A stretch of 64,000 nucleotides of DNA, taken from a virus. Location of the stretch: IMG/VR virus record IMGVR_UViG_3300005573_000055, positions 91,524 to 155,523 of that record; one strand, written 5' to 3'. The translations under genes and the position numbers were made by a program. The notes under the pieces are model-generated. The model worked only from the letters and a program-made list of their open reading frames with translations. It ran no database searches and was not told the DNA's origin. This document shows positions 1 to 64,000 of the stretch, one piece after another. Each line of letters begins with the position of its first letter. The first letter of the stretch is position 1.

Positions 1-240
1 TCGTTTTTCTGTTATATAAAATAGTAACGTAGTAGCTATATTAGCGGCAACGAAGGCAAGTGCAGGCTGTAACACCAGTAACAAGACAAATGCTATACCT
101 AAATACGTGAAAATATACAGCATGAAGATATAGAAGTAGCAGTAAATCATATAGAATGCAAACTTTAATCCTAAAAGGAAAAAGCTAAAGAACTGCTTAA
201 TTTTTAGTAAAAGCTTTTTTACCATTGTGATTAGCTTCAC
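1..240 (-). CDS. partial hydrophobic (membrane) protein, runs off window start
   Basis: Manually translated open frame from GTG 240 (AAGGAGG upstream) to position 1: MKLITMVKKLLLKIKQFFSFFLLGLKFAFYMIYCYFYIFMLYIFTYLGIAFVLLLVLQPALAFVAANIATTLLFYITEKR. Confidence 0.6.
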   Translation of the reverse strand, partial: MKLITMVKKLLLKIKQFFSFFLLGLKFAFYMIYCYFYIFMLYIFTYLGIAFVLLLVLQPALAFVAANIATTLLFYITEKR

Positions 241-388
241 TTTCAACCTCCTTGGTTTGTTTATTATTTGTTGTATATTGCGGGCAAAAGAGTACTTTTG
301 CGCCGGAAGTGACTATGATCTTGCACTTGTTAGCGCATTTTAAACATAGTTCAGCTACCTTCATCGAAGGATATTTCTCTGCTGACAT
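197..388 (-). CDS. small Cys-rich hypothetical protein
   Basis: ORF with AAGGAG RBS; CxxCxxxC...C pattern. Confidence 0.55.
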   Translation of the reverse strand: MSAEKYPSMKVAELCLKCANKCKIIVTSGAKVLFCPQYTTNNKQTKEVESEANHNGKKAFTKN

Positions 389-445
389 AAAAACTCCTTG
401 AGAAATGTTAATCGAATGGTTTGAAAAGCGCAGGTATTGTTTTAG

Positions 446-652
446 TTATTCTTTTCTATCAGCTTTTTTGTCATCATGCTTACTATCAAAGAGCTTGTTA
501 GCTTTAATAGTAAGCTCTTCGCCGGCAGGATTTTTAAATACATAAATCACATCACCAGTGTCAACTTCTACATCTTCGCCGATATACTTATATCCTCTTT
601 GCTCTAAGGCTATCTTAAGAGAGTTAATTAACTTTTCAACGTTTTTATCCAT
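446..652 (-). CDS. hypothetical protein
   Basis: ORF with AAGGAG RBS in a co-directional gene run. Confidence 0.7.
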   Translation of the reverse strand: MDKNVEKLINSLKIALEQRGYKYIGEDVEVDTGDVIYVFKNPAGEELTIKANKLFDSKHDDKKADRKE

Positions 653-671
653 ATTTTATAACTCCTTTATT

Positions 672-2318
672 TTATTTATCTAAATGCCAATCTACAAGTT
701 TAGCTGCTCGGCCTTCGTGGCCTTTAAATCCAGCAACCTTAGCCACACGGCCGATGTACTGATCTTTATTCTCCATAATGTCAAGAACTGTATCATAGTT
801 GCCAACCTGACCTGGTCCAAGCTTAAATCTTTTGCCTGACTCTAAAGATCTACACCACATAACACCTGCGATAGCACCTTTGTCAGTGATTCTAAAGTCA
901 ATGTCTTCAACTATCCAATCAAAAAGATCTTCACGCCACTTGATCTTAAAACCATTAATAATGGAATCACCAAAGCCAGTAGCAACAAGCCCTTCCATAG
1001 AACGATCATCTATATCGGTAAGCTCAACTACTTTGAGAATATCTGGCTTAAGAAGAGCAACTTTCTCTTGGAATTTTCTATTCTCAAAGAAGGGAGCATC
1101 ATAAAGCTTTAAGTTTCCATATTTATCTACGCGATAGAGCCTAATTTCTGGCTGGACATTATCAGGTCTAAGCGAGTTGGAGTTTAGTATTCCGCCAATT
1201 TCATGGGCTGGAATATATCCTCCGGGAATAATGCCAAAATACTTCTTCCGGAAGAGAAGCTCTCCCATAGCTTTAATCTCTTTCTCAGAAGAAACATCTG
1301 CCAATTCCCAGACTTTAGGTGTATATTCTATCCTTCGGCCCGTAGTTTTACTTATTCGCGGGGAATAGATTCTTGTGCCTTTCTTTGTAGTCCAGACGTA
1401 ACAACTAGCTCCATCATATTTCTTAGTAATTGTCGCCGGATCAATTTTCTTCTCAAACTCGCTAACAGTATCAATGAGCTTTAAGTGCAATCTATCTTCA
1501 AACCTAACATCAGGATTAGTCTTAAAGCCCCAAACAGCGATAGGAGTCTTGCCATCATAAAGTTTATGGATGTATATAGTATTATCAGGATCCAGCTGTG
1601 GGATATACATTTCTGCAGTTTCACCTTTTCCGCCGGAAATCTTCATAATCAAAGCATCTCCTTCAAGGACCTTCTGTCTAGTAAAACCACTACCATAGCC
1701 TTGACTTAGACTGCCGTTAAAGAACTCAAAAGAAGCCTCACTTTTAGAATGGTCAATATTTTGAGGAACTCTCGAGCGATTACTAATCTCTTCCCGCAAA
1801 AATGCAATAAGCTCTTTCTTGGAAGTTTCAGTCAAATGTCCATCTCTATTAAACTTAATTTTACTTTCCACAGGCTTACCAGATACTCTTACAATGAAAG
1901 AAGTGCCATTTCCAAAATGCACATCAAGGTGTTTGCCTGCTCTACTGGCATCATGATAGACAACAACAAAGCTTGTTTTTCCCTTAGAAGAAAACCAGCT
2001 TCTTCTGCCAAGAAAGAGGTGAGACTCATTTATGTTATGCATCCTAATTACTTTCATTGCAGCCAGATCAACAATACTAAAAGCAACCATAAAGCCAAAG
2101 CTTTCGCCTAAACGCTCGGCAAAGTGTCTTCCATCCCCCTTTTTCGCCCGAAAAATAAACGCTCCCTTCCTTGCAACCCTCAAAGCCTTAACAAGCTTTC
2201 CAACAGGAAGTAAACCAACAAAATTCCAAAAACTAAGCCTTCCTAAACCTAAAGACCTACTTCCCTGGCCAACAACAATACTAAACTCCTCTAAGAATTT
2301 CACTTTTCCTCCTTGCAT
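672..2318 (-). CDS. ATP-dependent DNA ligase with N-terminal LigD-type 3'-phosphoesterase (PE) domain
   Basis: PE-like motifs FVVVYHDASRAGKHLDVHF and DH...GYGSG; ligase motifs KYDG (I), MGEL (III), EGLV (IV), KIK (V); OB-fold-like C-terminus (GVMWC..KRFKLGPG). Confidence 0.75.
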   Translation of the reverse strand: MQGGKVKFLEEFSIVVGQGSRSLGLGRLSFWNFVGLLPVGKLVKALRVARKGAFIFRAKKGDGRHFAERLGESFGFMVAFSIVDLAAMKVIRMHNINESHLFLGRRSWFSSKGKTSFVVVYHDASRAGKHLDVHFGNGTSFIVRVSGKPVESKIKFNRDGHLTETSKKELIAFLREEISNRSRVPQNIDHSKSEASFEFFNGSLSQGYGSGFTRQKVLEGDALIMKISGGKGETAEMYIPQLDPDNTIYIHKLYDGKTPIAVWGFKTNPDVRFEDRLHLKLIDTVSEFEKKIDPATITKKYDGASCYVWTTKKGTRIYSPRISKTTGRRIEYTPKVWELADVSSEKEIKAMGELLFRKKYFGIIPGGYIPAHEIGGILNSNSLRPDNVQPEIRLYRVDKYGNLKLYDAPFFENRKFQEKVALLKPDILKVVELTDIDDRSMEGLVATGFGDSIINGFKIKWREDLFDWIVEDIDFRITDKGAIAGVMWCRSLESGKRFKLGPGQVGNYDTVLDIMENKDQYIGRVAKVAGFKGHEGRAAKLVDWHLDK

Positions 2319-2640
2319 TTTTCCGCATAATTACAGTAATCAACACAGAAATAGCATTCGACATAGTCAATCCCAAAATACCACCAGCAACAGCATCACC
2401 AAAGCCAAGCATCGAAACAAGGAAGCAAGTAACAAACAAATCAAGCAGGAAATACCTGCCGAGACTGAAAAACCTACCAATATTGCGGAACAATGAAAAT
2501 ACCTTGCCAAAGAAATCAACAATAAAATTTCCCTTCGGCCGATAAATATACACATTCTCCAAGAAAGGCCTAAGCTCCAAATACCAAAACCACACAGCTA
2601 CAACAACCATTGCAACACCAAGCAAAAGCAACATTGCCAT
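2281..2640 (-). CDS. membrane protein
   Basis: Two to three hydrophobic segments; AAGGAG RBS. Confidence 0.65.
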   Translation of the reverse strand: MAMLLLLGVAMVVVAVWFWYLELRPFLENVYIYRPKGNFIVDFFGKVFSLFRNIGRFFSLGRYFLLDLFVTCFLVSMLGFGDAVAGGILGLTMSNAISVLITVIMRKNARRKSEILRGV

Positions 2641-2643
2641 AGC

Positions 2644-2802
2644 TTACTTCTCCTTTATTGTTTTAAACTTAGATAAAGCACCAAATGCCTTCTCCTGCAA
2701 CTTAGAAGTTAATTTCCAGAAAGTCAAGAACAGCACGCTGTAAATAAACACTCTCAATGAAGAAAAGTACATCTTCAAGTAGTGTTTAACCTTAATGACC
2801 AT
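2644..2802 (-). CDS. small hypothetical membrane protein (52 aa, not in ORF track)
   Basis: MVIKVKHYLKMYFSSLRVFIYSVLFLTFWKLTSKLQEKAFGALSKFKTIKEK preceded by AAGGAGG. Confidence 0.6.
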   Translation of the reverse strand: MVIKVKHYLKMYFSSLRVFIYSVLFLTFWKLTSKLQEKAFGALSKFKTIKEK

Positions 2803-2909
2803 AATGCCTCCTTAATGACTCTTAAATGCCTCTTTTAGGCTGTTTTTCATTTGAGTTAGAAAAGTAAGGCGGGTCTTGCCCGCCCTGGAACACCTGGATT
2901 GGCAGAGGA

Positions 2910-3320
2910 TCAGAAGGGAAGGTCGTCCGGAAGCCCGACTCCCTCTACCTCTGCCAATTTGTCAGACAAAACCTGACTTTCTGTCATACCAGCTTCCTCT
3001 GTACCGTTGCCATTACCTCTCAGGATGTTTATCTGAGTAGCAAGAACGTCGTAATAAGCTACCTGAGTGTCTTTATTATAGGAAGAGCGAAGTTTCCCGA
3101 CGATTAAGACCTTCTGTCCTTTCTTGAAGGAATTGGCTTTGTCGTCGAAGTTAGTGAAATAGGAAATATTGTGCCAGGTAGTATGCTTTGTCAGGCCGTT
3201 TCTGCCGTTGTAAAACTCGTCGTTGGCTAGTTTGAAGGCAACGAACTTTCGGCCATTTTCAGAATTGCGGATGATAGGATCACTGCCAATATTTCCTTCG
3301 AGAATTACTAAGTTAATCAT
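2910..3320 (-). CDS. ssb: single-stranded DNA-binding protein
   Basis: MINLVILEGNIGSDP, TWHNI, KKGQKVLIVGKL, acidic tail DDLPF. Confidence 0.93.
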   Translation of the reverse strand: MINLVILEGNIGSDPIIRNSENGRKFVAFKLANDEFYNGRNGLTKHTTWHNISYFTNFDDKANSFKKGQKVLIVGKLRSSYNKDTQVAYYDVLATQINILRGNGNGTEEAGMTESQVLSDKLAEVEGVGLPDDLPF

Positions 3321-3613
3321 GCTATTTCCTCCGATGTTTGTTTGAGTGTTAACTTTTTGGATTTGTAGAGATTGTCAAGAACAGTCTTAGAGACGTTTAA
3401 TTCTCTGATGGTAAGCCCATTGCGGACGACTAGGGATATTTTCCCGAGCAAAGAGGATATAGTTTGTATATCTTTCTGGCTGCAGGAGCTTCCATCTAAT
3501 TTTTGCGGGCGAAGGACATACATTGTTCCTTCTTTGCGGGAATCAAATTTCCTCACAATCTGGAACATGATGTCCTTCTTCTTACTCTTTGGAACTAAGT
3601 AGTACATTGTCAC
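3317..3613 (-). CDS. hypothetical protein
   Basis: AAGGAGG RBS; ATGA overlap with ssb. Confidence 0.7.
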   Translation of the reverse strand: MTMYYLVPKSKKKDIMFQIVRKFDSRKEGTMYVLRPQKLDGSSCSQKDIQTISSLLGKISLVVRNGLTIRELNVSKTVLDNLYKSKKLTLKQTSEEIA

Positions 3614-3795
3614 ACCTCCTTTTTATTTGTTTATTCAAAATCCTTTTCTTTTCCTGATAGAAAGTCTCTAAAGCTTGTAGAGCACCAAAGACTTTCTAAT
3701 CAGGGGCGAAAAGGCTTGTCTTTCAAATGCAAATCTATAGCACCTGCAAATGCAGGAAAGCTGCATTTTTGTATGCCTTTCTGCTACAGACTGAT

Positions 3796-3968
3796 GTTTA
3801 TCCTCCGGGAAAGTCTTTCAAGAGGGTTTTTCATTCGCCGGAAAGGGAGTTTATCCTCCGGGAGAAACCTTTCAAGAGGCTTATCCTTTCTTGAGGGGTT
3901 TATCCTCCGGGGATGGGCCTTTCAAGATAGCTTATCCTCTCTTGAAAGAGGAGCTTTATCCTCCGGGA
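3796..3968. repeat. imperfect tandem repeat cassette (4x TTTATCCTCCGGG, 3x CTTTCAAGA; period 49-56 nt)
   Basis: 15-nt units start at 3796, 3849, 3898, 3954; intergenic. Confidence 0.85.
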
Positions 3969-4046
3969 AGTAAGCAAATTTTCTCGTGGATTGCTGGTCG
4001 AGGGCTATCAGGCAACCCACGCTAGCTATTTCAAACCTGTTTATGC

Positions 4047-4322
4047 TTAGAAATACTCCACAAAGTCGTGTTTTCTGTGGTATGTAAACTTTTTCTCGGG
4101 GGTTAGAATGGTGCTGAAGTCAAACTTTTCGTTTCTGGTGAAGGTTTTTATTTCATGCTCAAGTCCGGAAGGTGGTTCTTCGTCTAATTTTGCGGCGAAG
4201 AAGTAAATTTTACCTCCTTTGTAAGCTATGAGCTTGTATCCTTCAGCTTTCTGGATGGTTTCTGTCTGCAGGGTGTGTAGGTCCACAACTTTGGTAAGTC
4301 TAAAAGTCATTTGTCTCCTCAA
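4047..4322 (-). CDS. hypothetical protein
   Basis: ORF overlapping upstream gene in a tight run. Confidence 0.6.
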   Translation of the reverse strand: MRRQMTFRLTKVVDLHTLQTETIQKAEGYKLIAYKGGKIYFFAAKLDEEPPSGLEHEIKTFTRNEKFDFSTILTPEKKFTYHRKHDFVEYF

Positions 4323-4560
4323 AGTTTTCTTCTTTAAGCGTTTTTGCGAATCCTCTTGCAGCTTTACGCATTGCGTAGGCTGTAATAAACGCCATTTTGA
4401 AGAGTCCGTAGGTCATTTTAACGTCGTCAATGGTGGCTGTAACTTTGTCGGAGGCCTTCTGGATCTGCAGTTTGGCCTTTTTCTGTAGGTCTTGGATGTC
4501 TTCCTTTGCCGCTTGCTTGACTACTGGGAGTTCTTGCTTTAGGGCCTTGAAGAATTTCAT
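4300..4560 (-). CDS. hypothetical helical protein, paralog of 4557..4799
   Basis: Shared LKxELPVxKQAAKEDxQxL and FxxAYxM motifs. Confidence 0.75.
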   Translation of the reverse strand: MKFFKALKQELPVVKQAAKEDIQDLQKKAKLQIQKASDKVTATIDDVKMTYGLFKMAFITAYAMRKAARGFAKTLKEENFEETNDF

Positions 4561-4799
4561 TGTTTATCCTCCTTTTTTAGCATTTCTTTTACGGTTATAG
4601 GTCTTTGGTTGGGTTTGGACATCATGTAAGCTGCCAGGAATCCTACTTTGACGGCTTCGTAGAACATTTTTGCTTCTTCAACAGTCTCTTTAGCCTTTTC
4701 TATCACATCTTTGGCGGTTTTGTCTAAATTCTGCAAGTCTTCCTTTGCTGCCTGCTTTAAAACTGGAAGTTCTTTCTTTAAGAGTTCTAAGAGTTTCAT
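4557..4799 (-). CDS. hypothetical helical protein, paralog of 4300..4560
   Basis: See paralog; AGGAGG RBS. Confidence 0.75.
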   Translation of the reverse strand: MKLLELLKKELPVLKQAAKEDLQNLDKTAKDVIEKAKETVEEAKMFYEAVKVGFLAAYMMSKPNQRPITVKEMLKKEDKQ

Positions 4800-4819
4800 T
4801 GTTACCTCCTTGGTTTTTG

Positions 4820-5068
4820 TTATGGCATTACACTTGCCCTGAGACGGGCTAAGATATCCTTGTATTTTCTCCAGCTTTCTTTGTAATCATCAGGTATCTG
4901 AATCCCGTCGCATATGCTCTGGACTCTGTCTATCTCGTCATACAGCCCTGATTCAGCAAAATTGTTCATGTGGTTTCGCATTTCGATGATTGTCTCCACG
5001 AAGGAGGCCTGAATTGCCTCCCTCGGGGTTAAATACTTTGGTACTAAATCACAGATTGAAGACTTCAC
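4820..5068 (-). CDS. hypothetical protein
   Basis: ORF with AGGAG RBS, GTG start. Confidence 0.65.
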   Translation of the reverse strand: MKSSICDLVPKYLTPREAIQASFVETIIEMRNHMNNFAESGLYDEIDRVQSICDGIQIPDDYKESWRKYKDILARLRASVMP

Positions 5069-5076
5069 AGCCGCTC

Positions 5077-5361
5077 CTATTTATGTTCTAAAATGAATGT
5101 TGGATCTATGTAGGTGTATCTCTCAACATCCTCCAAGCGGACAACGCTGACGTACTCTAGGCCAGGACCTAATTTAACTATAGCTTTAGCTCTGTCGGTG
5201 TAGCTTTTGATGATTGTGCTCTCTGGTTCAATACCCAGGCTTTCTAATCTGGACATGGCCTTCTGGATTGCAGCTTCGCGCAATAGGGTATCGTTGTACC
5301 TTGCCAGAAAGTCCTGAAGCGGCATTCTGTGCCCTTTGTGAACTACCATTATTTCTGCCAT
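5077..5361 (-). CDS. hypothetical protein
   Basis: ORF with GGAGG RBS abutting upstream gene. Confidence 0.7.
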   Translation of the reverse strand: MAEIMVVHKGHRMPLQDFLARYNDTLLREAAIQKAMSRLESLGIEPESTIIKSYTDRAKAIVKLGPGLEYVSVVRLEDVERYTYIDPTFILEHK

Positions 5362-5601
5362 TTATTCCTCCGTTATTTGTTTTATGTGTTCGTTAACCAT
5401 TCTTGCTAAGCCTTCATGTCTGGGAATAAGCGTAAGCTCCTTCTTCCCGGGGAGATATTGGCTGGCAATTACTGTTCGGCAGTCATTAATTATCTGACTT
5501 GCCGTCTCTCCCTCTTCAACCGAAATAGTGAACTTAATGGTCTCCTGGTGAAATCTTTCCAAGGGAGCTGAAAATTCGTATTCGATTTGCACAAGTTTCA
5601 T
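5362..5601 (-). CDS. hypothetical protein
   Basis: ORF with AAGGAGG RBS. Confidence 0.7.
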   Translation of the reverse strand: MKLVQIEYEFSAPLERFHQETIKFTISVEEGETASQIINDCRTVIASQYLPGKKELTLIPRHEGLARMVNEHIKQITEE

Positions 5602-5621
5602 TTTTCCTCCTTTGTTAGTTA

Positions 5622-6050
5622 TTATTTTCTTCCAGCATCAGCAGGTATCTCTCCCAGGCGGGCAGTGTCCCATTTTTCGAGTCGGAAATCCCCTTGCCTT
5701 AGGAGGTTCTTAATTGTCCAGCATGCTTTAAGCGTCTCTTCGTAATGGTTTATATTTTTCTTCTTAGGCTTACCATTTAGAGCCCAGCTTAAAGCAACCA
5801 TTGAGTCTGAGAATACGATGGCCTTCTTGAAGCCTTTGGCAATCAGCCATTGGAGCCCGATAATTATTGCCACAAGCTCCAGGAAGTTGTTCGAATAAGG
5901 CTTTTGCGAGTCCCAGCTGTGGACTATACGTCCTCTATATGTCACTTTTGCGCCGCCTAAACCAGGATTGCCGGAGGACCAGGCATCTACAGTTATATAG
6001 GGGTATTCCTCCCCTTCGGCGGTAATAACAGTTTTTTCCTTAACGATCAT
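5622..6050 (-). CDS. rnhA: ribonuclease HI (Bacillus halodurans RNase H-like catalytic domain)
   Basis: ITVDAWSSGNPG, SNNFLELVA, VFSDSMVALSW, KWDTARLGEIPADAGRK. Confidence 0.88.
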   Translation of the reverse strand: MIVKEKTVITAEGEEYPYITVDAWSSGNPGLGGAKVTYRGRIVHSWDSQKPYSNNFLELVAIIIGLQWLIAKGFKKAIVFSDSMVALSWALNGKPKKKNINHYEETLKACWTIKNLLRQGDFRLEKWDTARLGEIPADAGRK

Positions 6051-6065
6051 TACTCCTCCTTGTTT

Positions 6066-6281
6066 TTATTCAACTGATAAAGCTAAAGATAGCGGTCTAT
6101 GCAGCACACTCTGCCCGCAGAATGGACAGATCTCCCTTTCTTCTATCATGTCTGTAAAGACTGTCATTCCGCAGGATCTGCATACGATTACTGTTTGCTC
6201 TTCGGCGGGATCTTCGATTCTGTCAACGCCGAAAATTTCGTTAATAGAAAACAGTTCTTCCGGGCGGAGAATTATCTCCAT
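6066..6281 (-). CDS. zinc-ribbon protein
   Basis: CRSCG...CPFCG. Confidence 0.7.
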   Translation of the reverse strand: MEIILRPEELFSINEIFGVDRIEDPAEEQTVIVCRSCGMTVFTDMIEEREICPFCGQSVLHRPLSLALSVE

Positions 6282-6355
6282 AGTAACCTCCTATTTTTTG
6301 TTAATAAATTGGTTATTTTATGTGGTGCAAAGAGTAGGCTTTTTTGATGCAGAGC

Positions 6356-6481
6356 TTACTCTGCAGTCTGCCCTTTGTGTTTCGGATGGCGCTTGTAGAC
6401 GGTTTTCGGCGTTATCGGCCTACTCACCTTCTTTGGCAGCGGAATTCTGATCTTGGGTTTTTTGATCTTAGTACCTTTCAT
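6356..6481 (-). CDS. small basic protein (41 aa, not in ORF track)
   Basis: MKGTKIKKPKIRIPLPKKVSRPITPKTVYKRHPKHKGQTAE with AGGAG RBS. Confidence 0.6.
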   Translation of the reverse strand: MKGTKIKKPKIRIPLPKKVSRPITPKTVYKRHPKHKGQTAE

Positions 6482-6527
6482 TTGATTATCTCCTATTATG
6501 TATAGAGAAAGCGGCATTTAGCCGCTT

Positions 6528-6974
6528 TTAATCCAAATAATCGTCTAAAGCCTTTTGACGCAGTGGTTCTAAGGCATCCATGATTTCGTTGATGCCGTCC
6601 CACTGCTCTTCGGCGTAGTTGAACTCTTTGACCCTAAGAGACTGCTTGACTTTTCGGAAAGTCTCCGGGTCAAGCTTTCCGGAGTAGACCTGCAAAACGG
6701 AGGCTGGAACTGGACCGTCTGTGATGCGTAAGCTGAATCTCTCTCTTGGGAACACTCTGTCGGCTGTTGTGTCCCCTTTGAGGGATACGTCGTGCTGATC
6801 TTTAAGCGACGGCCACTTACAGAGAACAACTGCTCTGACAACGTTCTCTGAAATGATGTCTGTGATAACGAACTCGAGGTTTTTCTCGGGATATTTCCAG
6901 ATCTGGCCTTCTTCAAGGCGATCTGGTTTGTTGAGTAAATACTCAAGATAAGCGTGTTCTTCAAAGTGTGTCAC
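6528..6974 (-). CDS. hypothetical protein
   Basis: ORF with AGGAGG RBS; followed by hairpin AAAGCGGC-ATTTA-GCCGCTTT (6508-6528). Confidence 0.7.
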   Translation of the reverse strand: MTHFEEHAYLEYLLNKPDRLEEGQIWKYPEKNLEFVITDIISENVVRAVVLCKWPSLKDQHDVSLKGDTTADRVFPRERFSLRITDGPVPASVLQVYSGKLDPETFRKVKQSLRVKEFNYAEEQWDGINEIMDALEPLRQKALDDYLD

Positions 6975-7177
6975 AATTCCTCCTTTAATAATTGTTGCAG
7001 GTATAATTTATCACTTCTGCGCATGGCCCTTCTTATCTTGGCCTTTAGGTGACCTTTGGGCCTGCTTTTGTTGTTGCGCTCCTTTATCCAGCGATATTCT
7101 TCAGTCAGGCGTGCTGGATAATGGAGCTGTTCATTTTTAACCATTAGTTCCTCCATTTTAATTGTCTTTGTCTGCAA
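6971..7177 (-). CDS. small basic hypothetical protein (start probably downstream of 7177)
   Basis: ORF overlapping next gene (GTGA). Confidence 0.55.
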   Translation of the reverse strand: MQTKTIKMEELMVKNEQLHYPARLTEEYRWIKERNNKSRPKGHLKAKIRRAMRRSDKLYLQQLLKEEL

Positions 7178-7331
7178 TTTCAGTGATTAATGTGAACAAA
7201 GCGAACAGGAATATCATTCCGAACTCGTATGCCATAATAGCGGGTCTATCGTCCCCCGTTTCGTTACAGTATATGGCAACTGAAAATATGATAACCAGTG
7301 ATAACAGAGCAAGGAAGATGAGTGATTTCAT
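7158..7331 (-). CDS. small two-TM membrane protein (57 aa, not in ORF track)
   Basis: MKSLIFLALLSLVIIFSVAIYCNETGDDRPAIMAYEFGMIFLFALFTLITEIADKDN; AGGAGG RBS. Confidence 0.65.
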   Translation of the reverse strand: MKSLIFLALLSLVIIFSVAIYCNETGDDRPAIMAYEFGMIFLFALFTLITEIADKDN

Positions 7332-7339
7332 TTTACCTC

Positions 7340-7624
7340 CTATGATAATTTGATTTTAATTAAGATATATTCAACCGCTTTGCCGTCCGGAGCAACAGCG
7401 GTTCTTAGTTCGTAGTAGTTTTTGAGTTCGAATGAGTCGAGGATCTCAGTTTTGTCCATAACCTTCTTGTTTAAGGGAACTAATTCGATAAGATAGGCTT
7501 CCCAAACTTCGCCTTCTCTGGCGAGTTTGGCATTTATAAAGGCTGGGAAGATCACCTTCCCGTCTTGAAATATCGGAGCGCTTGAGAGCTTCCCGTACTT
7601 ATCTTTTGTTACTTTGAGTTCCAT
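7340..7624 (-). CDS. hypothetical protein; N-terminal ~53 aa paralogous to 7638..8564
   Basis: Shared PIFQDGKVIFP...LAxEGEVWEA...PLNK. Confidence 0.75.
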   Translation of the reverse strand: MELKVTKDKYGKLSSAPIFQDGKVIFPAFINAKLAREGEVWEAYLIELVPLNKKVMDKTEILDSFELKNYYELRTAVAPDGKAVEYILIKIKLS

Positions 7625-7637
7625 TTTTATCTCCTTG

Positions 7638-8564
7638 TTAGTTTATAATCTCTTCTGAGAGGACGGTTTCTCTCTCTAAGCAGTGTGAAACCTCTTTGAA
7701 TTCGAGGATTTCACTGCTTAATTCTTTGAAACCTTCTCTTTCGAGGGGTAAATTGTGATCAGCTGTCCATTTATATCCAATCTGTGCTATCTTGGTATAG
7801 CAATAGCGACGTGAGTCAACTCTTGACTCACGGACATTATCCTCACTGTTAGAATATTTTGGAGCGTAGCTGCTCCATCTTTCAATAATTCTCTTTACTT
7901 TTCTGACATCGATGTCCAGCTCAAACTCTTTGGATTCGACTCTTCTTGACAGAAATTCCTTCTCTACCACCTCGAAGGTTGTAGTGTCTTTTACGAAGCC
8001 GCGGTATTCAGCGACTTCCTTCTCTATATTCTCCCAGACTTTTAATTTCTTTGCATTCAAGTCGACTTCGCAGTTGTAGTCGCTGCTGAAGACCTTTCCG
8101 GTTGCGACTACTCTGATGATTTTGTTGTCAATAGACATAACTCTCTTGTATGTCTCTATTTCTTTTTTGTATTTATCGGCGATTTCAACAGGCAGATCTT
8201 TCCAATAGAAGTAGTAATTCGTATGGTCTGCCTTTACTTTCCCACCGACTCTGTAATATTTGATGTATGAAACCCCCTCTAGTATTCTTACATATCCATT
8301 AGAATAATAGTGCTCTTTGATTTGAGGGGCCGGCAATTCGGGAAGGATCAAGCGAAATACTCCCTTGAACATAGGTTTCCCTTTGCGGTCAACCTTGTTT
8401 AAGGGAATGAGCTTTACCAGTTCGGCTTCCCAGACTTCTCCTTCTTTGGCGAGTTCTGGGTTTTCAAAGACCGGGAAGATTACCTTTCCGTCCTGAAAGA
8501 TTGGAGAGCCTGCGAGCTCTCCGAACTTATTTCTAGTTATTGTTAATTCCATTTTCATCTCCAT
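7638..8564 (-). CDS. hypothetical protein
   Basis: 308-aa ORF sharing its N-terminal domain with the downstream gene. Confidence 0.75.
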   Translation of the reverse strand: MEMKMELTITRNKFGELAGSPIFQDGKVIFPVFENPELAKEGEVWEAELVKLIPLNKVDRKGKPMFKGVFRLILPELPAPQIKEHYYSNGYVRILEGVSYIKYYRVGGKVKADHTNYYFYWKDLPVEIADKYKKEIETYKRVMSIDNKIIRVVATGKVFSSDYNCEVDLNAKKLKVWENIEKEVAEYRGFVKDTTTFEVVEKEFLSRRVESKEFELDIDVRKVKRIIERWSSYAPKYSNSEDNVRESRVDSRRYCYTKIAQIGYKWTADHNLPLEREGFKELSSEILEFKEVSHCLERETVLSEEIIN

Positions 8565-8608
8565 ATGTTAGTTCACGGTCTCGGAGTGGTAGATATCCAC
8601 TCCTTTGC

Positions 8609-8690
8609 CAATACTAATGTAGTTCGATTGACAGTGTGTGTTAATGCAGGCGTGTGTGTGTCCTGGCGGCTTTCCTTTTAGCCGCCGCGT
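8609..8690 (-). promoter_or_regulatory. repeated promoter-like module, copy 1
   Basis: Minus strand: GC hairpin (GGCGGCT-AAAAGGAA-AGCCGCC), ACACACACGC box, then AATCGAACTACATTAG upstream of 8564. Confidence 0.6.
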
Positions 8691-8720
8691 GATTGGAATT
8701 ATCCGCCAGCACATAAAAAA

Positions 8721-8945
8721 CTATTTCAGCAGATATTCCTTTTCGATCTCGTTTGTCTTCTCGTCGTAGCGGTATACCCATACTACCGCATCGTCGCTGA
8801 CAAGTCCGGATTGGATGCGCTCCTTGAGGAGCTCGTAATCTTCCTCCGTCATTAGGATGCCGGAGGCGTCGTGAATGCCACCGTCGGCGATGAAGAATAC
8901 GCCGTAAGGACGGGGATCTTGTGAAAATATTGATAGTAAGTCCAT
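8721..8945 (-). CDS. hypothetical protein
   Basis: ORF with AGGAGG RBS. Confidence 0.7.
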   Translation of the reverse strand: MDLLSIFSQDPRPYGVFFIADGGIHDASGILMTEEDYELLKERIQSGLVSDDAVVWVYRYDEKTNEIEKEYLLK

Positions 8946-8981
8946 GTTACTCCTCCTATTTTAAGTGTTGTTTATTATCAT

Positions 8982-9088
8982 CAATGCTAATGTAGTTCGA
9001 TTAATAGATGCGTGTGTGCTAATGGGAGCGTGTGTGTGTCAATGCGGGCGTGTGTGTGTCGAGGCGGCTCCCCTTTTAGCCACCGCAC
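8982..9088 (-). promoter_or_regulatory. repeated promoter-like module, copy 2
   Basis: Same hairpin, three ACACACGC boxes, AATCGAACTACATTAG upstream of 8945. Confidence 0.6.
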
Positions 9089-9117
9089 GTTCAAAATTAC
9101 CCCTTAGTGGGGTAATT

Positions 9118-9160
9118 AAAAAAAATAAATACAATATTCACCCGATGAAAGGTGAATATA
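9118..9160 (-). terminator. probable intrinsic terminator downstream of csx3 cassette
   Basis: ATATTCACC-loop-GGTGAATAT followed by TGTATTTATTTTTTT on the minus strand. Confidence 0.45.
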
Positions 9161-9250
9161 TGGAAGGCTCATCAGCCCTCCTCCTTTTGTTTGACTGCCC
9201 CACTTTCCCGGGGCTTGGGGTTTTTTAAGGTGGTTTTCTCCACCATCATT

Positions 9251-9299
9251 GCCCCCACGCCAGACTTGAACTGGCTGCTGGCCCTACCCAGGGTGGGGC
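9251..9299 (-). ncRNA. tRNA-like mini-element A (no anticodon arm)
   Basis: GCCCCAC-C-CUGG GUAGGG CCAG-CA-GCCAG UUCAAGU CUGGC-GUGGGGGC. Confidence 0.7.
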
Positions 9300-9319
9300 G
9301 GCAAGGTAGGCAGACGTGA

Positions 9320-9607
9320 CTATTTAATCACGTCGCCTACCTTGTACTCGGGGTTGTGGCTTACTGAAACCACGTATCCCCCGAGTTTGGGGTCAAAAAC
9401 TGCGATGCTGCCGACGGTGTGCGCATACTTATGTATGAGCACTGCGGCTACCGGAAGGGATGCTGGCCCGTTGACTTTTAGCAACGGGATCCCTTTAATT
9501 TCCGGGGCGTTGTCTTTTACAAACTGAACGAGTTCGGCGTTTGTTGCCGGGTCGCCGAACCCGATCGTTAATGTGTCGTTATTAAATGACATATTGAATA
9601 ATGCCAT
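9320..9607 (-). CDS. csx3: Csx3/Crn3-family cyclic oligoadenylate ring nuclease (95 aa)
   Basis: True start ATG 9607 after AAAAGGAGG; TIGFGDPATN, KVNGPASLPVAAVLIH, AVFDPKLGGYVVSVSHNPEYKVGD match the Csx3 family. Confidence 0.85.
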   Translation of the reverse strand: MALFNMSFNNDTLTIGFGDPATNAELVQFVKDNAPEIKGIPLLKVNGPASLPVAAVLIHKYAHTVGSIAVFDPKLGGYVVSVSHNPEYKVGDVIK

Positions 9608-9653
9608 GTTAACCTCCTTTTTAAAGTTATTAAATAATAATTTATGATGAATT

Positions 9654-9709
9654 TGGCTCAGGCGGGACTTGAACACCGCTCTCTCAGGCTTCCAGCAGCC
9701 ACTGAGCCA
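9654..9709 (-). ncRNA. tRNA-like mini-element B (no anticodon arm)
   Basis: GGCUCAG-U-GGCU GCUGGA AGCC-UGAGAGA-GCGG(U)G UUCAAGU CCCGC-CUGAGCC-A. Confidence 0.65.
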
Positions 9710-9711
9710 CC

Positions 9712-10080
9712 ACACAAGCTATCTTAGTAGCTCGATAGCTTGCAGTCTCGCTGATCACCCCTTCCCTTGAGCTCCGATGCTACTATCGTTGCTCAAGGTT
9801 CCGTCGGGTTTACTCAGCTACCCGAAGCCCAATTAGCGTTACCCAGGACGCGCCACGTGGAGGCTTGGGCTTTTGCGTCCCACAACATTACTGGCTAAGT
9901 GGGACAGCCAGTGTCCGTTATGTGGCTGATCCGTGGAGCATTGCACTCCGGTGAGTGGACGCCACATCGGCCTGCTGAGGCGAGGCCACACCTTGGGTCT
10001 TCGAGCCGCTTGGGCGGAATGGGTCCACGGCTCTGAGACCCATAAACCTATAAGCCAGGCTTAGCCTAGCTTATAGGCTA
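9712..10080 (-). ncRNA. putative large structured RNA 1 (~370 nt)
   Basis: No credible ORF; successive stems, H-type pseudoknot at 9877-9912, loop-loop complementarities CUCAGC/GCUGAG and AGUAGC/GCUACU. Confidence 0.6.
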
Positions 10081-10119
10081 TTCTTTATCCCCTTAAAGGG
10101 ACCACATAGACACGGCGGA

Positions 10120-10500
10120 GGTAGGTTGGTTATATGACCCGGGTTAGGTGGGGTCCGCCGCTGATACATGCGAGCAGAGCGAATGTAGACTAAGTAGGTA
10201 TAGCTCTGGCTTCCCGGGTCTGGTTGGTCTTCGCAAGGGAGTGTGTGTAGGCGGAGCGGGTACATGGAAGGTTTTAGCGACCCAGGTTAGGTGGGCACCG
10301 CCGGGTACACATGTGAGGTGGGGACGGAGCCATGGATGGTTTTAGCGACCCATGGAGGGGTGGTAGACTGGGGCGTGTGTGAGGCGGAGCGGAGGTGGGT
10401 TGATTTAGGGTCAACAGGTCAGGTTAGGTTGGCCCAGGTTGGTCAGGCTGGACAGGCCTCCGTTGGGGGCGTGTGTGAGGCGGAGCGGAGGCCTGTCTTG
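10120..10500. repeat. G-rich non-coding region with direct repeats
   Basis: GGGGCGTGTGTGAGGCGGAGCGGAGG x2 (~10370, ~10466) plus a variant at ~10240; GGTTTTAGCGACCCA x2; GGTTAGGTGGG x2. Confidence 0.75.
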
Positions 10501-10866
10501 CTAGTCTAACTCGCTCCAGTCGAAGCCGTTAATTCTAACTACCGGCTTCTTCTTTGTAATCGCTGAAGCGAGTTTCCTAGCGTTGCAATACGCTGGCCGT
10601 GCACCACAATTGACGTGCAGCACTTCGGCAACGATCTCTTTCCAGTTATTCCTCTCTTTGAGACGTTGCACGTACCAGTGCTCCACGTTGGGTCGGGTAT
10701 CTTTGATGCCACTGCCCCATTTGATCTGGATAGCATAAGCTATCCCATCAATTATGACAATGACATCAATCTTGGCCTCGTGGTCAAGGCGTTTATGTGT
10801 AATCACCTCGAATCCACTATTCCTGAGCGCATCGACAATCATGCGCTCGAGGATGAGACCATTCAT
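10501..10866 (-). CDS. PD-(D/E)XK family nuclease
   Basis: E..I...L...GF.V...LDHEAKIDVIV...AIQIK pattern. Confidence 0.65.
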   Translation of the reverse strand: MNGLILERMIVDALRNSGFEVITHKRLDHEAKIDVIVIIDGIAYAIQIKWGSGIKDTRPNVEHWYVQRLKERNNWKEIVAEVLHVNCGARPAYCNARKLASAITKKKPVVRINGFDWSELD

Positions 10867-11357
10867 AATGCCCTCCCGTTGTGGTTTAGCCAGCTACGAT
10901 CTGGCTCGGGCAGCTTCTTATAGCCCTCCTGTGGGTCGAATTGATAGATCTCTACATTGAAATGATGGAGACCTATCAACATCCCTATCAGGGCCGATAG
11001 ACCAATCGGACCGCTGAGGACTAATTTTATCTTGCAATTTTGGTTTTGTGCCATAGCACTGTAAACCTCTGTTGCAAGTTTTTTATAGTCCTCGTCGGTC
11101 ACTAACATTGGTCTACCGAGCACGAGGTTGACGTCTATCAGCGTGTCAAGTTCGCCAAAGTAGGCTTTGACAGCTTCGCTAACAGGACGTCCTACCTGCA
11201 GGGCTATAATATAGTCCTTGCCGCCTTCATTGGCATATTTTTTCTTCTTGGCAATCTTGGTCTGAGACCAGATTTTAACAGTGATTGCCAAGGAGACTAA
11301 TGCCAACAAAGGCTCGGCAATAGCCCAAGCCTGGGAGATGAATTCAAAGAGGTTCAT
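10863..11357 (-). CDS. N-terminal TM helix + SAVED/CARF-like domain protein
   Basis: Hydrophobic N-terminus; KIKLVLSGPIGLSALIG...VEIYQF....Y resembles the SAVED C-terminal half. Confidence 0.55.
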   Translation of the reverse strand: MNLFEFISQAWAIAEPLLALVSLAITVKIWSQTKIAKKKKYANEGGKDYIIALQVGRPVSEAVKAYFGELDTLIDVNLVLGRPMLVTDEDYKKLATEVYSAMAQNQNCKIKLVLSGPIGLSALIGMLIGLHHFNVEIYQFDPQEGYKKLPEPDRSWLNHNGRAL

Positions 11358-11409
11358 GACTGCCTCCCGATGGCTAAACTTAGAACTGGTATAACGGTCT
11401 ATAGAATGG

Positions 11410-12231
11410 CTAAACTATCCTGCCTCCGTTATACCAGTACATGAACCCTCCTGGAGCCCATTTTGTCCTAAGCCCCATTCTCAGTTCAGGGAACTTTCTG
11501 GAAACCTCATCAAGATATTCCATAGTGGTCTCCAGCGGCAATGGTCGCCAATCAATTCCAGACACGGGCTTGTATACCCTGACTGTCCAGAATTTATTGT
11601 CGACATTGCCATGCTTAACAACCATCTCTGCGATGTGCAGGAAATCATCCAAGGTGGTTGTAGAAAATACGCATGTGCGTACATCTACAAGCACACCTTT
11701 ATTGCTTAAGATCTCCTGAACACGCAGGGAGTTGTTGAGCATTTTTTCTCCCTGACCGTTTCTGAGGCCAGCGCGCATATTGAATTCTGCGCCGTCTGCG
11801 GCCTTAAGATCAATTGCTGCATAATCCAAATACGGCAGCAGCATTTCAACAAATTTAGGACTGCTGCCATTATGCGCAATTGAAATCTTCTGGCCACGTT
11901 CAGCACAGAAGCGCGCTATATCCATAGAGTCTTTGATAAAGACACAAGGATCGCCTCCAGAAAGACGAATCCTTTCGCCTTTATCTAAGGACTCCTGGAT
12001 CAGAGAGAATATCTCTGAGGCTTTATATCTTCCGGCAGTGATTATGTCACCTTTGTCGGTGACAAACTGCCCGTCGCGTTTGCAATATGGGCAGTGGAAG
12101 TTACACCTGCCGAAAGAGATAATCCTCATCATCTCTATTTCCCTACCAAATAACTTGAGGAAATAGGCCGGTCGCACTTCTGCAGCCGGCTTTCCTCCGT
12201 AGGGAATGAGAGTGAGTATTCTCTCTTTCAT
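11410..12231 (-). CDS. radical SAM protein (PflA/NrdG activase-like)
   Basis: CNFHCPYC, SGGDP, HNGS, DYAAIDLKA, VDVRT; start ATG 12231 after GGAGG. Confidence 0.85.
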   Translation of the reverse strand: MKERILTLIPYGGKPAAEVRPAYFLKLFGREIEMMRIISFGRCNFHCPYCKRDGQFVTDKGDIITAGRYKASEIFSLIQESLDKGERIRLSGGDPCVFIKDSMDIARFCAERGQKISIAHNGSSPKFVEMLLPYLDYAAIDLKAADGAEFNMRAGLRNGQGEKMLNNSLRVQEILSNKGVLVDVRTCVFSTTTLDDFLHIAEMVVKHGNVDNKFWTVRVYKPVSGIDWRPLPLETTMEYLDEVSRKFPELRMGLRTKWAPGGFMYWYNGGRIV

Positions 12232-12290
12232 GTGGCCTCCAGGCTGGAGGTTCATGTTCATTGATTTATTTTATCTATTATCTACTATCC

Positions 12291-15029
12291 TTAATCCTCC
12301 TTTCTTAATTTAAACTTAACGCTGAAGCCAGTCGGCTTGCCAGTCTTAACACTGATGTAAGGATATACCTCGTCAACTCGGTAATATCCTTCATCAATGT
12401 TGCGGCATTCATCGCCGACTTTGAACTTCAGCTTCTGACCGCCTACTGAGATGCTAAAGGTCTTTATTTCTTTGCCATTAGCATCTCTTTCGGCGGTAAT
12501 TTCTACGAGTGAATCTCTGTGTTTTGTTCTGGCATTGATGTCCAATGCTTCGAACATTTCACAGAGATTCAGCTCGTCAGCGTATACCCGCACCTCGAAC
12601 GTTGGCAGTGCGGCATTAAAGAAGTTGCTTGTGGCAATATACCACTTCAACTCCTTGGTGCCGCCAATGCCAAGCTCGCAGAGCACCTCAAGGAGTACCT
12701 GCCATACGCCATTGATGAACAGGTATCCTTGAGATTTGCGCTTCTGCGGGTCATTGCTGGTTGCTATGTATTCGAGGACCGAATATACAACAGCCTTTTG
12801 GTCCTCTTTACATAGTGCCATGAACTGCAAAGAATACTTCTTATTAATTTCTCGTATCTTTGCAATTCTGGCATCAACGTCTCGCTTGAGCTCTTCGATT
12901 TTATTAAGAGCTGCAATTTCGCCCTTATAATCGAAGTAGCTCCTGAGTTTTCTGCCGTATTTAGCGAGACGCTCAGCAATGGCCTGCTGCTGGCGCACAC
13001 TCAGGTGCGGGTACACCTGGTCGGCAATACCAGCCTGCAGCTTGCCAAAGACCTCTTTGACAATTCCGTTCATATTTCTGACGAAATTGTCAATTATGGA
13101 GTCTTTGACAATCCGAGAATCCCCTTCCTCTCTGAAGAATCGAGGAGCAAGGAATGCAAAGCATTGAGACTGCTTGATTGCATCAATGCAAGCCTCAACC
13201 TTTACCGCCTGCTCTTCATATCCTTCAGCTGAACCCTTCTGGACTCTATCAATAATGGGTTCAAACTGGAAGGAATTCTCCTGCAGGGTCTGGTAGAGGG
13301 CCATGAGATCCTTGTCTTTGTTGCCAAAGACGAAGATCTCGACCTTTAGGGCAGCCTTAAGCATCTCAACATTGGCTGCGCGGCCAATGATGTATGCTTT
13401 GCCCGCGAAGTCTCTAACAGATTGTAATAGTTTTTCATCTTCTGTTAGAGTTGGCCCGATAGCTTTGATAGCTGTGGCGGTAAGTGTATCTACAAGACCG
13501 CTTACAGCCATGAAAGCTTTGGCCACATCTGCGGGCAGGTTGCCCTTAGGTCCGGCTGCCTGAGGAGCTTCGGCTTTAGCCTTAGCTTCCCCATCAAGAG
13601 GTGTTTCGGCAGCTGGTACCCACTCTACATTACTCCAACCAGCTTTGCGAACAATAGAATATTCGCCAAGCTGATTTGGATTTCTGTAGAGCAGATACTT
13701 GCCTCTGCCCTTCTTGATGAGGACAAAGCTATCGTCGAAATCAGGACCGCCGTGTCGGGGTTTGAGTCTGAGATACTCATCCCAGCCAACGCACACGTTG
13801 TTCTGATCGACAATAACTCTGCCTTCAGGCAGCCTTCCGAAGAATACCTTGCCATCTTCGACTTTAACGATAGATGTAAGGTATCTTCTTTTGGCCCCTG
13901 GCACGAAGACTCTGGGCCATTGGGACTCATCGGCTTTGCCGGTGCCCCATTTTGGCCCATAGAACTTCTTGCCGACCAGCCGAATAACGTCCATGACCAG
14001 AGGTCTAAAGACGCTCCAGTCTACTCCGGCTTTGATGAACTCTTTGAGTCTCCACCCGCTACTGCCAAGTGGATTGAGCTCATCTTCTTCCGGATCAACG
14101 TTGTCCGGCATTGTCTCTTCGGCATCGCCGTCGTCGATGCTGAGGATGATCTCGTTAAATTTCTCACGATCGGTGAGAGCATTAACAATATATCTCACCG
14201 TCTCACCGAGATATTTAACGAGTTTTTCGGCCCTCAGCTGACCAACTGCCAATAGATTGAGTGCAGATTGCACATCAATCATGACGTGGTCGTTGCCGTG
14301 GACCTCCTCAGCAATCGCCCAGACAACATCACGAGCTTTGACGCCGTGGTCTTTGCACCACTGAGCGTTAATGGCAAGCTCGCGTTTGATGTTGCTTTCG
14401 GCGATATAAATATCGTTAACAGGGACTTTGTTGGAAACAACAATGTGTCCCTTAACGAATTTATCACCGAGCAACATCGTGATGCTGCCTCGACGGCGAA
14501 CGCCGAGTAGCGCTGCGGCGCCGCTGCCAGCAACTACCTGGCCGTCTAAGGCTATGTAACCAGGTATATACTTAATATTAATATACTCTGGTATAGCCTT
14601 GAGGCCTTTGGCCGAAGATAGCCTCAACAGTCGGCCGATTCTCTTTCCAGCCGTCTGTTTGTTGGCATCTTCTTTGGCCTTAATCGGTAGCTGCATCAGC
14701 TTTCCAGCACTGTCAAATATTTTGACAATGTACAGATCTGTATCTTTGTGATAACAGATCGTACTATTGTCAAAATGATTTGCAATGCTGTCAAGCTGCG
14801 GCTTGGTGTCATTGCCGATAGTCGAGTGTTCAACTATCGTCAAGACCCAGCCTTCAGCAAAAGCATCTATAAATCCTGGTCTGAGATCAGGATTATAGAA
14901 CTTTTGCTGAACTGGCAGCGCTCCGATCAATTCCTTTTCGGCAGCTAAGATGGCTTGCTTGCTTTCTCCGTAGAGATAAGCAGTGAAGCCATCCTGATAG
15001 TTGCCGATTAGGAATGCCTTAACTGTCAT
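12291..15029 (-). CDS. large hypothetical protein, candidate divergent two-barrel nucleotidyl polymerase
   Basis: Start at ATG 15029 after AAGGAGG; HGGPDFDD followed by YRNPNQLGEY. The CDS is certain, the function speculative. Confidence 0.45.
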   Translation of the reverse strand: MTVKAFLIGNYQDGFTAYLYGESKQAILAAEKELIGALPVQQKFYNPDLRPGFIDAFAEGWVLTIVEHSTIGNDTKPQLDSIANHFDNSTICYHKDTDLYIVKIFDSAGKLMQLPIKAKEDANKQTAGKRIGRLLRLSSAKGLKAIPEYINIKYIPGYIALDGQVVAGSGAAALLGVRRRGSITMLLGDKFVKGHIVVSNKVPVNDIYIAESNIKRELAINAQWCKDHGVKARDVVWAIAEEVHGNDHVMIDVQSALNLLAVGQLRAEKLVKYLGETVRYIVNALTDREKFNEIILSIDDGDAEETMPDNVDPEEDELNPLGSSGWRLKEFIKAGVDWSVFRPLVMDVIRLVGKKFYGPKWGTGKADESQWPRVFVPGAKRRYLTSIVKVEDGKVFFGRLPEGRVIVDQNNVCVGWDEYLRLKPRHGGPDFDDSFVLIKKGRGKYLLYRNPNQLGEYSIVRKAGWSNVEWVPAAETPLDGEAKAKAEAPQAAGPKGNLPADVAKAFMAVSGLVDTLTATAIKAIGPTLTEDEKLLQSVRDFAGKAYIIGRAANVEMLKAALKVEIFVFGNKDKDLMALYQTLQENSFQFEPIIDRVQKGSAEGYEEQAVKVEACIDAIKQSQCFAFLAPRFFREEGDSRIVKDSIIDNFVRNMNGIVKEVFGKLQAGIADQVYPHLSVRQQQAIAERLAKYGRKLRSYFDYKGEIAALNKIEELKRDVDARIAKIREINKKYSLQFMALCKEDQKAVVYSVLEYIATSNDPQKRKSQGYLFINGVWQVLLEVLCELGIGGTKELKWYIATSNFFNAALPTFEVRVYADELNLCEMFEALDINARTKHRDSLVEITAERDANGKEIKTFSISVGGQKLKFKVGDECRNIDEGYYRVDEVYPYISVKTGKPTGFSVKFKLRKED

Positions 15030-15077
15030 GGCAGCCTCCTTCATGCTTGCCATGCAGTTTTTGGCTTCTCTTCTATT

Positions 15078-15869
15078 TTAGAAGGACATCAAGCTTGGTC
15101 TTTCGCCAAGCTCTTCGAGCTTGCGAAGACTAGCTTGATATGTTTCCTTTAAGTATGCTAATGTCTCCTTGTATTGGGCAACAAAGTCTCGCTTCATCTT
15201 ACGGGCGAGACTGTTGCCAAATTCCTTTTTGAAATGGGCCGTTTTGTATTTAATATATTTGGCCCAATTTTTGATCTTTTTCCGGAAATATTTAACATCC
15301 CGGAAAATTTCTTTGTATTCTTTTAACCAAATCTTTTCGGCTTTTTTAGCCTTTTTGATTTGGTCGAATAATTTAGCTGCAGCATCCATAATGGTAAGAT
15401 GCTTCTTACCGATTATGTCTACTGCCGTCCATGCGGATTTGGCACCGACTTCTTGTGCCTTCTCTGCATAGAACTTATTCAGTTGCTCAATTGATTTATT
15501 AAGCTTTTTGAGCACTGAACTGTAAATTCTTTGGGCTCTGGTCAAACCGATACCGCGTACCGTGACCTGACCCTTCATTCTTCTAAGGGTGGTGACGGCA
15601 CGGGCTTTGTCGACCAATTTGTAAGCCCACTGAAGCTTCCAGCTGAGCCTTCTGACTCTAGCTTTCAGCTTTTTTTCTGTCTCATTCATTTTATTTATTT
15701 TGATTTTTGGGGCCCTTGCCACCTTGTCCTTTAGGACGAGGAGCTTGGCGGCCTGGACGGCGCCGGCCCCGACAGTTTTGTCCCCCGAAGCGGCTCTGTG
15801 GAGCACATCACGAGCCTCCTTCAGGGTGGCTGGCAGTTCTACCAGCCAATCCTTTTTAATTTTTTTCAT
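15078..15869 (-). CDS. highly basic helical protein
   Basis: Start at ATG 15869 after GAGG; very K/R-rich. Confidence 0.7.
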   Translation of the reverse strand: MKKIKKDWLVELPATLKEARDVLHRAASGDKTVGAGAVQAAKLLVLKDKVARAPKIKINKMNETEKKLKARVRRLSWKLQWAYKLVDKARAVTTLRRMKGQVTVRGIGLTRAQRIYSSVLKKLNKSIEQLNKFYAEKAQEVGAKSAWTAVDIIGKKHLTIMDAAAKLFDQIKKAKKAEKIWLKEYKEIFRDVKYFRKKIKNWAKYIKYKTAHFKKEFGNSLARKMKRDFVAQYKETLAYLKETYQASLRKLEELGERPSLMSF

Positions 15870-15879
15870 GATTTCCTCA

Positions 15880-16192
15880 AATTTTTGCTTGCAATACACC
15901 GGCGGTTTTTGTATATTGCAAGCGGTTTTGGTTTTTACCAAACCGCCCTTAGCCGGGTAGCGTGTTTAGGCACGCTGCCCGACACATCTAATTGAATTTA
16001 GCGTCCCAATTAGCAAGGACGGTGCGTTGAAAAAGCAAGTCGCACGCTTGCCCTGTCAAACTCTACGGCACTGACAGGCATGCCCTTGTTGATTTGGCGC
16101 CACGAACCAGGCTCAACAAGCCAAGCCTGAGCAAAGCAGGAAGCGCGCATCGGTGGCACACCTCGCCGAAGCGGGTGCTCATGCGTGCTGCA
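15880..16192 (-). ncRNA. structured leader / RNA 3 with tandem pseudoknots
   Basis: CAGGCU/AGCCUG + CUUGUUGA/UCAACAAG; GCAAG/CUUGC + GUGCG/CGCAC; CGUCC/GGACG + CUAAUUG/CAAUUAG; long terminal hairpins. Confidence 0.55.
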
Positions 16193-16247
16193 ATTATTTT
16201 TATTCCCCGTGTGTGTTATATTACACAGGGAACAATTCTAAAAAAAA

Positions 16248-16290
16248 TAGTTCGATTCAAGTGTGTGTGTGTGGCGTGTGTGTGATGCAC
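16248..16290 (-). promoter_or_regulatory. repeated promoter-like module, copy 3
   Basis: ACACACACGC boxes followed by AATCGAACTA upstream of the structured leader. Confidence 0.55.
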
Positions 16291-16338
16291 GCTACGCATA
16301 CACATAAAAGCGATTCAATCGTTAATCAACTAATTGAA

Positions 16339-22811: not shown

Positions 22812-25661
22812 ATGTATTCAGGCAGCTTTAGAACAGTATTTGATCTATTAAAGCAAGGCAAAGGCTTTGTCTTCGACGTAGAAACGCTTGGTTTTAGAGC
22901 CGACCAACCGCTCTATTCTGCAAGCTTTGTTTCCTGGATGGAGCCTCAGCCAAAGACTTTCTACGTTGAGCATAGCCCTGAAGTTCTTGAGCGTGCCTCT
23001 GCAATGGGCCGCGCTGGATATACTGCTTTAGATTGGACTAAGTTAAGTAAAAGCAGTTATGCAGATATCGGCAAAGAGCTGACACGTAGGCTCAATAAAA
23101 GCCGCTTTATTGTAGGCCACAACATTGCATTTGACTTCTCTGTCCTTGCTGAGGCTCTACCTAAGGAACAGTTTTATGCTATCCAAAAGGCCCTCCAAAG
23201 TATATCAGACCCAGAGCTAAAAGCCCAAATCCGCCAAGCTAAAGCTCAGTATGGCGCTATACCTAAAGAACTTCAGGATATAAAGCGATATAAATACCTA
23301 AAAATTCACTACCCCGCCGCCTATATTAATGCCCCCTTCCGCCACCAAGACACCTTCGGCCATGTCAAGCCAAAAGCTTACATGGCCTATAGTAGATATT
23401 TAAACTATATTCAAGAATCTCAGCAAGCATTTGGAAGGTCTGTTATTGATACGCTTTTGCTGTCAAGAATTGCAGCTGGATTTGGTAAAGAGCTTGGACT
23501 TTTAGAGACAAAGCTGCCCGATGCTCTTATAGGACTTGGTTCTACACTTGAAGGTATAGCTACAGCTATAGGTATAGACACAAAATCAGCTCACACAGAA
23601 GCTGACGTTCTTTACAACAAGAAAGTAGCTGAATTTTTATTATCTGGCGACATCGACAAACTTGCTGAGGCATCAAGAAAAGGGCTTGGTAAAAAGCTTG
23701 CTGCAATAGCTGATCGCTCGCAACGATTTACTGCACTCGGTCTTAAAGGTGAAACCGAAAGTCTGTTTCGCTACTTAGAGAAAGTAGGTAGCAGCAAAAC
23801 AGTGATGAAGCATATCATCACTTCGAGATTAAGTGAAGTTGCGCGCGAGATGTATTTCCGCGGCGGCTATCCAATTAGAACTATTGCAGGCCGTAGATCG
23901 GTTATCGAGAAGAATATTAATATTATTCTTGGAAGATTTCTTAAAACATATCACCCGCTGCTTGAAAATATTGCCGAAGAAAAGCTTTCCCGTAGAGAGG
24001 CTCTTATAGCTCTTAGGGAAACTTATGAACGTATATATAATACCATTCAGTTAAAACATCTTGCTTCAAGAGGCGCTAAAGATTACAAATACTTTGAAGA
24101 ACGTGCTTACCAGCGTGAAAAAGCTTTTAGACGATATCAACGCATACTTGCAAATAAAGCTCGTTCAGAGCGGTTGGCAGTTCACCCCGAAGAGATTACC
24201 AGTATTCTTAAATCTGGTACCCCTCGTTCTTTGCTTATTGGTGCAGGAGTTCTGCTTGGCCTTAGTCTTCTTGGCACTACATATTCTTTGATGAAAGAAC
24301 GAACAACTGAAGACAACCCAACACGTATAGAAGGTTTACATCCAGGTGATGGTGTCAATAAAGAAATAATAGATGCCTATACTGACTTTGGAAGCCCGCT
24401 TAAGATGCCAGGTGGTATCAGTAAAGCATTTGGTTTTGTAGGACGTGTCATTGGAGATACTCTTACTAATGTAGCTGAGCATAGCCGCTATGCAGCAGCT
24501 GGATTTGCTCTTGGTATTTATACGGGATATAATAGCAAACATAAATCAGATACAACAAGCCTGCTTACCAGTGTTGCTATTGACTTGACGGATGATATAC
24601 TGCTTGCAGTCGGAGGAAGTGCTTTAGGTGAAAAACTTGCATGGATGCATCCATTAGGTGCTGGTATGTTTGGTTTCGGACTTGGTAAATTGCTTGGTGC
24701 ACGTATATCAGGAAAGGATGATGATTATAATACAATAGAAGGATTACGGCATGGCGGTGTTGCAGAAGCTATGAGAAAACGCTTTACAGATTTTGGTTCT
24801 GGATACAAAGGACCCAATCCACAGCTTTCTCCATCTTACAATGAAGCAGAAGATGTTCCTCGATATGAGATAATGAGAGCAAGTAAGATTGGTCTTTCGG
24901 AAGAAGAATTATATGAATGGGCAATTAAACCAACAAAAGAGCCGAGTGAGTATGTAGCTGCATCTGCTTCAGCTGGAACTGCTTTACACCAGTATATGCA
25001 GGCCATTGGATATCAGCAGAATCCTTTCTACAAACATGAAATTCTTGTTGTAAATAGACAGCATGGTATAACAGGCCATATTGACGAACTTACAGCTATG
25101 GGCATTGGTGATATTAAAACTGTAAACAGCGGTATATTCAATGCCATAGCTAAAGAAGGTAGACCAAAACCATCTCATTATGCACAAGTTCAATTTTACA
25201 TGGGTACAACTGGTGTAGAGCATGGATATATTAAATATGTAGATAGAGACAATCCGCTTAGACAAAAAGTCTACCAGTTTGATTTTGATCCGATATATTA
25301 TGAAAATCTGTTAGCTAAAGTCGAACGTGTGCGTGCTCGTGTTCTTGAGGATATTGCAACTGGAAGACTTGACGAAGATAAACTTCCAAAGACTGCATCT
25401 ATAGAGCGTCTTGAGAAAGATGCTTTAGAGATATCTATAGTTGAAACGCCAGAATATATGGCAATGACTTTAGATGAGAGGCGAAGGATATTCAAAGAAG
25501 AGATGGATTATTTACGTTCTGTTAAGCGTGGAATGCCATCATCAGGGCCTGGGGCTGAAAGAATTCAAAAACGTAATCAAGAAAAAAGACATTACCTTGT
25601 AAGCACACAGGGTATAGGTCTGCAAACCTGGTATAATAGAAGCAAACATCATGTAATGTAA
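22812..25661 (+). CDS. fusion protein: DEDD 3'-5' exonuclease domain + Gly-rich hydrophobic linker + Cas4/RecB-like PD-(D/E)XK nuclease domain
   Basis: FVFDVET, VGHNIAFDF, IDTL, AHTEADV; GTALH, GHIDE..GDIKT, QVQFYM. Confidence 0.75.
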   Translation: MYSGSFRTVFDLLKQGKGFVFDVETLGFRADQPLYSASFVSWMEPQPKTFYVEHSPEVLERASAMGRAGYTALDWTKLSKSSYADIGKELTRRLNKSRFIVGHNIAFDFSVLAEALPKEQFYAIQKALQSISDPELKAQIRQAKAQYGAIPKELQDIKRYKYLKIHYPAAYINAPFRHQDTFGHVKPKAYMAYSRYLNYIQESQQAFGRSVIDTLLLSRIAAGFGKELGLLETKLPDALIGLGSTLEGIATAIGIDTKSAHTEADVLYNKKVAEFLLSGDIDKLAEASRKGLGKKLAAIADRSQRFTALGLKGETESLFRYLEKVGSSKTVMKHIITSRLSEVAREMYFRGGYPIRTIAGRRSVIEKNINIILGRFLKTYHPLLENIAEEKLSRREALIALRETYERIYNTIQLKHLASRGAKDYKYFEERAYQREKAFRRYQRILANKARSERLAVHPEEITSILKSGTPRSLLIGAGVLLGLSLLGTTYSLMKERTTEDNPTRIEGLHPGDGVNKEIIDAYTDFGSPLKMPGGISKAFGFVGRVIGDTLTNVAEHSRYAAAGFALGIYTGYNSKHKSDTTSLLTSVAIDLTDDILLAVGGSALGEKLAWMHPLGAGMFGFGLGKLLGARISGKDDDYNTIEGLRHGGVAEAMRKRFTDFGSGYKGPNPQLSPSYNEAEDVPRYEIMRASKIGLSEEELYEWAIKPTKEPSEYVAASASAGTALHQYMQAIGYQQNPFYKHEILVVNRQHGITGHIDELTAMGIGDIKTVNSGIFNAIAKEGRPKPSHYAQVQFYMGTTGVEHGYIKYVDRDNPLRQKVYQFDFDPIYYENLLAKVERVRARVLEDIATGRLDEDKLPKTASIERLEKDALEISIVETPEYMAMTLDERRRIFKEEMDYLRSVKRGMPSSGPGAERIQKRNQEKRHYLVSTQGIGLQTWYNRSKHHVM

Positions 25662-25683
25662 TAAAATCAATTAAGGAGGCTTT

Positions 25684-26241
25684 ATGGCACTTGGAACAAT
25701 TGCTCGAGTACTTGGCGGCGCATTTGCAGGCGCTGCGGTTGGCGGTACTTATGGAGTTGCAACAGATAAAGACACAGGTAAAACTGCTGCTATGGGTGCC
25801 TTACTTGGCGGCGTTTTAGGGTATGCAGCACTTGGAAGATCAGGAACTTTAGCAGAAAATATAACAAGAGCTGGACAAAGAGTTGGAAGCATCGCTGGCA
25901 AAATTGCAAAAACATCGGCATATCAAAATACGATTGACTTTGTTAAAAGTTTCAACAGAGGAACATATGTTACCTTAAGGAGAATGTTCCCAAATACTCT
26001 TGGTAAAAATCCGTTGCTTGGTAGAATTTATGCCAGTGCGATTACAGGTGCTTTAGTTGGTGGGACAATGGGTGCTGCGCAAGGTGCTGTTTCAAGAAAG
26101 AGAACCATGTTCGGTGGATTTGTGCGTGGTGCTCTTTTAGGAGGATTTATGGGTGCTGGACTTGGTTTTAGACGTAGATTTGTTAAACCTATTAATCCTA
26201 TAAAGAATGCCGCTAGAATACCTAATCCTTTTACAAGATAA
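25684..26241 (+). CDS. glycine-zipper membrane/virion protein
   Basis: Repeated GAxxGGxxG segments; AAGGAGG RBS. Confidence 0.7.
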   Translation: MALGTIARVLGGAFAGAAVGGTYGVATDKDTGKTAAMGALLGGVLGYAALGRSGTLAENITRAGQRVGSIAGKIAKTSAYQNTIDFVKSFNRGTYVTLRRMFPNTLGKNPLLGRIYASAITGALVGGTMGAAQGAVSRKRTMFGGFVRGALLGGFMGAGLGFRRRFVKPINPIKNAARIPNPFTR

Positions 26242-26273
26242 TTAATCGCTTAAGCACAATTTGGTAAAAGCCT

Positions 26274-27197
26274 ATGTTACCAGAAAAACAAAATCTTGAC
26301 GATGCAAATGACCTCTCTATGATTGGCCCTGATATAGGGCCTGTCATGGCACTTATGGGGTTGACTGTTGCTGCAAGTGCACTTATCCCTGCGGCCGTCC
26401 GCTCTACACATAAATATGCTCGTTTTCTTTCTAGATATGCAGAAAATCCTCGCATTAAGCAGTATGCATCAAGAGTTTCGTCCTATTTAGGTAATGTCGA
26501 TAAGCGCATCAAAGGTAAATACCGCGGTGGTTTTATAGGCTCCCTATTTGGTGCAGATACTGCACGAAAAGGACCGCTTGAAGGCTGGCGTGGTAAATTT
26601 ATGAAAAATCTTGGTGTTGAAAATGCAGTGCTCTCTGGGCCATTTATGCAGGATTTAAGATCATTTGCGCCTTTAATGACAACACATGCCAATGGTTTTA
26701 CAGCTGGTGCATGGAATAAAGCTCTAAGAAAGATGTTTGGCAGCAATAAAATTATCAACAAAGGCGAAATGATGTATACTGTTGGTGCAATGCCTATTTT
26801 CTCTATGTTTGGAATTCAACAGGCTGCCAAAGAATATGGTCTTGGCGGAGCTATTATGGCCGGTATAGCAGAGCCTCTAACCTTTGCCTCTTACAGACTT
26901 GGAGAAGCTGCTGGCTCTGCGCTTGGGTATGGCCTTGGTGGAGCACTTGGAAGTCGTATTGCAGGCGTTGGACTGGGTGCAGTATCGGCACTTCTGCCAA
27001 TGGCTATATTCTCTACACTTGGCAGAATGAGCAGTCTTGGAAGAAAGTGGTCAACACCTGACTTCGGCGGAAATGTCCAAGATAATTCTTATTCATATAC
27101 TATGCGTCAAAGAAGCCTTAATGCTATAAGAACGTCTATGTTTAACATACGTGCAGAACTTGGCAATGAAGCTATCAGGCTTGCTGGTCTTTCCTGA
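26274..27197 (+). CDS. Gly/Ala-rich putative virion/membrane protein
   Basis: Hydrophobic Gly-rich segments; C-terminal TMRQRSLNAI...LGNEA. Confidence 0.65.
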   Translation: MLPEKQNLDDANDLSMIGPDIGPVMALMGLTVAASALIPAAVRSTHKYARFLSRYAENPRIKQYASRVSSYLGNVDKRIKGKYRGGFIGSLFGADTARKGPLEGWRGKFMKNLGVENAVLSGPFMQDLRSFAPLMTTHANGFTAGAWNKALRKMFGSNKIINKGEMMYTVGAMPIFSMFGIQQAAKEYGLGGAIMAGIAEPLTFASYRLGEAAGSALGYGLGGALGSRIAGVGLGAVSALLPMAIFSTLGRMSSLGRKWSTPDFGGNVQDNSYSYTMRQRSLNAIRTSMFNIRAELGNEAIRLAGLS

Positions 27198-27236
27198 TGT
27201 TCTTTGAAATTGCTGCAACTAATTCTAGAGGTTTTA

Positions 27237-27710
27237 ATGTCAAAGAAAAAACATTCCTATAAGTATAATGATCCAAAGTATAAACTTTGGCGTGAAAAGG
27301 TATTTAGACGCGATAGATATATGTGCCAATTATGTGGATCTAAAGGAGGACTGAATGCTCATCACATTAAACGCAAAGCAGATTATCCTAATTTAGCATA
27401 TACAGTTAAAAATGGTATCACACTTTGCACAACCTGTCATGAAATTATAACTGGCTATGAGGAACATTTTGAGGAACTTTTTGACGCTGTCGTGATAAAG
27501 CATGTAACATTTGATTTGCTGTATATATTTTGGAGCGGCATTATTGAAAAACTGCCGAATATTGTTGAAACATTTAAGGCAAAGAACAAATGGATGAACA
27601 TATTCTACTTCCTTGGTAGTAAAGTTAAGACTTCCAAGAAGGAACACAAATCAGATAGAAAATATGCACAGAAGAATATGCACCTTGAAAACATATCAGC
27701 AAAGCTATGA
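27237..27710 (+). CDS. HNH endonuclease
   Basis: WREKVFRRDRYMCQLCG...AHHIK...NGITLCTTCH; start ATG 27237 after GAGG. Confidence 0.88.
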   Translation: MSKKKHSYKYNDPKYKLWREKVFRRDRYMCQLCGSKGGLNAHHIKRKADYPNLAYTVKNGITLCTTCHEIITGYEEHFEELFDAVVIKHVTFDLLYIFWSGIIEKLPNIVETFKAKNKWMNIFYFLGSKVKTSKKEHKSDRKYAQKNMHLENISAKL

Positions 27711-29680
27711 AATCTAAATCAGTAGATAAATATACACATACAGTCATAAGTCAGCCGTACGATTACTTTAGACAGCTGTTTACTAATGTTTCTACAGAGA
27801 GCGAAGACATAGTCATTGATGCTTATAATATTACTTTTAATCCAGAAAACACAGCGCGGTATATAGAGTGGTGCATCAAAAATGTCATAGAGTCGCGTAA
27901 AGCTCCATGGCTTATTGAAGCTATGAAGCATGATCCTGCTTTTATGGTAGATCCTATAAATGATTATTATTTAAAGTTAATTCCTGGTGTATTACGTAAT
28001 TCATTAAATGACCGTGAACTTCTTGAAGCTATAGCTCTTTATGACCCTGTAACATGGGGTCAGTTATACCTGTTGCAGAAACACGTAGATCCATTTACAG
28101 GCAAAGTTGGCTGGCAGCCGCGCATGTCAAAAGATGGCATCTCCTATCAAGCAATGCCTATTCGATGCCGATCACCAAGATTAGTTGTCAGAGCGGGCCG
28201 CCGTGTTGGTAAAACTGCAGCACTGGTTGTGAAGATCCTGCATCGTGCTTTTACCTGGACTCCAACAGAAACTCTTGGTTATTACAATATAGTGATTTTT
28301 ACGCCAAACCAGTCGCAGTTAAATACAATATTTAAGATGATTGAAATCATGATTGACAACAATCCCGTTCTGCTCAATGAAATTAAAAATGATGGCCGTA
28401 TACCAACACGCAAAACTCCCAATATCGAACTCGAATTTAAGAATGGTGTTGTAATCAAAGGCTTTGTTTCTGGATCTACAGCAATACGTTCGTCGTCTGC
28501 CCACTTCCTTGTAATTGATGAAGCTTCCTATCTTACTACTCCGGACATAGAGGCAGCTATAGCTCTTATTACAGAAAATCCAGAAGTTGAACTATGGGTA
28601 TCTTCAACTCCCAGCGGATTGCGTGACTGGTTTTATCAGATTGTTCATTCTGAAGACTTTGTTTCATTTCATTTTCCATCAAATAAATTCCATCCATACT
28701 GGAACGAAAAGATGGAAAGTGATATGCGTGCTTTATATACAGATGCAGGCTACAAGCACGAAATTCTTGCTGAATTTGCTGCCGATGGTCAGGGGGTATT
28801 TCAAACTGTATTTATTGATAAAGCAAAAAGACAGTATAAGTATGAAGACCAGAGGCCAAATCCAGAATGTTATTATGGCTTTGGTGTTGACTGGAACGAT
28901 ATGGCAAATGGTACAAAGATATGTATTGTTGAATATAATCCTTCGCTGAAAAAATATCGTGTTGTCGGCAAAGAGTCGGTCTCAATAGAGAACTGGACGC
29001 AGCTAATGGCAGTAAAGAAAATCCAGGAACTAAATCGCATATGGCAGCCAGCAGTTATATATTGCGACTACGGACATGGTGCAACTGCTATAGAGCTTTT
29101 GCATGCTTTAGGTGCTGAGGCTCCTCCAAATTCTGTTGATAGAAAACTTCTTGATGCAAAGTCAATTAACTTTTCCTCCTATGTAGATATCTATGACCCA
29201 GGCACTAATGCTAAAGTGCAAAAGCCTCTAAAACCATACATGGTTAACAATGCTGTAAGGATATTTGAGGAAGAGCTTATTGAAATATCTGAATATGACA
29301 ACCACTTGATTAAACAAATGGAAAATTACATCATTGATCATTATACCCCAAAAGGTATACCGGTGTATAAAGCTTCTCCTGAGTTTGGAGACCATGATCT
29401 TGATGCATTAATGCTTGCACTGCTTGGATTTAACCTTGAATTTTCATCTCTTACAAAACCAAGATTTGTAGCAAGTTTTGTCGTAAGTATTCCTCAAAAA
29501 TATCAGGCATTTCAAAACAGATTAGGACTTTCTGCAGAGCAACTCTCATATATCAAACGTCTTGAGAAAGATAAGGAATTTGAGCGTCAAGAGTATCTGC
29601 TTGCACATGGCATAAAAGATAGACCTCTTACAGCATTTGGACGTTCTAATGTTAGAAGATTTGGTATAAGACGCTATTAA
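27707..29680 (+). CDS. terL: terminase large subunit
   Basis: Walker A AGRRVGKT, Walker B LVIDEA, SSTP coupling motif, nuclease GVDW and DHDLDA. Confidence 0.92.
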   Translation: MKSKSVDKYTHTVISQPYDYFRQLFTNVSTESEDIVIDAYNITFNPENTARYIEWCIKNVIESRKAPWLIEAMKHDPAFMVDPINDYYLKLIPGVLRNSLNDRELLEAIALYDPVTWGQLYLLQKHVDPFTGKVGWQPRMSKDGISYQAMPIRCRSPRLVVRAGRRVGKTAALVVKILHRAFTWTPTETLGYYNIVIFTPNQSQLNTIFKMIEIMIDNNPVLLNEIKNDGRIPTRKTPNIELEFKNGVVIKGFVSGSTAIRSSSAHFLVIDEASYLTTPDIEAAIALITENPEVELWVSSTPSGLRDWFYQIVHSEDFVSFHFPSNKFHPYWNEKMESDMRALYTDAGYKHEILAEFAADGQGVFQTVFIDKAKRQYKYEDQRPNPECYYGFGVDWNDMANGTKICIVEYNPSLKKYRVVGKESVSIENWTQLMAVKKIQELNRIWQPAVIYCDYGHGATAIELLHALGAEAPPNSVDRKLLDAKSINFSSYVDIYDPGTNAKVQKPLKPYMVNNAVRIFEEELIEISEYDNHLIKQMENYIIDHYTPKGIPVYKASPEFGDHDLDALMLALLGFNLEFSSLTKPRFVASFVVSIPQKYQAFQNRLGLSAEQLSYIKRLEKDKEFERQEYLLAHGIKDRPLTAFGRSNVRRFGIRRY

Positions 29681-29713
29681 TAACACTACTTAAGCAATAA
29701 ATGGAGAAAAGCT

Positions 29714-30475
29714 ATGGTTACAGAAGATTTATCAATCTATATTGAAGATAGTGACGGCATTTTTACGCCGCTTGAAAATGATACCATCTATGTCTTTAAT
29801 CCTGAAAAGTCTTATCGCATAGCTTTTAGAAACAATACCGATAATTTTATGTCTATAGATAAATCCAGTATTAATAATATTATACCTCTAAGCGAAGACG
29901 TATATTTAGATCCGCAAAAGACTCTCTTTTTTGATGTTGTGCAGCCTTTAGATAATCCCGCAGATATTTATGTTAATTATAATGTTTCACCAATTCCGCT
30001 TAAAAATAGAATAAATGTTCATCATTTTCTGCATGAAAATCCAAGTGGTTTTCTGATTGGATATAACACCGTATCTGATAATGTTTCAACATTTGATGGG
30101 CTTACACTTTATGTGCAGGGGTATTTTTTTACAAATAAAGGTGATGCTGATATAGTTAATTTATCAGACAGAGTTACTATCGGTATCAACCAGCTGCGTG
30201 AGATATTTTATACAATTGATGGACAAACTACTTCGACACACTACCTTCTCCTTGATTTTAATGAGCCATATGTATTTACATTTTATATCAAACATGGCAG
30301 CATTACCGTCTACTGCAATAACGATTATGTAACGGTCATTCCTGTGGAGTTAAATAATCCTCTTAATGTAAGAGTTGGCGGATTTGATGGATATCTACTG
30401 TTTTATGGTTTATTCAATATAGAACATGACAATTTCACCAGAAAATATATCAACAAATTTTTACTTGGACTATGA
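29714..30475 (+). CDS. hypothetical beta-rich protein
   Basis: ORF with GGAG RBS. Confidence 0.65.
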   Translation: MVTEDLSIYIEDSDGIFTPLENDTIYVFNPEKSYRIAFRNNTDNFMSIDKSSINNIIPLSEDVYLDPQKTLFFDVVQPLDNPADIYVNYNVSPIPLKNRINVHHFLHENPSGFLIGYNTVSDNVSTFDGLTLYVQGYFFTNKGDADIVNLSDRVTIGINQLREIFYTIDGQTTSTHYLLLDFNEPYVFTFYIKHGSITVYCNNDYVTVIPVELNNPLNVRVGGFDGYLLFYGLFNIEHDNFTRKYINKFLLGL

Positions 30476-31014
30476 GATCTATTAAAGAATTTGGTAAACC
30501 AGCTTCCTTCGAAGAAATCAAAGAACGAAAGGAAATCAATGTCTCCCCTCTTGAAATAGCAAGGGATCAGACTATACAGCTATATTACTGGCTTTATCCT
30601 TATATAGCATCCGAATTTAAGCATAGAGAAGACATTCAACAATGGGCAACGCAAATCTTAAAAGAGTTTAAGCAAGAAGTAGCTAAATTTAATCAGCAGT
30701 TGAATAACTTGGTTGCCATATTTAATAGCCATATACATCCAACCTCTCAGGGCCCGACAAGCCCTACGACTTCGCAAATGACTGCGCCTCAGCTTAATAC
30801 ATGGAAAGCTCAGCCGGAGGATTTTTATTTTGGAGACGATCTTATCACTGATAGTTCAAAATATACATCGGCCATTAAGCATCGAGATCCAGAAGAAAAG
30901 CCTTCCAGTTATAAACCTAGTATCGATGTTGTAAAAGAGCTTAAGAAAATCAAGAAGTTTATACCATTTGATATTCAAACTGGCGAAGGCGACTACGTTC
31001 AAGATGAATCTTAG
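30472..31014 (+). CDS. hypothetical protein with spike-tip-like HxH motif
   Basis: FNSHIHPTSQGPTSPT. Confidence 0.55.
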   Translation: MRSIKEFGKPASFEEIKERKEINVSPLEIARDQTIQLYYWLYPYIASEFKHREDIQQWATQILKEFKQEVAKFNQQLNNLVAIFNSHIHPTSQGPTSPTTSQMTAPQLNTWKAQPEDFYFGDDLITDSSKYTSAIKHRDPEEKPSSYKPSIDVVKELKKIKKFIPFDIQTGEGDYVQDES

Positions 31015-31034
31015 GGAATAATCTGGAATAATCT

Positions 31035-32876
31035 ATGGATATAAAACAAAAAGTTGTTATTCCAAAGCCTCAAAGACAATCAATAAGCTTTGCTGTAGAG
31101 AAATCTAAGTATAGCACTACAGAAAAAGGTTCTACATTATACGACGACTTCTCCGAGCAGAAAAGCTTATTGCTTAATGGATACAATGCTATGCTTTTTG
31201 AGATTGAACGTTTGATGAATGTTATCGTTGAGCGTTCAAAGAGTTATGACTTAAAGGTGGAAAATACAACTGATGATGTTATAGTCAAAGCATTGTTCTA
31301 TAATGTATTTAACGGTGAGAAGAAGACCATTACATTTGAAGATTACATAGATTTAATAATTTATTCCAAATCGCCAAACGGAATCATCCCATCGGAATAT
31401 CTCGGCAAGCTGAAAGATGCTTTTGGTAAGCAGATTATTGAAAAACAGGCCTACGATTTATTATATGTTTATCCATTGCTGCAGAGCGCTTATAATATTA
31501 ACACGGCTGCATCCTCCTTGGAGAATATAGATGCTATAGATATCTATATTGATAACAACAATCACACTACATCACATCCAAGCTCTTCAAGTAGTTCTAC
31601 GAGCAATGTTGTAAATGTATCAGAAAGCAAAATTAAACGTATCATAGAAGAATGCTGGCCATGTGAGCAAAGACTGTATTGGATTAAGAAAACATTTGGC
31701 ATGCCTTTTAATGCTGAAGGTCGCAAATATTACGATATGTATTTCACACAGATGTGGCGTACATATCTTATGGAACTTAGAAATATATTATCTATTAAGC
31801 TCGGTCTTTTTGATTACGGATTGCTTAGTACACTGTGCGCTGCAGGCAGAATGCTGCTTAGTTATGTATGTATACCAGATTTAAACTCTATTGCCTCTTT
31901 GCTTAAGACGAGACTCCAAGCATTAGACAAAGAGCTTTCTGAAGATTTTTCGTTTGCATTTGGCGATATTCTTGAAACATCAATTTCTTACAGCATAAAG
32001 TTTGTAGCTTCCCGCATGAGGGATCTGCTTTTTCAGCATATGCAGCTTATAACTGGCGCCGTAGATTGCACGCTTTTAGCCCTTCGAGAACAGATGCGTA
32101 AGCTGAAATTCTTAAGTGAAGATGTCTATAAGAATATAGCATCATTTACCGATACAGTACTTGAATCAGAGAGATGGCTTTATGACCGTATTGATACATT
32201 GTTTAATGAGCTTGATAAGATTAATCTTCAATCATACTTAATGAATGTAGAGATTTACAGGAAAATCTCTACAGCAAAGAAGACGTCTTTGCATCTTGGA
32301 TTTTTGGCGAAGCTTATAGCAGGTTTTATTTATGCGCGTAATGCGCTTTCTTCTAAGCATGTAAACAATCTTACAACTTTGATCGATGCTATATGCCGTG
32401 CTGCAGTAGCAGAAGCTTATCCATGGATTATATTTAATCCGCCATATACGGGTCCAAAAGGCGGCCCTCAAGATCAAGGCGACACACAAGGCGGCTCTGA
32501 TACCACAGAAGATGACACTGGAGGAAGCGGAGGTGGAGGTAAAGATGGCAGCGATGAAACATCCATCCCCGTCCAAGACCCAACTATTCCTAATGGAATT
32601 TTTGATGGCGGTATACACGATTTACTCAATGATGATCGGTATAAGAAGTTTTTTGATAAGTATAAACTTATTAAGAGTCTTGAAAATGGTATTATTGATT
32701 TGACAATAGATGATGTTGTCAAGTTGCAGCTCAACAGTCTTAAAGACAATATAATAACTGATGCTGGCAAAGAATCCTTTGCTATAACATATAACTCATG
32801 TATGTATAGCGGCGGTAAGTCTTTCTTTACCAGCGATAATATACAAGAAATCTTAGATAGACTTAAAAAGAATTAA
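31035..32876 (+). CDS. hypothetical virion-associated protein
   Basis: 613-aa ORF between terminase and portal. Confidence 0.65.
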   Translation: MDIKQKVVIPKPQRQSISFAVEKSKYSTTEKGSTLYDDFSEQKSLLLNGYNAMLFEIERLMNVIVERSKSYDLKVENTTDDVIVKALFYNVFNGEKKTITFEDYIDLIIYSKSPNGIIPSEYLGKLKDAFGKQIIEKQAYDLLYVYPLLQSAYNINTAASSLENIDAIDIYIDNNNHTTSHPSSSSSSTSNVVNVSESKIKRIIEECWPCEQRLYWIKKTFGMPFNAEGRKYYDMYFTQMWRTYLMELRNILSIKLGLFDYGLLSTLCAAGRMLLSYVCIPDLNSIASLLKTRLQALDKELSEDFSFAFGDILETSISYSIKFVASRMRDLLFQHMQLITGAVDCTLLALREQMRKLKFLSEDVYKNIASFTDTVLESERWLYDRIDTLFNELDKINLQSYLMNVEIYRKISTAKKTSLHLGFLAKLIAGFIYARNALSSKHVNNLTTLIDAICRAAVAEAYPWIIFNPPYTGPKGGPQDQGDTQGGSDTTEDDTGGSGGGGKDGSDETSIPVQDPTIPNGIFDGGIHDLLNDDRYKKFFDKYKLIKSLENGIIDLTIDDVVKLQLNSLKDNIITDAGKESFAITYNSCMYSGGKSFFTSDNIQEILDRLKKN

Positions 32877-32896
32877 CTAATAGCAGGTGTATAGAG

Positions 32897-34618
32897 ATGG
32901 CCGAAGTAAACAATCAAAATCAATCTTTAACAAATATTGTGGTCAAAAAAGACCTTTCGGTTTTAACGCTGCCGTCTTTTAAACAAAAGAGCACAAATGT
33001 TCCTGTGCTGCAATACCGCAAAAGCGGCATTTTTAAGCACAGAACATTTACATTTGACGGCCGTTACGAAAAACCAGAATATAATCTCTATGAGATCTTA
33101 GCAGCTGAAGATGGTGAAGCTTATATTAAGCGCACTATACAAAGAAAGCGCGGACTTGCTGACAAAGAGGGCTGGACTCTTGTTGGCAATAACCCCAGAA
33201 CTCTGGAGTATATCAAAAATCGCTTGATGGAGATATCCATCGTATCTAATATACCTATAGAACTGCTTATCAAGGATACGATCGGCGATTTGATAAGATT
33301 CCATAATGCATTTTGGAAAAAGATACGCAACGAAAAGGCATCATCTGGCCGTCCGAGACGTGTAAAAACAATGTATGGCACCAAAATATTAAAGCCAGTT
33401 GCTGCTTATGTGCGTATCCCTCCTGAAACAGTACAGGTCGAATGCGATCCATTTGGTAATCCTATTTCATACAGGCAAATGCTTCCAAATGGTATGTTTA
33501 GCGAAGAATTTGATGCTGAAGATATTATACATTTTACATTCAACAGAAGAGCTGGACAGATATTTGCTGCACCTGCATTTCTTCCTGTAATTGACGATGT
33601 ACAAATGCTGCGGTCGCATGAAGAGAAGTTGCAGCTTCTTACAGACCAATATCTCTTCCCTCTTATTATCATGCAGATAGGCACTGATGCAATGCCCGCA
33701 TCGGTATTTCCAGATGGCACAACTGAAATGGATATCTGGGCATCAAAAATTAACGATATGCCTAATAATGGCATAGTTGTGGTAAGCCATAGACATAAAT
33801 TTGAGGTCATTGAAACAAAGAACATTCTGCCTATAGAAAAATACCTTGAATACTTCAAGCGCAGAGTGATTGCAGGTTTAGGTATTAGCACAATGGATTT
33901 AGGCGAAGGAGAAGGTCTTAATCGTTCGACGGCTGAAACAACATCTAAGATATTAACAGAAGATGTAAGTGATTATCAAAAAGAATTTGCCTATCAATTT
34001 AACTTCGAAGTCATCAATGAACTCCTCCTTGAAGGCTTTATGCCAAATGTGCTTCTTGAAGAGAACATTGTTCGTCTAAGATTCAATGAGATTGATACAG
34101 ATAACAAGATTAAAATAGAAAATCATGCAGCAATGCTTTACTCGATGAATACAATTGACGAAGATGAAATGCGTGCAATGCTCAAGCGCCAGCCTATAAA
34201 ACCCTCCCAAAGAGAAAAACTGTTTATGTCGCTCTCCCAGGAAAATACTCAAACCCAATCTGCTCAATCTGCTGCAAAGGAAAAAGACCAGCCTTCCAAT
34301 CAGCATGGCAGAAAGCTTGCACCAACGGGACGTAAATCTTCTATGGAGGTTCATTGGCAGGATTTAAAAACTGAACTTATCAATCATTTCAGCATTTACG
34401 GATATGATTTCATCAAAATTCCGATTAAATCTTGGATAATTAAACTTGACTTCGGCAATGTTGACAACTTTATTTACAGCAAACTTTTCGACGAACTTGA
34501 CAGTATTGTGGATCTTACCATTGAGAAAGTTACACGCGGCATTATCACCGAGAAAGAATTTATCGATACACTTATTAAATCCATCAAAAATTATATAGGA
34601 CAGTTCTATGAATCATAA
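32897..34618 (+). CDS. portal protein
   Basis: Size and position before the protease; NAFW, DIIHF, YF..RV.AGLG, RSTA features typical of portals. Confidence 0.8.
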   Translation: MAEVNNQNQSLTNIVVKKDLSVLTLPSFKQKSTNVPVLQYRKSGIFKHRTFTFDGRYEKPEYNLYEILAAEDGEAYIKRTIQRKRGLADKEGWTLVGNNPRTLEYIKNRLMEISIVSNIPIELLIKDTIGDLIRFHNAFWKKIRNEKASSGRPRRVKTMYGTKILKPVAAYVRIPPETVQVECDPFGNPISYRQMLPNGMFSEEFDAEDIIHFTFNRRAGQIFAAPAFLPVIDDVQMLRSHEEKLQLLTDQYLFPLIIMQIGTDAMPASVFPDGTTEMDIWASKINDMPNNGIVVVSHRHKFEVIETKNILPIEKYLEYFKRRVIAGLGISTMDLGEGEGLNRSTAETTSKILTEDVSDYQKEFAYQFNFEVINELLLEGFMPNVLLEENIVRLRFNEIDTDNKIKIENHAAMLYSMNTIDEDEMRAMLKRQPIKPSQREKLFMSLSQENTQTQSAQSAAKEKDQPSNQHGRKLAPTGRKSSMEVHWQDLKTELINHFSIYGYDFIKIPIKSWIIKLDFGNVDNFIYSKLFDELDSIVDLTIEKVTRGIITEKEFIDTLIKSIKNYIGQFYES

Positions 34619-36551
34619 AGCCCATCTTCTTGACTTAGATTTTATTTCTGTAAATCATATCTTATATGATCAATCAACAAGAGAGCGGCTGCTCGATGTT
34701 ATATTTAGCAGTTTAGACAGTCAAACAAAACAGGACGTTCCAAAAGACAAGCGCAAAGGACTTATTGTAAGAACACGAGTTACACATGCTGGCAGGCTTA
34801 CAGGCCATAGACACTTGTACCTTCCCGAAAATGTTCGCTATGGGCTTGACTCTTTTACAAAGCCGTTTGGAATTCCTGTGCTTGCTCATCATGATGTGCA
34901 TAATGACCCGATAGGCCGTGTTATTAAAGCATCTTACATACCAACACAGCCTGCTTTTATGTCTGATAGTGAATTTGAATTTCTGGATACTTTAAGTGAT
35001 ATTAATAAAACATCACTTAAGCGTCTAAACAAAATATTAGGACCGCACCTTGAAAATCCGCAGTTTGAAGGTCTTGGATATGTTGAAGCTTTGTTTAATA
35101 TTATTGACAAAGATGCTATTGAGAAAATAGTGGACGGCCGCTATCATACTGTTTCAGTTCAATATGAACCAGCATGGGTTAAGTGTTCCGTCTGCGGAGC
35201 AGATGTTATGCAAGGTATATGTGAACACATGCCTCCTGGTACAAATGTAGACGGCAAGAGAAGTTTTATCATATTTGGACCAATGCGATATGTCGAGGTC
35301 TCCTATGTCAACGTTCCAGCAGATAACCTTGCCTTTAATGTTGATATAACCAAAGACAGTCTATTTGCATTTGACCATAAGTTTGTGCCTTCATCGAAGA
35401 ATTCATTTTACATTCAGACCCAAGACTCTATTGAAAGTATATCATCAATACTAAATACAAATCAAAACAATATAGGAGATGCTATGAAATTCAAGCTAAA
35501 AGATATTAAAGCAAATCCTGATAGATACGAGCTTCTTGCGAAATATCTGCCTGAAGATAAGATTTTAGATAAAGAGAAGCTCGAAGGACTTCAGGATTCT
35601 GACTTCATTGGCGCTGGAAGGCTCTTCCCTGCCGTAGATGAAGAACATTTAGAAGCTGTAATTAAGCTTTTAGACAATGTATACGACTGCAAAGAAAAAG
35701 AAGAACTCTTAGACTTTGCAAAACAAAGACTTGCAGCTTTAGATAACAAAGATGGTGCTAACAGTAATGCTAATAACAATGACAGCAATAACGCCAATGG
35801 TGATGGTAATACCGACGAAAAGAAAGATGTCAATGCAGGCAGTCAAGATGAGCAATCACAAAAGACAGATGCTTTGAAAATTACCATTAATGGCAAGCTT
35901 TTCGAAGTTACACCATCCGAAGATGGAACTGTGGCTGTAACTTTAAGTAAAGATGATGCTGTTGAAATATTAAAACAGACATTGCCCGAAGACCTTAAAG
36001 CTGAAGATGCTTTAACTGTTATTAACAGTCTCTTTGCAACATTGCCATCTACAACAATGGACAGCTTAAAGCGTGCATTTGCAGGTGATATTATTGCTGA
36101 ATTTGAAGACAGAGTTAATAACTACAAGAATGAAATTGCTGCCTTGCAAAAACGTCTCGAAGCAAGTGGTGCATTAGTCAGCGAACTCGACAGCGAACTT
36201 AAAGATTTTTATATTGAAAAGATACTTTCCTACCGTGATAAACTCGATCCTCAGCAAAGTGAAGATAGTCTTAAAGCTCAGTTCAAAGACATGTCACTTA
36301 CAGAGCTAAGAGCCTCTTATAAAACTCTGTCGGTTGTAATGAAACACAATGATACTATTTCACCTGATGCTAATATTAAGAATGATAATATAGACAATAA
36401 AGATGACAATAGCGACGATCATCTCCAGTCAATCAAAGCAAAGATAATTGACACATATAGAACTTTATATGTCAAAGACAGCAAATTTGCTAATCAGTGG
36501 CTCGCTAAAGAACTGAAAAACCTCGAGGAGCGAAAGCAAAACAATAAATAA
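34608..36551 (+). CDS. prohead protease fused to scaffold-like C-terminus
   Basis: PVLAHHD..DPIGRV, YHTVSV, CSVCG..CEH, YVEVSYVNVPAD; acidic coiled-coil C-terminal half. Confidence 0.82.
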   Translation: MNHKAHLLDLDFISVNHILYDQSTRERLLDVIFSSLDSQTKQDVPKDKRKGLIVRTRVTHAGRLTGHRHLYLPENVRYGLDSFTKPFGIPVLAHHDVHNDPIGRVIKASYIPTQPAFMSDSEFEFLDTLSDINKTSLKRLNKILGPHLENPQFEGLGYVEALFNIIDKDAIEKIVDGRYHTVSVQYEPAWVKCSVCGADVMQGICEHMPPGTNVDGKRSFIIFGPMRYVEVSYVNVPADNLAFNVDITKDSLFAFDHKFVPSSKNSFYIQTQDSIESISSILNTNQNNIGDAMKFKLKDIKANPDRYELLAKYLPEDKILDKEKLEGLQDSDFIGAGRLFPAVDEEHLEAVIKLLDNVYDCKEKEELLDFAKQRLAALDNKDGANSNANNNDSNNANGDGNTDEKKDVNAGSQDEQSQKTDALKITINGKLFEVTPSEDGTVAVTLSKDDAVEILKQTLPEDLKAEDALTVINSLFATLPSTTMDSLKRAFAGDIIAEFEDRVNNYKNEIAALQKRLEASGALVSELDSELKDFYIEKILSYRDKLDPQQSEDSLKAQFKDMSLTELRASYKTLSVVMKHNDTISPDANIKNDNIDNKDDNSDDHLQSIKAKIIDTYRTLYVKDSKFANQWLAKELKNLEERKQNNK

Positions 36552-36615
36552 TCATCAAATAATCATCCCATAACCAACTAATTACTTTCGTTAAATTAAA
36601 ATAAGGAGATCCCCA

Positions 36616-37536
36616 ATGGCTCAATTCAAAAAAGCTGAAAACTATCTATCTTCAACTACTCCGATAGTTGAACGTTCGGAAGGTGTAAGACCAGCTCAGC
36701 ATTACAAGCCTGCAAATTATTTGCCTTTAATCAGATTTGACAAAAAAGTAGGAGACTACAAAGTTATTTCTACTGGCAAAGTCATTTCTGTTGACTCTCA
36801 AGGCTATATTGTACCAGCTGGACTGCTCATCGATATTGAAACAGCAATTGCAGACGGCAACTTTAACAACGTTGTCAACAAATATAGCGCTGTAGATGTT
36901 CAAGAAGGCGTAACAAACTTTGCAGGTCAACTTGTTCAAGCTGGCGAACCTGTAGTTAAATCATTCTTCCAAGACGGAGATGCTACAAAAGCATTGATCA
37001 ACTATGTAGGTCTTCCACTTGGAATTGCTCCATATGATGCATGGCGAAACAATGGTGCTGGCTTAGATAACAACCCTGCTGATTTTAGATATGCCAACTG
37101 GAATTTGCAGCAAGGCATTTCGGTTCTCACAAGATACTTCATTGAATTACCTGTTGTTTCTAACTACACAGCTGTAAATTACCCTGGCATTGCAGTATTT
37201 GAAGGAACACCAAAGAATGGTGCATTAGTTACCTTTAACGCAAATTCTAACTTTGTGATGTTACCTTCCCTTGCTGATAATGCTGCAGCTTCTGATATCG
37301 TATCTTATATTAAGACAACTCAAGGTAGAATACTTGGCAGAATATACTTCATTGATACTGACTTCCCGAAAGACATGTTAGATTATGTTAAAACCTGGGA
37401 TCCAAATATTTCTAACAAATCAATTACAGATGTAGCTCCTGGTACTGCTACAAAAGGATTACCAGATAACTTAACATATGCTGGTATTACAGATCCAGCA
37501 GCAGCTAAGGTTGTAAGAATCAATTTATTAGTCTAA
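36616..37536 (+). CDS. head decoration / capsid-associated protein
   Basis: Position between protease and major capsid gene; codon usage like the highly expressed capsid gene. Confidence 0.6.
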   Translation: MAQFKKAENYLSSTTPIVERSEGVRPAQHYKPANYLPLIRFDKKVGDYKVISTGKVISVDSQGYIVPAGLLIDIETAIADGNFNNVVNKYSAVDVQEGVTNFAGQLVQAGEPVVKSFFQDGDATKALINYVGLPLGIAPYDAWRNNGAGLDNNPADFRYANWNLQQGISVLTRYFIELPVVSNYTAVNYPGIAVFEGTPKNGALVTFNANSNFVMLPSLADNAAASDIVSYIKTTQGRILGRIYFIDTDFPKDMLDYVKTWDPNISNKSITDVAPGTATKGLPDNLTYAGITDPAAAKVVRINLLV

Positions 37537-37641
37537 TAACTCCCTCCTGGTGGCTGTGTTATCTCAAAGGGTAGCACGGCCACAGTTAAATAAATTCAAG
37601 AAACCAAAACAAATGTCAACTAAATAGAGGAGATCCCCAAT

Positions 37642-38856
37642 ATGTTTTCATTCAAAGACATTAAAGACATTCCACTTCAAGATTATATCGACACCTGGAG
37701 AACTGGATATTACACAGATCCAGACACAAAAAATGTGTATGAAGTATCAATGGAAGATGCTCTTGCGCATCCAAATAGTACTCAGTTCTTCCAGATAACT
37801 GTTGAAACATTAGTGCGCGAAGCTGTTGAACCAGCTTTAGTTGCAACACGATTGCTTACTAGAGTTAATTACAAACCTGGTATGACTGTATCTTTCCCTT
37901 CAATTGGTGCTATAGTAGCTGATGATGTAAACGAGGCAGGTGAATATCCAGAATACTCACTGAACTTCGGAAGCGGTGCTCAAATCATTACAATCGGCAA
38001 AGCAGGATTGGCTATTAAGTTCACAGATGAAATGAAGAGATATAATCAGTATGATGTATTGAACTATTACTTAAGAGCAATGGGTCGAGCTTTAGCAAGA
38101 CACAAAGAAAAGAAATTCTTTGCTATGTTGTCTCATATGGGCATCGTAACACATGATAATGTAAATCCAAGTCAGTCTGTATTCGGAGTCACAAGAGGAC
38201 TTTCATTAAGTGGTACACCTAATGGTGCTTTAATTGCCGACGATATTTATGAAGCTTATGGTCAGTTACTTATGAATGGCTTTACTCCAAATGCATTGCT
38301 TGTTCACCCACTTACATTTACAATGTTCTTAAGTGATCCTGTATTGAGAGCTTTTGCTATTAATCATGGCGGTGGAGTATGGTTCAACGGCTGGAATGGT
38401 AATGCAGCAGCTCAATATCCATGGCCAAGAGGTCAAATGGGTAAAATGGGTCCTGGTCCACAAAAAGTAACATCTTCTACTGATCCAAAAACCATTGGCG
38501 ATATTGAAGCTACAATGAGAATTCCTGACTACTTTGGACTACCACTTACAATTATCGTAAGCCCTGCTGTTCCATACAACCATGCAACCAAATTAACAAA
38601 TATTTACCTTGTTGATACAGAAAATATTGGAGCTTTGATTGTTGATGAAGAACCTACTATGGAAGAAATTCCAGATAGAATGAGAGATATTACAAAGATT
38701 AAGATACGTGAAAGATATGCTTTAGCTCCATTTAATGAAGGAAACGCTGTTGCTATATTGAAGAACGTTAAAGTTACACCTAATGAATTATTACTTCCAA
38801 CTGTTGCAGCTGCTGTTAATGTTAATGCTATTGACAGAAGCAATCCAGCAGTTTAA
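37642..38856 (+). CDS. major capsid protein
   Basis: 404 aa; HK97-like features (VREAVEP, E.GEYPE, K.GL....TDEM, GRALARHKE, IKIRERYA). Confidence 0.85.
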   Translation: MFSFKDIKDIPLQDYIDTWRTGYYTDPDTKNVYEVSMEDALAHPNSTQFFQITVETLVREAVEPALVATRLLTRVNYKPGMTVSFPSIGAIVADDVNEAGEYPEYSLNFGSGAQIITIGKAGLAIKFTDEMKRYNQYDVLNYYLRAMGRALARHKEKKFFAMLSHMGIVTHDNVNPSQSVFGVTRGLSLSGTPNGALIADDIYEAYGQLLMNGFTPNALLVHPLTFTMFLSDPVLRAFAINHGGGVWFNGWNGNAAAQYPWPRGQMGKMGPGPQKVTSSTDPKTIGDIEATMRIPDYFGLPLTIIVSPAVPYNHATKLTNIYLVDTENIGALIVDEEPTMEEIPDRMRDITKIKIRERYALAPFNEGNAVAILKNVKVTPNELLLPTVAAAVNVNAIDRSNPAV

Positions 38857-38879
38857 TAGACAGTTAATTAATTACTCAT

Positions 38880-38905
38880 AGGCAGTCGGCAACCCCGGCT
38901 GCCTT
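38880..38905 (+). terminator. hairpin after major capsid gene
   Basis: AGGCAGTCGG-CAACC-CCGGCTGCCT; weak U-tail. Confidence 0.4.
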
Positions 38906-38930
38906 AAATTAAAAACCAGGAGGATAAAAT

Positions 38931-39554
38931 ATGAAGTTTACTATCAAACTTGCCACCAAAAGCACTTTTCAAGGACAGGTATTTCAGAATCCATTTTGGT
39001 TTACACGTGATCGTTCTATACATCTGAGCATAGCTAACGATCAAACTAAAGAGATGGAAATTGATACCGACAAGATATCAAAGGAAAACTTAATTCAGAT
39101 ATATAACGGTATCATAGCTCGTGATATTACGTGTAATATTGAAACAGAAGAAATTCTAAAGCTGATAGAAAACACAGAAAAGTCAGCTTATACTACAATC
39201 CAAAGAACAGCTGAAGATATACGCTCTGCGCAAGATGTCAAAAAGGCTGTAGATCAAAATCTTATTGAAAGCACTTTGCAGAAGAGTTTTGGCGATATTA
39301 AGAAAATCCTCGAGACTGAAGACGCATTTAACGACATTACACTACTTCAAAAGCTTCTGGAAGCTGAAAGTGCTGACAAGAAGCGCTCAAGCCTGCTTAA
39401 GCTTATACAGCAGAAAATAGAAAAGCTATCAGAAGACGCAGTTATAGTTGCAGGCGAGGTCTTGGAAGTCGAAGAAACTGAAGATAAAAAGATTATTTAT
39501 GATGCTGAGACTCAGACTCTCAATGACTTAGAAGAAAATCAACAACAGATGTAA
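38931..39554 (+). CDS. hypothetical protein (head module)
   Basis: ORF with AGGAGG RBS. Confidence 0.65.
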   Translation: MKFTIKLATKSTFQGQVFQNPFWFTRDRSIHLSIANDQTKEMEIDTDKISKENLIQIYNGIIARDITCNIETEEILKLIENTEKSAYTTIQRTAEDIRSAQDVKKAVDQNLIESTLQKSFGDIKKILETEDAFNDITLLQKLLEAESADKKRSSLLKLIQQKIEKLSEDAVIVAGEVLEVEETEDKKIIYDAETQTLNDLEENQQQM

Positions 39555-39577
39555 TTTAATCACTAAAGATAATTCTT

Positions 39578-40885
39578 ATGCAAATTGTATCTACAATACC
39601 AGAAACATCTGCTACTAATGTCAGTAGAACAGCTTCTATAGAAATTCAATTTGATAGTCCAGTACTTGCAAGTTCTGTGACGGATTCGTCTGTTGTTGTA
39701 TATACAAAAAAGACCAATGTTGTCCAACCAACATTGGTCAAACCTTCTTCTGTAATAGATAATTCAAAGTTTTTATCCGACGGCGGAACATCTGTTGTTA
39801 TAGGCAAGCTAAGTGTTGACGGCAATAGGATTATATTTAAACCTGCCAAGCCTTTAGAGGCAAAAACCGAATACATTGTTACTGTAAGTAACACAATATC
39901 ATCAGTATCGGGCGAGCTTTTAGGGAAGATTAAAACATTTAAGTTTTTGACGACTGATGAAGATGTCAATATAGAAGAAATCACACAGCCTCTTAGGCAT
40001 ATTATAGGTACATACGTTGACTTTGGCAGCGGGTTTGTATCGCCTGATGATCTTACTTTGCTTTACAGTGAACCAAAGAACCGCTCACTGCTTTTTGATT
40101 CAATAATAGATTTATATTTTTCTGATAGTATAAATCTTAACTCCGCCGTAGTTGAAGTTTATGAAGAAAGCGTGCTAAGCGATGAACCGCCCTCCTTGCT
40201 TGAGTCTGATCTGAGTGCAGATGGAAACCACCTTGCTGTTGATATAAATGTAGATTTACCTATAAATACTTTCATTACTGTTAAAATAAAATCTCTTCAA
40301 AGCACCTCTGGCAAATCACTCAAGGAACCTATAACACTCAGTTTTGTTACGGAACTAAGTCCCTACTACGGTTCGACAAAGATACTCCGTCTTAAAGCAG
40401 GAACTTTGTTTGACAGGATTGACGATGCCTATCTTGCAATGTTAATACATTTTAACTCCATGGAAATAGATGAAAAGATGTCTTCTGTTCCGCAGACTGA
40501 TGGTCTTGATGCTGTGAAAATATATTATACAACATATGCTTCTTTGTATAATGCATTACTTAATAATTCAAGATACGAACTTTCACGTTCGATAAAGAAA
40601 CAACTTGGCGACTTTGCTATATCCGTTGACAATGGACATAAAATAGATTTATACAACAAACTCCTTACAGACTGCAAGCGTGCACTTGATATAGTTGATC
40701 TTTATGTACTGCGCGGTGCTGTAACTTACGCAGTAAGAAACTCAATAGGCAGCATGTCTCCAGGCAGACTTTGGTTTGAGGGCGTTCAGCCTGGTCTTAA
40801 CGTCAAGGAGGATGTTGGTTTATTGTTTAGACGCTATATGTGGGACGAACTTGGTATACCTGCAAACTGGAACTATTTGCAATAA
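39578..40885 (+). CDS. Ig-like (Big_5-type) domains + putative head-tail adaptor
   Basis: IVSTIP...ATNV....IEIQF, IIFKPAKPLEAKTEYIVTV..FKFLT; C-terminal KKQLGDF. Confidence 0.65.
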   Translation: MQIVSTIPETSATNVSRTASIEIQFDSPVLASSVTDSSVVVYTKKTNVVQPTLVKPSSVIDNSKFLSDGGTSVVIGKLSVDGNRIIFKPAKPLEAKTEYIVTVSNTISSVSGELLGKIKTFKFLTTDEDVNIEEITQPLRHIIGTYVDFGSGFVSPDDLTLLYSEPKNRSLLFDSIIDLYFSDSINLNSAVVEVYEESVLSDEPPSLLESDLSADGNHLAVDINVDLPINTFITVKIKSLQSTSGKSLKEPITLSFVTELSPYYGSTKILRLKAGTLFDRIDDAYLAMLIHFNSMEIDEKMSSVPQTDGLDAVKIYYTTYASLYNALLNNSRYELSRSIKKQLGDFAISVDNGHKIDLYNKLLTDCKRALDIVDLYVLRGAVTYAVRNSIGSMSPGRLWFEGVQPGLNVKEDVGLLFRRYMWDELGIPANWNYLQ

Positions 40886-40900
40886 TTTAAAAGATGATTT

Positions 40901-41443
40901 ATGATTGAGAATAACTACATTCCAAATGAAATTATAGCTACATCGACGGACATAGATCTAAGGAATACATTTCACAAAATGCTCTATGGAGATGCCTATG
41001 CTGGTATAAAGCCGATTGGAAGATTTGCTGTTCTTCAAAAGATTATATATAACTCTGATGGAATACCAAAAAAGTCTCCATATGCATACAAAGTCACCGG
41101 TGAAGTAGATATCAAAAATAGACCGCCAAACACAACACGCACCGGTCTATTGTGTGAAGAAAAGCTTGTAAGAGTGCATTACCAGATGTTTGGAAAGTTC
41201 ATGTTAAATGAATTTTTTATGCAGATGGAAACCAATGCTCTTAAACGTGAATTATGCTTTATGTCGTTTTATGATAAACCTAAAGAGCATGACTATCTCA
41301 TTATTATCAAGACAGATGAAAACGGCAACCCAATAAATCCAGTTACAGCTGAAACTGAATATGAAATTGTAAAAGTTCTTCCCCGCGAAAGTGATTTTGG
41401 ACGCACAGAATATTACTTATGTGTAATTGAAACTGTAAAATAG
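40901..41443 (+). CDS. putative neck / head-closure protein
   Basis: Position; C-terminal GRTEYY. Confidence 0.5.
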   Translation: MIENNYIPNEIIATSTDIDLRNTFHKMLYGDAYAGIKPIGRFAVLQKIIYNSDGIPKKSPYAYKVTGEVDIKNRPPNTTRTGLLCEEKLVRVHYQMFGKFMLNEFFMQMETNALKRELCFMSFYDKPKEHDYLIIIKTDENGNPINPVTAETEYEIVKVLPRESDFGRTEYYLCVIETVK

Positions 41444-41445
41444 TT

Positions 41446-42171
41446 ATGAGATTTGTTAAATATACATCAGACATAGGCGCCGTAGCTAAGCAGATAGTAA
41501 GCAATGCTGTTACCAGCTTTGCTGGCCCAATGGACAAACAATTGCTTACCGATTTAGGCGATCAGATTATAGACTATGATCTCGATGACTTTGTTGATGA
41601 TTTATATGAGTTCTTAAATCAATATCAGCAAACTACCGGAGAGTTTAAGGATTTTACATTCAATGCCTCTTATGCTTACAGTGTCCCACTTGACAGTGAA
41701 CAAAATGCTTTGAGATTTCACGTTATAGAAAGAACCGATGCTTCCACTCAAGGTGGGGTAAGCAACCCTCATACAGGGCGCAGAAATTATAAATGGATGC
41801 TGTATAATACTATAGACGACCTGCAGAACCCTGGATATAAAGTTTTAACATTTGTAAAGCCGATGGATAATACCATTGAGCTTGTAAGCTGGTCGAAAAA
41901 CTATAGAGATGCCAATAAGTTTGCTTTACAGATAGAAGATCTGCTTGATACATATTCATATCTCTTTAAGGCAAAGGGGCTTATAGATTTAAGATTTCTT
42001 GGAAGACGCGACGACTTGTTTTATCAAACAACAAGTCTTTCGTGGTATGGATGTCCGATGAGATATTATATTAAAACATTTAAGATAAAACTTGTATACG
42101 AAAAGCTATTAGAGCAGTTGACAATTGACTTTCTGCTTGCCTCCGATCCAAACAGCAAGTTAAACAGCTAA
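41446..42171 (+). CDS. putative tail terminator/neck protein
   Basis: Position immediately upstream of the sheath. Confidence 0.5.
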   Translation: MRFVKYTSDIGAVAKQIVSNAVTSFAGPMDKQLLTDLGDQIIDYDLDDFVDDLYEFLNQYQQTTGEFKDFTFNASYAYSVPLDSEQNALRFHVIERTDASTQGGVSNPHTGRRNYKWMLYNTIDDLQNPGYKVLTFVKPMDNTIELVSWSKNYRDANKFALQIEDLLDTYSYLFKAKGLIDLRFLGRRDDLFYQTTSLSWYGCPMRYYIKTFKIKLVYEKLLEQLTIDFLLASDPNSKLNS

Positions 42172-42218
42172 AATACTAATAAACTACAACCAACGAATTA
42201 AAATAGGAGAACTACGGT

Positions 42219-44348
42219 ATGTTAAGTGAATTCAAAAATCTTCCTGGTATTTATGTATACAAGGATGACGGCAATCTCAGCCAAAGAGAGACTTTGCCTG
42301 GTGGACTAACTGTCATTCTTGGTACAGCTCCTGCAGGCCCTACAAGCTTATACTATGTTACTTCCACTGTCGATGCACAACAGATCTATGATCCATATAA
42401 TACAGGCAAAGGAACATTGTTAAAAGCTTTATATGGAGCCTTGGAGTCAGGTGCAAAGAATGTGGCTTTAATGCGTGTTGGAGCTACACCACAAGCTATT
42501 GACTTCTTAAATGGCCATACTATTGTGCAGAAAAGCTTTGGCAAATCTTACAAATTGCATTATAATGGTACTACAGATTTAATCAGAATTTTTGATGCTG
42601 CATCTGGAACAATTGTCTACGACAACATCGCGGGCATTGACAATGGCGATTTCAATGTATTTGGCTCAAAAGCTCAAGATATTAATGTGACTATCGGTGA
42701 TGCTGATAGTGGCGTTAACTTTGAATCATTGCTTGATTTTACACAGTCGGCATATTCAGTAGCTAAGGATATAGCTATCTCATCTCCTTCGGGTTCAAGT
42801 TTTACAACAAATTCTTCGTTGTTTAAGGCTGGACAGATTGTATGTCTTAAAGAATCTGACGGTAGCAACGCCGCACACTTCCTTGTAAGTTATGTTATAA
42901 ATAATGGCAGCCAGTATACAGTCTATCTTTCAAAAGCTCTCACATACAGCAATGGTGTTGTAACTGAATCTTCCGCTATCAACTTAAGTGCCGACTATAC
43001 CAAAGCTGATATTAAAGTTCGTTATATACCTGAGAATGATGGTCTTTCTTTGACAAAGAACCAGTTATATCAAGCTTTGGCAAGAGCTTACTGGGAATTA
43101 GAAACTGTTGATGCTGATGTATTTATTCTTTCCTGTGCATACTTTGATGAGCCTAATGTAGTTGATAACGAAGGCAGATTTGCGTTAAATCAAGCTGGCT
43201 ATAAGGCACCAACGGGTGATTTCTTGGGCAAAGGATATGAATTTATGCATCAGGGACAGATATTCTATGCATTTAAGAACAGCTTTGATACTACAACAGA
43301 TAAAACAGCAACCATTTTGCCGACCCCATACGAACTTGGTATCGATGGTTACGCTGCTAAAGCATGGCTTAAAGGAACTGTTACTATAGAAGATGCTCTT
43401 ACATGCACAACTGATGCAGATGTTGCTTTAGTACCTGAAAATATTACTTGGCATGAACTTAATTTTGGACATCAACTTGCCTCCTTCCTTGATGACTTAA
43501 GTACAAATCAAACCGATGCATTTGGTGTAATTGCTATGAGACCGCCTGCTAATTTAAGTAAATCAGCTGTTGCTCAATGGCTTGGCAGATCTCCAATACA
43601 TGATACAATTACAGGTGATATCTTAGTTTCAGGTTCGGGTGTGCTTGGTTATAAATATATGGCAGGTTCTCTTGGAGTTCAGGAAGGCTTATTTAAGACC
43701 ACAACTGGATTTGTAGACGGACCAAAAGTAATTGATAGAAACGGAATGCCTATAGATATTGGTAAATACATTGATGTTGTTGCTACTCCGCTTATTGCAA
43801 CTACAGGTGCTTCCAGCAGTGCTTATCTATCTTCTGGTGTTGAATTTTACGGCGGATTGGTCTCAGGACTTACACCAAATATATCGCCTATGAATAAGGT
43901 ATTTAAGTCTAATGTTAAATTAGCTTTTCCGCTTAAGAAATTATATCTCGATGCTCTTGTCGGAACTAAATATATTGTCTTTACTGACTCTCCAAATGGT
44001 GTTAAAGTTGTTGACGCTCCTACAGCTGCACTTAAGACCTCTGACTACAACAGACGTGTCTTATGCAGAATTGCAGGCGGAATATTGGATATTATAAGAG
44101 ATATTGCTGATCCATATATAGGTTATATTACATCGGGTGCTATTCTTAAAAACCTTGAAGACGAGATTAATGCTGCTCTGTATGAACTGCAAAAACAAAG
44201 TTCACCATGGATACTGGCTGGCAAGATAACATTAAGACAAACTCAAGACATGAGAATCAAAGGATGGGCAGTTGCTGAGCTTGTATTAGTTACAGCACCT
44301 GAACTGAAGAGATTGACTATATACCACATGTATGCAAAGAATACTTAA
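42219..44348 (+). CDS. tail sheath protein
   Basis: NLPGIYV, VILGTA..GP N-terminus; sheath-like C-terminal domain (..PYIG....ELKRL). Confidence 0.85.
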   Translation: MLSEFKNLPGIYVYKDDGNLSQRETLPGGLTVILGTAPAGPTSLYYVTSTVDAQQIYDPYNTGKGTLLKALYGALESGAKNVALMRVGATPQAIDFLNGHTIVQKSFGKSYKLHYNGTTDLIRIFDAASGTIVYDNIAGIDNGDFNVFGSKAQDINVTIGDADSGVNFESLLDFTQSAYSVAKDIAISSPSGSSFTTNSSLFKAGQIVCLKESDGSNAAHFLVSYVINNGSQYTVYLSKALTYSNGVVTESSAINLSADYTKADIKVRYIPENDGLSLTKNQLYQALARAYWELETVDADVFILSCAYFDEPNVVDNEGRFALNQAGYKAPTGDFLGKGYEFMHQGQIFYAFKNSFDTTTDKTATILPTPYELGIDGYAAKAWLKGTVTIEDALTCTTDADVALVPENITWHELNFGHQLASFLDDLSTNQTDAFGVIAMRPPANLSKSAVAQWLGRSPIHDTITGDILVSGSGVLGYKYMAGSLGVQEGLFKTTTGFVDGPKVIDRNGMPIDIGKYIDVVATPLIATTGASSSAYLSSGVEFYGGLVSGLTPNISPMNKVFKSNVKLAFPLKKLYLDALVGTKYIVFTDSPNGVKVVDAPTAALKTSDYNRRVLCRIAGGILDIIRDIADPYIGYITSGAILKNLEDEINAALYELQKQSSPWILAGKITLRQTQDMRIKGWAVAELVLVTAPELKRLTIYHMYAKNT

Positions 44349-44409
44349 GTGTTGTTAATCTTAAAATATAACATAAATTAACACTTAACTAAATTAGAGG
44401 AGTTTTACA

Positions 44410-45018
44410 ATGAACATTGAAACATATTCTGAAACCTATACATCTTTCTCTGGCGCAGATATTAGAGCCTACACAGGCAGTACACAATTTGCAACTCTGC
44501 AAGCTATATCATATTCTATCACCAGAGAAAAAGGGCCGGTCTATACAATGCTCGGCTCTCCTGATCCATTTGCTTATGCAAGAGGAAAAAGAGCTGTTGC
44601 AGGAAGTCTGATTTTTCTTACCATATCTGAGCAAGCATTACTAAGTCACATGAAAAAGGCTGGTCAAGCTAAATTCTACTCTGAAAATCAAGAAATCCGC
44701 TACGACAAATTAGATCCAGCTGACATACAAGCTGTATTCCGCACAGCTACGGTTGATACTTACGGCGAGCAGGTAGATGCTTGGTATGCCGATCAGATAT
44801 TGCCATTTACAATTCAGCTTGTAGCCGCCAACGAATATGGTAAAGCTATGAGAAGAAGTTTCTACGGCGTTGAAATATTAAACGAAGGCGGCGGTGTATC
44901 GGTAGATGATCTTGCTTTAGAGGAATCATATACATTTGTAGCACGAGGCTGTTCTCCTTGGACTGCAGTGTCTACAGGTTCACCGGCCAGTGCTAATTCT
45001 TCAGGCACAATTGTATAA
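44410..45018 (+). CDS. tail tube protein
   Basis: Follows sheath; FSGADI, ISYSITREK, RGKRAVAGSL, GVEILNEG. Confidence 0.75.
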   Translation: MNIETYSETYTSFSGADIRAYTGSTQFATLQAISYSITREKGPVYTMLGSPDPFAYARGKRAVAGSLIFLTISEQALLSHMKKAGQAKFYSENQEIRYDKLDPADIQAVFRTATVDTYGEQVDAWYADQILPFTIQLVAANEYGKAMRRSFYGVEILNEGGGVSVDDLALEESYTFVARGCSPWTAVSTGSPASANSSGTIV

Positions 45019-45067
45019 CATATATCTTCATTTCGCAAAATTCAGCATCTTAAAGCTGTCATTTTGC

Positions 45068-45107
45068 AAAAGCCTCCATTCATTTTAGATGATGGAGGCT
45101 TTTTTTT
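45068..45107 (+). terminator. bidirectional intrinsic terminator
   Basis: AAAAGCCTCCAT...ATGGAGGCTTTTTTTT. Confidence 0.8.
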
Positions 45108-45121
45108 GCTTGATTTGTCAT

Positions 45122-45150
45122 TTGACAACAACTTTTTTTGCAATATAAAT
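45122..45150 (+). promoter_or_regulatory. sigma70-like promoter
   Basis: TTGACA-16 nt-TATAAA just after the terminator and before 45172. Confidence 0.45.
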
Positions 45151-45171
45151 TATACATTTTGAGGGTATACT

Positions 45172-45897
45172 ATGTCAATACATCAGCCACTCGAACTGGA
45201 TTCTGATTTGGAATTTACAACGATTTCACAAAATCCTGCATCCAGCACCAAATCTAATAAAAAGACTGGTACTGTAGAACTTGTGCATAGCGGACTATTT
45301 TCAGGATCCGATATAACTGTGTATGCTGCTTTACCTTCAAAGGTAGCCGATGGTGAGTTTTTCTTTAAACAGATTACTGAAATAGAAACTTTGTCGTATT
45401 CGGTCTATAGATATAAACGTTCGGTATATGGACTTGGTAACTCAGCGCCACGAGGATTTACACGCGGCAGTCTAACTGTGGCTGGCACAATTGTTTTTAC
45501 AGTTGGATATGAAAGAATACTTAATGACCTATTGTTGTATTATGAAAGCCACAACGACTCATCTGCTTCGGCTAATAAATATTTTAGAATAGACCAGCTG
45601 CCGCCGATTAATCTGTATGTTGAACTTCACAATGAATACGGTAATGCTTCAAGACTTGGTATACTTGGTGTAGAATTTATGAATGAAGGTCAAGTAATGT
45701 CAGTTGCAGATTTGATAATTGAAAATTCTGTAAACTATATGGCCCGTGATATCATTCCTCTTGAGTCATATAAAGGTTCCACAAAGTCGGTAGGAATTAA
45801 ACCAGGCCAGGAGCCTATTCCAACACGTAAATCTTTCAATCAGCTGCTTGATGAAGCCGTCCAAGAAATTAGTAAGCGGAGAGCATTATGGCTGTAG
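45172..45897 (+). CDS. tail tube-like protein (paralog 2)
   Basis: FSGSDI, LSYSVYR.K, RG..TVAGTI, GVEFMNEG. Confidence 0.7.
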   Translation: MSIHQPLELDSDLEFTTISQNPASSTKSNKKTGTVELVHSGLFSGSDITVYAALPSKVADGEFFFKQITEIETLSYSVYRYKRSVYGLGNSAPRGFTRGSLTVAGTIVFTVGYERILNDLLLYYESHNDSSASANKYFRIDQLPPINLYVELHNEYGNASRLGILGVEFMNEGQVMSVADLIIENSVNYMARDIIPLESYKGSTKSVGIKPGQEPIPTRKSFNQLLDEAVQEISKRRALWL

Positions 45898-46574
45898 GAG
45901 CTTTAAGCAATATTAATGCTTATAAAACTGTTTACTTCTCCGGCAGTCAAGCAAGAATCTACATTAACGATTATCTTGCCGAAGAGGTAACACAAATTGA
46001 CGGTTCGTATTCATATGCTCACTATCCTATCTATGGATATAGATCAAAACACTTTGATGCCGTTGCAAGCGGCAGAGTGCTTGTATCTGGCAACTTAATG
46101 ATTAATTATATATCAAGCGGATATCTATATGCATTTGCTAAAGCTTTAATGCAAGAGACCATTGCTGCAGCAGATACAATGACAGATACTTCTAAACAAA
46201 CTTTAAAGTCAGCAAAGACAACACTTGATGACCTGTTATATAACTATAATCAACAAATTACCAAACCGCCAGAACAGACATTGCTCTTTGACCAAAATAA
46301 AATCAAAGAGCTGCGCAATAACTATTGGGGTATAGACAGAGCCATTAAAGATATAGATATCGATGGTCTCCGTCCTGAATTTGTCTATGGGCCATATACT
46401 ATTACCATCAGAGACTTCAAGATTGGTAATACCTTAGAAGAAGCTTTAATGAACAATGCGTATGAAGAACGTGTGCTTCTTAATGTATTTTTAACAGACT
46501 GCTCTACGACACGCAATCTTACAGGAGACCCAGTTGCTGAAGTTTACTCATTTATAGCACAGACCATGATTTAA
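45888..46574 (+). CDS. tail tube-like protein (paralog 3)
   Basis: YFSGSQ, PIYGY, G.VLVSG.L.IN, C-terminal YSFIA. Confidence 0.6.
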   Translation: MAVGALSNINAYKTVYFSGSQARIYINDYLAEEVTQIDGSYSYAHYPIYGYRSKHFDAVASGRVLVSGNLMINYISSGYLYAFAKALMQETIAAADTMTDTSKQTLKSAKTTLDDLLYNYNQQITKPPEQTLLFDQNKIKELRNNYWGIDRAIKDIDIDGLRPEFVYGPYTITIRDFKIGNTLEEALMNNAYEERVLLNVFLTDCSTTRNLTGDPVAEVYSFIAQTMI

Positions 46575-46603
46575 TTCATTAATAAACAAACAAAGGAGTA
46601 CTT

Positions 46604-47107
46604 ATGCCAAAAAGTGAATTCTTAGAACAAATGAAATCAGTTCATGCTCAAGTGGAACAAGAAACAGCTAAACTCAAAGCAGAATCTGAGAAGATTGAAG
46701 AAGCTGAAAAAGAAGAAAAAGCATCGCAGCAGAAGACTCTGCTTGATCTTATATTGGAAGAATGCTCTGATTTAACACCGCAGCAGATTAACAGCTGGAA
46801 AGACCAGTTTGGTGCAATTTATGCATCCAGATTTGACAAAGGTGAAATCTTTATCTATCGCTTTCTTGCCTACCCTGAATATAAACAAATTCGTCAGAAC
46901 ATTGAAAAAAGCACTCTTCCGCCTGCCCAACTCCAAGAACTGTTTGACGAGATGATTGTCGAAAAATGTGTTTTGTATCCTTCTATTACACCAGACTTTA
47001 AGATGCTTGTGAAAGCTGGAACTATAGGCACACTTGCAGAGCAAATTAGGATTGCAAGTAATTTTCTGCCAGATGCTGTAGTTTATGAACTGATTAATAA
47101 AATATAA
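46604..47107 (+). CDS. putative tail assembly chaperone
   Basis: Position; WK.QFG.IY...F.YR.L...EY, CVLYP, AG...TL..QI...SNF. Confidence 0.6.
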   Translation: MPKSEFLEQMKSVHAQVEQETAKLKAESEKIEEAEKEEKASQQKTLLDLILEECSDLTPQQINSWKDQFGAIYASRFDKGEIFIYRFLAYPEYKQIRQNIEKSTLPPAQLQELFDEMIVEKCVLYPSITPDFKMLVKAGTIGTLAEQIRIASNFLPDAVVYELINKI

Positions 47108-47139
47108 TAAAGATATAACACTGTTCTCTAAGCGATGAT

Positions 47140-47778
47140 ATGCATCCACTCCTATATGCAAAGAAAAAATACGGGAATATATACAGTATCAAGTTCAATG
47201 ATACAACAATCGCATTCTTCCGGCTTCTTACATACAAAGAATATCTTTCATATAAAAATCTTATAAATGCGTATTCATTCCTCGAGCTAGAGCTGCAGCA
47301 GGACATATTAAAACAATGCCTGCTGCAGTATATATCTCCAATAGTATTATACAAAGCAGGACGGCTGACAAAAGCCGATATGCAATACAACTATGTTAAT
47401 TTTACCACAGCAATGGAGTTTATAGAAGCTGGCAGTGTTGATACACTTGTTCGTATTATACTAAGACATTCTGGACAAGATAACTTAGATGATTTTCTGC
47501 GTGATGTGGATACAAACCGTATGCTCGCTGAAATAAATTACATTGAAAGAATACTATCAGTTGTATCCCTGACATTTAAGATTCCGCTGAATGATTTATA
47601 TAACATGCAGTATCCCGAGCTGCTTAATTTAATTAATCAAACAGAGTTTGCTATATTAGGCCGTATACCAGAAGTTCCATTTAAACTTGCTGAAAATAAA
47701 GTAGCTAAACCAAAACTTGATCCTCTACAGCAGGCACTATTAAGCATCCAAGATAAAACAAACAAGGCAGGTAAATGA
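47140..47778 (+). CDS. putative second tail assembly chaperone (paralog)
   Basis: KKYGNIY...FFRLLTYKEY, AGSVDTL. Confidence 0.5.
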   Translation: MHPLLYAKKKYGNIYSIKFNDTTIAFFRLLTYKEYLSYKNLINAYSFLELELQQDILKQCLLQYISPIVLYKAGRLTKADMQYNYVNFTTAMEFIEAGSVDTLVRIILRHSGQDNLDDFLRDVDTNRMLAEINYIERILSVVSLTFKIPLNDLYNMQYPELLNLINQTEFAILGRIPEVPFKLAENKVAKPKLDPLQQALLSIQDKTNKAGK

Positions 47779-50700
47779 TTAATCGAATAAGACAAGCTGC
47801 TATAGCATCAGAAGATGAAAATTATCGCAGGGATCCTTTTGCATCTTTTGGTGCTGCAGCTGGTAAATTTGCTGCTGGTTACCTGCTCAACCGTGCACTG
47901 CTTTACGTTCCTACGGGCATTGACCGCAGACATCTACGTTATCTGTGGCATTATAGAGTTCCGCCTGGTATACCTGTTACTCACTATCCTGGATTATATG
48001 CAACCCATAGTGCATCTGTAAGAGAGGTTATCTGGAATGCTATTAAAGCTACGGAAGAGACTCTCTTTAAGATGCCGAGAGCATTTTCTGCTTCTGCTCT
48101 GTATGGATCTGGTATTTATTCACGCGGCAAATTTGTAGTTCCTGAGTTCTTTGAAAATTATGGCAATGTCCAATACTTAAATCGTATTGGAGCTGATCTT
48201 TCGAATATAGATTTCAAAAGAGGCGTTAGGTTTGAACGCGGTATCCTCTATGGCTTTGATGTATTTGGCAATGAGCATGTTATTTTAGAGTCTGCACGAG
48301 CTTATCCTGCATATTGGGGTAAAACACTTGGACTTCAGGGATTTACTCCAAAGGCTATTCGTGCTTTATATAGTAAATACAATATACCTATAGGCCAGCA
48401 GGACGTTATATTTACACGCGGTGGACTGCGTGGAGTTCGTGAAATTTTCGAAGCCATAGCTACTGTAGCTGCTGAAAACTACGTCAAACTGCTTGATAAT
48501 CCATTTGCTCTGTGGCTTGAACTTACTGGTAAGAGTATTGAAAATGCAAGTCCAGCTGTGCGGCGGCTTGCTGAGAAATTTTTCCTGAAAGATCAATTTG
48601 GTGTAGGCGGTAAAACATTCCTAAGAGGCGACTATCGTAATATACTAAGAACACATTTTTTGCGCGGACTGCCTAAGATTGCAGCTGGTATTATTGGTTA
48701 TAAAACTCTTTCACACTTAGTTCAACTTGCAACTGGATATACGATAGGTGGACACTTTGCTAATATATATCAAGGCACCACACTTGCTTACACTAACATA
48801 TCCGACATAACAGGGCTTACAGCTTACAGTAAAGCTCAGGAAAAAGTTGCACCTGGCTCAACTTCACTTGCTGGTCTGCTTGCTTTCCCGTTGTCATTTG
48901 GCATCTTTGGAGCTACAACGGGTAAGATCATAGACATAATGGAGCGTGAAAGTATTCAGCATGGCGGTGAAGCTCCGATATTCTTTAGGCGTATTGCTTC
49001 AAAACTTGAAGAAGCTCCAAATGTTATTGGCCGTATAGCATCAAGAATGCATCTATCTTCATATAGAAGAGTTGGTGCTTTTGGTTTAATGGGTGCTTTG
49101 GCTGGCGGTTTGGCTGTACTGCCATTCCTGCCAGGTGTTATTGGTTCAAAGAGAGATACAGAAGAACTTGAGCGTATTTATTCAGGTGAGCAGCTTGTAG
49201 AGAAACGGCGCGGTGCTTTCTGGGAATTTGGAATATCACCGTGGGAAGGAGATGATATAGAATACTTTGCGCCGCATTGGACTGTAAAGCTTAAAACAGA
49301 TGCAGCAACAAAAGGAAGACTACCTGAAGAATATTACAACAATAGATTTGCACTCTGGCTCGAAAGATTATTTAATCCTTATGCTCTTGAAGAAGCTTTA
49401 GATGAAGAACGTCCTTATACATTTTGGGGACCCTCAGATTGGGGTTTAGGGCTGGCAGAAAAACTGCTTTTGCCTGTTAAATATGCACTGAAACCTCTTG
49501 CACTTGCTCATCCAGAAGGGCTTGAAGGCATCCATCCGAGACTCCGCCCGCAGCTTCGCCCTGAGATGCCAGAAGAACTGAAGTCCCAGTATATCGATGA
49601 AAGAGGTTATGTAATTAGACCTCAACTGCCCACATCGCTTCAATCCATGCTTGCTGAAAACATGTATTCAGCAATGGATCTTGCAGGTGTGCAGGGATTT
49701 TTATTTCAAACCCTGTATAGCAAGTTAAGCGGTGAGCAGTCAGCTTTAACTCCGCTGGCTGAATATGAAACTTCTGGCAGAATTCTATCGATGCAAAGAA
49801 GATACTGGGATTTAGATATTGGCGGCGGGCTTGGCACAACAGAAGCTTACAGACGTCTTAACCCAGATAGACCTTATGAAACCCAATATATCCCATCTCC
49901 TTTGCGTAATAAAATGCCATCATGGATGCCTGAAGAATTTCAATATGGCGATCCATATACGCTCATACCAGAAGGTGAATTAAGACTGCCAGGCCGAGGC
50001 TATGCAGCTTTGCATCCTGAATTAGAAGGCATTGAACCTGAAGAGTATCCAGCTGCATATAGAATGGCTATATTAAATGACGTAGCTCCCTACTCTACAG
50101 GATTTTACAAATATAAATATCTTACAGAACAGCAAATTCAACAAGGCAAGATAAGTGAAAGTCAGCTGCGCATCTATCAAGAAGCTTTGCGTCAGCGTGA
50201 GATGATGATGAATGATGAGCAGTTTAATTATGGCGAAGGACCTGTTGGTTCTTACTATCTAACATTAAAAAAGATAGGACGTGCACTGCCTACAGAAGCT
50301 CTTTATCCGTTTGCACCTATACACAAGTTTGCCGGTCCTGTAGATCCACTTACAGAATATTATTCAAGAGAATTGCTTGATAAGCAATTTAAGCTATGGC
50401 AAAATCCTATTAAAGACTTTATCATTCCAGCTATTAATCGAACTGTAAATTTGTTAAATCTTGGTGATACCAGTTTTATACCGCCTGATGTTGCAAAGCG
50501 TTATGAAATTGAGTCTTACTTTAATGCAATGGAGTATCAAAAGAATGAAAACCTAAGACGTCTTGCAGCAGAATATGCTAAAGCAGGCTTTTATGAAGCC
50601 GCAAGTTACATCCGAAGCGGCATTCGTGATACATTATATGAGCACTCTCCATACGAAGATATAGATACACTCAAAAATCTTCTTCCACGTCGGCAGCGTC

Positions 50701-51266
50701 GTTATCTTGAGTCGATGTTAAGACTTGATGAAGCTTCATTTCAAAAAGCTGTAGAAGTAACACCTCCGGAGCTTTCGACAATTCTTCAAGCTCAACGCTC
50801 AAAGCTTGCAATGATGGAAGAAGGAGATATTCAAACTATATCTCAGTTAAGACAAAATGTAAAAATGGGACCTCCAATTGCTGAGATACAAAATATTATG
50901 CCTGGCAATGATTTTATAGGTTGGGCTCCTGGTGTAGATTTAAATGCAATGAAAGTTAAAATACTAAACAACCTTGGCGAGAATATACATGACTATGGTC
51001 TATGGAGAAGCGACGAGCAAAAAGCTATTTTACTTGACGAGCTTAGAAATGGAAAGCTTGAATCATTTTCTCCAATTGAAGAATTTTCATCTGGCATCCA
51101 AAAGCAGCGTGTGCAAGATATGCTAAACAAACTTGGTGTGCCAACAATGTCGATTACTGCACTTCCGACTTCTGGGGCGTCAAGTATTACTATTACAGGA
51201 ATACCCGATAGAAAACGCCAAATACAGCGCAAAATGGATGAATATCGTTATCAGTATTGGCAATAA
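47775..51266 (+). CDS. large virion protein at the tape-measure position
   Basis: 1163 aa following the chaperones; hydrophobic Gly/Ala segments. Confidence 0.55.
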   Translation: MINRIRQAAIASEDENYRRDPFASFGAAAGKFAAGYLLNRALLYVPTGIDRRHLRYLWHYRVPPGIPVTHYPGLYATHSASVREVIWNAIKATEETLFKMPRAFSASALYGSGIYSRGKFVVPEFFENYGNVQYLNRIGADLSNIDFKRGVRFERGILYGFDVFGNEHVILESARAYPAYWGKTLGLQGFTPKAIRALYSKYNIPIGQQDVIFTRGGLRGVREIFEAIATVAAENYVKLLDNPFALWLELTGKSIENASPAVRRLAEKFFLKDQFGVGGKTFLRGDYRNILRTHFLRGLPKIAAGIIGYKTLSHLVQLATGYTIGGHFANIYQGTTLAYTNISDITGLTAYSKAQEKVAPGSTSLAGLLAFPLSFGIFGATTGKIIDIMERESIQHGGEAPIFFRRIASKLEEAPNVIGRIASRMHLSSYRRVGAFGLMGALAGGLAVLPFLPGVIGSKRDTEELERIYSGEQLVEKRRGAFWEFGISPWEGDDIEYFAPHWTVKLKTDAATKGRLPEEYYNNRFALWLERLFNPYALEEALDEERPYTFWGPSDWGLGLAEKLLLPVKYALKPLALAHPEGLEGIHPRLRPQLRPEMPEELKSQYIDERGYVIRPQLPTSLQSMLAENMYSAMDLAGVQGFLFQTLYSKLSGEQSALTPLAEYETSGRILSMQRRYWDLDIGGGLGTTEAYRRLNPDRPYETQYIPSPLRNKMPSWMPEEFQYGDPYTLIPEGELRLPGRGYAALHPELEGIEPEEYPAAYRMAILNDVAPYSTGFYKYKYLTEQQIQQGKISESQLRIYQEALRQREMMMNDEQFNYGEGPVGSYYLTLKKIGRALPTEALYPFAPIHKFAGPVDPLTEYYSRELLDKQFKLWQNPIKDFIIPAINRTVNLLNLGDTSFIPPDVAKRYEIESYFNAMEYQKNENLRRLAAEYAKAGFYEAASYIRSGIRDTLYEHSPYEDIDTLKNLLPRRQRRYLESMLRLDEASFQKAVEVTPPELSTILQAQRSKLAMMEEGDIQTISQLRQNVKMGPPIAEIQNIMPGNDFIGWAPGVDLNAMKVKILNNLGENIHDYGLWRSDEQKAILLDELRNGKLESFSPIEEFSSGIQKQRVQDMLNKLGVPTMSITALPTSGASSITITGIPDRKRQIQRKMDEYRYQYWQ

Positions 51267-51271
51267 AATTA

Positions 51272-51301
51272 AAGAGCCTGTGGCTTTTGCAGCCACAGGC
51301 T
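51272..51301 (-). terminator. GC hairpin, terminator-like on the minus strand
   Basis: AAAGAGCCTGTGGC-TTTTGCA-GCCACAGGCT. Confidence 0.45.
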
Positions 51302-51415
51302 GGAGGTGTAACGTAATACACCAAAATGAAGCAAATCACAATTGAATACTACTCTGAGGAGATCCCCACGACTTCCTCGGTAGTTTCATCTCAAATATAA
51401 ATAACTGCAAAACAA

Positions 51416-54400
51416 TTGTCAAGAACTATGGCAGACGAAAACGTATATCAAAAGCCATCAGAGCATGAAATCTCTCCGCTTGCTATACTCGGAGGCGCTG
51501 CTACATTAACTGCTGCTTCTATATTCGGTGTGCATGCTGCTAAGTACGTCAAGAATTATCAAAAAGCAGCAGAAAGTGCTTCTGTAGTTGCTAAAAGTGC
51601 TGAAGCTAAAGTCAGAGCTCAGTCTAAAGAGACTTTCTCAAGAAAACGGTTTGCAAGTAATATTGCTGATACAATGTTTGATGATTTGCGGCTTAAGAAT
51701 ATACCAACCGAAATGATAAATGTTGAGTTTATAAATGGCATGCCGCGTTTAAAGATTCGTTCTACGCTTATATCTAATATACAGCGGTTTTTAAGCAAAG
51801 AAGATATCGAGGCATTTCAAAATCTTATTCAGACACTTGCAAACCGTATTGGAACTAGTTTTCAGGTTGGCGTGCATTTCAATAATTTGGGTATTCCTGT
51901 ATCTGCAACTGCAATGTTTGGTACTCATAAGGTATCACTTGGCAACTTTGCAATAAATGGTCAAATTATGCATGCTACGTCCGGTGCAAAGTTTAGACAT
52001 ATATACACAGGACAGACATTTACAGACCTCCAAACATATTCAATGTATAATCCACTTGATATTATTGTTGAGGATTCGAGAAATACATTTGCTACAAGAT
52101 TTGTAAGTCCTAAAGGAGTCGAAGCTATCACCAGAGGCAATGTTCCTAACTTAAGAGAACTCTTAAAACAAGAAGTTATGTCCTATAATCGAGCAAGATT
52201 CTTTTTAATTCAACAAGCTATTCAGTCACCGGAATTTAATTCAATATATGGTCTTGAGAGCATTATTACCGATATAGACCAAAGTCTAAGACAGATTGTT
52301 CGTGAAGGTATAAGGAATCCTGCAAAGATAGAAGCTATCCGAAAAGGAATATCCCCTTTGCTTATCAATCCTAAAAATTGGACATTAAAAGAGCTTAGTG
52401 TCTATGATCCAACTATTCAGCAATATGCACTTAACTTTGATAAGTTGGTAGGCGAAACTGCAGATTATATTACTCACCATACATTTGGTCAAAGTAAATC
52501 CAATTATGGAATTGGTATTTTCTCTCATCCATTTGAAGAACAGACTTTAAGTGAAATAATAAAAGATCTAACTGATAAAATTCCACAAGGCGAACATCCT
52601 TTGTACCAAGCTTTTACACGTGAGGCGGTGCCATTAAAACAGATGAATTCGCTTTTCCAAAAAATGCCAGCCGAAGTAAAAGCGTTAATACAATACACAA
52701 ACACAATGCCGATTGGATTTTATTCAGTCCCGCAGAGCGACGAATATGAATTTGCACTGTTTAATAAACTTGCTCAATTAGGAATTGGAAACGCAGGCCT
52801 GCCTATAGCTCCTATGCCTAAAGAAGGCTTGATGATTTCTAGGCAGTGGTTACGTAAAAGATTTATGCTGCCTGAAGTTCTTGATATACCATTTGCCGAA
52901 GAAGGAATTGCAGAGGTAGATCAGAATCTTGATTGGCTGCTTAACTATATAGTATCTCATAGCGTCAATAGCGAAAAACTGCAAACACAGCTTACATCTA
53001 ATAAGTCTATACAAAGACTCCTTTCAGAAAAAAATGATTTACAATATATAAATAACATATTACTCAATAAAGCAACTGGTGCATCAAAAGCACAGATGAA
53101 ACAGGCTCTTCAGTTTAGAAATCAAATGATTCATGCTTTATCCTCCGAAGGCCTGATGGAAACTGTTCTTGAAGATATAGCAAAGAATATTGGACTTAGA
53201 GGTGGTCTTGATATTAAAGCTTTGTATCAGCATATATATAAAACTTATCAGCACGGTGCAAAAGTTAAATTGCCAAATGTTATCACACTTGCTAAACTGC
53301 CATCTAAGCATATAACACTTGAATTAAAGAAGCCAGGCCGCCAGATATTGAAAAATATACGTCTTACTGAAAAAGGTTTAAGATTCGAAATAGCACGCAA
53401 CTACAGTTTTCTTCAAGCCAATACAAAGGTTTGGGGAACAATGAAATCTATCGGTTTGAGAGTTGCCAAAAATCCAAGAGAACTTGTATTTGCTCATATG
53501 ATGGCTAAACTGGGATATCTGCCTAGCGAGATAATAAATTCTGGCAATATAAAGCAGATACGAGAAATACTTCGTGCACTCAAAGAAAAATACATGGATA
53601 TATATAAAATCATTCCAAAAGATGTAACTGTTACACATGACTTCATACGTAGCTCAATAGTAGAAGGAAAAGGCAAAGGCACTCTAGCAGAACTATCTGC
53701 CCTTATAGGCGAACATATAATTAAAAATAATCCAGAATTACAAGAGATATTAGAGAAAATACTTTATCATGAACCTGGCACCAAAAATACAAGTCAACTC
53801 GGATTTGGATTATTTTCTGTAAGTCCTCCATATGACTACTATGGCAGTAATCCTAAAACATCACATGCAATAAACAGCTTGTGGGTTGACCGTCTGTTAG
53901 GTGCAGGTTTTACAAAAACCGCAGGCATTCTTGAAGATATGTTCGATAAAGAAACGTTCTACCTAATGTATAAAACTTTTGCCCCGATGTTTAATCCATC
54001 ACTCATCCCCAAAGATGCCCTCGTTGTTGATTTAGATAAACTTAGCATTAGTTCGGTAACTAAACTTACAAGTGGATTTCTTGATGAATCTATAGAAGAA
54101 GCAAATCGTATTGCCAAAGCGCTTTTCAATATAGATAAAATCTCTCCAACGACAACATTCTTAGTTAGGCATGCCGAGACAACAGCTAATGGTGCTGTTC
54201 AATATAGATATACACCTATCCCTCTCTTTGAAAGCGGATATACATCGACATTTAATGAATTTCACTTTGTAGAACAGGGGCAGCCGATAAGAAAACTTAT
54301 CAATCAAAAGCTTTTTGCTGCGCTAAGACATGAAAAAGAAGGAGACTTTGAAACTGCGGCAAGATTATATCAAGAAGCCAGAGGCATTGTTGCTAAAATA

Positions 54401-56029
54401 ATGTTTGATAAAAATATATATATGACTGTTCCTCCGCCAAGGAATAAAGCTTTTGTATACTCTTATCCGTTGCAAGATGTGGGCTTATTAGATAAAGAAT
54501 ATCTTACAGGAGCACTAGGTCTATCTGAGGAGACACTTGAAAAAATCTTATCAAGACATGGTCTTACACTTGAAGAACTTCAAAGTGGAAGAACTATAGG
54601 TCTGCCTGAAAATATTTACAAAAGATTTGCTAAGTATCTTGGATATACAAAAGATCAGCAAATAGAAACACCATTTGTTATCGCTGGCCGTCTTCCATTG
54701 TATACACATGAAGGAGCTACGGTATCAAAATTTTACAATATATCCGAGCTTGTTGGTGATATTGCGCATGCTTATTATTCCGCACAAAGTAAAACAAAGC
54801 GTTTTAACCTTAAAACATTCCTTGAATATATAAAAATGCTTAGAAATATGAAGCAGTCGATTCTTCCTGATAGGATATATGCATCTCGAGCGCTGATGGC
54901 AGCCTCTGCGTCTGACCTTGATAGAGATGAACTTATGCTTATTTTGTTTAAGAATGCAGAGAAAAGGGCTATTCTTGAAGAAGAAGTTAAAGCAAATACG
55001 CCTGTGCTTGATAGAATATTTTATGAAGGCGGCAAAGGTGGTATTGGAAAAGTTGAACACGAGTTTAATACTTTGGTAGAAGCAGCTTATACAGAAATGC
55101 ATGCAATACCACAGTTTTATAACGCAGCTATAATATACCAAGAGCCACTTACGCCGCTAAGCAAACTTGTCAGTGGCACAGAAGAAGAGATAAGAGCTAA
55201 AGTGGCAGCTATCAATCAGTTTTTTACATCTTTGCCAGAAAGAGCTATCGGCGGTAAACGTGTCGCTACGATTGATGAGATGAATAATATAATGAATATA
55301 TTTAACACAAATATGAAAATGGAACAGCGTGTAAGTCTGTTAAGACAGTATATGCAAGCCGATCAGCCAGAGGGATTTGTAAAGATTGTTGAATCAATTA
55401 CAGACAAAGAGCTTGAACGTGTATTACAGCATGGCGATCAAATACCAGATGTAATTCGTGTTTTAGCAACAAGAAGTGTTTCTGCAAGAAATATAGAAGA
55501 TGTTATTGCACTTTTGAACTCACGTGGACTTACAGCTACTGAAGAAAGTGCCAATGCATTTTTGAGATTCATAGATGCATCTGTACCGAAAAGTCGATCT
55601 CTTAATACAGCTGGCAAGATGGCTTCTGATATAAGCGAGTCAACTATACCAAAGATGTTAAAAAGCAAAACTTTGTGGCTTGCAGTTGGTGCAAGTGCCG
55701 CTATGGCAATGGCATATGGCGATGAGATGTCTGTGCGTCTTCAAGAGGCTCGTGAAGTTTCAAGACCTGAAAACTTTGAGTCTATTCCAGCTGGTGCTGA
55801 GCCTATAGATCCACCAAAAGCTTATGTGGCAAAACCAAGACCAAAGAACTATCGCTACTATGTCCGCGGAGATATCCCAAGTTATATCAACCCTGCTTAT
55901 CTGAATACAGAATTCCAAAATGCTGGTTTTTCTAATACATATACATATATCAATCAAAGCAAGCAACTTGATTATTCTTACGTGCAAGAATTAAATGACG
56001 AACACAAATTAAACAGCTGGCAGCGTTAA
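51416..56029 (+). CDS. giant virion protein, candidate virion RNA polymerase-like protein
   Basis: 1537 aa; GRLP ... ASDLDRD (RxP...DxDxD order of two-barrel RNAPs). The CDS is certain, the function inferred. Confidence 0.45.
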   Translation: MSRTMADENVYQKPSEHEISPLAILGGAATLTAASIFGVHAAKYVKNYQKAAESASVVAKSAEAKVRAQSKETFSRKRFASNIADTMFDDLRLKNIPTEMINVEFINGMPRLKIRSTLISNIQRFLSKEDIEAFQNLIQTLANRIGTSFQVGVHFNNLGIPVSATAMFGTHKVSLGNFAINGQIMHATSGAKFRHIYTGQTFTDLQTYSMYNPLDIIVEDSRNTFATRFVSPKGVEAITRGNVPNLRELLKQEVMSYNRARFFLIQQAIQSPEFNSIYGLESIITDIDQSLRQIVREGIRNPAKIEAIRKGISPLLINPKNWTLKELSVYDPTIQQYALNFDKLVGETADYITHHTFGQSKSNYGIGIFSHPFEEQTLSEIIKDLTDKIPQGEHPLYQAFTREAVPLKQMNSLFQKMPAEVKALIQYTNTMPIGFYSVPQSDEYEFALFNKLAQLGIGNAGLPIAPMPKEGLMISRQWLRKRFMLPEVLDIPFAEEGIAEVDQNLDWLLNYIVSHSVNSEKLQTQLTSNKSIQRLLSEKNDLQYINNILLNKATGASKAQMKQALQFRNQMIHALSSEGLMETVLEDIAKNIGLRGGLDIKALYQHIYKTYQHGAKVKLPNVITLAKLPSKHITLELKKPGRQILKNIRLTEKGLRFEIARNYSFLQANTKVWGTMKSIGLRVAKNPRELVFAHMMAKLGYLPSEIINSGNIKQIREILRALKEKYMDIYKIIPKDVTVTHDFIRSSIVEGKGKGTLAELSALIGEHIIKNNPELQEILEKILYHEPGTKNTSQLGFGLFSVSPPYDYYGSNPKTSHAINSLWVDRLLGAGFTKTAGILEDMFDKETFYLMYKTFAPMFNPSLIPKDALVVDLDKLSISSVTKLTSGFLDESIEEANRIAKALFNIDKISPTTTFLVRHAETTANGAVQYRYTPIPLFESGYTSTFNEFHFVEQGQPIRKLINQKLFAALRHEKEGDFETAARLYQEARGIVAKIMFDKNIYMTVPPPRNKAFVYSYPLQDVGLLDKEYLTGALGLSEETLEKILSRHGLTLEELQSGRTIGLPENIYKRFAKYLGYTKDQQIETPFVIAGRLPLYTHEGATVSKFYNISELVGDIAHAYYSAQSKTKRFNLKTFLEYIKMLRNMKQSILPDRIYASRALMAASASDLDRDELMLILFKNAEKRAILEEEVKANTPVLDRIFYEGGKGGIGKVEHEFNTLVEAAYTEMHAIPQFYNAAIIYQEPLTPLSKLVSGTEEEIRAKVAAINQFFTSLPERAIGGKRVATIDEMNNIMNIFNTNMKMEQRVSLLRQYMQADQPEGFVKIVESITDKELERVLQHGDQIPDVIRVLATRSVSARNIEDVIALLNSRGLTATEESANAFLRFIDASVPKSRSLNTAGKMASDISESTIPKMLKSKTLWLAVGASAAMAMAYGDEMSVRLQEAREVSRPENFESIPAGAEPIDPPKAYVAKPRPKNYRYYVRGDIPSYINPAYLNTEFQNAGFSNTYTYINQSKQLDYSYVQELNDEHKLNSWQR

Positions 56030-56047
56030 GTAACAACGAGGTAGCAC

Positions 56048-59000
56048 ATGTCAAAAACTTTATTAATCGATGAAACCAAACAACAAAAAGTCAATAGCCA
56101 AACTGACAGCTACAACGATGTCGCATTCTTTGATCCATCGCTGTTTGAACAAGAACAAGAGTGGTATAAAACTGTAAGCCGATACTTATGGACTGATAAA
56201 GGCTTTGCAGATAATAGTCTGCCTGGTTTATACAGAGCTTATGCTGAAAAATATGTTGATCCTTATGTTAGTCCTGAGGATGAAGACTATTTTAGAATAA
56301 ATGACATTGTGCTTAGCATCCCGCCGCAGAATATTAGTGTTAACTTGCTCAACAAGCACGTTGAAGTTCCTCACATTCGGGGTAAAAGCTCTATTTCTGT
56401 TCCGACAGGATACAGCGAAATCCAGCTGGAAATATCGTTTTCAATTACAGAAAATCTTCTGCGCAAGGTTACTCTTTCCAGCGAAATAAACTATCGTCTT
56501 GTTCCTTTGCTTATACAGCTAAGACATATGCCTTTCTTTGTCATATCTAATAAATATGTTCGAGACCAGGTCTTCAAAGCTGTTAAAGACACCGAAAGCG
56601 GTGTAAATATTCCACCGCCGGATTTCCAATACGACTTGATGTTTACTTATCTCGGACATTCTATTTCTACACTTGCTGAAATGCCAAATACGCTTGAAGT
56701 GCATCTGTCATGTACTTTATTTAATTATTTGCCATACATGTCTCAAGTAAGATTTGTGAAGAATTACAAACGTGATAAAAATGGCATCATTCAGCGCATG
56801 GGAAGAAAGATAGTTAACCCTGGATTTACATACAATCCTTCGGAAAGCCGTGCTTTCTATGAGTTCTATGCCTTAGAATATAAGCGCCACCAGGAATTAA
56901 TAGGTCTGTATAACCCACGACCGTCAAGTAATAAAATGACTCTGACTTACTATACCTACTTCCCTATTCATCCTTCTTTGGATCCAAATCTTAAGAAAAA
57001 AGATACTTATTCAGATCTTTCAACGCTTGTTTCTAATGAACGCTTCTTAGGCAAAATGCCGTTTGAAAATAAACTTCCATCAAGTATGAATACAACCTCA
57101 GATATACCATTCCTAAATCAACAATTTCAGAATAAGCTTAAACCCTTTACATACGACCCGACAAGCGTACTCATCAAAGAACAGAAAGTAGACGCAGTAA
57201 AATCGTCGGTAAATAACGAAAGCAAAAGCAATTCTTCCTATAAGTTCGTTTTAACCAGCAAATATGGCAAGCGAGGAGGTGGATTCCATTATGGTATAGA
57301 TATAGCTCCTGCTGATCCAGAGGCTAAAAAAGAAGAGATTAAAATACCAATATATTCTCCGGCCAATGGTATAGCAAAGGCTGGATACGGCAAGAGAGAA
57401 GGCAACATGGTAGTACTTAAGGCAAATATCCATGATACAGAATACATGATCGTTTTTGCACATCTTGAAGCATCCTCGAAAAATATTAGTAAAGAAAAAT
57501 GGACCGATATTAAGGCAGGCGAGTTGATTGGCTATATGGGTAATACAGGGAATTCCACAGGCAAACATTTACATCTTGCCGTAGCTATACCAATCAACGA
57601 TAAATATCATAAATATATCAATCCATTAGAATTATTTAATAAAGGTGATGCTTTTAATACATGGGTTGATCTGCTTTTTACACCCCATGGAGTTACTCCC
57701 GAGGTTGAACCTGAAGAAGAGCCTAAACCATTGGAGTTTGATAAAGTAAGTTACGATAAGCTTGCAAAATTACTTAATGCATCCTTTGGAGCGGATAACT
57801 GGGAGATTATATCTCCGCCTATTAAAGGCGGTATTCCATATGTAAGAATAAGAAATTACTATACATTTAGTTTAGGCTATGAGTCTGGTATATCACTTGA
57901 TGGAATTGAGAACTATGGCTATACACCTATCCCAAGAATACCAATGTCTGGCTTTAGATTTGCTACACACCAATATATCGGTGGACATACAGAAAAGGCT
58001 ACATTGAGATTTACAGCCTACAATGAGCAGGGCTGCAAAATTCTTAATGACATCATAGCCATTTTTGATATTGTATCAAACAATTCACACCAGTATAAAC
58101 ATATTGCTTATCTTGATGGCATTGGCATTGCACATGATTATCTTAATACAATAGTTTCTGGAACATTCTTTACAATAAATGACTATTCTGTCTCTACACA
58201 TCCATCAATTCCAGGCGGTTCTGTATTTACAGTTGATATAACTGATTATACACGTGTCAAAGAATATATACAACGCTCCTTTGCTTTTGATAAGCCGCTT
58301 GACGAGGAAGATCTTACAAAAGCTATTAGAACGCTCATCAGCAAAATGCGTAAATATGCCAAGCAGTATCTTAAAGCATATTACTTAGCAAAAGATTATT
58401 CAATATCGTCTGGAGAATCACCACTTAAAATATATGATTCAGGTAAAGCTACTGCACTTGAATCATGCGATATTGAACTAATAGTTCGCAAAATCACTGA
58501 TAACACTTCTACAGAAGAAATTATCAAAGAGGCTGTCTTTGAGCTGCAAAGCATTCTTAATGATATGTCTACAATAAAATACTTTAAGGATGGCAGTATC
58601 AATCCAAAAATCAACGATAGATATGGTCTTTTCGATTTGGTCAAAGATGTTCTTGAAGATGGTGATATAAACTATGATACTTTTAAGGAATATATGACTA
58701 ATTTTCAGTTATTAGGACCCGAGGGTGTAAGAGGGAAAGCTTTAGCAGAATCACTCTTAAATAAAAGTGAAAAAAGAAAGTCCCCAAGATTAAATATATC
58801 GCAAAGCGAATTTCATGACAAATTAGCCAGACAGTCATATTCTGGCCAAACTGATTTAAATGCTTATGTTATCGAGTGGTTTTGGAGTTATGCACAATCT
58901 TTATATAAAATATTAAAAAAGAAAGGTGAAGATACTGGTCTTATTGCTCTTGAAAGCCTGAAAATACGACAGCTTACAAAACCCGCATATCTTGATTTTG

Positions 59001-61597
59001 ACCTGCCACCGACTATTAATCCTGATTACTACTTCTATCAGCCAAAACTGTATGATGATTACGATACAAAGAAAAAATACAAAGAGGAATCTGATGAAAG
59101 CTTAATGAATGCAATTAAAGAACGATATAGAATATACAAACGGCAGCTGGATATTAACGCTTTTAGCTCTAAAGAGTCTGCCAAAGAGCTTGACAGTATA
59201 TACTACGCACTTGTAGGAGAAGTTCAAGACAGCAACGGCCAGAATAATTATCTCGAGGAATTAATCAACAGCCGCCACAATAGTGTATCTGAAACAGACA
59301 TTACAGCATACAATTACACAAGGCTTTCGCAAGATAAGGCTTTGTATGAAAAGTATTACAATTTTATAGAAAGAAAATACGGCTCAGATGTTGCAAAATT
59401 TCTTGCACCTGATCCTAAAAGTGTATATCAAAATAAAGAAAAACTTGCCAAGTGTGTCAATGTTGATGAAGTCAATTTTCTTGTCTTTTCTGACAACGAA
59501 GAATTTGTCAGTGCTCTGTTTCTTCATAATGCACAAGAATACCGACAACGTGCAGAACAGGATACACTTGCTAAATGTTTTCCTGTCTTTAAGATATATC
59601 TTATAGAAGAAGACGACCAGGAAGAACTTTCTTTTCTGCGTGACGACTTAAACGAATATTATGGTCTCAATGCCATTCAAGAAATATACCTTGCTGAGCA
59701 TGATGACCAGCCTGTCTCTGTGTTGAATATACGATTTATCGATATTACAGGCAGATTTACTTCTATGAAGTATATTCAGTATCCATTTACTGAATCAAAG
59801 AAGTATATGGATACAGGGTTTGAAAATCCAATCAAGGGACTGCTCATACAAGATGGCACGCGTATTCAGTTTAGATTCGGATACTCGAACAATATAGATG
59901 AACTGCCTATTAAATTTAATGGCTATATAGCATCTATCTCTGCCCTCAACGAAACAGAGTATGAGCTTGTTTGTCAATCCTATGGTGCTGAGCTTGTTTT
60001 TGATATACATGGAGCTACAGAACCTGAACAGCTTGATGGTTTTTGCAACTCAGAACCTAAAAATATAGTTCATAGCTTGCTTTTATCACCATCGCTAAAA
60101 CATTTTGGCCGATGGAAACTGCGTTCTGTCAATAATCTTCAGTTTAGCGATCGTCGCACAGGCTTTTCTAATATACTTGGCAGCTACATTAAACTTAGAC
60201 CTGACGGAACAGAGCAACGCATATGGACATTGCTTGGCAGCACAGGTGGCTCATTTGAAGTAACACCTACAGATATGAATATCATTATACCAGAGGCAAG
60301 TGCTCTTGAGGGCTTAGATGAAGTGCTACATAAGTGGACTAATGATTTTATGGGTGCGCTTATAGGTATGGTAACAAGTTTAGATATTATTAATCCAGCT
60401 GCATGGTATAGAGCCATCTTTGATGCCCCATTTGCGGATTACTGGGTTTATAAAGAAAATACATATGAAGCATTGAATCACCTATTGTACAGATTTCCTG
60501 GATATATCATGTCTGTATTACCTTATGAAGACAGGGCTACATTATACATGGGCCCAAGAAATGGTGTTTATTACTACAGAGAATTTACACCATATGAAAA
60601 GATATTAATTCGTGATGCAAGCAGAAACAGAAGTTCAGATGCTTATAAAAACCTTGTTACTATAATAAGAAGCCGCACCATTAAACCTGCATCAGCATAT
60701 CATGTTGCTGCATCATACAAAAACATCATCAAAAATTCTATCAAAGCTGATTTTCGTGGAGTGTATACACAGGTAGAAGTGCCTATAGTTAAACTTACAA
60801 GAACAAAAGATCAGATAAAAGATGAATCATACATCACCGGCTCGGTCAAAATGAAACTCAATGATTTTCTTTATGATGAGGATTTGCGAACGACATATCT
60901 TGAGCTTATAAATACCACAGAGAAATATGCTTATACAGCTGCAGCACATGAACTACACCTGCAAGCAAAGAATCTGTATAAAGGCGACCTTTATATGCTT
61001 GCCAATCCAGAAATTAAGCCGCATGATACAATATTTCTTTTCGATACCATTGAAGCTATGACAGGACCTATTTATGTAAGAGAGCATATACTTACCTTTT
61101 CGCCGGATATGGGTGCTATATCAATAATCAAACCTGGTATGGTAAGTTTTATTAACTCAATGGTTCAGAAAACTGTATTTGATGCATTTGGATCATATCT
61201 TTTTGATAGTGAATTACATGATTTTGTAGAAAGAATGACTGGCGGATATCTGCCTGCTGCTATAATTGGATATAATGTTTTAAGAGCCGGAAGTGCAGCT
61301 GCATCTGTTGCAGCTGGAGGCACCATGTCAATTGTAGGAGCTCTCGTAGTAGTTGTAGGACTGGGTATGGGTATAAGTTTAGCTACGACTTTGGTCAATC
61401 TCGCAAAGAATAGACAGCCTATCTTCTTACAGCCGCTGATGAAAGATGGCATTCCATATCTTTTTGGTGTGCATCACTACAAGATCGGTTCAATGATTCA
61501 GTGGATAGAGCATAAGTGGCATATCTTTACACTCGGACTTAAGTTCTACGAGGAATTTGCACAGTCGTTTATTGACTCTTTGTTTGGAGAAACATAA
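56048..61597 (+). CDS. baseplate hub-like protein with M23 peptidase domain
   Basis: HYGIDIA, FAHL, IGYMGNTGNSTGKHLHL; hub-like GTRIQFRFGYSN...FNG and NPEIKPHD. Confidence 0.75.
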   Translation: MSKTLLIDETKQQKVNSQTDSYNDVAFFDPSLFEQEQEWYKTVSRYLWTDKGFADNSLPGLYRAYAEKYVDPYVSPEDEDYFRINDIVLSIPPQNISVNLLNKHVEVPHIRGKSSISVPTGYSEIQLEISFSITENLLRKVTLSSEINYRLVPLLIQLRHMPFFVISNKYVRDQVFKAVKDTESGVNIPPPDFQYDLMFTYLGHSISTLAEMPNTLEVHLSCTLFNYLPYMSQVRFVKNYKRDKNGIIQRMGRKIVNPGFTYNPSESRAFYEFYALEYKRHQELIGLYNPRPSSNKMTLTYYTYFPIHPSLDPNLKKKDTYSDLSTLVSNERFLGKMPFENKLPSSMNTTSDIPFLNQQFQNKLKPFTYDPTSVLIKEQKVDAVKSSVNNESKSNSSYKFVLTSKYGKRGGGFHYGIDIAPADPEAKKEEIKIPIYSPANGIAKAGYGKREGNMVVLKANIHDTEYMIVFAHLEASSKNISKEKWTDIKAGELIGYMGNTGNSTGKHLHLAVAIPINDKYHKYINPLELFNKGDAFNTWVDLLFTPHGVTPEVEPEEEPKPLEFDKVSYDKLAKLLNASFGADNWEIISPPIKGGIPYVRIRNYYTFSLGYESGISLDGIENYGYTPIPRIPMSGFRFATHQYIGGHTEKATLRFTAYNEQGCKILNDIIAIFDIVSNNSHQYKHIAYLDGIGIAHDYLNTIVSGTFFTINDYSVSTHPSIPGGSVFTVDITDYTRVKEYIQRSFAFDKPLDEEDLTKAIRTLISKMRKYAKQYLKAYYLAKDYSISSGESPLKIYDSGKATALESCDIELIVRKITDNTSTEEIIKEAVFELQSILNDMSTIKYFKDGSINPKINDRYGLFDLVKDVLEDGDINYDTFKEYMTNFQLLGPEGVRGKALAESLLNKSEKRKSPRLNISQSEFHDKLARQSYSGQTDLNAYVIEWFWSYAQSLYKILKKKGEDTGLIALESLKIRQLTKPAYLDFDLPPTINPDYYFYQPKLYDDYDTKKKYKEESDESLMNAIKERYRIYKRQLDINAFSSKESAKELDSIYYALVGEVQDSNGQNNYLEELINSRHNSVSETDITAYNYTRLSQDKALYEKYYNFIERKYGSDVAKFLAPDPKSVYQNKEKLAKCVNVDEVNFLVFSDNEEFVSALFLHNAQEYRQRAEQDTLAKCFPVFKIYLIEEDDQEELSFLRDDLNEYYGLNAIQEIYLAEHDDQPVSVLNIRFIDITGRFTSMKYIQYPFTESKKYMDTGFENPIKGLLIQDGTRIQFRFGYSNNIDELPIKFNGYIASISALNETEYELVCQSYGAELVFDIHGATEPEQLDGFCNSEPKNIVHSLLLSPSLKHFGRWKLRSVNNLQFSDRRTGFSNILGSYIKLRPDGTEQRIWTLLGSTGGSFEVTPTDMNIIIPEASALEGLDEVLHKWTNDFMGALIGMVTSLDIINPAAWYRAIFDAPFADYWVYKENTYEALNHLLYRFPGYIMSVLPYEDRATLYMGPRNGVYYYREFTPYEKILIRDASRNRSSDAYKNLVTIIRSRTIKPASAYHVAASYKNIIKNSIKADFRGVYTQVEVPIVKLTRTKDQIKDESYITGSVKMKLNDFLYDEDLRTTYLELINTTEKYAYTAAAHELHLQAKNLYKGDLYMLANPEIKPHDTIFLFDTIEAMTGPIYVREHILTFSPDMGAISIIKPGMVSFINSMVQKTVFDAFGSYLFDSELHDFVERMTGGYLPAAIIGYNVLRAGSAAASVAAGGTMSIVGALVVVVGLGMGISLATTLVNLAKNRQPIFLQPLMKDGIPYLFGVHHYKIGSMIQWIEHKWHIFTLGLKFYEEFAQSFIDSLFGET

Positions 61598-61693
61598 ACG
61601 CCATTTACAGAAAATTGATTTTCGATAAATATTCCTTGATTTCGCAATGTATCAGAAACTTATTTGTAATAATAAATTTTGGAATTCTCTGCC

Positions 61694-61924
61694 ATGTCAG
61701 AACCTACCATCAAAGGTGCTTGGATACCACTCATTAAACCAATAACTGATCTATCTACTGATGGGCTGCCCAGAATAGGAGATGTTGTAAAAGTGGTATA
61801 TGACGACTCTAAGCCACCGTGGAGTGGAGAAGCTATGCTTATTATTAATTCTGCTGATAATACATATGACAAGTACTACAGCCCTGAGGTTGGGGCTGAT
61901 ATTATTTATAGTCCTAAATTCTAG
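61694..61924 (+). CDS. small baseplate-region protein
   Basis: LPRIGDVVKV resembles spike OB-fold motif. Confidence 0.45.
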   Translation: MSEPTIKGAWIPLIKPITDLSTDGLPRIGDVVKVVYDDSKPPWSGEAMLIINSADNTYDKYYSPEVGADIIYSPKF

Positions 61925-61932
61925 GATCAAAG

Positions 61933-62427
61933 ATGGCCTTACGTGAAATCAAGGGAAATATAGTTGATCTATCAGTCCGCGAAAATGGGCTTACTTATGT
62001 TAAAGTAGCTGTAGGAGACCACGTCCTTGGTTCGGCTTCCAACAAAGACAGTATTACCGACATAGAAAACTCTGAAGATATAGAACTCTCTGAATTTAAG
62101 TCACGTATCATTAAATCCAGCGGCAATACATCTGCTTCTATTAAAGCAGCACCAAGCTATGCTGCTTTGATAGGAGATCACTTAAGCCGCATTATAACAA
62201 CTGAAAAGCATGGCAATTTCATTGTTGGACCAACAACTTTTACAGCCCATCCATCAATGATACGCATAAATGGAATATATAAATTCAATGGACTTATTAC
62301 ATCAACGATGCCATCAACAATTGTGACACCTGTACCTGTTTTAGAATTTGATTTTAATCTTTATGAATCACTTAAAAACCTTAAATCAAACTTGCAACAG
62401 CATTTAGATTTGCTACTCGAATACTAA
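61933..62427 (+). CDS. hypothetical baseplate protein
   Basis: ORF in baseplate cluster. Confidence 0.6.
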   Translation: MALREIKGNIVDLSVRENGLTYVKVAVGDHVLGSASNKDSITDIENSEDIELSEFKSRIIKSSGNTSASIKAAPSYAALIGDHLSRIITTEKHGNFIVGPTTFTAHPSMIRINGIYKFNGLITSTMPSTIVTPVPVLEFDFNLYESLKNLKSNLQQHLDLLLEY

Positions 62428-62436
62428 AGAGGTTCT

Positions 62437-62859
62437 ATGAGGGCTATAGTCGACATTAAAGAATCATATGAAGGCGATCTCTTTCTTGACAGAGTATCCG
62501 GTAATATAGTTACTACTGGCACAAACTACTTTGAAGCTTTTACTCAGATTGCTGGACGCATACTAAAAGTTGAGCCAGGTGATTATCCTGTATTCCCTTC
62601 TATGGGATTTCGCAGATCTGAATTTATAGGAAAGCCTAACACAGCTGAAGTTGGAGCTCAAATTGCTACAACTGTTAAAGATGTGCTCGTAGAAAACTCT
62701 GTATTTTACAAACCTGAAATAGATGTTGAATGCTTCCCTACTGGTCCGACTTCTATGGCTGTCAAAATAACACCTATCAGCATTCCCGACTCTGAGAATA
62801 GACAGTTTATTACAATCTTTGACACATCAGATAACATGATTAAATCAATGGTATTGTAA
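62437..62859 (+). CDS. gp25-like baseplate wedge protein
   Basis: Size; GDL....G, L...PGDY...P.MG...FIGKPN. Confidence 0.6.
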   Translation: MRAIVDIKESYEGDLFLDRVSGNIVTTGTNYFEAFTQIAGRILKVEPGDYPVFPSMGFRRSEFIGKPNTAEVGAQIATTVKDVLVENSVFYKPEIDVECFPTGPTSMAVKITPISIPDSENRQFITIFDTSDNMIKSMVL

Positions 62860-62860
62860 C

Positions 62861-64000
62861 ATGGACTATCTTGCAAATTTTGTTATTACATACGTTAATG
62901 GACTGTATGGCAATACTGATAACGTAATTACAGTTCAAGATGGTTCTATTCTACCAGACCCAGCCACTGTAGGTCAATATAATCTTGTCTGGTGGAATAT
63001 AACAGATTATCCCGTGCCTGTAGTAAATCCAAGTTATAAAGATCCCAATGTGGAGATAGTTCGTGTTATATCTAAATCTGGTAACACGATCACTATTTTA
63101 CGCGGCCAGGAGGGCACATCAGCTTCTGCTAAAAATACTACAGGTAAAACTTATGCTCTTGCTATGGCTATTACAGCCAAAGCTTTTAGTGATATTAAAA
63201 ATGAACTTGCAGAAAAAGCTAATCTATCGCATACTCATACAATAAGCGATCTTCCAATTGCTTCAAGTGGTGAAAGTTCCTCCACAAAAATAGTCAGAGC
63301 TGATGACAGCCGTCTTTCAGATGCAAGAACACCTCTTGCACATACTCATACTAAATCTCAAATTACAGATTTTACACACAGCCACACAATAAGCGATTTA
63401 CCGGTAGCTTCCTCTGGAGAGGTAAGTTCAACTAAAATTGTAAGAGCTGACGATAGTCGTCTTTCAGATGCACGAGCTCCGCTTTCACATACACATCCGT
63501 TTTCTGATATTACATCACGGCCAACAACACTTGCTGGATATGGTATAACTGATGCTGTACCAATTTCGCAAAAAGGTGCACCTAATGGTGTTGCAACTCT
63601 CGATAGTAATGGTTTAATACCATCAAATCAGCTGCCCTCTTATGTAGATGACATTGTTGAATATGATTCACAAACTAATTTCCCTTCTACGGGCAGTCCA
63701 TCTAAGATTTACGTTGCCTTAGACACAGGTAAACAATATCGCTGGTCAGGCAGTCAATATATTGACATATCAAGTGCATCAACCGCTGATACAGCATACA
63801 AACTTGCAACAGCTCGTCAGTTTAGTATTACTGGCGATGCGACAGCGTCTGCTGTAAACTTTGACGGCACGCAAAATGTAACCTTAAATGTTACTCTTGC
63901 ATCATCTGGAGTAACAGCTGGAACATATCCAAAAGTCACAGTTGACAGCAAAGGAAGAGTAATTGCTGGAGGCTCGCTTTCGGCAAGCGATATACCAAAT
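62861..64000 (+). CDS. tail fibre protein (partial, runs off window end; not in ORF track)
   Basis: Open from ATG 62861: EIVRV..RGQEGT; repeated HTHTISDLP.ASSGE.SSTKIVRADDSRLSDAR.PL.HTH; PTTLAGYGITDA; KGAPNGVATLD..G.IP..QLPSYVDD. Confidence 0.85.
   Translation, partial: MDYLANFVITYVNGLYGNTDNVITVQDGSILPDPATVGQYNLVWWNITDYPVPVVNPSYKDPNVEIVRVISKSGNTITILRGQEGTSASAKNTTGKTYALAMAITAKAFSDIKNELAEKANLSHTHTISDLPIASSGESSSTKIVRADDSRLSDARTPLAHTHTKSQITDFTHSHTISDLPVASSGEVSSTKIVRADDSRLSDARAPLSHTHPFSDITSRPTTLAGYGITDAVPISQKGAPNGVATLDSNGLIPSNQLPSYVDDIVEYDSQTNFPSTGSPSKIYVALDTGKQYRWSGSQYIDISSASTADTAYKLATARQFSITGDATASAVNFDGTQNVTLNVTLASSGVTAGTYPKVTVDSKGRVIAGGSLSASDIPN

Follow-up and report, generated by a model that had tools for sequence, protein, structure and literature searches.

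A stand-alone Csx3/Crn3-family gene in a metagenomic tailed phage as a candidate anti-CRISPR ring nuclease

A tailed phage represented by an IMG/VR virus record carries a small csx3 gene, the product of which is, according to its predicted structure, a true Csx3-fold protein. Its sequence and modelled fold, together with the analogy to characterised relatives, suggest that this protein is probably a cA4 ring nuclease of the Crn3 type that the phage has captured and turns against type III CRISPR signalling, and by the same analogy csx3 is a credible anti-CRISPR candidate. Both the use of ring nucleases by viruses and the Crn3 family are known; their combination in a phage appears to be unreported, and no paper reporting a viral Csx3 was found in the literature searched.

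The csx3 gene and the phage record

The window analysed here (64,000 nucleotides) is the final 64 kb of a 155,523-bp IMG/VR virus record, the completeness of which was estimated by CheckV at 88%. It encodes a large terminase, a portal, a major head protein and a tail sheath, and the record is that of a myovirus-like tailed phage, in which csx3 is located mid-contig with phage genes on both sides. The nearest isolate by terminase is the Moorella phage MTATph1 (33% identity). Host assignment from the terminase was rejected, since its relatives are distant and have mixed hosts; the cyanobacterial bias of the cellular Csx3 kin described below does not identify the host either.

The features of the csx3 region are collected in Table 1. 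The preliminary description of this DNA, made from the sequence alone, had claimed a strong ribosome-binding site for csx3, and the Shine-Dalgarno sequence AAAGGAGG is indeed present, with a 5-nt spacer to the ATG codon; in the related contig L099, csx3 is likewise preceded by AAAAAGGAGG. A longer, GTG-started frame (9320-9715) was considered and rejected because it crosses one of the tRNA-like elements (element B) and the N-termini of homologues give no support to it.

Table 1 Features in and around the csx3 region (positions in the window)
Feature	Position	Strand	Basis or remark
Terminator-like hairpin and T run	9134..9159	(-)	Consensus scan; ~160 nt past the csx3 stop
tRNA-like element A	9252..9299	(-)	Fold; begins 20 nt past the csx3 stop
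csx3/crn3-family gene, 95 aa and stop codon	9320..9607	(-)	ATG at 9607-9605
Shine-Dalgarno AAAGGAGG	9613..9620	(-)	Read from the sequence; 5-nt spacer to the csx3 ATG
tRNA-like element B	9654..9708	(-)	Sequence and fold; ends 46 nt before the csx3 start
HDV-like self-cleaving ribozyme candidate	9824..9883	(-)	Rfam; ~217 nt upstream of the csx3 start
SAVED gene, 164 aa, N-terminal membrane helix and half-SAVED (SAVED4/CalpL-type) domain	10863..11357	(-)	Pfam, PADLOC
Radical SAM enzyme gene, 283 aa	11410..12261	(-)	Pfam Radical_SAM, 41.8 bits
tRNA-like element C (third copy)	17553-17600		Compensatory change in the T stem relative to element A

The csx3 product matches Pfam PF09620 (Cas_csx3) with 44.4 bits against a cut-off of 21, and the PADLOC Csx3 models cover it over its full length with 61 and 55 bits, the best of them being the N-terminal domain of Csx3-AAA. 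The equivalog cut-off of NCBIfam TIGR02579 (55.4) was missed, with a score of 42.9 bits. When the PDB was searched with the sequence, Csx3 of Archaeoglobus fulgidus (AfCsx3) was the sole match above noise (E 4e-5). The AF2 model of the protein has a pLDDT of 97.2, and the best 13 Foldseek matches to this model are all AfCsx3 (TM 0.79), so that the Csx3 fold, a small alpha/beta domain distantly akin to CARF and STAS, is present in the phage protein. The open reading frame, the Pfam and PADLOC profiles and the AF2/Foldseek comparison thus agree on a stand-alone 95-aa Csx3-family gene, as the preliminary description had proposed, and the profile and fold comparison with Csx3 that it had suggested as a check came out in its favour. 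PHROGs assigned no family to Csx3 and its neighbours, with the exception of the radical-SAM and AAA proteins.

No CRISPR-like repeat array is present in the whole 155,523-bp record, and the RAMP, Csm1, Cmr2 (Cas10) and SMODS cyclase models gave no match in it, in profile searches in which the control genomes did give matches; the earlier claim that the window holds neither cas genes nor an array can thus be extended to the entire record. Since the record is an estimated 88% complete, this absence of cas genes is not absolute. The preliminary description had named a phage type III locus regulated by csx3 as the finding that would overturn its reading, and no such locus occurs in the available sequence. 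Unlike its cellular relatives, the phage csx3 therefore stands apart from type III CRISPR-Cas genes, and a viral csx3 in a record with neither a cas gene nor an array is a candidate for an anti-CRISPR gene.

Relatives, conserved residues and cOA-related neighbours

A scan in which each prokaryotic species was represented by one genome yielded 235 Csx3 relatives, the best 80 of which come nearly all from filamentous cyanobacteria and share at most 53% identity with the phage protein. The same subfamily comprises the stand-alone Csx3 proteins encoded next to cas10 in cyanobacteria and the Csx3-AAA fusion Slr7080 of the Synechocystis plasmid pSYSA, which carry the same motifs as the phage protein; Slr7080 has been termed putative only (PMC9676260). 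The matches in PLSDB are all cyanobacterial plasmids, pSYSA among them. All open reading frames within 10 kb of the best 80 of the 235 csx3 genes were clustered, and a WYL-domain protein was found near csx3 in 62 of these 80 loci, three clusters of RAMP proteins in 42, 27 and 24, two Cas10 clusters in 27 and 25, Cas6 in 30, and an HD_4 phosphohydrolase in 27. The recurrence of Cas10, RAMP and Cas6 neighbours means that the subfamily is, in cells, a genuine type III accessory gene; the phage record differs from these type III loci in lacking all three. The capture of a host off-switch, which the preliminary description had put forward, fits with this embedding of the cellular relatives. At the same time, the cellular contig L006 carries an orphan csx3 whose called neighbours include no cas gene, and type III systems may therefore not be the sole source of the substrate.

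The two assayed members of the family are AfCsx3 (AF_1864; PDB 3WZG, 3WZI, 6VJG, 6YUD) and the Csx3 of Methanosarcina mazei (MmCsx3), which are CRISPR-linked, in contrast to the viral phage Csx3. Both cleave cA4 in a Mn2+-dependent manner to linear A2-P, which bears out the earlier statement that Csx3 degrades cA4, and MmCsx3 relieves Csx1-mediated immunity in E. coli (PMC7371418). In AfCsx3, cA4 is bound by an Asp face formed by D69, R71 and the S44-G45-R46 loop, and the opposite His face carries H57, H60 and H80; the H60A and D69A variants are each inactive and regain activity when mixed, because two AfCsx3 dimers sandwich one cA4 molecule (PMC7371418).

Seven residues of the phage protein (G47, H59, H63, D72, P73, K74 and H84) are invariant or nearly so in 120 homologues, and no variation occurs, in the phage protein or any of these homologues, at the equivalents of AfCsx3 G45, H57, D69, P70 and H80; the corresponding pairs, phage to Archaeoglobus, are G47 = G45, H59 = H57, D72 = D69 and H84 = H80. 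The motifs of the subfamily are NGPASLP, HxxxH, DPK and SH. Relative to AfCsx3, the phage protein has Pro for R46, Lys for R71, Ala for H60 and Asn for S44. The Pro is shared by 118 of 120 homologues and the Lys by all 120, and the column of H60 is variable and non-His across the 120. The adjacent column (H61 in AfCsx3, H63 in the phage protein) is an invariant His in single-sequence and profile alignments alike, which places phage H63 one residue along from the H60 position in the same helix. The interpretation of the Ala as the sign of a phage-specific dead enzyme was rejected, since the column is non-His throughout the subfamily, including genes beside cas10. The changes at R46, H60 and R71 are not specific to the phage and are therefore no mark of a dead copy; since they extend across the subfamily, activity is something that we infer for the subfamily as a whole.

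Among viruses, six IMG/VR contigs carry Csx3 relatives (49-68% identity), and their flanks contain nothing similar to the cyanobacterial Cas10, RAMP or Cas6 clusters. Among metagenome contigs, L002/L008 and L099 are related to the present phage and have csx3 in the same place, after an AAA ATPase gene, a gene of ~400 aa and a gene of ~870-920 aa; the position is thus shared by three related phages, between which the amino-acid identity is 64-68% and synonymous sites are saturated, in a variable region the gene content of which differs between close relatives. A second group of homologues, 97-101 aa in length and with 55-57% identity, is found on other phage-like metagenome contigs without cas genes. 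Of the phage-like contigs that carry csx3, L098 encodes a tape-measure protein and an amidase, L101 a DnaC-like loader, a GH25 lysin and tail-like proteins, and L103 many small open reading frames without a family match. Additionally, a further phage, G005 (153,952 bp, 98% complete), carries a 226-aa Csx3 fusion, followed 120 nt downstream by a DUF1874 gene of the AcrIII-1 family with an intact catalytic Gly-His and then by an HD_4 protein of the type that neighbours csx3 in cyanobacteria.

For the phage copies of csx3, pN is 0.17-0.36 and pS is 0.5-0.9 and mostly saturated; this combination of low pN and saturated pS indicates that, judged from their sequences, the copies are under purifying selection. 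In a quick tree of Csx3 (78 rows, 102 columns), the viral rows do not group in a single clade and most forks are unsupported, and with so few columns no conclusion on the origin or the direction of transfer was drawn. A tblastn search for viral Csx3 in 50,697 GenBank phage records (INPHARED) gave no match, nor did a fold search in the predicted viral structures of BFVD. Since the relatives turned up only in metagenomic phages, they would have been missed by surveys of deposited phage genomes, such as one of 28,114 genomes in which AcrIII-1 was found in 36, Csx20 in 4, Csx16 in 2 and Crn3 in none (PMC12409355).

The genes for the radical-SAM and SAVED proteins lie 1.2-2.7 kb upstream of csx3 on the same strand and form one co-directional block with it, as they also do in L099. 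The 164-aa protein matches Pfam SAVED with 30.7 bits (cut-off 26.2) and PADLOC SAVED4 with 66 bits, and the fold matches of its AF2 model (pLDDT 83), although weak, are to SAVED domains, AcrIII-2 among them. The 283-aa radical-SAM protein matches PADLOC pVip with 40 bits, and all of its NCBIfam matches are below their cut-offs. The SAVED gene is regarded here only as context for csx3, with which it may or may not share a function. The pair is absent from L002/L008, where csx3 keeps its position, and is not among the called genes of the csx3-bearing contigs L098, L101 and L103. In three cellular contigs, the two genes stay together as a conserved unit, in each case 0.9-2.1 kb from a TrmB-like regulator and with no array; G001, a genome of ~1 Mb that carries the pair and the completeness of which is not established, gave no match to the Cas10 palm. 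The 121-aa gene that follows the SAVED gene was considered as a SAVED-linked effector nuclease, an idea that is not supported, as it has no HMM match and does not accompany the pair in the cellular contigs; the atlas leads for its product point only to Hjc, YraN or Mrr-like PD-(D/E)xK folds that are generic and widespread in phages.

A DUF1874 (AcrIII-1 family) gene is also present in the same phage, outside the window (48.7 bits, cut-off 26). Neither this gene nor the membrane-SAVED gene figured in the preliminary description. Alignment with STIV B116 and a Csx1-Crn2 fusion places a Tyr at the position of the catalytic His47. In SIRV1 gp29, the H47A change lowers activity more than 2500-fold, and this variant was co-crystallised with cA4 and therefore still binds it (bioRxiv 10.1101/778746). 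The presence of three cOA-binding folds in one phage argues that cOA signalling matters to this phage. The three folds also leave room for csx3 serving a phage-borne module.

Proposed role, alternatives and precedents

In the reading that we prefer, the phage would express, on its own, a Csx3/Crn3 ring nuclease of cellular type III origin. This agrees with the preliminary description, which is supported, as a candidate explanation, in all the points accessible to computation. By analogy to the Archaeoglobus protein, Csx3 would form dimers, two of which would sandwich cA4, with one face contributing the Asp/Lys and Gly-Pro loop residues (D72, K74 and N46-G47-P48) and the other the histidines H59, H63 and H84, probably with Mn2+. 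The bound cA4 would be cut to linear di-adenylates, and with cA4 removed the cA4-dependent type III effectors of the host, which is assumed to have a cA4-signalling system, would stay off, giving an anti-CRISPR outcome.

The residues that contact the ligand are the place where other readings of the protein itself enter. Csx3 might bind cOA with slow turnover or none and act as a cA4 sponge or damper, with an outcome that would still be anti-signalling; the Ala at the AfCsx3 H60 position, which is the very change that inactivates H60A (PMC7371418), would suit such a role, as would the replacement of R71 by Lys and of R46 by Pro. However, these substitutions are common to the whole subfamily, cyanobacterial genes beside cas10 included, the invariant H63 is available one residue along the same helix, and the equivalents of H57, D69 and H80 are invariant. 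Moreover, sponging has been argued to be of little use against type III systems, given how much cOA they produce (PMC13148439), and we consider a sponge unlikely. The changes at R46, S44 and R71 could also reflect action on a different signal or RNA (cA3, cA6, a CBASS-type cyclic oligonucleotide or RNA 3' tails) and against a different defence, a reading consistent with the orphan csx3 of L006, with the lack of a Cas10 palm domain match in G001 as a carrier of the radical-SAM/SAVED pair, and with the first description of AfCsx3 as an RNA deadenylase (PMC7371418). It appears improbable, though, for a subfamily that lies directly beside type III effector-complex genes in the 80 cyanobacterial loci and whose family includes two assayed proteins that both cleave cA4, the AfCsx3 enzyme binding an RNA oligonucleotide ~100-fold less tightly than cA4 (PMC7371418); cA4 has also been described as the signal that type III systems use most often (PMC13148439).

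The genomic setting allows for roles in which the host is not the party concerned. Csx3 could be the off-switch of a phage-borne, cOA-responsive module made up of the radical-SAM and membrane-SAVED proteins, perhaps with the small PD-(D/E)xK protein; such a module would serve superinfection exclusion or host manipulation, and Csx3 would limit the module rather than disarm the host. The co-directional block of the three genes here and in L099, the conservation of the pair as a two-gene unit in cellular contigs, and the fact that CalpL senses cA4 through a domain of the SAVED4 type (PMC12751052) all agree with this, but L002 and L008 keep csx3 in place without the pair, the pair was not seen among the called genes of L098, L101 and L103, and no cyclase (Cas10 or SMODS) was found in the phage record. 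Furthermore, the similar viral SAVED protein AcrIII-2 is a known ring nuclease anti-CRISPR, and by this precedent the SAVED gene would be a second counter-defence gene rather than an effector, so that we give the module only a small chance. An elaborate variant, in which the three cOA-binding folds would not be redundant anti-CRISPRs and the radical-SAM/TM-SAVED proteins would be a new cOA-sensing effector taken over by the phage, with Csx3 as its off-switch, the DUF1874 variant as a buffer and separate mRNAs released from one long transcript by ribozyme and tRNA-like punctuation, is in our estimation likewise doubtful. Finally, a small gene in a variable region, with gene content differing between close relatives, might be a passenger, either recently transferred from a host without a role in the phage or joined to it in an assembly chimera; given its mid-contig location among phage genes and its syntenic position in three related phages, where identity is 64-68% and synonymous sites are saturated, this is very improbable indeed.

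The preferred role, that of a captured ring nuclease, has close precedents. AcrIII-1 (DUF1874, SIRV1 gp29; Crn2 in its cellular form) was the first viral ring nuclease anti-CRISPR, and it resembles the phage Csx3 in the role proposed, that of a small viral enzyme that destroys cA4, and in belonging to a family common to cells and viruses. Its fold is unrelated to that of Csx3, as the preliminary description had correctly stated, and it is metal-independent (PMC7371418). Until the description of AcrIII-2, it was the one viral ring nuclease anti-CRISPR known (PMC12751052). AcrIII-2 (PDB 9R8S) is a viral SAVED ring nuclease derived from CalpL, and thus a host cA4-binding module taken by a virus (PMC12751052); like Crn3, it holds cA4 in a head-to-tail sandwich between protein units (PMC12751052, PMC13148439). 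Two further cellular ring nuclease families, Csx16 and Csx20, are likewise represented among the phages of the Millard database (PMC12409355).

To the two proteins shown to be anti-CRISPRs (AcrIII-1 and AcrIII-2) and the two families seen in phage genomes (Csx16 and Csx20), a phage Crn3 would add one more, and, if the assignment is true, phages repeatedly capture host off-switches for cA4 signalling. The cooperative, metal-dependent sandwich of Crn3 has been interpreted as a safeguard suited to cells, an idea that a phage Crn3 puts to the test. In addition, csx3 lies less than 2 kb from a SAVED gene in the present phage and 120 nt from an AcrIII-1 family gene in G005, and it could help to find counter-defence islands. 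The csx3 gene is small and easy to assay.

RNA elements around csx3

The two tRNA-like elements that flank csx3 are real, and they are not tRNA genes. In element B, the acceptor-like stem has 7 bp and the D-like hairpin 4 bp, the T arm carries a UUCAAGU loop, and a linker of 7 nt stands where the anticodon arm would be; in element A, an acceptor-like stem and a small hairpin are combined with a T arm that has the same UUCAAGU loop, and the anticodon arm is again missing. ARAGORN found no tRNA or tmRNA in the window, no Rfam family reached its gathering threshold anywhere in the window, and for the tRNA model of Rfam there was no match at the gathering score in the window and none at E <= 10 in positions 8500-10900. 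Downstream of csx3, L002 has a homologous element with an encoded ACCA end, and L099 has an element that scores 24.4 bits with the Rfam tRNA model (gathering score 29) and is missing the anticodon arm. The related phages hold several more tRNA-like elements, with compensatory changes in their stems. The occurrence of copies across the leftward block and in related phages indicates a family that punctuates the whole block and is not specific to csx3. The idea of a csx3 cassette set between two tRNA-like elements, as in the preliminary description, therefore stands as regards the presence of both elements and falls as regards their being particular to this gene.

Upstream of csx3, the candidate for an HDV-like self-cleaving ribozyme scores 35.6 bits with RF00094 (gathering score 50, E 0.007) and 26.6 bits with RF02682. 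A syntenic sub-threshold HDV-like match is found upstream of csx3 in L099, with the core GCCUCCACGUGGC conserved and with compensatory changes in the P1 stem between the two phages. Theta-type ribozymes are defined by a cleavage site that abuts the 3' end of a tRNA (PMC10879173), and this context was not seen at the candidate. As to the terminator-like hairpin past the csx3 stop, the number of such hairpins in the region is not above shuffled expectation.

The arrangement of these elements suggests that the csx3 mRNA is probably processed out of a longer leftward transcript. The upstream HDV-like ribozyme and the flanking tRNA-like elements would be the candidate sites at which it is cut from this transcript, and the latter could be substrates of RNase P or RNase Z. 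A Pistol ribozyme with 62.5 bits, above the gathering score, is located 40 nt past csx3 in L009.

Gene pair and neighbours upstream of csx3

A radical-SAM gene lies upstream of csx3, the Csx3/Crn3-family gene of the window, and its partner is a membrane-anchored half-SAVED (SAVED4) gene. The 283-aa radical-SAM protein displays a weak likeness to viperin, NrdG and MoaA, with every score below the cut-off. The pair was found again in three cellular contigs (L094, L096 and L097), where the radical-SAM proteins are ~50% identical to that of the phage and where, in all three cases, a TrmB-like regulator is located 0.9–2.1 kb from the pair. A cyclase or an array was looked for near the pair, and none was found. 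The radical-SAM/SAVED pair may constitute a new module linked to cyclic oligoadenylate (cOA).

The gene for a 121-aa protein overlaps the stop codon of the SAVED gene by 4 nt. An HMM search with this protein gave no match, and the structural leads from the Atlas suggest a PD-(D/E)xK fold of the Hjc/YraN/Mrr-like type. The 920-aa protein encoded in the same region is conserved in the relatives, in which it is 863–874 aa long; comparison with Pfam, PHROGs, NCBIfam and PADLOC gave no match for it.

Coordinates of the features described (window positions unless a contig or record is named)
Feature	Position	Strand	Remark
Radical-SAM + half-SAVED pair	10863-12261	minus	
Radical-SAM + half-SAVED pair, relative	L099 6181-7486		
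121-aa protein gene	10501-10866	minus	
920-aa protein gene	12291-15053	minus	
DUF1874/AcrIII-1-family gene, own phage	G000:C1:82916-83194 (locus L104 1441-1797)	minus	
Csx3 + DUF1874 + HD_4 cluster, phage G005 (~154 kb)	L105 683-2767 = L012 10001-12085		
tRNA-like elements, own phage	9252-9299, 9654-9708, 17553-17600	minus	
tRNA-like elements, L002	1237-1284, 2960-3006, 3506-3552, 8442-8494		
tRNA-like elements, L099	about 260-309, 2947-3007, 9511-9563		
HDV-like ribozyme candidate, own phage	9824-9883	minus	sub-threshold match
HDV-like ribozyme candidate, L099	8853-8921		sub-threshold match
Non-coding GC-rich stretch with repeated units, ~780 nt	9716-10500	minus	

DUF1874 and Csx3 genes in other settings

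The phage itself carries a DUF1874/AcrIII-1-family gene ~8.3 kb ahead of the window start. Its product reaches a family score of 48.7 bits and has a Tyr aligned to the catalytic His47 (IGY vs IGH); it may be a cA4 binder devoid of nuclease activity or may serve some other role. Phage G005 encodes a Csx3 of 226 aa that is extended at its C-terminus. After this gene come an intact DUF1874/AcrIII-1-type gene and then an HD_4 phosphohydrolase, which resembles the csx3-neighbouring HD_4 of cyanobacterial type III loci. This cluster has the appearance of a compact counter-defence island.

A cellular contig (L006/L007 10001-10309) also encodes a homologue of Csx3, at 52% identity. It adjoins rpsF-ssb-rpsR and tgt, and none of the called neighbours is a cas gene. 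The partner of this homologue, a 198-aa protein, is found after csx3 in cyanobacteria too.

Non-coding elements around csx3

The stretch rich in repeats spans the gap from the 121-aa gene to the tRNA-like element upstream of csx3; its repeated units include a 26-nt motif that occurs twice in identical form (10370-10395 and 10466-10491) and a set of 39–41-nt repeats (10136-10352). Related repeats, rich in GTGTGTG, occur at 9002-9070. Apart from the HDV-like match, no Rfam family matched here. The HDV-like candidates of the own phage and its relative L099 occupy syntenic sites upstream of csx3 and keep the same core, with P1 stems changed in a compensated manner. In L009, from a 136-kb phage, a Pistol ribozyme (10367-10431; 62.5 bits vs the Rfam gathering score of 34.5) lies 40 nt past the csx3 stop, and a sub-threshold twister-P1 match is located in the related contig L002 (11358-11409).

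In the own-phage lineage, a family of tRNA-like elements without an anticodon occupies gaps between genes of the leftward block; these elements may act as RNase P/Z processing signals. The Rfam tmRNA model matches L099 at 11627-11761, with 63.9 bits against a gathering score of 47. This match covers just 135 nt and is therefore probably a further tRNA-like domain, not a complete tmRNA.

What the first reader, a model, noticed from the sequence alone, without database searches (positions are those of the whole stretch)
9712..10080. Large structured RNA 1 upstream of csx3, ending in a tRNA-like element
Seen (minus strand): stems CCUAUAAGC/GCUUAUAGG, UGGGUCU/AGACCCA, AUGUGGC/GCCACAU, AAGCCCAA/UUGGGCUU, UCGGGU/ACCCGA, CCUUGAGC/GCUCAAGG and CAAGCUAUC/GAUAGCUUG. 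There is a 7+7 bp H-type pseudoknot (9877-9912), and loop-loop matches at 9974-9979 with 9813-9818 and at 9779-9784 with 9726-9731. Inference: a compact RNA in the style of large phage ncRNAs (GOLLD/ROOL class) whose 3' end is made by cleavage at element B. I could not match it to RNase P, tmRNA or intron cores.
Basis: partly seen in the sequence, partly recalled or inferred. Interest (0 to 1): 0.75.

Follow-up and report, generated by a model that had tools for sequence, protein, structure and literature searches.

The report
Ribozyme plus tRNA-tailed phage RNA
The "large RNA" in front of this hot-spring phage's anti-CRISPR gene csx3 is really three parts in a row: a run of hairpins seen only in this phage, a self-cutting ribozyme of a published kind, and a conserved ~167-base folded RNA ending in a tRNA look-alike, which matches no Rfam family and whose function is unknown.

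Summary
It is not one GOLLD/ROOL-style RNA. It is a composite on the minus strand with three parts.

1. 10079-9884: five hairpins (z -6.3). I found no homolog anywhere.
2. It has P1, P1.1, P2, P3, the catalytic C9836 and a G1·U wobble. The predicted cut lies between U9882 and G9881. A related phage has an HDV-like ribozyme at the same place upstream of its csx3, with fully compensatory P1 and P2.
3. 9819-9651: a conserved ~167-nt RNA.

Part 3 recurs in three other phage or metagenome sequences. One copy appears to have its own promoter. Across the three closest sequences, 13 pairs carry double changes, and the kissing loops covary in three sequence versions. It has no Rfam match.

Most likely the ribozyme and the host tRNA-processing enzymes cut the transcript, releasing a small stable RNA and the csx3 mRNA. 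This processing is inferred, because no RNA data exist.

Theta ribozymes have been found many times before in this scan on other DNA. The kissing-loop/mini-tRNA RNA was not among the notes returned by two look-ups.

The parts
9884..10079 (-). 5' hairpin array. Five stable hairpins: 10079-10045 (16 bp), 10042-9994, 9988-9968, 9967-9920 and 9919-9884 (inner stem 9912-9905 / 9897-9890, loop UCCCACU 9904-9898).
   Evidence: MFE -93.7 kcal/mol, z -6.25 against 200 shuffles. No homolog in the related viral genomes or in any fetched locus. Function unknown.
9882..9889 (-). Linker AAUGUUGU. The predicted self-cleavage site is the bond between U9882 and G9881.
   Evidence: The position 5' of G1 of helix P1 follows from the HDV-like fold. 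L012 has a similar linker, AAUAUAGU, after a similar hairpin.
9825..9881 (-). Theta (minimal HDV-like) self-cleaving ribozyme. P1 9881-9875/9851-9845, P2 9872-9865/9832-9825, P3 9864-9862/9854-9852, P1.1 C9860 C9859 / G9844 G9843, L4 GUAACG, catalytic C9836 in J4/2 CUAA.
   Evidence: Rfam HDV_ribozyme 35.6 bits, E 0.0055 over 1.8 kb, full model with P4 deleted. It fits the delimited theta format of Kienbeck 2024 field by field. The strict descriptor gives 1 hit in the real genome and 0 in 90 simulated genomes. Four other sequences share the core with different but paired P1 and P2.
9712..9818 (-). Kissing-loop domain of the conserved RNA. Pa 9818-9814/9754-9750, Pb 9809-9807/9759-9757, hairpin H2 9798-9785/9778-9764 (loop AGUAGC 9784-9779), hairpin H3 9746-9734/9723-9712 (loop 9733-9724). 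The loop-loop pairing is 9784-9779 with 9731-9726.
   Evidence: Alignment A2 of window, L020 and L008: 96.4% of cells paired against 30-44% in slid controls, and 13 pairs changed on both sides. The kissing loops covary. The window's own MFE gives the same helices.
9654..9708 (-). Anticodon-less mini-tRNA ('element B'). Acceptor stem 9708-9702/9661-9655, D-like hairpin 9700-9687 (loop GCUGGA), T arm 9679-9662 (5 bp with one bulged U, loop UUCAAGU), discriminator A9654. No CCA is encoded.
   Evidence: Part of model R1, with compensatory changes in the acceptor and T stems. ARAGORN calls no tRNA. The L008 copy encodes A-CCA at its 3' end.
9320..9607 (-). csx3 (95 aa), downstream of the RNA tract. 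Its Shine-Dalgarno sequence AGGAGG lies 46 nt after the mini-tRNA.
   Evidence: Pfam Cas_csx3, E 1.5e-11; 168 homologs.
9251..9299 (-). A second mini-tRNA ('element A') directly after the csx3 stop codon, so csx3 is bracketed by two tRNA-like elements.
   Evidence: Sequence read; T-arm repeat D7. A third copy lies at 17600-17552.

Best explanation
The tract is a modular, processed non-coding leader, not a single large RNA.

Transcription on the minus strand first makes an array of five hairpins (10079-9884). Next comes a theta-type minimal HDV-like ribozyme (9881-9825), which folds and cuts its own 5' side between U9882 and G9881. This leaves a 2',3'-cyclic phosphate on the hairpin fragment and a 5'-OH on everything downstream.

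Downstream lies a conserved ~167-nt RNA unit (9819-9651). It has a kissing-loop domain, in which two helices carry a long hairpin whose loop pairs with the loop of a second hairpin, joined by an invariant UGUGUGG linker to an anticodon-less mini-tRNA.

The mini-tRNA has a 12-bp acceptor/T-arm stack and a canonical T loop. It is most likely recognised by host RNase P at 9709/9708 and by a tRNA 3'-end enzyme near 9654. Those cuts would release three products:
(a) a ~173-nt RNA made of the ribozyme plus the kissing-loop domain;
(b) a ~55-nt mini-tRNA;
(c) a csx3 mRNA with a short AU-rich leader, whose 3' end is set by a second mini-tRNA at 9299-9251.

The 167-nt unit appears to be an RNA gene in its own right. 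In a related contig it stands alone behind a predicted promoter.

Shown: the folds, their conservation and their covariation. Inferred: self-cleavage in vivo, the RNase P and 3'-end cuts, and any trans-acting role.
For: Ribozyme:
- HDV model hit over the full model.
- Field-by-field fit to published theta ribozymes.
- 0 descriptor hits in 90 simulated genomes against 1 real hit.
- L012/L013, whose Csx3 is 64% identical, have an HDV-like ribozyme at the syntenic spot upstream of csx3. The core is identical, P1 and P2 are completely different but paired, and a real P4 is present.
- L004 and L005 carry the same core directly after a tRNA 3' end, the classic theta setting.

Conserved unit:
- Model R1 scores window 192.8, L020 194.2, L008/G001 178 and L012 37.6 bits (E 1e-8), with one copy per genome.
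- 13 double changes and 96% of cells paired.
- The kissing loops read GUAGC:GCUAC (window, L020), GCAAC:GUUGC (L008) and CGCCA:UGGCG (L012).
- L020 has TTGACA-17-TATATT about 30 nt upstream and a T run after the unit, followed by a second copy of the same promoter in front of the next gene.

Processing logic:
- Three mini-tRNAs sit exactly at gene borders.
- Related islands carry other self-cleaving ribozymes between genes: pistol at 62.5 bits, above the Rfam cut-off, right after csx3 in L014, and a twister-like hit in L008.
- tRNA-like 't-elements' are accepted RNase P / RNase Z cutting marks for mRNAs in plant mitochondria (PMC1920247).
Against: - No RNA data exist, so neither transcription, nor the cuts, nor the stable products have been seen.
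- The Rfam HDV score is below the family's gathering score (35.6 against 50). The missing P4 explains this but does not remove it.
- The ribozyme and the conserved unit occur apart in the other phages, so their adjacency here may have no joint meaning.
- The upstream loop UCCCAC can pair with nucleotides -2 to +4 of the ribozyme and could block P1.
- Only four distinct sequences of the unit are known, three of them close to each other.
- The 5' hairpin array has no comparative support at all.
- No promoter or terminator was found for the tract in the window.
Confidence: 0.7

Rival explanations
1. One reading: one compact ~370-430-nt RNA of the GOLLD/ROOL kind, held together by long-range contacts, whose 3' end is made by cleavage at the tRNA-like element.
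For: The whole tract folds with z -5.5. A 6-nt match joins a loop of the 5' half (CUCAGC, 9979-9974) to the 3' half (GCUGAG, 9818-9813). Large phage RNAs often lie near tRNAs (own knowledge).
Against: There is no GOLLD or ROOL hit, or any other large-RNA hit, even at E 10. A complete self-cleaving ribozyme lies in the middle. Only the 3' 167 nt recurs elsewhere, without the 5' half. GCUGA has a covarying local partner. A 6-mer match somewhere in about 200 nt is expected by chance about 1 time in 20 (own estimate).
Confidence: 0.06
2. The conserved 167-nt unit is a purely cis-acting processing and stability cassette. The mini-tRNA is a t-element-like cutting mark, and the kissing-loop domain is a compact end structure that protects the neighbouring mRNA or leader from exonucleases. 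It has no function of its own in trans.
For: In three of four cases the unit abuts csx3. Two other mini-tRNAs without any extra domain sit at gene ends. Ribozymes of three classes punctuate the related islands. There is a plant-mitochondrial precedent (PMC1920247).
Against: In L020 the unit lies between two copies of the same promoter and is followed by a T run, like a separate small RNA gene. The linker and the loops are more conserved than a mere protective hairpin would need. The unit sits upstream of csx3 here but downstream of it in L008 and L012.
Confidence: 0.3
3. The unit is a trans-acting counter-defence RNA. It would be a tRNA mimic or decoy, or a Cas- or effector-binding RNA, made together with the Csx3 ring nuclease in an anti-CRISPR / anti-signalling island.
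For: Its neighbours are csx3, a SAVED-domain protein and a radical SAM gene. In L012 a 24-nt copy of the host-type CRISPR repeat, with one mismatch, lies immediately 5' of the unit. Host-type arrays in the same hot-spring samples carry spacers against this locus. The unit appears to be a stand-alone gene in L020.
Against: All of this is circumstantial. No target is known. Adjacency in a small early-gene island may be plain synteny. Motifs in the window that resemble the repeat are not above chance.
Confidence: 0.18
4. Ribozyme cleavage is regulated. The loop of the hairpin just upstream (UCCCAC, 9904-9899) pairs with nucleotides -2 to +4 (GU|GGGA) and holds the P1 strand, so cutting depends on temperature or on co-transcriptional timing.
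For: There are 6 loop base pairs in the window (7 if the closing G is included). L012 has the same layout of hairpin, 7-nt loop and 7-8-nt linker, and its loop CCC(G)CAC can pair with GU|GGGG. The pair at +4 changes from U-A to C-G. Upstream alternative pairings are known to modulate the HDV ribozyme (own knowledge).
Against: The paired segments are mostly conserved rather than covarying. L012 needs a bulge. L003 shows no such complementarity. The nested MFE fold prefers P1 plus P3.
Confidence: 0.15

Closest known systems
Theta ribozymes: minimal HDV-like ribozymes of Caudoviricetes (Kienbeck et al. 2024, Nat Commun, PMC10879173); minimal drz-Mtgn-type ribozymes
   Same: Same nested double-pseudoknot layout and the same field lengths and core letters: P3 GCC/GGC, L3 U-CC-ACGU, P1.1 GG, a 6-nt L4 in place of P4, and J4/2 CUAA with the catalytic C. 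Found in a tailed-phage-type genome, in a non-coding region, in sense with the neighbouring genes.
   Different: Its cut site is not at a tRNA 3' end (58% of published occurrences are). It belongs to the published 'isolated' class, whose function is unknown. It comes from a hot-spring phage whose likely host is an Ignavibacteriota member, whereas the published set is over 80% gut phages with Bacteroidota or Bacillota hosts. It sits directly 5' of a conserved tRNA-tailed RNA.
Plant mitochondrial t-elements (Forner et al. 2007, PMC1920247) and, from my own knowledge, the MALAT1-mascRNA arrangement and MHV68 tRNA-miRNA (TMER) transcripts
   Same: An incomplete tRNA shape with a good T arm and acceptor stem lies at the border of another RNA, where RNase P and RNase Z cuts would create the neighbour's ends.
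   Different: Those are eukaryotic or organellar. Here the element is in a phage, has no anticodon arm at all, and in one case is fused through an invariant linker to a conserved kissing-loop domain. Cleavage has not been shown here.
Phage T4 stable RNAs C and D and the phage T5 stable RNAs (tRNA-shaped RNAs of unknown function). This lead came from earlier notes of this scan and from my own knowledge.
   Same: Small, stable-looking phage RNAs with tRNA-like parts that cannot decode. They are probably cut out by tRNA-processing enzymes, and their function is unknown.
   Different: There is no sequence similarity: a blastn search of 9200-10600 against 50,697 phage records found nothing. The architecture differs (a 5' kissing-loop domain plus an anticodon-less minihelix). 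The unit is not in a tRNA cluster; no tRNA gene was found in the 64-kb window.
GOLLD and ROOL large phage RNAs (Rfam)
   Same: Phage-borne, strongly structured and non-coding, with loop-loop pairings.
   Different: No model match. The conserved unit is 167 nt, not over 500. The tract is divided by a self-cleaving ribozyme.
tRNA-like domain of tmRNA
   Same: Acceptor stem, T arm and a D-like loop without an anticodon arm. L012, a related phage, carries a separate 135-nt element that passes the Rfam tmRNA cut-off (63.9 bits).
   Different: Element B gives no tmRNA hit. It has G1-C72, G2-C71 and C3-G70 rather than the G3·U70 alanine mark, and its two halves are contiguous.

Membership tests
Theta / minimal HDV-like ribozyme | Nested double pseudoknot: P1 (6-7 bp), P1.1 (2 bp), P2 and P3 (3 bp) in the canonical order | tested here: met
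   P1 GGGACGC/GCGUCCU, P2 AAGCCCAA/UUGGGCUU, P3 GCC/GGC and P1.1 CC/GG are all present in order.
Theta / minimal HDV-like ribozyme | Catalytic cytosine at the first position of J4/2 | tested here: met
   C9836 in CUAA, aligned to the catalytic region of the Rfam HDV model (GCUAAU). It has the same J4/2 as published theta examples.
Theta / minimal HDV-like ribozyme | G at +1, closing P1 with a G·U or G-C pair | tested here: met
   G9881·U9845.
Theta / minimal HDV-like ribozyme | P4 absent or reduced to a short loop | tested here: met
   L4 is GUAACG, 6 nt. The Rfam alignment shows 1 nt where the model has 30. The syntenic L012 copy has a 5-bp P4 with a GAAA loop.
Theta / minimal HDV-like ribozyme | Score at or above the Rfam gathering score of an HDV-type model | tested here: not met
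   RF00094 gives 35.6 bits against 50, and RF02682 gives 26.6 against 44. Both models expect a P4. This is a limit of the models, not of the fold.
Theta / minimal HDV-like ribozyme | Helices kept by compensatory change in related sequences | tested here: met
   Five sequences share an identical core. All 7 P1 pairs and 7-9 P2 pairs differ in sequence yet stay paired.
Theta / minimal HDV-like ribozyme | Self-cleavage 5' of G1 | not testable with these tools
   Needs in vitro transcription. No RNA run holds the locus.
tRNA-associated theta ribozyme (subclass) | Cut site within +/-5 nt of a tRNA 3' end | tested here: not met
   No tRNA or T loop lies upstream of 9881. The nearest tRNA-like element is 116 nt downstream of the ribozyme's 3' end.
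GOLLD / ROOL large RNAs | Match to the Rfam covariance model | tested here: not met
   No hit at the gathering score in the window, nor at E up to 10 in 9200-11000.
Canonical tRNA | Cloverleaf with an anticodon arm, detectable by ARAGORN or the Rfam tRNA model | tested here: not met
   0 tRNAs in the window and no RF00005 hit. A 7-nt strand replaces the anticodon arm.
RNase P / RNase Z substrate of the t-element kind (works-like, not homology) | Acceptor stem stacked on a T arm with a UUCRANY-type T loop and a GG-bearing D-like loop | tested here: met
   7-bp acceptor stem, 5-bp T stem, loop UUCAAGU and D-like loop GCUGGA. Compensatory changes occur in both stems.
RNase P / RNase Z substrate of the t-element kind (works-like, not homology) | Cleavage at the 5' and 3' borders of the element | not testable with these tools
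   Needs an enzyme assay or end-mapping.
Kissing-loop/mini-tRNA phage RNA (defined here; model R1) | Pa, Pb, H2, H3, the H2-H3 loop pairing, the linker and the mini-tRNA in this order | tested here: met
   Window 9819-9651 scores 192.8 bits. Members are L020, L008/G001 and L012/L013. It was not found in 151 Ignavibacteriota genomes.

The most novel reading that the evidence does not exclude
The 167-nt kissing-loop/mini-tRNA RNA is a new class of phage counter-defence RNA. The theta ribozyme and host tRNA-processing enzymes would free it from the csx3 transcript, and it would then act in trans, either as a tRNA-shaped decoy or as a binder of a host CRISPR or other immune component. In that case the assorted ribozymes and tRNA-like marks in these islands would form one RNA-processing system for an anti-defence operon.
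Probability: 0.15. Interest if true: 0.85.

Novelty: new variant of a known kind. Interest (0 to 1): 0.6.

Why it matters
Three points would interest specialists.

1. The finding puts a theta ribozyme in a defined, conserved setting that is not a tRNA 3' end: the leader of a phage ring-nuclease gene, in two diverged hot-spring phages. About 40% of published theta occurrences (526 of 1,281) are not at tRNA ends and have no explanation, so a syntenic pair with a nameable downstream gene offers a testable case.

2. It defines a small structured RNA family that matches no Rfam model. The kissing-loop contact covaries in three sequence versions, and the RNA ends in an anticodon-less tRNA shape. It adds to the long-unsolved group of tRNA-shaped phage RNAs, this time with a compact fold suited to structure determination.

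3. The related islands carry HDV-like, pistol and twister-like ribozymes together with several tRNA-like elements between short early genes. This suggests that these phages cut their early transcripts with a mix of self-cleaving RNAs and borrowed tRNA-processing enzymes, which RNA end-mapping on hot-spring samples or a cultured Rosettibacter host could test.

Tried and rejected
- Rfam at gathering score on the whole window: 0 hits. ARAGORN: 0 tRNAs or tmRNAs.
- blastn of 9200-10600 against 50,697 phage records: no match.
- Protein-guided searches of IMG/VR with Csx3, the 121-aa neighbour and the 920-aa protein: no relatives. The 121-aa protein has no homolog among 5.8 billion proteins.
- Mini-tRNA A/C pattern in viral contigs: 0 hits. 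A second pattern for the conserved unit found only G001 again.
- The one metagenome scan gave one new member, L020.
- The 5' hairpin array and the C-rich repeat region (9882-10500) against G001-G003 and all loci: nothing but self matches.
- Sequencing runs: no RNA holder is listed. Two DNA runs from hot-spring metagenomes hold the stretch. In run X2 no contig was laid on 9576-10467, and the tool warns that such a hole proves nothing.
- Model R1 in Rosettibacter gave one weak hit, which is an ordinary tRNA-Leu. There was no hit in 151 Ignavibacteriota genomes, none in seven loci (L025-L029, L015, L016) from five further csx3 contexts (the other four loci searched there are duplicate copies of known members), and L017 and L018 also lack it.
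- HDV model on G001: no hit.
- The idea that the window motif AATCGAACTACATTAG(C/T)ATTG is a copy of the host CRISPR repeat: its alignment score of 24 is below the best score of 28 in a shuffled genome, so it was rejected.
- Similarity of CAAGGGAGGGG in 'RNA 2' (18345-18830) to the unit: R1 finds nothing there, so it is treated as chance.
- Small ORFs inside the tract (41 and 50 aa): by my reading of the sequence they have no Shine-Dalgarno sequence, and the homologs differ by compensatory changes and by 1-2-nt indels, so a coding role was rejected.
- MAFFT misplaced the P4 insert of L012, so the ribozyme pairs were tabulated by script instead.
- Sigma-70 promoter and terminator scan: nothing convincing on the minus strand between 10500 and 9650.

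Full report
**Setting.** The window is the right-hand 64 kb of a 155,523-bp IMG/VR virus record that is 88% complete. The locus is held by two hot-spring metagenome DNA runs.

All genes around the finding run on the minus strand:
- a 920-aa protein with no Pfam match;
- a radical SAM protein;
- a small SAVED-domain protein;
- a 121-aa orphan;
- about 890 nt without a credible gene (10500-9608);
- csx3 (9607-9320; Pfam Cas_csx3, E 1.5e-11).

GC content rises to 0.52-0.54 in this gap, against 0.36-0.45 around it.

**The observation.** The tract 10085-9655 folds with z -5.5 against dinucleotide shuffles. The structure is therefore real and well above chance. The open question is what it consists of.

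**A ribozyme in the middle.** Rfam at gathering score finds nothing in the window. A sensitive scan of 9200-11000 puts the HDV ribozyme model on 9883-9824 over its whole length, with the P4 arm deleted (35.6 bits, E 0.0055). The F. prausnitzii HDV-like model falls on the same place.

Read directly, the sequence has every element of the fold:
- P1 GGGACGC/GCGUCCU, closed by G9881·U9845;
- P3 GCC/GGC;
- L3 UCCACGU, whose CC pairs with G9844 G9843 to form P1.1;
- a 6-nt loop in place of P4;
- J4/2 CUAA, with the catalytic C at 9836.

This is field for field the format in which Kienbeck et al. list their theta ribozymes, which are minimal HDV-like ribozymes of tailed phages (PMC10879173; supplementary lists read; parse).

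A strict descriptor finds this one site in the real genome. It finds none in 60 simulated genomes of the same dinucleotide make-up, nor in 30 of the local GC-rich make-up.

A pattern made of the core with free P1 letters pulls three sequences out of IMG/VR. Their P1 and P2 are entirely different yet paired. Two of them lie directly after a tRNA 3' end, which is the classic theta setting.

**The same ribozyme in a relative.** Csx3 homologs led to related phage contigs with the same island. In L012/L013 (Csx3 64% identical; radical SAM and SAVED genes also conserved) an HDV-like ribozyme lies at the same spot upstream of csx3. Its core is identical, P1 and P2 are fully compensatory, and a proper P4 hairpin is present.

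I regard the ribozyme as established at the level of sequence and comparison. Activity is untested. The predicted cut is between U9882 and G9881.

**The 3' part is a conserved RNA unit.** The contig L008, which also appears as the 154-kb IMG/VR record G001, carries downstream of its csx3 a stretch plainly alignable with window 9819-9651. A pattern from the shared part found one more copy in a metagenome contig, L020.

In the three-sequence alignment 87% of columns are identical, and the differences sit in helices. With the structure I derived:
- 96.4% of cells pair, against 30-44% when partners are slid by 1-3 columns;
- 13 of 56 pairs change on both sides;
- none of 500 shuffles reaches this.

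With only three sequences, the slid controls and the pair types carry the argument, not the shuffle count.

The fold, from 5' to 3':
- Pa (GCUGA/UCAGC);
- Pb (ACC/GGU);
- a long hairpin H2;
- a 3-nt joint;
- hairpin H3;
- the invariant linker UGUGUGG;
- a mini-tRNA with a 7-bp acceptor stem, a 4-bp D-like hairpin with GG in its loop, a 7-nt strand in place of the anticodon arm, and a T arm with the loop UUCAAGU.

The loops of H2 and H3 are complementary. The complementarity is kept with different letters: GUAGC:GCUAC in the window and L020, and GCAAC:GUUGC in L008.

A covariance model of the unit (R1) finds one copy per genome in G000 and G001. It also finds a fourth, much more distant member downstream of csx3 in L012/L013 (37.6 bits, E about 1e-8).

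The independent MFE fold of that sequence gives the same architecture, with loops CCGCCA and GUGGCGA. These can again pair, as CGCCA:UGGCG.

No Rfam family matches the unit. Nothing like it turned up in 151 Ignavibacteriota genomes. Two look-ups of the earlier notes of this scan returned nothing like it either.

The stem UCGGGU/ACCCGA is not kept in register in the homologs. Its loop GCUGA is the 5' strand of Pa, which covaries (G-C to A-U) and which the window's own MFE also forms. The distant CUCAGC at 9979-9974 is therefore probably a chance partner, or a competitor found only in this phage.

**Context of the unit.**
- In L020 the unit has TTGACA-17-TATATT about 30 nt upstream and a T run after the mini-tRNA. 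The same promoter sequence then recurs in front of the next gene. That gene is 81% identical to the window's 308-aa ORF. By these predicted signals the unit looks like a small RNA gene of its own there.
- In L008 and L012 it follows csx3.
- In the window it precedes csx3 and directly follows the ribozyme.
- The L008 copy encodes A-CCA at the 3' end of the mini-tRNA.

**The 5' part.** Positions 10079-9884 form five hairpins (z -6.25). I found no homolog in the relatives or in any fetched DNA.

L012 also has a hairpin array (z -5.4) between a good extended -10 box (TGGTATAAAT) and its ribozyme. The two arrays share only the last element: a 8-9-bp hairpin with a 7-nt loop, followed by a 7-8-nt linker (AAUGUUGU and AAUAUAGU).

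In both phages that loop can pair with nucleotides -2 to +4 of the ribozyme. It would exclude P1, so it may delay or regulate cleavage. The evidence is one compensatory position, and the L012 pairing needs a bulge, so I rate it as only suggestive.

**How it most likely works.**

Shown:
- a complete theta ribozyme;
- a conserved, covarying 167-nt RNA ending in a tRNA shape;
- two further mini-tRNAs at gene ends (9299-9251 right after csx3, and 17600-17552 right after an ATPase-like gene);
- other self-cleaving ribozymes between genes in the related islands: pistol above its Rfam cut-off just after csx3 in L014, a twister-like hit in L008, and a tmRNA-like tRNA domain in L012.

Inferred:
- the ribozyme cuts during transcription at 9882/9881;
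- host RNase P cuts at 9709/9708;
- a tRNA 3'-end enzyme cuts near 9654.

These cuts would give a ~173-nt RNA (ribozyme plus kissing-loop domain), a ~55-nt mini-tRNA, and a csx3 mRNA bounded by two tRNA-like marks. This parallels the t-elements of plant mitochondria (PMC1920247).

Whether the conserved unit acts only in cis or also in trans is open. The stand-alone L020 copy and the anti-defence neighbourhood favour a function of its own, but nothing shows which.

**Comparison with what is known.** The ribozyme is a member of the published theta / minimal HDV-like group, in its 'isolated' subclass. It is new in habitat and likely host lineage, and in having a syntenic partner. The scan has logged many theta ribozymes on other DNA.

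The conserved unit resembles, in kind only, the tRNA-shaped stable RNAs of phages T4 and T5 and other tRNA-like processing marks. It shares no sequence with any of the 50,697 phage records searched. It is not GOLLD or ROOL.

**Verdict.** The finding is a composite of a known ribozyme type and an apparently undescribed small RNA family. Interest is 0.6.

Noticed in passing
window 9527-9565 and ~10062-10098; L006, L007: Short contigs from the two hot-spring runs carry a 39-nt piece of csx3 flanked on both sides by GTTTGAATCGAACCATAGTGGAATTGTG. A second junction of that repeat to phage DNA lies at 10099. The repeat is the CRISPR repeat of Rosettibacter primus 4148-Me (Ignavibacteriota, Melioribacteraceae), with 24 exact copies in two arrays. 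So the host is probably a Rosettibacter relative that holds spacers against this locus. From the leader side of array L007, the crRNAs would be complementary to minus-strand transcripts.
   Followed up: partly
L012:4362-4385: A solitary copy of that CRISPR repeat (24 nt, one mismatch, with a different 3' end) lies in a related phage between csx3 and its copy of the conserved RNA unit. This is a candidate repeat mimic of the RNA anti-CRISPR kind. No significant copy exists in this window.
   Followed up: partly
L014:4367-4431; L008:7358-7409; L012:6613-6747: Related phage islands carry other small RNAs between genes. A pistol ribozyme (62.5 bits, above the Rfam cut-off) lies right after csx3. 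There is a twister-P1-like hit (39.9 bits, below the cut-off). A 135-nt tmRNA-like tRNA domain with G3·U70 scores 63.9 bits, above the cut-off.
   Followed up: no
window 10086-10500 (minus strand): A C-rich, G-poor stretch with direct repeats: CCUCCGCUCCGCCUCACACACGCCCC twice, and ACCUAACCUGGGUCGCUAAAACC(A/U)UCCAUG two or three times, at 70-140-nt spacing. CUCCGC and ACACAC runs recur in the intergenic regions of all related islands. These could be regulator sites, iterons or promoter elements; this is unresolved.
   Followed up: no
window 9110-8975 and 8690-8615 (minus strand): A repeated intergenic module: the hairpin GCGG(U/C)GGCUAAAAGG(G/A)(G/A)AGCCGCC, then ACACACAC runs, then AAUCGAACUACAUUAG(C/U)AUUG about 40 nt before a start codon. 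It is probably a terminator-plus-promoter unit of the early region.
   Followed up: no
window 10863-11357 and 11410-12261 (minus strand): A 164-aa protein that is little more than a SAVED domain (E 3e-7) sits next to a radical SAM protein. Both are conserved next to csx3 in L012. This is a possible cyclic-nucleotide sponge in the same counter-defence island.
   Followed up: no
L007:2090-3616: The 508-aa gene 3.5 kb from the Rosettibacter array L007, on its leader side, has a weak Card1-like endonuclease hit (E 6.6e-4, below the cut-off). This would fit cA4-dependent type III signalling in the host and a phage Csx3 that answers it.
   Followed up: no
L017:224-360 and L014:3820-3850: Leaders upstream of csx3 in two other relatives contain UUUCCUCCUCCUUUU in hairpin contexts, giving weak hits to the alphaproteobacterial ar14 sRNA model. 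These are anti-Shine-Dalgarno-like motifs that might control translation.
   Followed up: no

What the first reader, a model, noticed from the sequence alone, without database searches (positions are those of the whole stretch)
10501..12231. Radical SAM + TM-SAVED-like + PD-(D/E)XK nuclease gene trio
Seen: three tightly linked genes (the last two overlap ATGA). The middle protein has one TM helix and a half-SAVED-like LxLSGP..L...IG...IYQF motif. No glycyl-radical partner for the activase-like enzyme is in the window. Known: SAVED/CARF domains bind, and sometimes cleave, cyclic oligonucleotides. Inference: either a second signal sponge or ring nuclease alongside Csx3, or a phage-borne signalling/defence module with a radical-SAM-made nucleotide signal and membrane and nuclease effectors.
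Basis: inference. Interest (0 to 1): 0.7.

Follow-up and report, generated by a model that had tools for sequence, protein, structure and literature searches.

The report
Phage radical-SAM plus membrane half-SAVED pair
A large phage carries a conserved gene pair, an unstudied radical SAM enzyme and a membrane-anchored half-size sensor of bacterial alarm nucleotides, which on phages and plasmids sits beside enzymes that destroy type III CRISPR alarm signals, so it is probably a new counter-defence module.

Summary
Three co-oriented minus-strand genes are present, the last two share ATGA, and the middle protein has an N-terminal membrane helix plus one SAVED lobe (Pfam SAVED above its cut-off; the best fold matches are all SAVED domains).

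The conserved unit is a pair, not a trio. The radical SAM gene and the TM-half-SAVED gene are adjacent in 22 of 67 family loci, in either order and sometimes overlapping. The 121-aa nuclease-like gene has no relatives and is never a partner elsewhere.

No nrdD, PFL-type or glycyl-radical gene, no 7-deazaguanine genes, and no Cas10 or SMODS cyclase is in the 155-kb phage record.

The radical SAM family lies next to several type III CRISPR ring-nuclease families (AcrIII-1/Csx16, Crn4, Csx3) and Mvol_0529 proteins in 30 of 57 independently fetched loci, against 0 of 28 control loci. This phage also carries Csx3 and a B116-like gene.

The histidine that Csx15 and AcrIII-2 use for cleavage is arginine here, which favours sequestering or sensing the signal over cutting it.

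Best reading (about 0.5): a counter-defence module against cyclic-oligoadenylate signalling, with unknown radical chemistry.

Earlier reports of this scan noted the same pairing on other DNA. I found no paper on it.

The parts
11410..12261 (-). Radical SAM enzyme (283-aa ORF; probable true start at M11, base 12231, giving 273 aa). It belongs to a distinct family of about 265 aa and has a glycyl-radical-activase-like fold.
   Evidence: Pfam Radical_SAM 1.7e-10. NrdG2 59.6 bits against a cut-off of 131, and viperin 33.6 against 180. More than 190 relatives. Model pLDDT 92.9. Best PDB folds are PFL-AE with TM 0.61-0.70. Invariant C53/C57/C60 and GGDP.
10863..11357 (-). Membrane-anchored single-lobe SAVED (Csx15-like 'half-SAVED') protein of 164 aa. 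It has a TM helix at about residues 10-30, a basic stretch, then a cytoplasmic alpha/beta lobe at residues 40-156.
   Evidence: Pfam SAVED above its cut-off. PADLOC SAVED4 models at 8e-19 and 2e-17. Model pLDDT 83. VIA-align top 9 hits are all SAVED domains, Z 8.1-10.1, including AcrIII-2 and CalpL. Best PDB sequence hits are AcrIII-2 and CalpL. 23 relatives.
10501..10866 (-). 121-aa PD-(D/E)xK-like ORF, translationally coupled (ATGA) to the gene above it. It is specific to this phage and is not part of the conserved module.
   Evidence: ATGA overlap. Weak NERD/Mrr_cat/Hjc matches. Atlas structural look-alikes are YraN and Hjc-type resolvases. No relatives found.
9320..9715 (-). Csx3/Crn3 ring-nuclease homologue, downstream on the same strand and separated from the trio by about 0.8 kb of non-coding sequence.
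   Evidence: Pfam Cas_csx3 2.9e-11, PADLOC Csx3 7e-17. A Csx3 homologue (8e-21) lies directly upstream of TM-SAVED and the radical SAM gene in the independent contig L034.

Best explanation
The locus is the core of a phage counter-defence island aimed at cyclic-oligoadenylate (type III CRISPR-type) signalling.

Shown:
- Gene 2 encodes one SAVED/Csx15-type lobe behind an N-terminal membrane helix.
- Gene 1 encodes a radical SAM enzyme of a distinct family that is co-inherited with gene 2.
- Across phages and plasmids, this radical SAM family sits on the same strand beside ring nucleases of several unrelated families.
- This phage has no cyclase and no glycyl-radical enzyme of its own.

Inferred:
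- The lobe faces the cytoplasm (basic residues follow the helix).
- It dimerises and stacks like Csx15 or SAVED to sandwich cA4-type messengers at the membrane.
- Because the cleavage histidine of Csx15 and AcrIII-2 is arginine here, it sequesters or senses the messenger rather than cutting it.
- The radical SAM enzyme supplies a second, radical-based activity against the same pathway. Its substrate is unknown. Candidates are SAM-AMP, a cyclic oligoadenylate or its linear products, ATP, or a host protein.

Gene 3 is a lineage-specific passenger, probably a small resolvase or YraN-type nuclease.
For: - Adjacency: 22 of 67 family loci, upstream or downstream, with overlaps of 4-47 nt in six loci.
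- Distances between radical SAM proteins and between TM-SAVED proteins correlate (Mantel r 0.63; 0 of 2000 permutations reach it).
- Paired radical SAM genes lie on both sides of the midpoint root of the family tree.
- Other recurrent same-strand neighbours of the radical SAM gene:
  - Csx16/STIV_B116-like, PF08960 (AcrIII-1 type): 8 loci, including Fusobacterium phages.
  - Unk_01, which is Crn4 (PMC12830947): 6 loci.
  - Csx3-like: 5 loci, plus a true Csx3 in L034.
  - Mvol_0529 family, a type III-B accessory (PMC6546367): 3 loci, including a C. botulinum plasmid.
- 30 of 57 family loci have such a neighbour, against 0 of 28 control loci reached through unrelated radical SAM genes in the same scans. 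Among loci with at least 700 nt on both flanks the figure is 28 of 40.
- This phage also has Csx3 and a B116-like gene at G000:C1:82856-83212.
- No Cas10 (Csm1 model) or SMODS cyclase in six phage records that carry the radical SAM family.
- Fold and best PDB sequence hits point to AcrIII-2 and CalpL.
- AcrIII-2 S194 aligns with the invariant S115 (PMC12751052).
- The His column is Arg in the main clade and His in a sister subgroup (PMC13148439).
Against: - No binding or activity has been measured for either protein, and the radical SAM substrate is wholly inferred.
- The pair also sits in Saccharibacteria chromosomes between RNase Y, trigger factor and the CCA-adding enzyme.
- None of 12 MAGs that carry TM-SAVED shows a Cas10 above cut-off. 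The pair can therefore exist where no type III CRISPR is detected, although the MAGs are incomplete.
- TM-SAVED occurs without the radical SAM gene in several MAG loci, beside DUF4145 and helicase genes that look like defence islands.
- Membrane anchoring is typical of effectors such as Cam1, Csx23 and Panoptes 2TM-SAVED, not of known sponges.
- Gene neighbourhood alone cannot separate a working partnership from clustering in accessory islands.
Confidence: 0.5

Rival explanations
1. A self-contained two-gene signalling or abortive module. The radical SAM enzyme makes or alters a nucleotide-derived ligand. The TM-half-SAVED protein is its receptor and a membrane-disrupting effector, like Cam1, or is held in check by a constitutive ligand, like Panoptes.
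For: - Tight coupling and co-inheritance of the pair.
- The architecture (TM helix plus cytoplasmic cyclic-nucleotide-binding lobe) matches known membrane effectors; this rests on knowledge of Cam1, Csx23 and Panoptes (PMC11974786 abstract).
- Chromosomal copies occur in Saccharibacteria with no Cas10 detected.
- No canonical cyclase in the phages, so the radical SAM enzyme is the only candidate signal maker.
- Many conserved Arg and Lys residues in the enzyme.
Against: - The same radical SAM family pairs with effector-less ring nucleases of other folds (Csx16/B116, Crn4, Csx3) in place of or besides TM-SAVED. That fits a common target pathway better than a private ligand-receptor pair.
- The loci are phage and plasmid accessory regions rich in anti-CRISPR-type genes.
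- No radical SAM enzyme is known to make a SAVED or CARF ligand.
Confidence: 0.2
2. The two genes have unrelated jobs. TM-half-SAVED is a viral Csx15-type sponge or ring nuclease (AcrIII-3-like). The radical SAM enzyme serves some other phage need in anaerobic hosts, such as nucleotide or nucleic-acid modification or activation of a host enzyme. Adjacency only reflects clustering of accessory genes.
For: - About a third of well-flanked radical SAM loci have no recognised ring-nuclease neighbour.
- TM-SAVED occurs without the radical SAM gene.
- The fold is closest to protein-directed activases.
- Hosts with family members are anaerobes: Fusobacterium, Clostridium, Thermoanaerobacterium.
Against: - Overlapping reading frames, both gene orders, correlated divergence, and the 30/57 against 0/28 enrichment.
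- No glycyl-radical enzyme and no QueC or TGT in the record.
- Phage Fnu1 has its own NrdG beside nrdD in addition to the family radical SAM gene.
Confidence: 0.2
3. TM-half-SAVED is an active ring nuclease that uses other residues (R57, S60, K64, S115, R154). The module is simply a third ring nuclease of this phage, and the radical SAM gene is incidental.
For: - The invariant S115 aligns with AcrIII-2 S194.
- A C-terminal Arg (R154) lies near the position of AcrIII-2 R96.
- Some Csx15 proteins are slow nucleases (PMC13148439).
Against: - The His that is essential in AcrIII-2 (H128A is inactive; PMC12751052) and conserved in Csx15 is Arg in this clade.
- The sister subgroup that has the His lacks the C-terminal Arg.
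Confidence: 0.1

Closest known systems
Csx15 ring nucleases and sponges, including TMH-Csx15 fusions and the proposed viral vCsx15/AcrIII-3 (PMC13148439; bioRxiv 10.64898/2026.10.26.761840)
   Same: A single lobe equal to half a SAVED domain, with a five-stranded sheet and a beta4-beta5 hairpin. Csx15 proteins dimerise and stack head to tail on cA4. Some members only sequester the messenger. N-terminal TM-helix fusions and viral copies have been reported.
   Different: No Csx15 profile was on hand; the hits are to SAVED and SAVED4 models. The conserved His after beta1 is Arg. There is only one C-terminal Arg instead of a cluster. The protein is paired with a radical SAM enzyme, which neither paper mentions.
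AcrIII-2, a viral SAVED ring nuclease derived from CalpL (PDB 9R8S; PMC12751052)
   Same: Virus-encoded and effector-less, in the SAVED4/CalpL lineage. It is the best PDB sequence hit and a fold match at Z 9.0, rmsd 2.4 over 94 residues. The Ser of the S-x-P loop is conserved.
   Different: AcrIII-2 is soluble and has two lobes in one chain. Here there is one lobe plus a TM helix. The H128 equivalent is Arg.
Membrane effectors with a cytoplasmic cyclic-nucleotide sensor: Cam1, Csx23, Cap14/3TM-SAVED, Panoptes 2TM-SAVED
   Same: N-terminal TM helix or helices followed by a cytoplasmic CARF/SAVED-type sensor. Cap14 and 3TM-SAVED are among the fold hits.
   Different: Those proteins are host-encoded beside a cyclase. 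Here the gene is phage-borne, has no cyclase, has half the sensor, and sits beside ring nucleases.
Glycyl-radical-enzyme activases (PFL-AE, NrdG)
   Same: Best structural match (TM 0.61-0.70). Motifs of the CxxxCxYC, GG[DE]P, xNG and DxK type are present; calling them typical of activases is from memory.
   Different: Far below the family cut-offs. It has extra N- and C-terminal elements with conserved Arg, Tyr and Trp. There is no glycyl-radical partner. It coexists with a genuine NrdG in phage Fnu1.
Prokaryotic viperins (pVip)
   Same: Partial HMM matches (PADLOC pVip 6e-11). The best PDB sequence hit is a viperin-like enzyme at 1e-6.
   Different: 33.6 bits against a cut-off of 180. Only the radical SAM core aligns. 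Viperins are host defence genes.

Membership tests
SAVED domain (Pfam PF18145) | Profile match above the curated cut-off | tested here: met
   30.7 bits against 26.2, E 3.1e-7. 20 of the 23 listed relatives carry PF18145.
SAVED domain (Pfam PF18145) | Two fused CARF-like lobes in one chain | tested here: not met
   Only profile positions 67-186 of 190 match. The model has one five-stranded lobe after the TM helix. The lobe aligns to a single lobe of Cap5, CalpL and AcrIII-2.
Csx15 (half-SAVED ring nuclease or sponge) | Single lobe with five strands, lacking one alpha-beta unit of CARF, with a beta4-beta5 hairpin | tested here: met
   DSSP of the model gives strands 48-54, 72-75, 109-114, 135-141 and 145-148. 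Compared with the descriptions in PMC13148439 and the 2026 preprint.
Csx15 (half-SAVED ring nuclease or sponge) | Conserved Ser-x-His after beta1 (H11/H13/H8), equivalent to AcrIII-2 H128 | tested here: not met
   The column reads G-R57-P in the window protein and in the main clade. It reads G-H in 5 of 6 sister-subgroup members. The assignment is by position after beta1, not by a structural superposition with Csx15.
Csx15 (half-SAVED ring nuclease or sponge) | Sequence-profile membership | tested here: inconclusive
   No Csx15-named model hit in the PADLOC, NCBIfam or Pfam scans. I could not confirm that these libraries hold a Csx15 model, and no Csx15 chain appeared in the PDB searches.
AcrIII-2 / Crn5 | Composite active site: His (H128) and Ser (S194) on one face, Arg/Lys (R96, K99) on the other | tested here: not met
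   S194 aligns with the invariant S115. R154 lies near the R96 position. The His is replaced by Arg.
Cyclic-oligonucleotide binding | Binds cA3, cA4, cA6 or a related ligand | not testable with these tools
   Only conservation of loop residues at the C-terminal edge of the sheet is available (R57, S60, E61, K64, S115, G116, P117, Q126).
Glycyl-radical-enzyme activase (NrdG, PFL-AE) | Score above the family cut-off | tested here: not met
   NrdG2 59.6 against 131; PFLA 25.2 against 232.
Glycyl-radical-enzyme activase (NrdG, PFL-AE) | A cognate glycyl-radical enzyme in the same genome | tested here: not met
   No NRDD, Gly_radical or PFL-like match in the record, which is 88% complete. No NRDD match above cut-off in three other phage records, two of them complete genomes and one 100% complete by CheckV. 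Fnu1 has nrdD plus a separate NrdG.
Radical SAM superfamily | CxxxCxxC cluster motif and a GGE-type SAM motif in a partial TIM barrel | tested here: met
   C53, C57, C60 and G102-G103-D104-P105 are invariant. Pfam 41.8 bits against 29.5. High-confidence model.
Prokaryotic viperin | Score above the NCBIfam equivalog cut-off | tested here: not met
   33.6 bits against 180.
QueE / 7-deazaguanine pathway | Companion genes QueC and TGT/DpdA in the genome | tested here: not met
   No QueC or TGT match in the record. The QueE models score far below cut-off.
PD-(D/E)xK nuclease (gene 3) | Profile match, or the fold with an E...D...(E/Q)xK motif | tested here: inconclusive
   NERD 16.8 against 22.1 and Mrr_cat 16.4 against 21. 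Atlas structural look-alikes are YraN, Hjc and Mrr at TM 0.53-0.68. E7, D34 and Q47-x-K49 were read by eye.

The most novel reading that the evidence does not exclude
The radical SAM family is a new class of anti-CRISPR or anti-signalling enzyme. It would use radical chemistry to destroy or corrupt a type III CRISPR second messenger, or its synthesis. Examples are reductive cleavage of SAM-AMP bound in place of SAM, attack on a cyclic oligoadenylate, or production of a 3'-deoxy chain-terminating ATP analogue. It would work together with a membrane-tethered Csx15-like messenger trap.
Probability: 0.25. Interest if true: 0.9.

Novelty: new variant of a known kind. Interest (0 to 1): 0.72.

Why it matters
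All known viral answers to type III CRISPR signalling are hydrolytic ring nucleases, phosphodiesterases or sponges.

A radical SAM enzyme that travels with four or five different ring-nuclease families on phages and plasmids of anaerobes would point to a different chemistry in this arms race. It would also give a ready candidate for a counter to signals that ring nucleases do not touch, such as SAM-AMP.

The membrane-anchored single-lobe SAVED protein with Arg in place of the catalytic His is a natural test case. It could show whether Csx15-type lobes act as sponges, sensors or pore-formers when tethered to the membrane.

Both proteins are small, and both can be tested with established cA4 and type III CRISPR assays.

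Tried and rejected
- The trio as a conserved unit: rejected. Gene 3 has no relatives and is absent from all loci.
- NrdG or a glycyl-radical activase with a phage-encoded partner: rejected.
- QueE / 7-deazaguanine pathway: rejected.
- Homology of the upstream 920-aa and 287-aa window proteins to the ~900-aa protein and the TrmB-like neighbour in the MAG loci: none. The 920-aa polymerase-like gene is not a conserved neighbour of the radical SAM gene.
- A radical SAM fusion to the SAVED lobe in long family members (P0138, P0142): none.
- DNA and protein searches with TM-SAVED against the phage and plasmid collections and IMG/VR: no hits. Relatives came only from the protein databases, MAG contigs and metagenomes.
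- PDB profile search with the ~900-aa MAG neighbour: nothing.
- Guessing a PADLOC accession for Csx15: it returned Cas3d, so I abandoned this. TIGR02584 gave no match.
- A PADLOC scan of 78 further radical SAM neighbours added only single hits: a methyltransferase, a Cas12f/TnpB-like protein and one Csx1-like protein.
Full report
**What is there.** The window is the last 64 kb of a 155.5-kb IMG/VR virus record that CheckV rates 88% complete. A phage capsid gene lies at 37642-38856. On the minus strand, four genes follow one another:
- a 920-aa gene at 12291-15053;
- a radical SAM gene at 11410-12261;
- a 164-aa gene at 10863-11357;
- a 121-aa gene at 10501-10866.

Relatives of the radical SAM protein, and its Atlas record, begin at residue 11. 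The stop of the 164-aa gene and the start of the 121-aa gene share ATGA, and a GGGAGG precedes both starts. No minus-strand terminator-like site lies within or between the three genes. After about 0.8 kb without a credible ORF comes a Csx3/Crn3 homologue at 9320-9715.

**The middle protein.**
- It scores above the Pfam SAVED cut-off, but only over the second half of the profile.
- It hits the PADLOC models SAVED4--SAVED (8e-19) and SAVED4--SAVED_TM (2e-17).
- A model built on 23 relatives (pLDDT 83) shows a long N-terminal helix, then one lobe of five strands and three main helices.
- An exhaustive structural search puts only SAVED domains in the top nine: Cap5 at Z 10.1, then Cap14, AcrIII-2, CalpL and Cap4. 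CARF proteins follow. Foldseek agrees.
- A profile search of PDB sequences gives AcrIII-2 and CalpL as the best, marginal, hits.
- Every relative has a hydrophobic N-terminal segment followed by a run of Lys/Arg, and some have two such segments. By the positive-inside rule, the lobe is cytoplasmic; this is an inference.
- The family is small: 93 representatives in 1.8 billion proteins, nearly all 100-200 aa.

**Relation to published proteins.**
- AcrIII-2 is a soluble, two-lobed viral SAVED protein that cuts cA4. It uses H128 and S194 on one face and R96 and K99 on the other (PMC12751052).
- Csx15 is a single lobe, described as the likely ancestor of SAVED. It stacks head to tail on cA4. It has a conserved Ser-x-His after strand 1 and C-terminal arginines, and it is either a slow nuclease or a pure sponge (PMC13148439).
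- A 2026 preprint reports TM-helix fusions and viral copies of Csx15, for which it proposes the name AcrIII-3 (10.64898/2026.10.26.761840).

In the family studied here, the Ser of the S-G-P loop (S115) is invariant and aligns with AcrIII-2 S194. The position after strand 1 is Arg (R57) in the window protein and in the main clade. It is His in five of six members of a divergent sister subgroup, and that subgroup lacks the C-terminal Arg. No member therefore shows the full AcrIII-2-type site. I read the window protein as a binder (sponge or sensor) rather than a nuclease. That reading is an inference from sequence.

**The radical SAM enzyme.**
- It has the invariant CxxxCxxC and GGDP motifs and many conserved Arg/Lys, with Tyr and Trp in N- and C-terminal extensions.
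- It falls far below every curated family cut-off: NrdG2 59.6 against 131, viperin 33.6 against 180.
- Its model (pLDDT 92.9) is closest to the pyruvate formate-lyase activase, ahead of NifB, BlsE and viperins.
- The record holds no NRDD, Gly_radical or PFL-like gene, and no QueC or TGT.
- Fusobacterium phage Fnu1 has nrdD with its own NrdG next to it, and in addition a member of this radical SAM family about 12 kb away.

The enzyme is therefore neither a phage NrdG nor a QueE.

**Conservation of the pair.**
- Loci fetched with TM-SAVED from species genomes have the radical SAM gene directly adjacent in 6 of 14, in either order.
- Loci fetched independently with the radical SAM profile from viral and metagenome contigs contain TM-SAVED next to it.
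- Over all loci the pair is adjacent in 22 of 67. Many contigs are only 1-3 kb, so this is an undercount.
- Six loci have overlapping reading frames.
- Divergence of the two proteins is correlated (Mantel r 0.63; 0 of 2000 permutations reach it).
- Paired radical SAM genes lie on both sides of the midpoint root of the family tree.
- The 121-aa gene has no relatives at all and is never present elsewhere. Its predicted structure resembles YraN/NERD/Hjc-type small nucleases. It is a passenger in this phage.

**The wider neighbourhood.** This is the most telling result. Besides TM-SAVED, the recurrent same-strand neighbours of the radical SAM gene are:
- Csx16/STIV_B116-like proteins, the AcrIII-1/Crn2 type, in 8 loci including Fusobacterium phages;
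- PADLOC Unk_01, now known as the ring nuclease Crn4 (PMC12830947), in 6 loci;
- weak Csx3-like proteins in 5 loci, and a true Csx3 in L034;
- the type III-B accessory family Mvol_0529 (PMC6546367) in 3 loci, including C. botulinum plasmid pCB111;
- a solo Cas5c-like gene in 3 loci.

Several loci stack three of these around the radical SAM gene. At least one such neighbour is present in 30 of 57 family loci, against 0 of 28 control loci that the same scans reached through unrelated radical SAM genes. Among loci with 700 nt or more on both flanks, the figure is 28 of 40. For comparison, published surveys find ring nucleases in far fewer than 1% of phage genomes (PMC12409355, PMC12830947).

This phage itself carries Csx3 downstream and a B116-like gene (PF08960, 6.5e-13) 19 kb upstream, outside the window. 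Six phage records that carry the radical SAM family have no Cas10 (Csm1 model) and no SMODS cyclase.

**Interpretation.** The best-supported reading is a counter-defence island against cyclic-oligoadenylate signalling. In it, the membrane-tethered lobe traps or senses the messenger, and the radical SAM enzyme adds an unknown second activity against the same pathway.

The enzyme's substrate is not known. SAM-AMP, cyclic or linear oligoadenylates, ATP, or a host protein are candidates by reasoning only.

Evidence that pulls the other way:
- In Saccharibacteria the pair sits in the chromosome between RNase Y, trigger factor and the CCA-adding enzyme.
- Twelve MAGs that carry TM-SAVED show no Cas10 above cut-off.
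- TM-SAVED also occurs without the radical SAM gene, next to DUF4145 and helicase genes.
- A membrane anchor is typical of effectors.

A self-contained signalling or abortive module therefore stays a live rival. So does mere clustering of unrelated accessory genes.

**Novelty.** Half-SAVED lobes, their TM fusions and viral SAVED ring nucleases are published. Full-text searches found no paper that links radical SAM enzymes with ring nucleases, AcrIII proteins, SAM-AMP degradation or SAVED proteins in type III CRISPR. The Csx15 preprint does not mention radical SAM. Earlier reports of this scan noted the same pairing, and radical SAM genes beside ring nucleases, on other DNA. My counts, control and tree were made independently here.

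Noticed in passing
G000:C1:82856-83212 (L112:2857-3213, minus strand), outside the window: The same phage encodes a 118-aa STIV_B116-like protein (PF08960, 6.5e-13), the AcrIII-1/Crn2 type. Together with Csx3 and the half-SAVED protein, that makes three different ring-nuclease-type genes in one phage.
   Followed up: partly
L003, L004, L007, L011, L013, L014 (e.g. L004:2373-5069 and L004:5182-6084): In candidate-phyla and Gammaproteobacteria MAG loci, TM-SAVED lies near a conserved unannotated protein of about 900-1100 aa (with a C-terminal methyltransferase domain in L007) and a TrmB-family regulator. No Pfam or PDB sequence match was found for the large protein.
   Followed up: partly
L023:4776-5393, L024, L060: A solo Cas5c-like gene (PADLOC Cas5c 1.9e-43) lies directly after the radical SAM gene and before an endolysin in viral contigs, with no other cas genes in view.
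   Followed up: no
L016:4158-4814 (C. botulinum plasmid pCB111), L033, L038, L045: Proteins of the Mvol_0529 family (a type III-B accessory annotated 'DNA binding C-ter.') recur beside the radical SAM gene. They might be regulators of these islands, like the anti-CRISPR-associated Aca proteins.
   Followed up: no
L034:506-2485: An independent metagenome contig has Csx3, TM-SAVED and the radical SAM gene in a row. These are the same three components as in the window, without the 121-aa gene or the non-coding spacer.
   Followed up: partly
window 7340-7624 and 7638-8564: The adjacent 94-aa and 308-aa minus-strand ORFs are paralogous (phmmer 8.5e-21). Neither has a confident family match (the 94-aa ORF was not scanned).
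   Followed up: no
G001:C1:51155-54504 (Fusobacterium phage Fnu1): The nrdD match is split into two pieces, with an in-frame TAG in one of them. This suggests an intervening element or a broken gene. A separate NrdG-like gene lies at 48781-49200.
   Followed up: no
G008:C16:24757-25275 (Sulfurimonas MAG, same contig as L006): A 463-aa ORF weakly matches only the palm region of Cas10 models (about 30-33 bits). It lies roughly 15 kb from the TM-SAVED gene and could be a GGDEF-type or minimal polymerase protein.
   Followed up: no
L062:5033-5410, L063, L077: A WDGH-domain protein (PF25311, 9e-38) recurs two genes after the radical SAM gene in the clade paired with Csx16.
   Followed up: no
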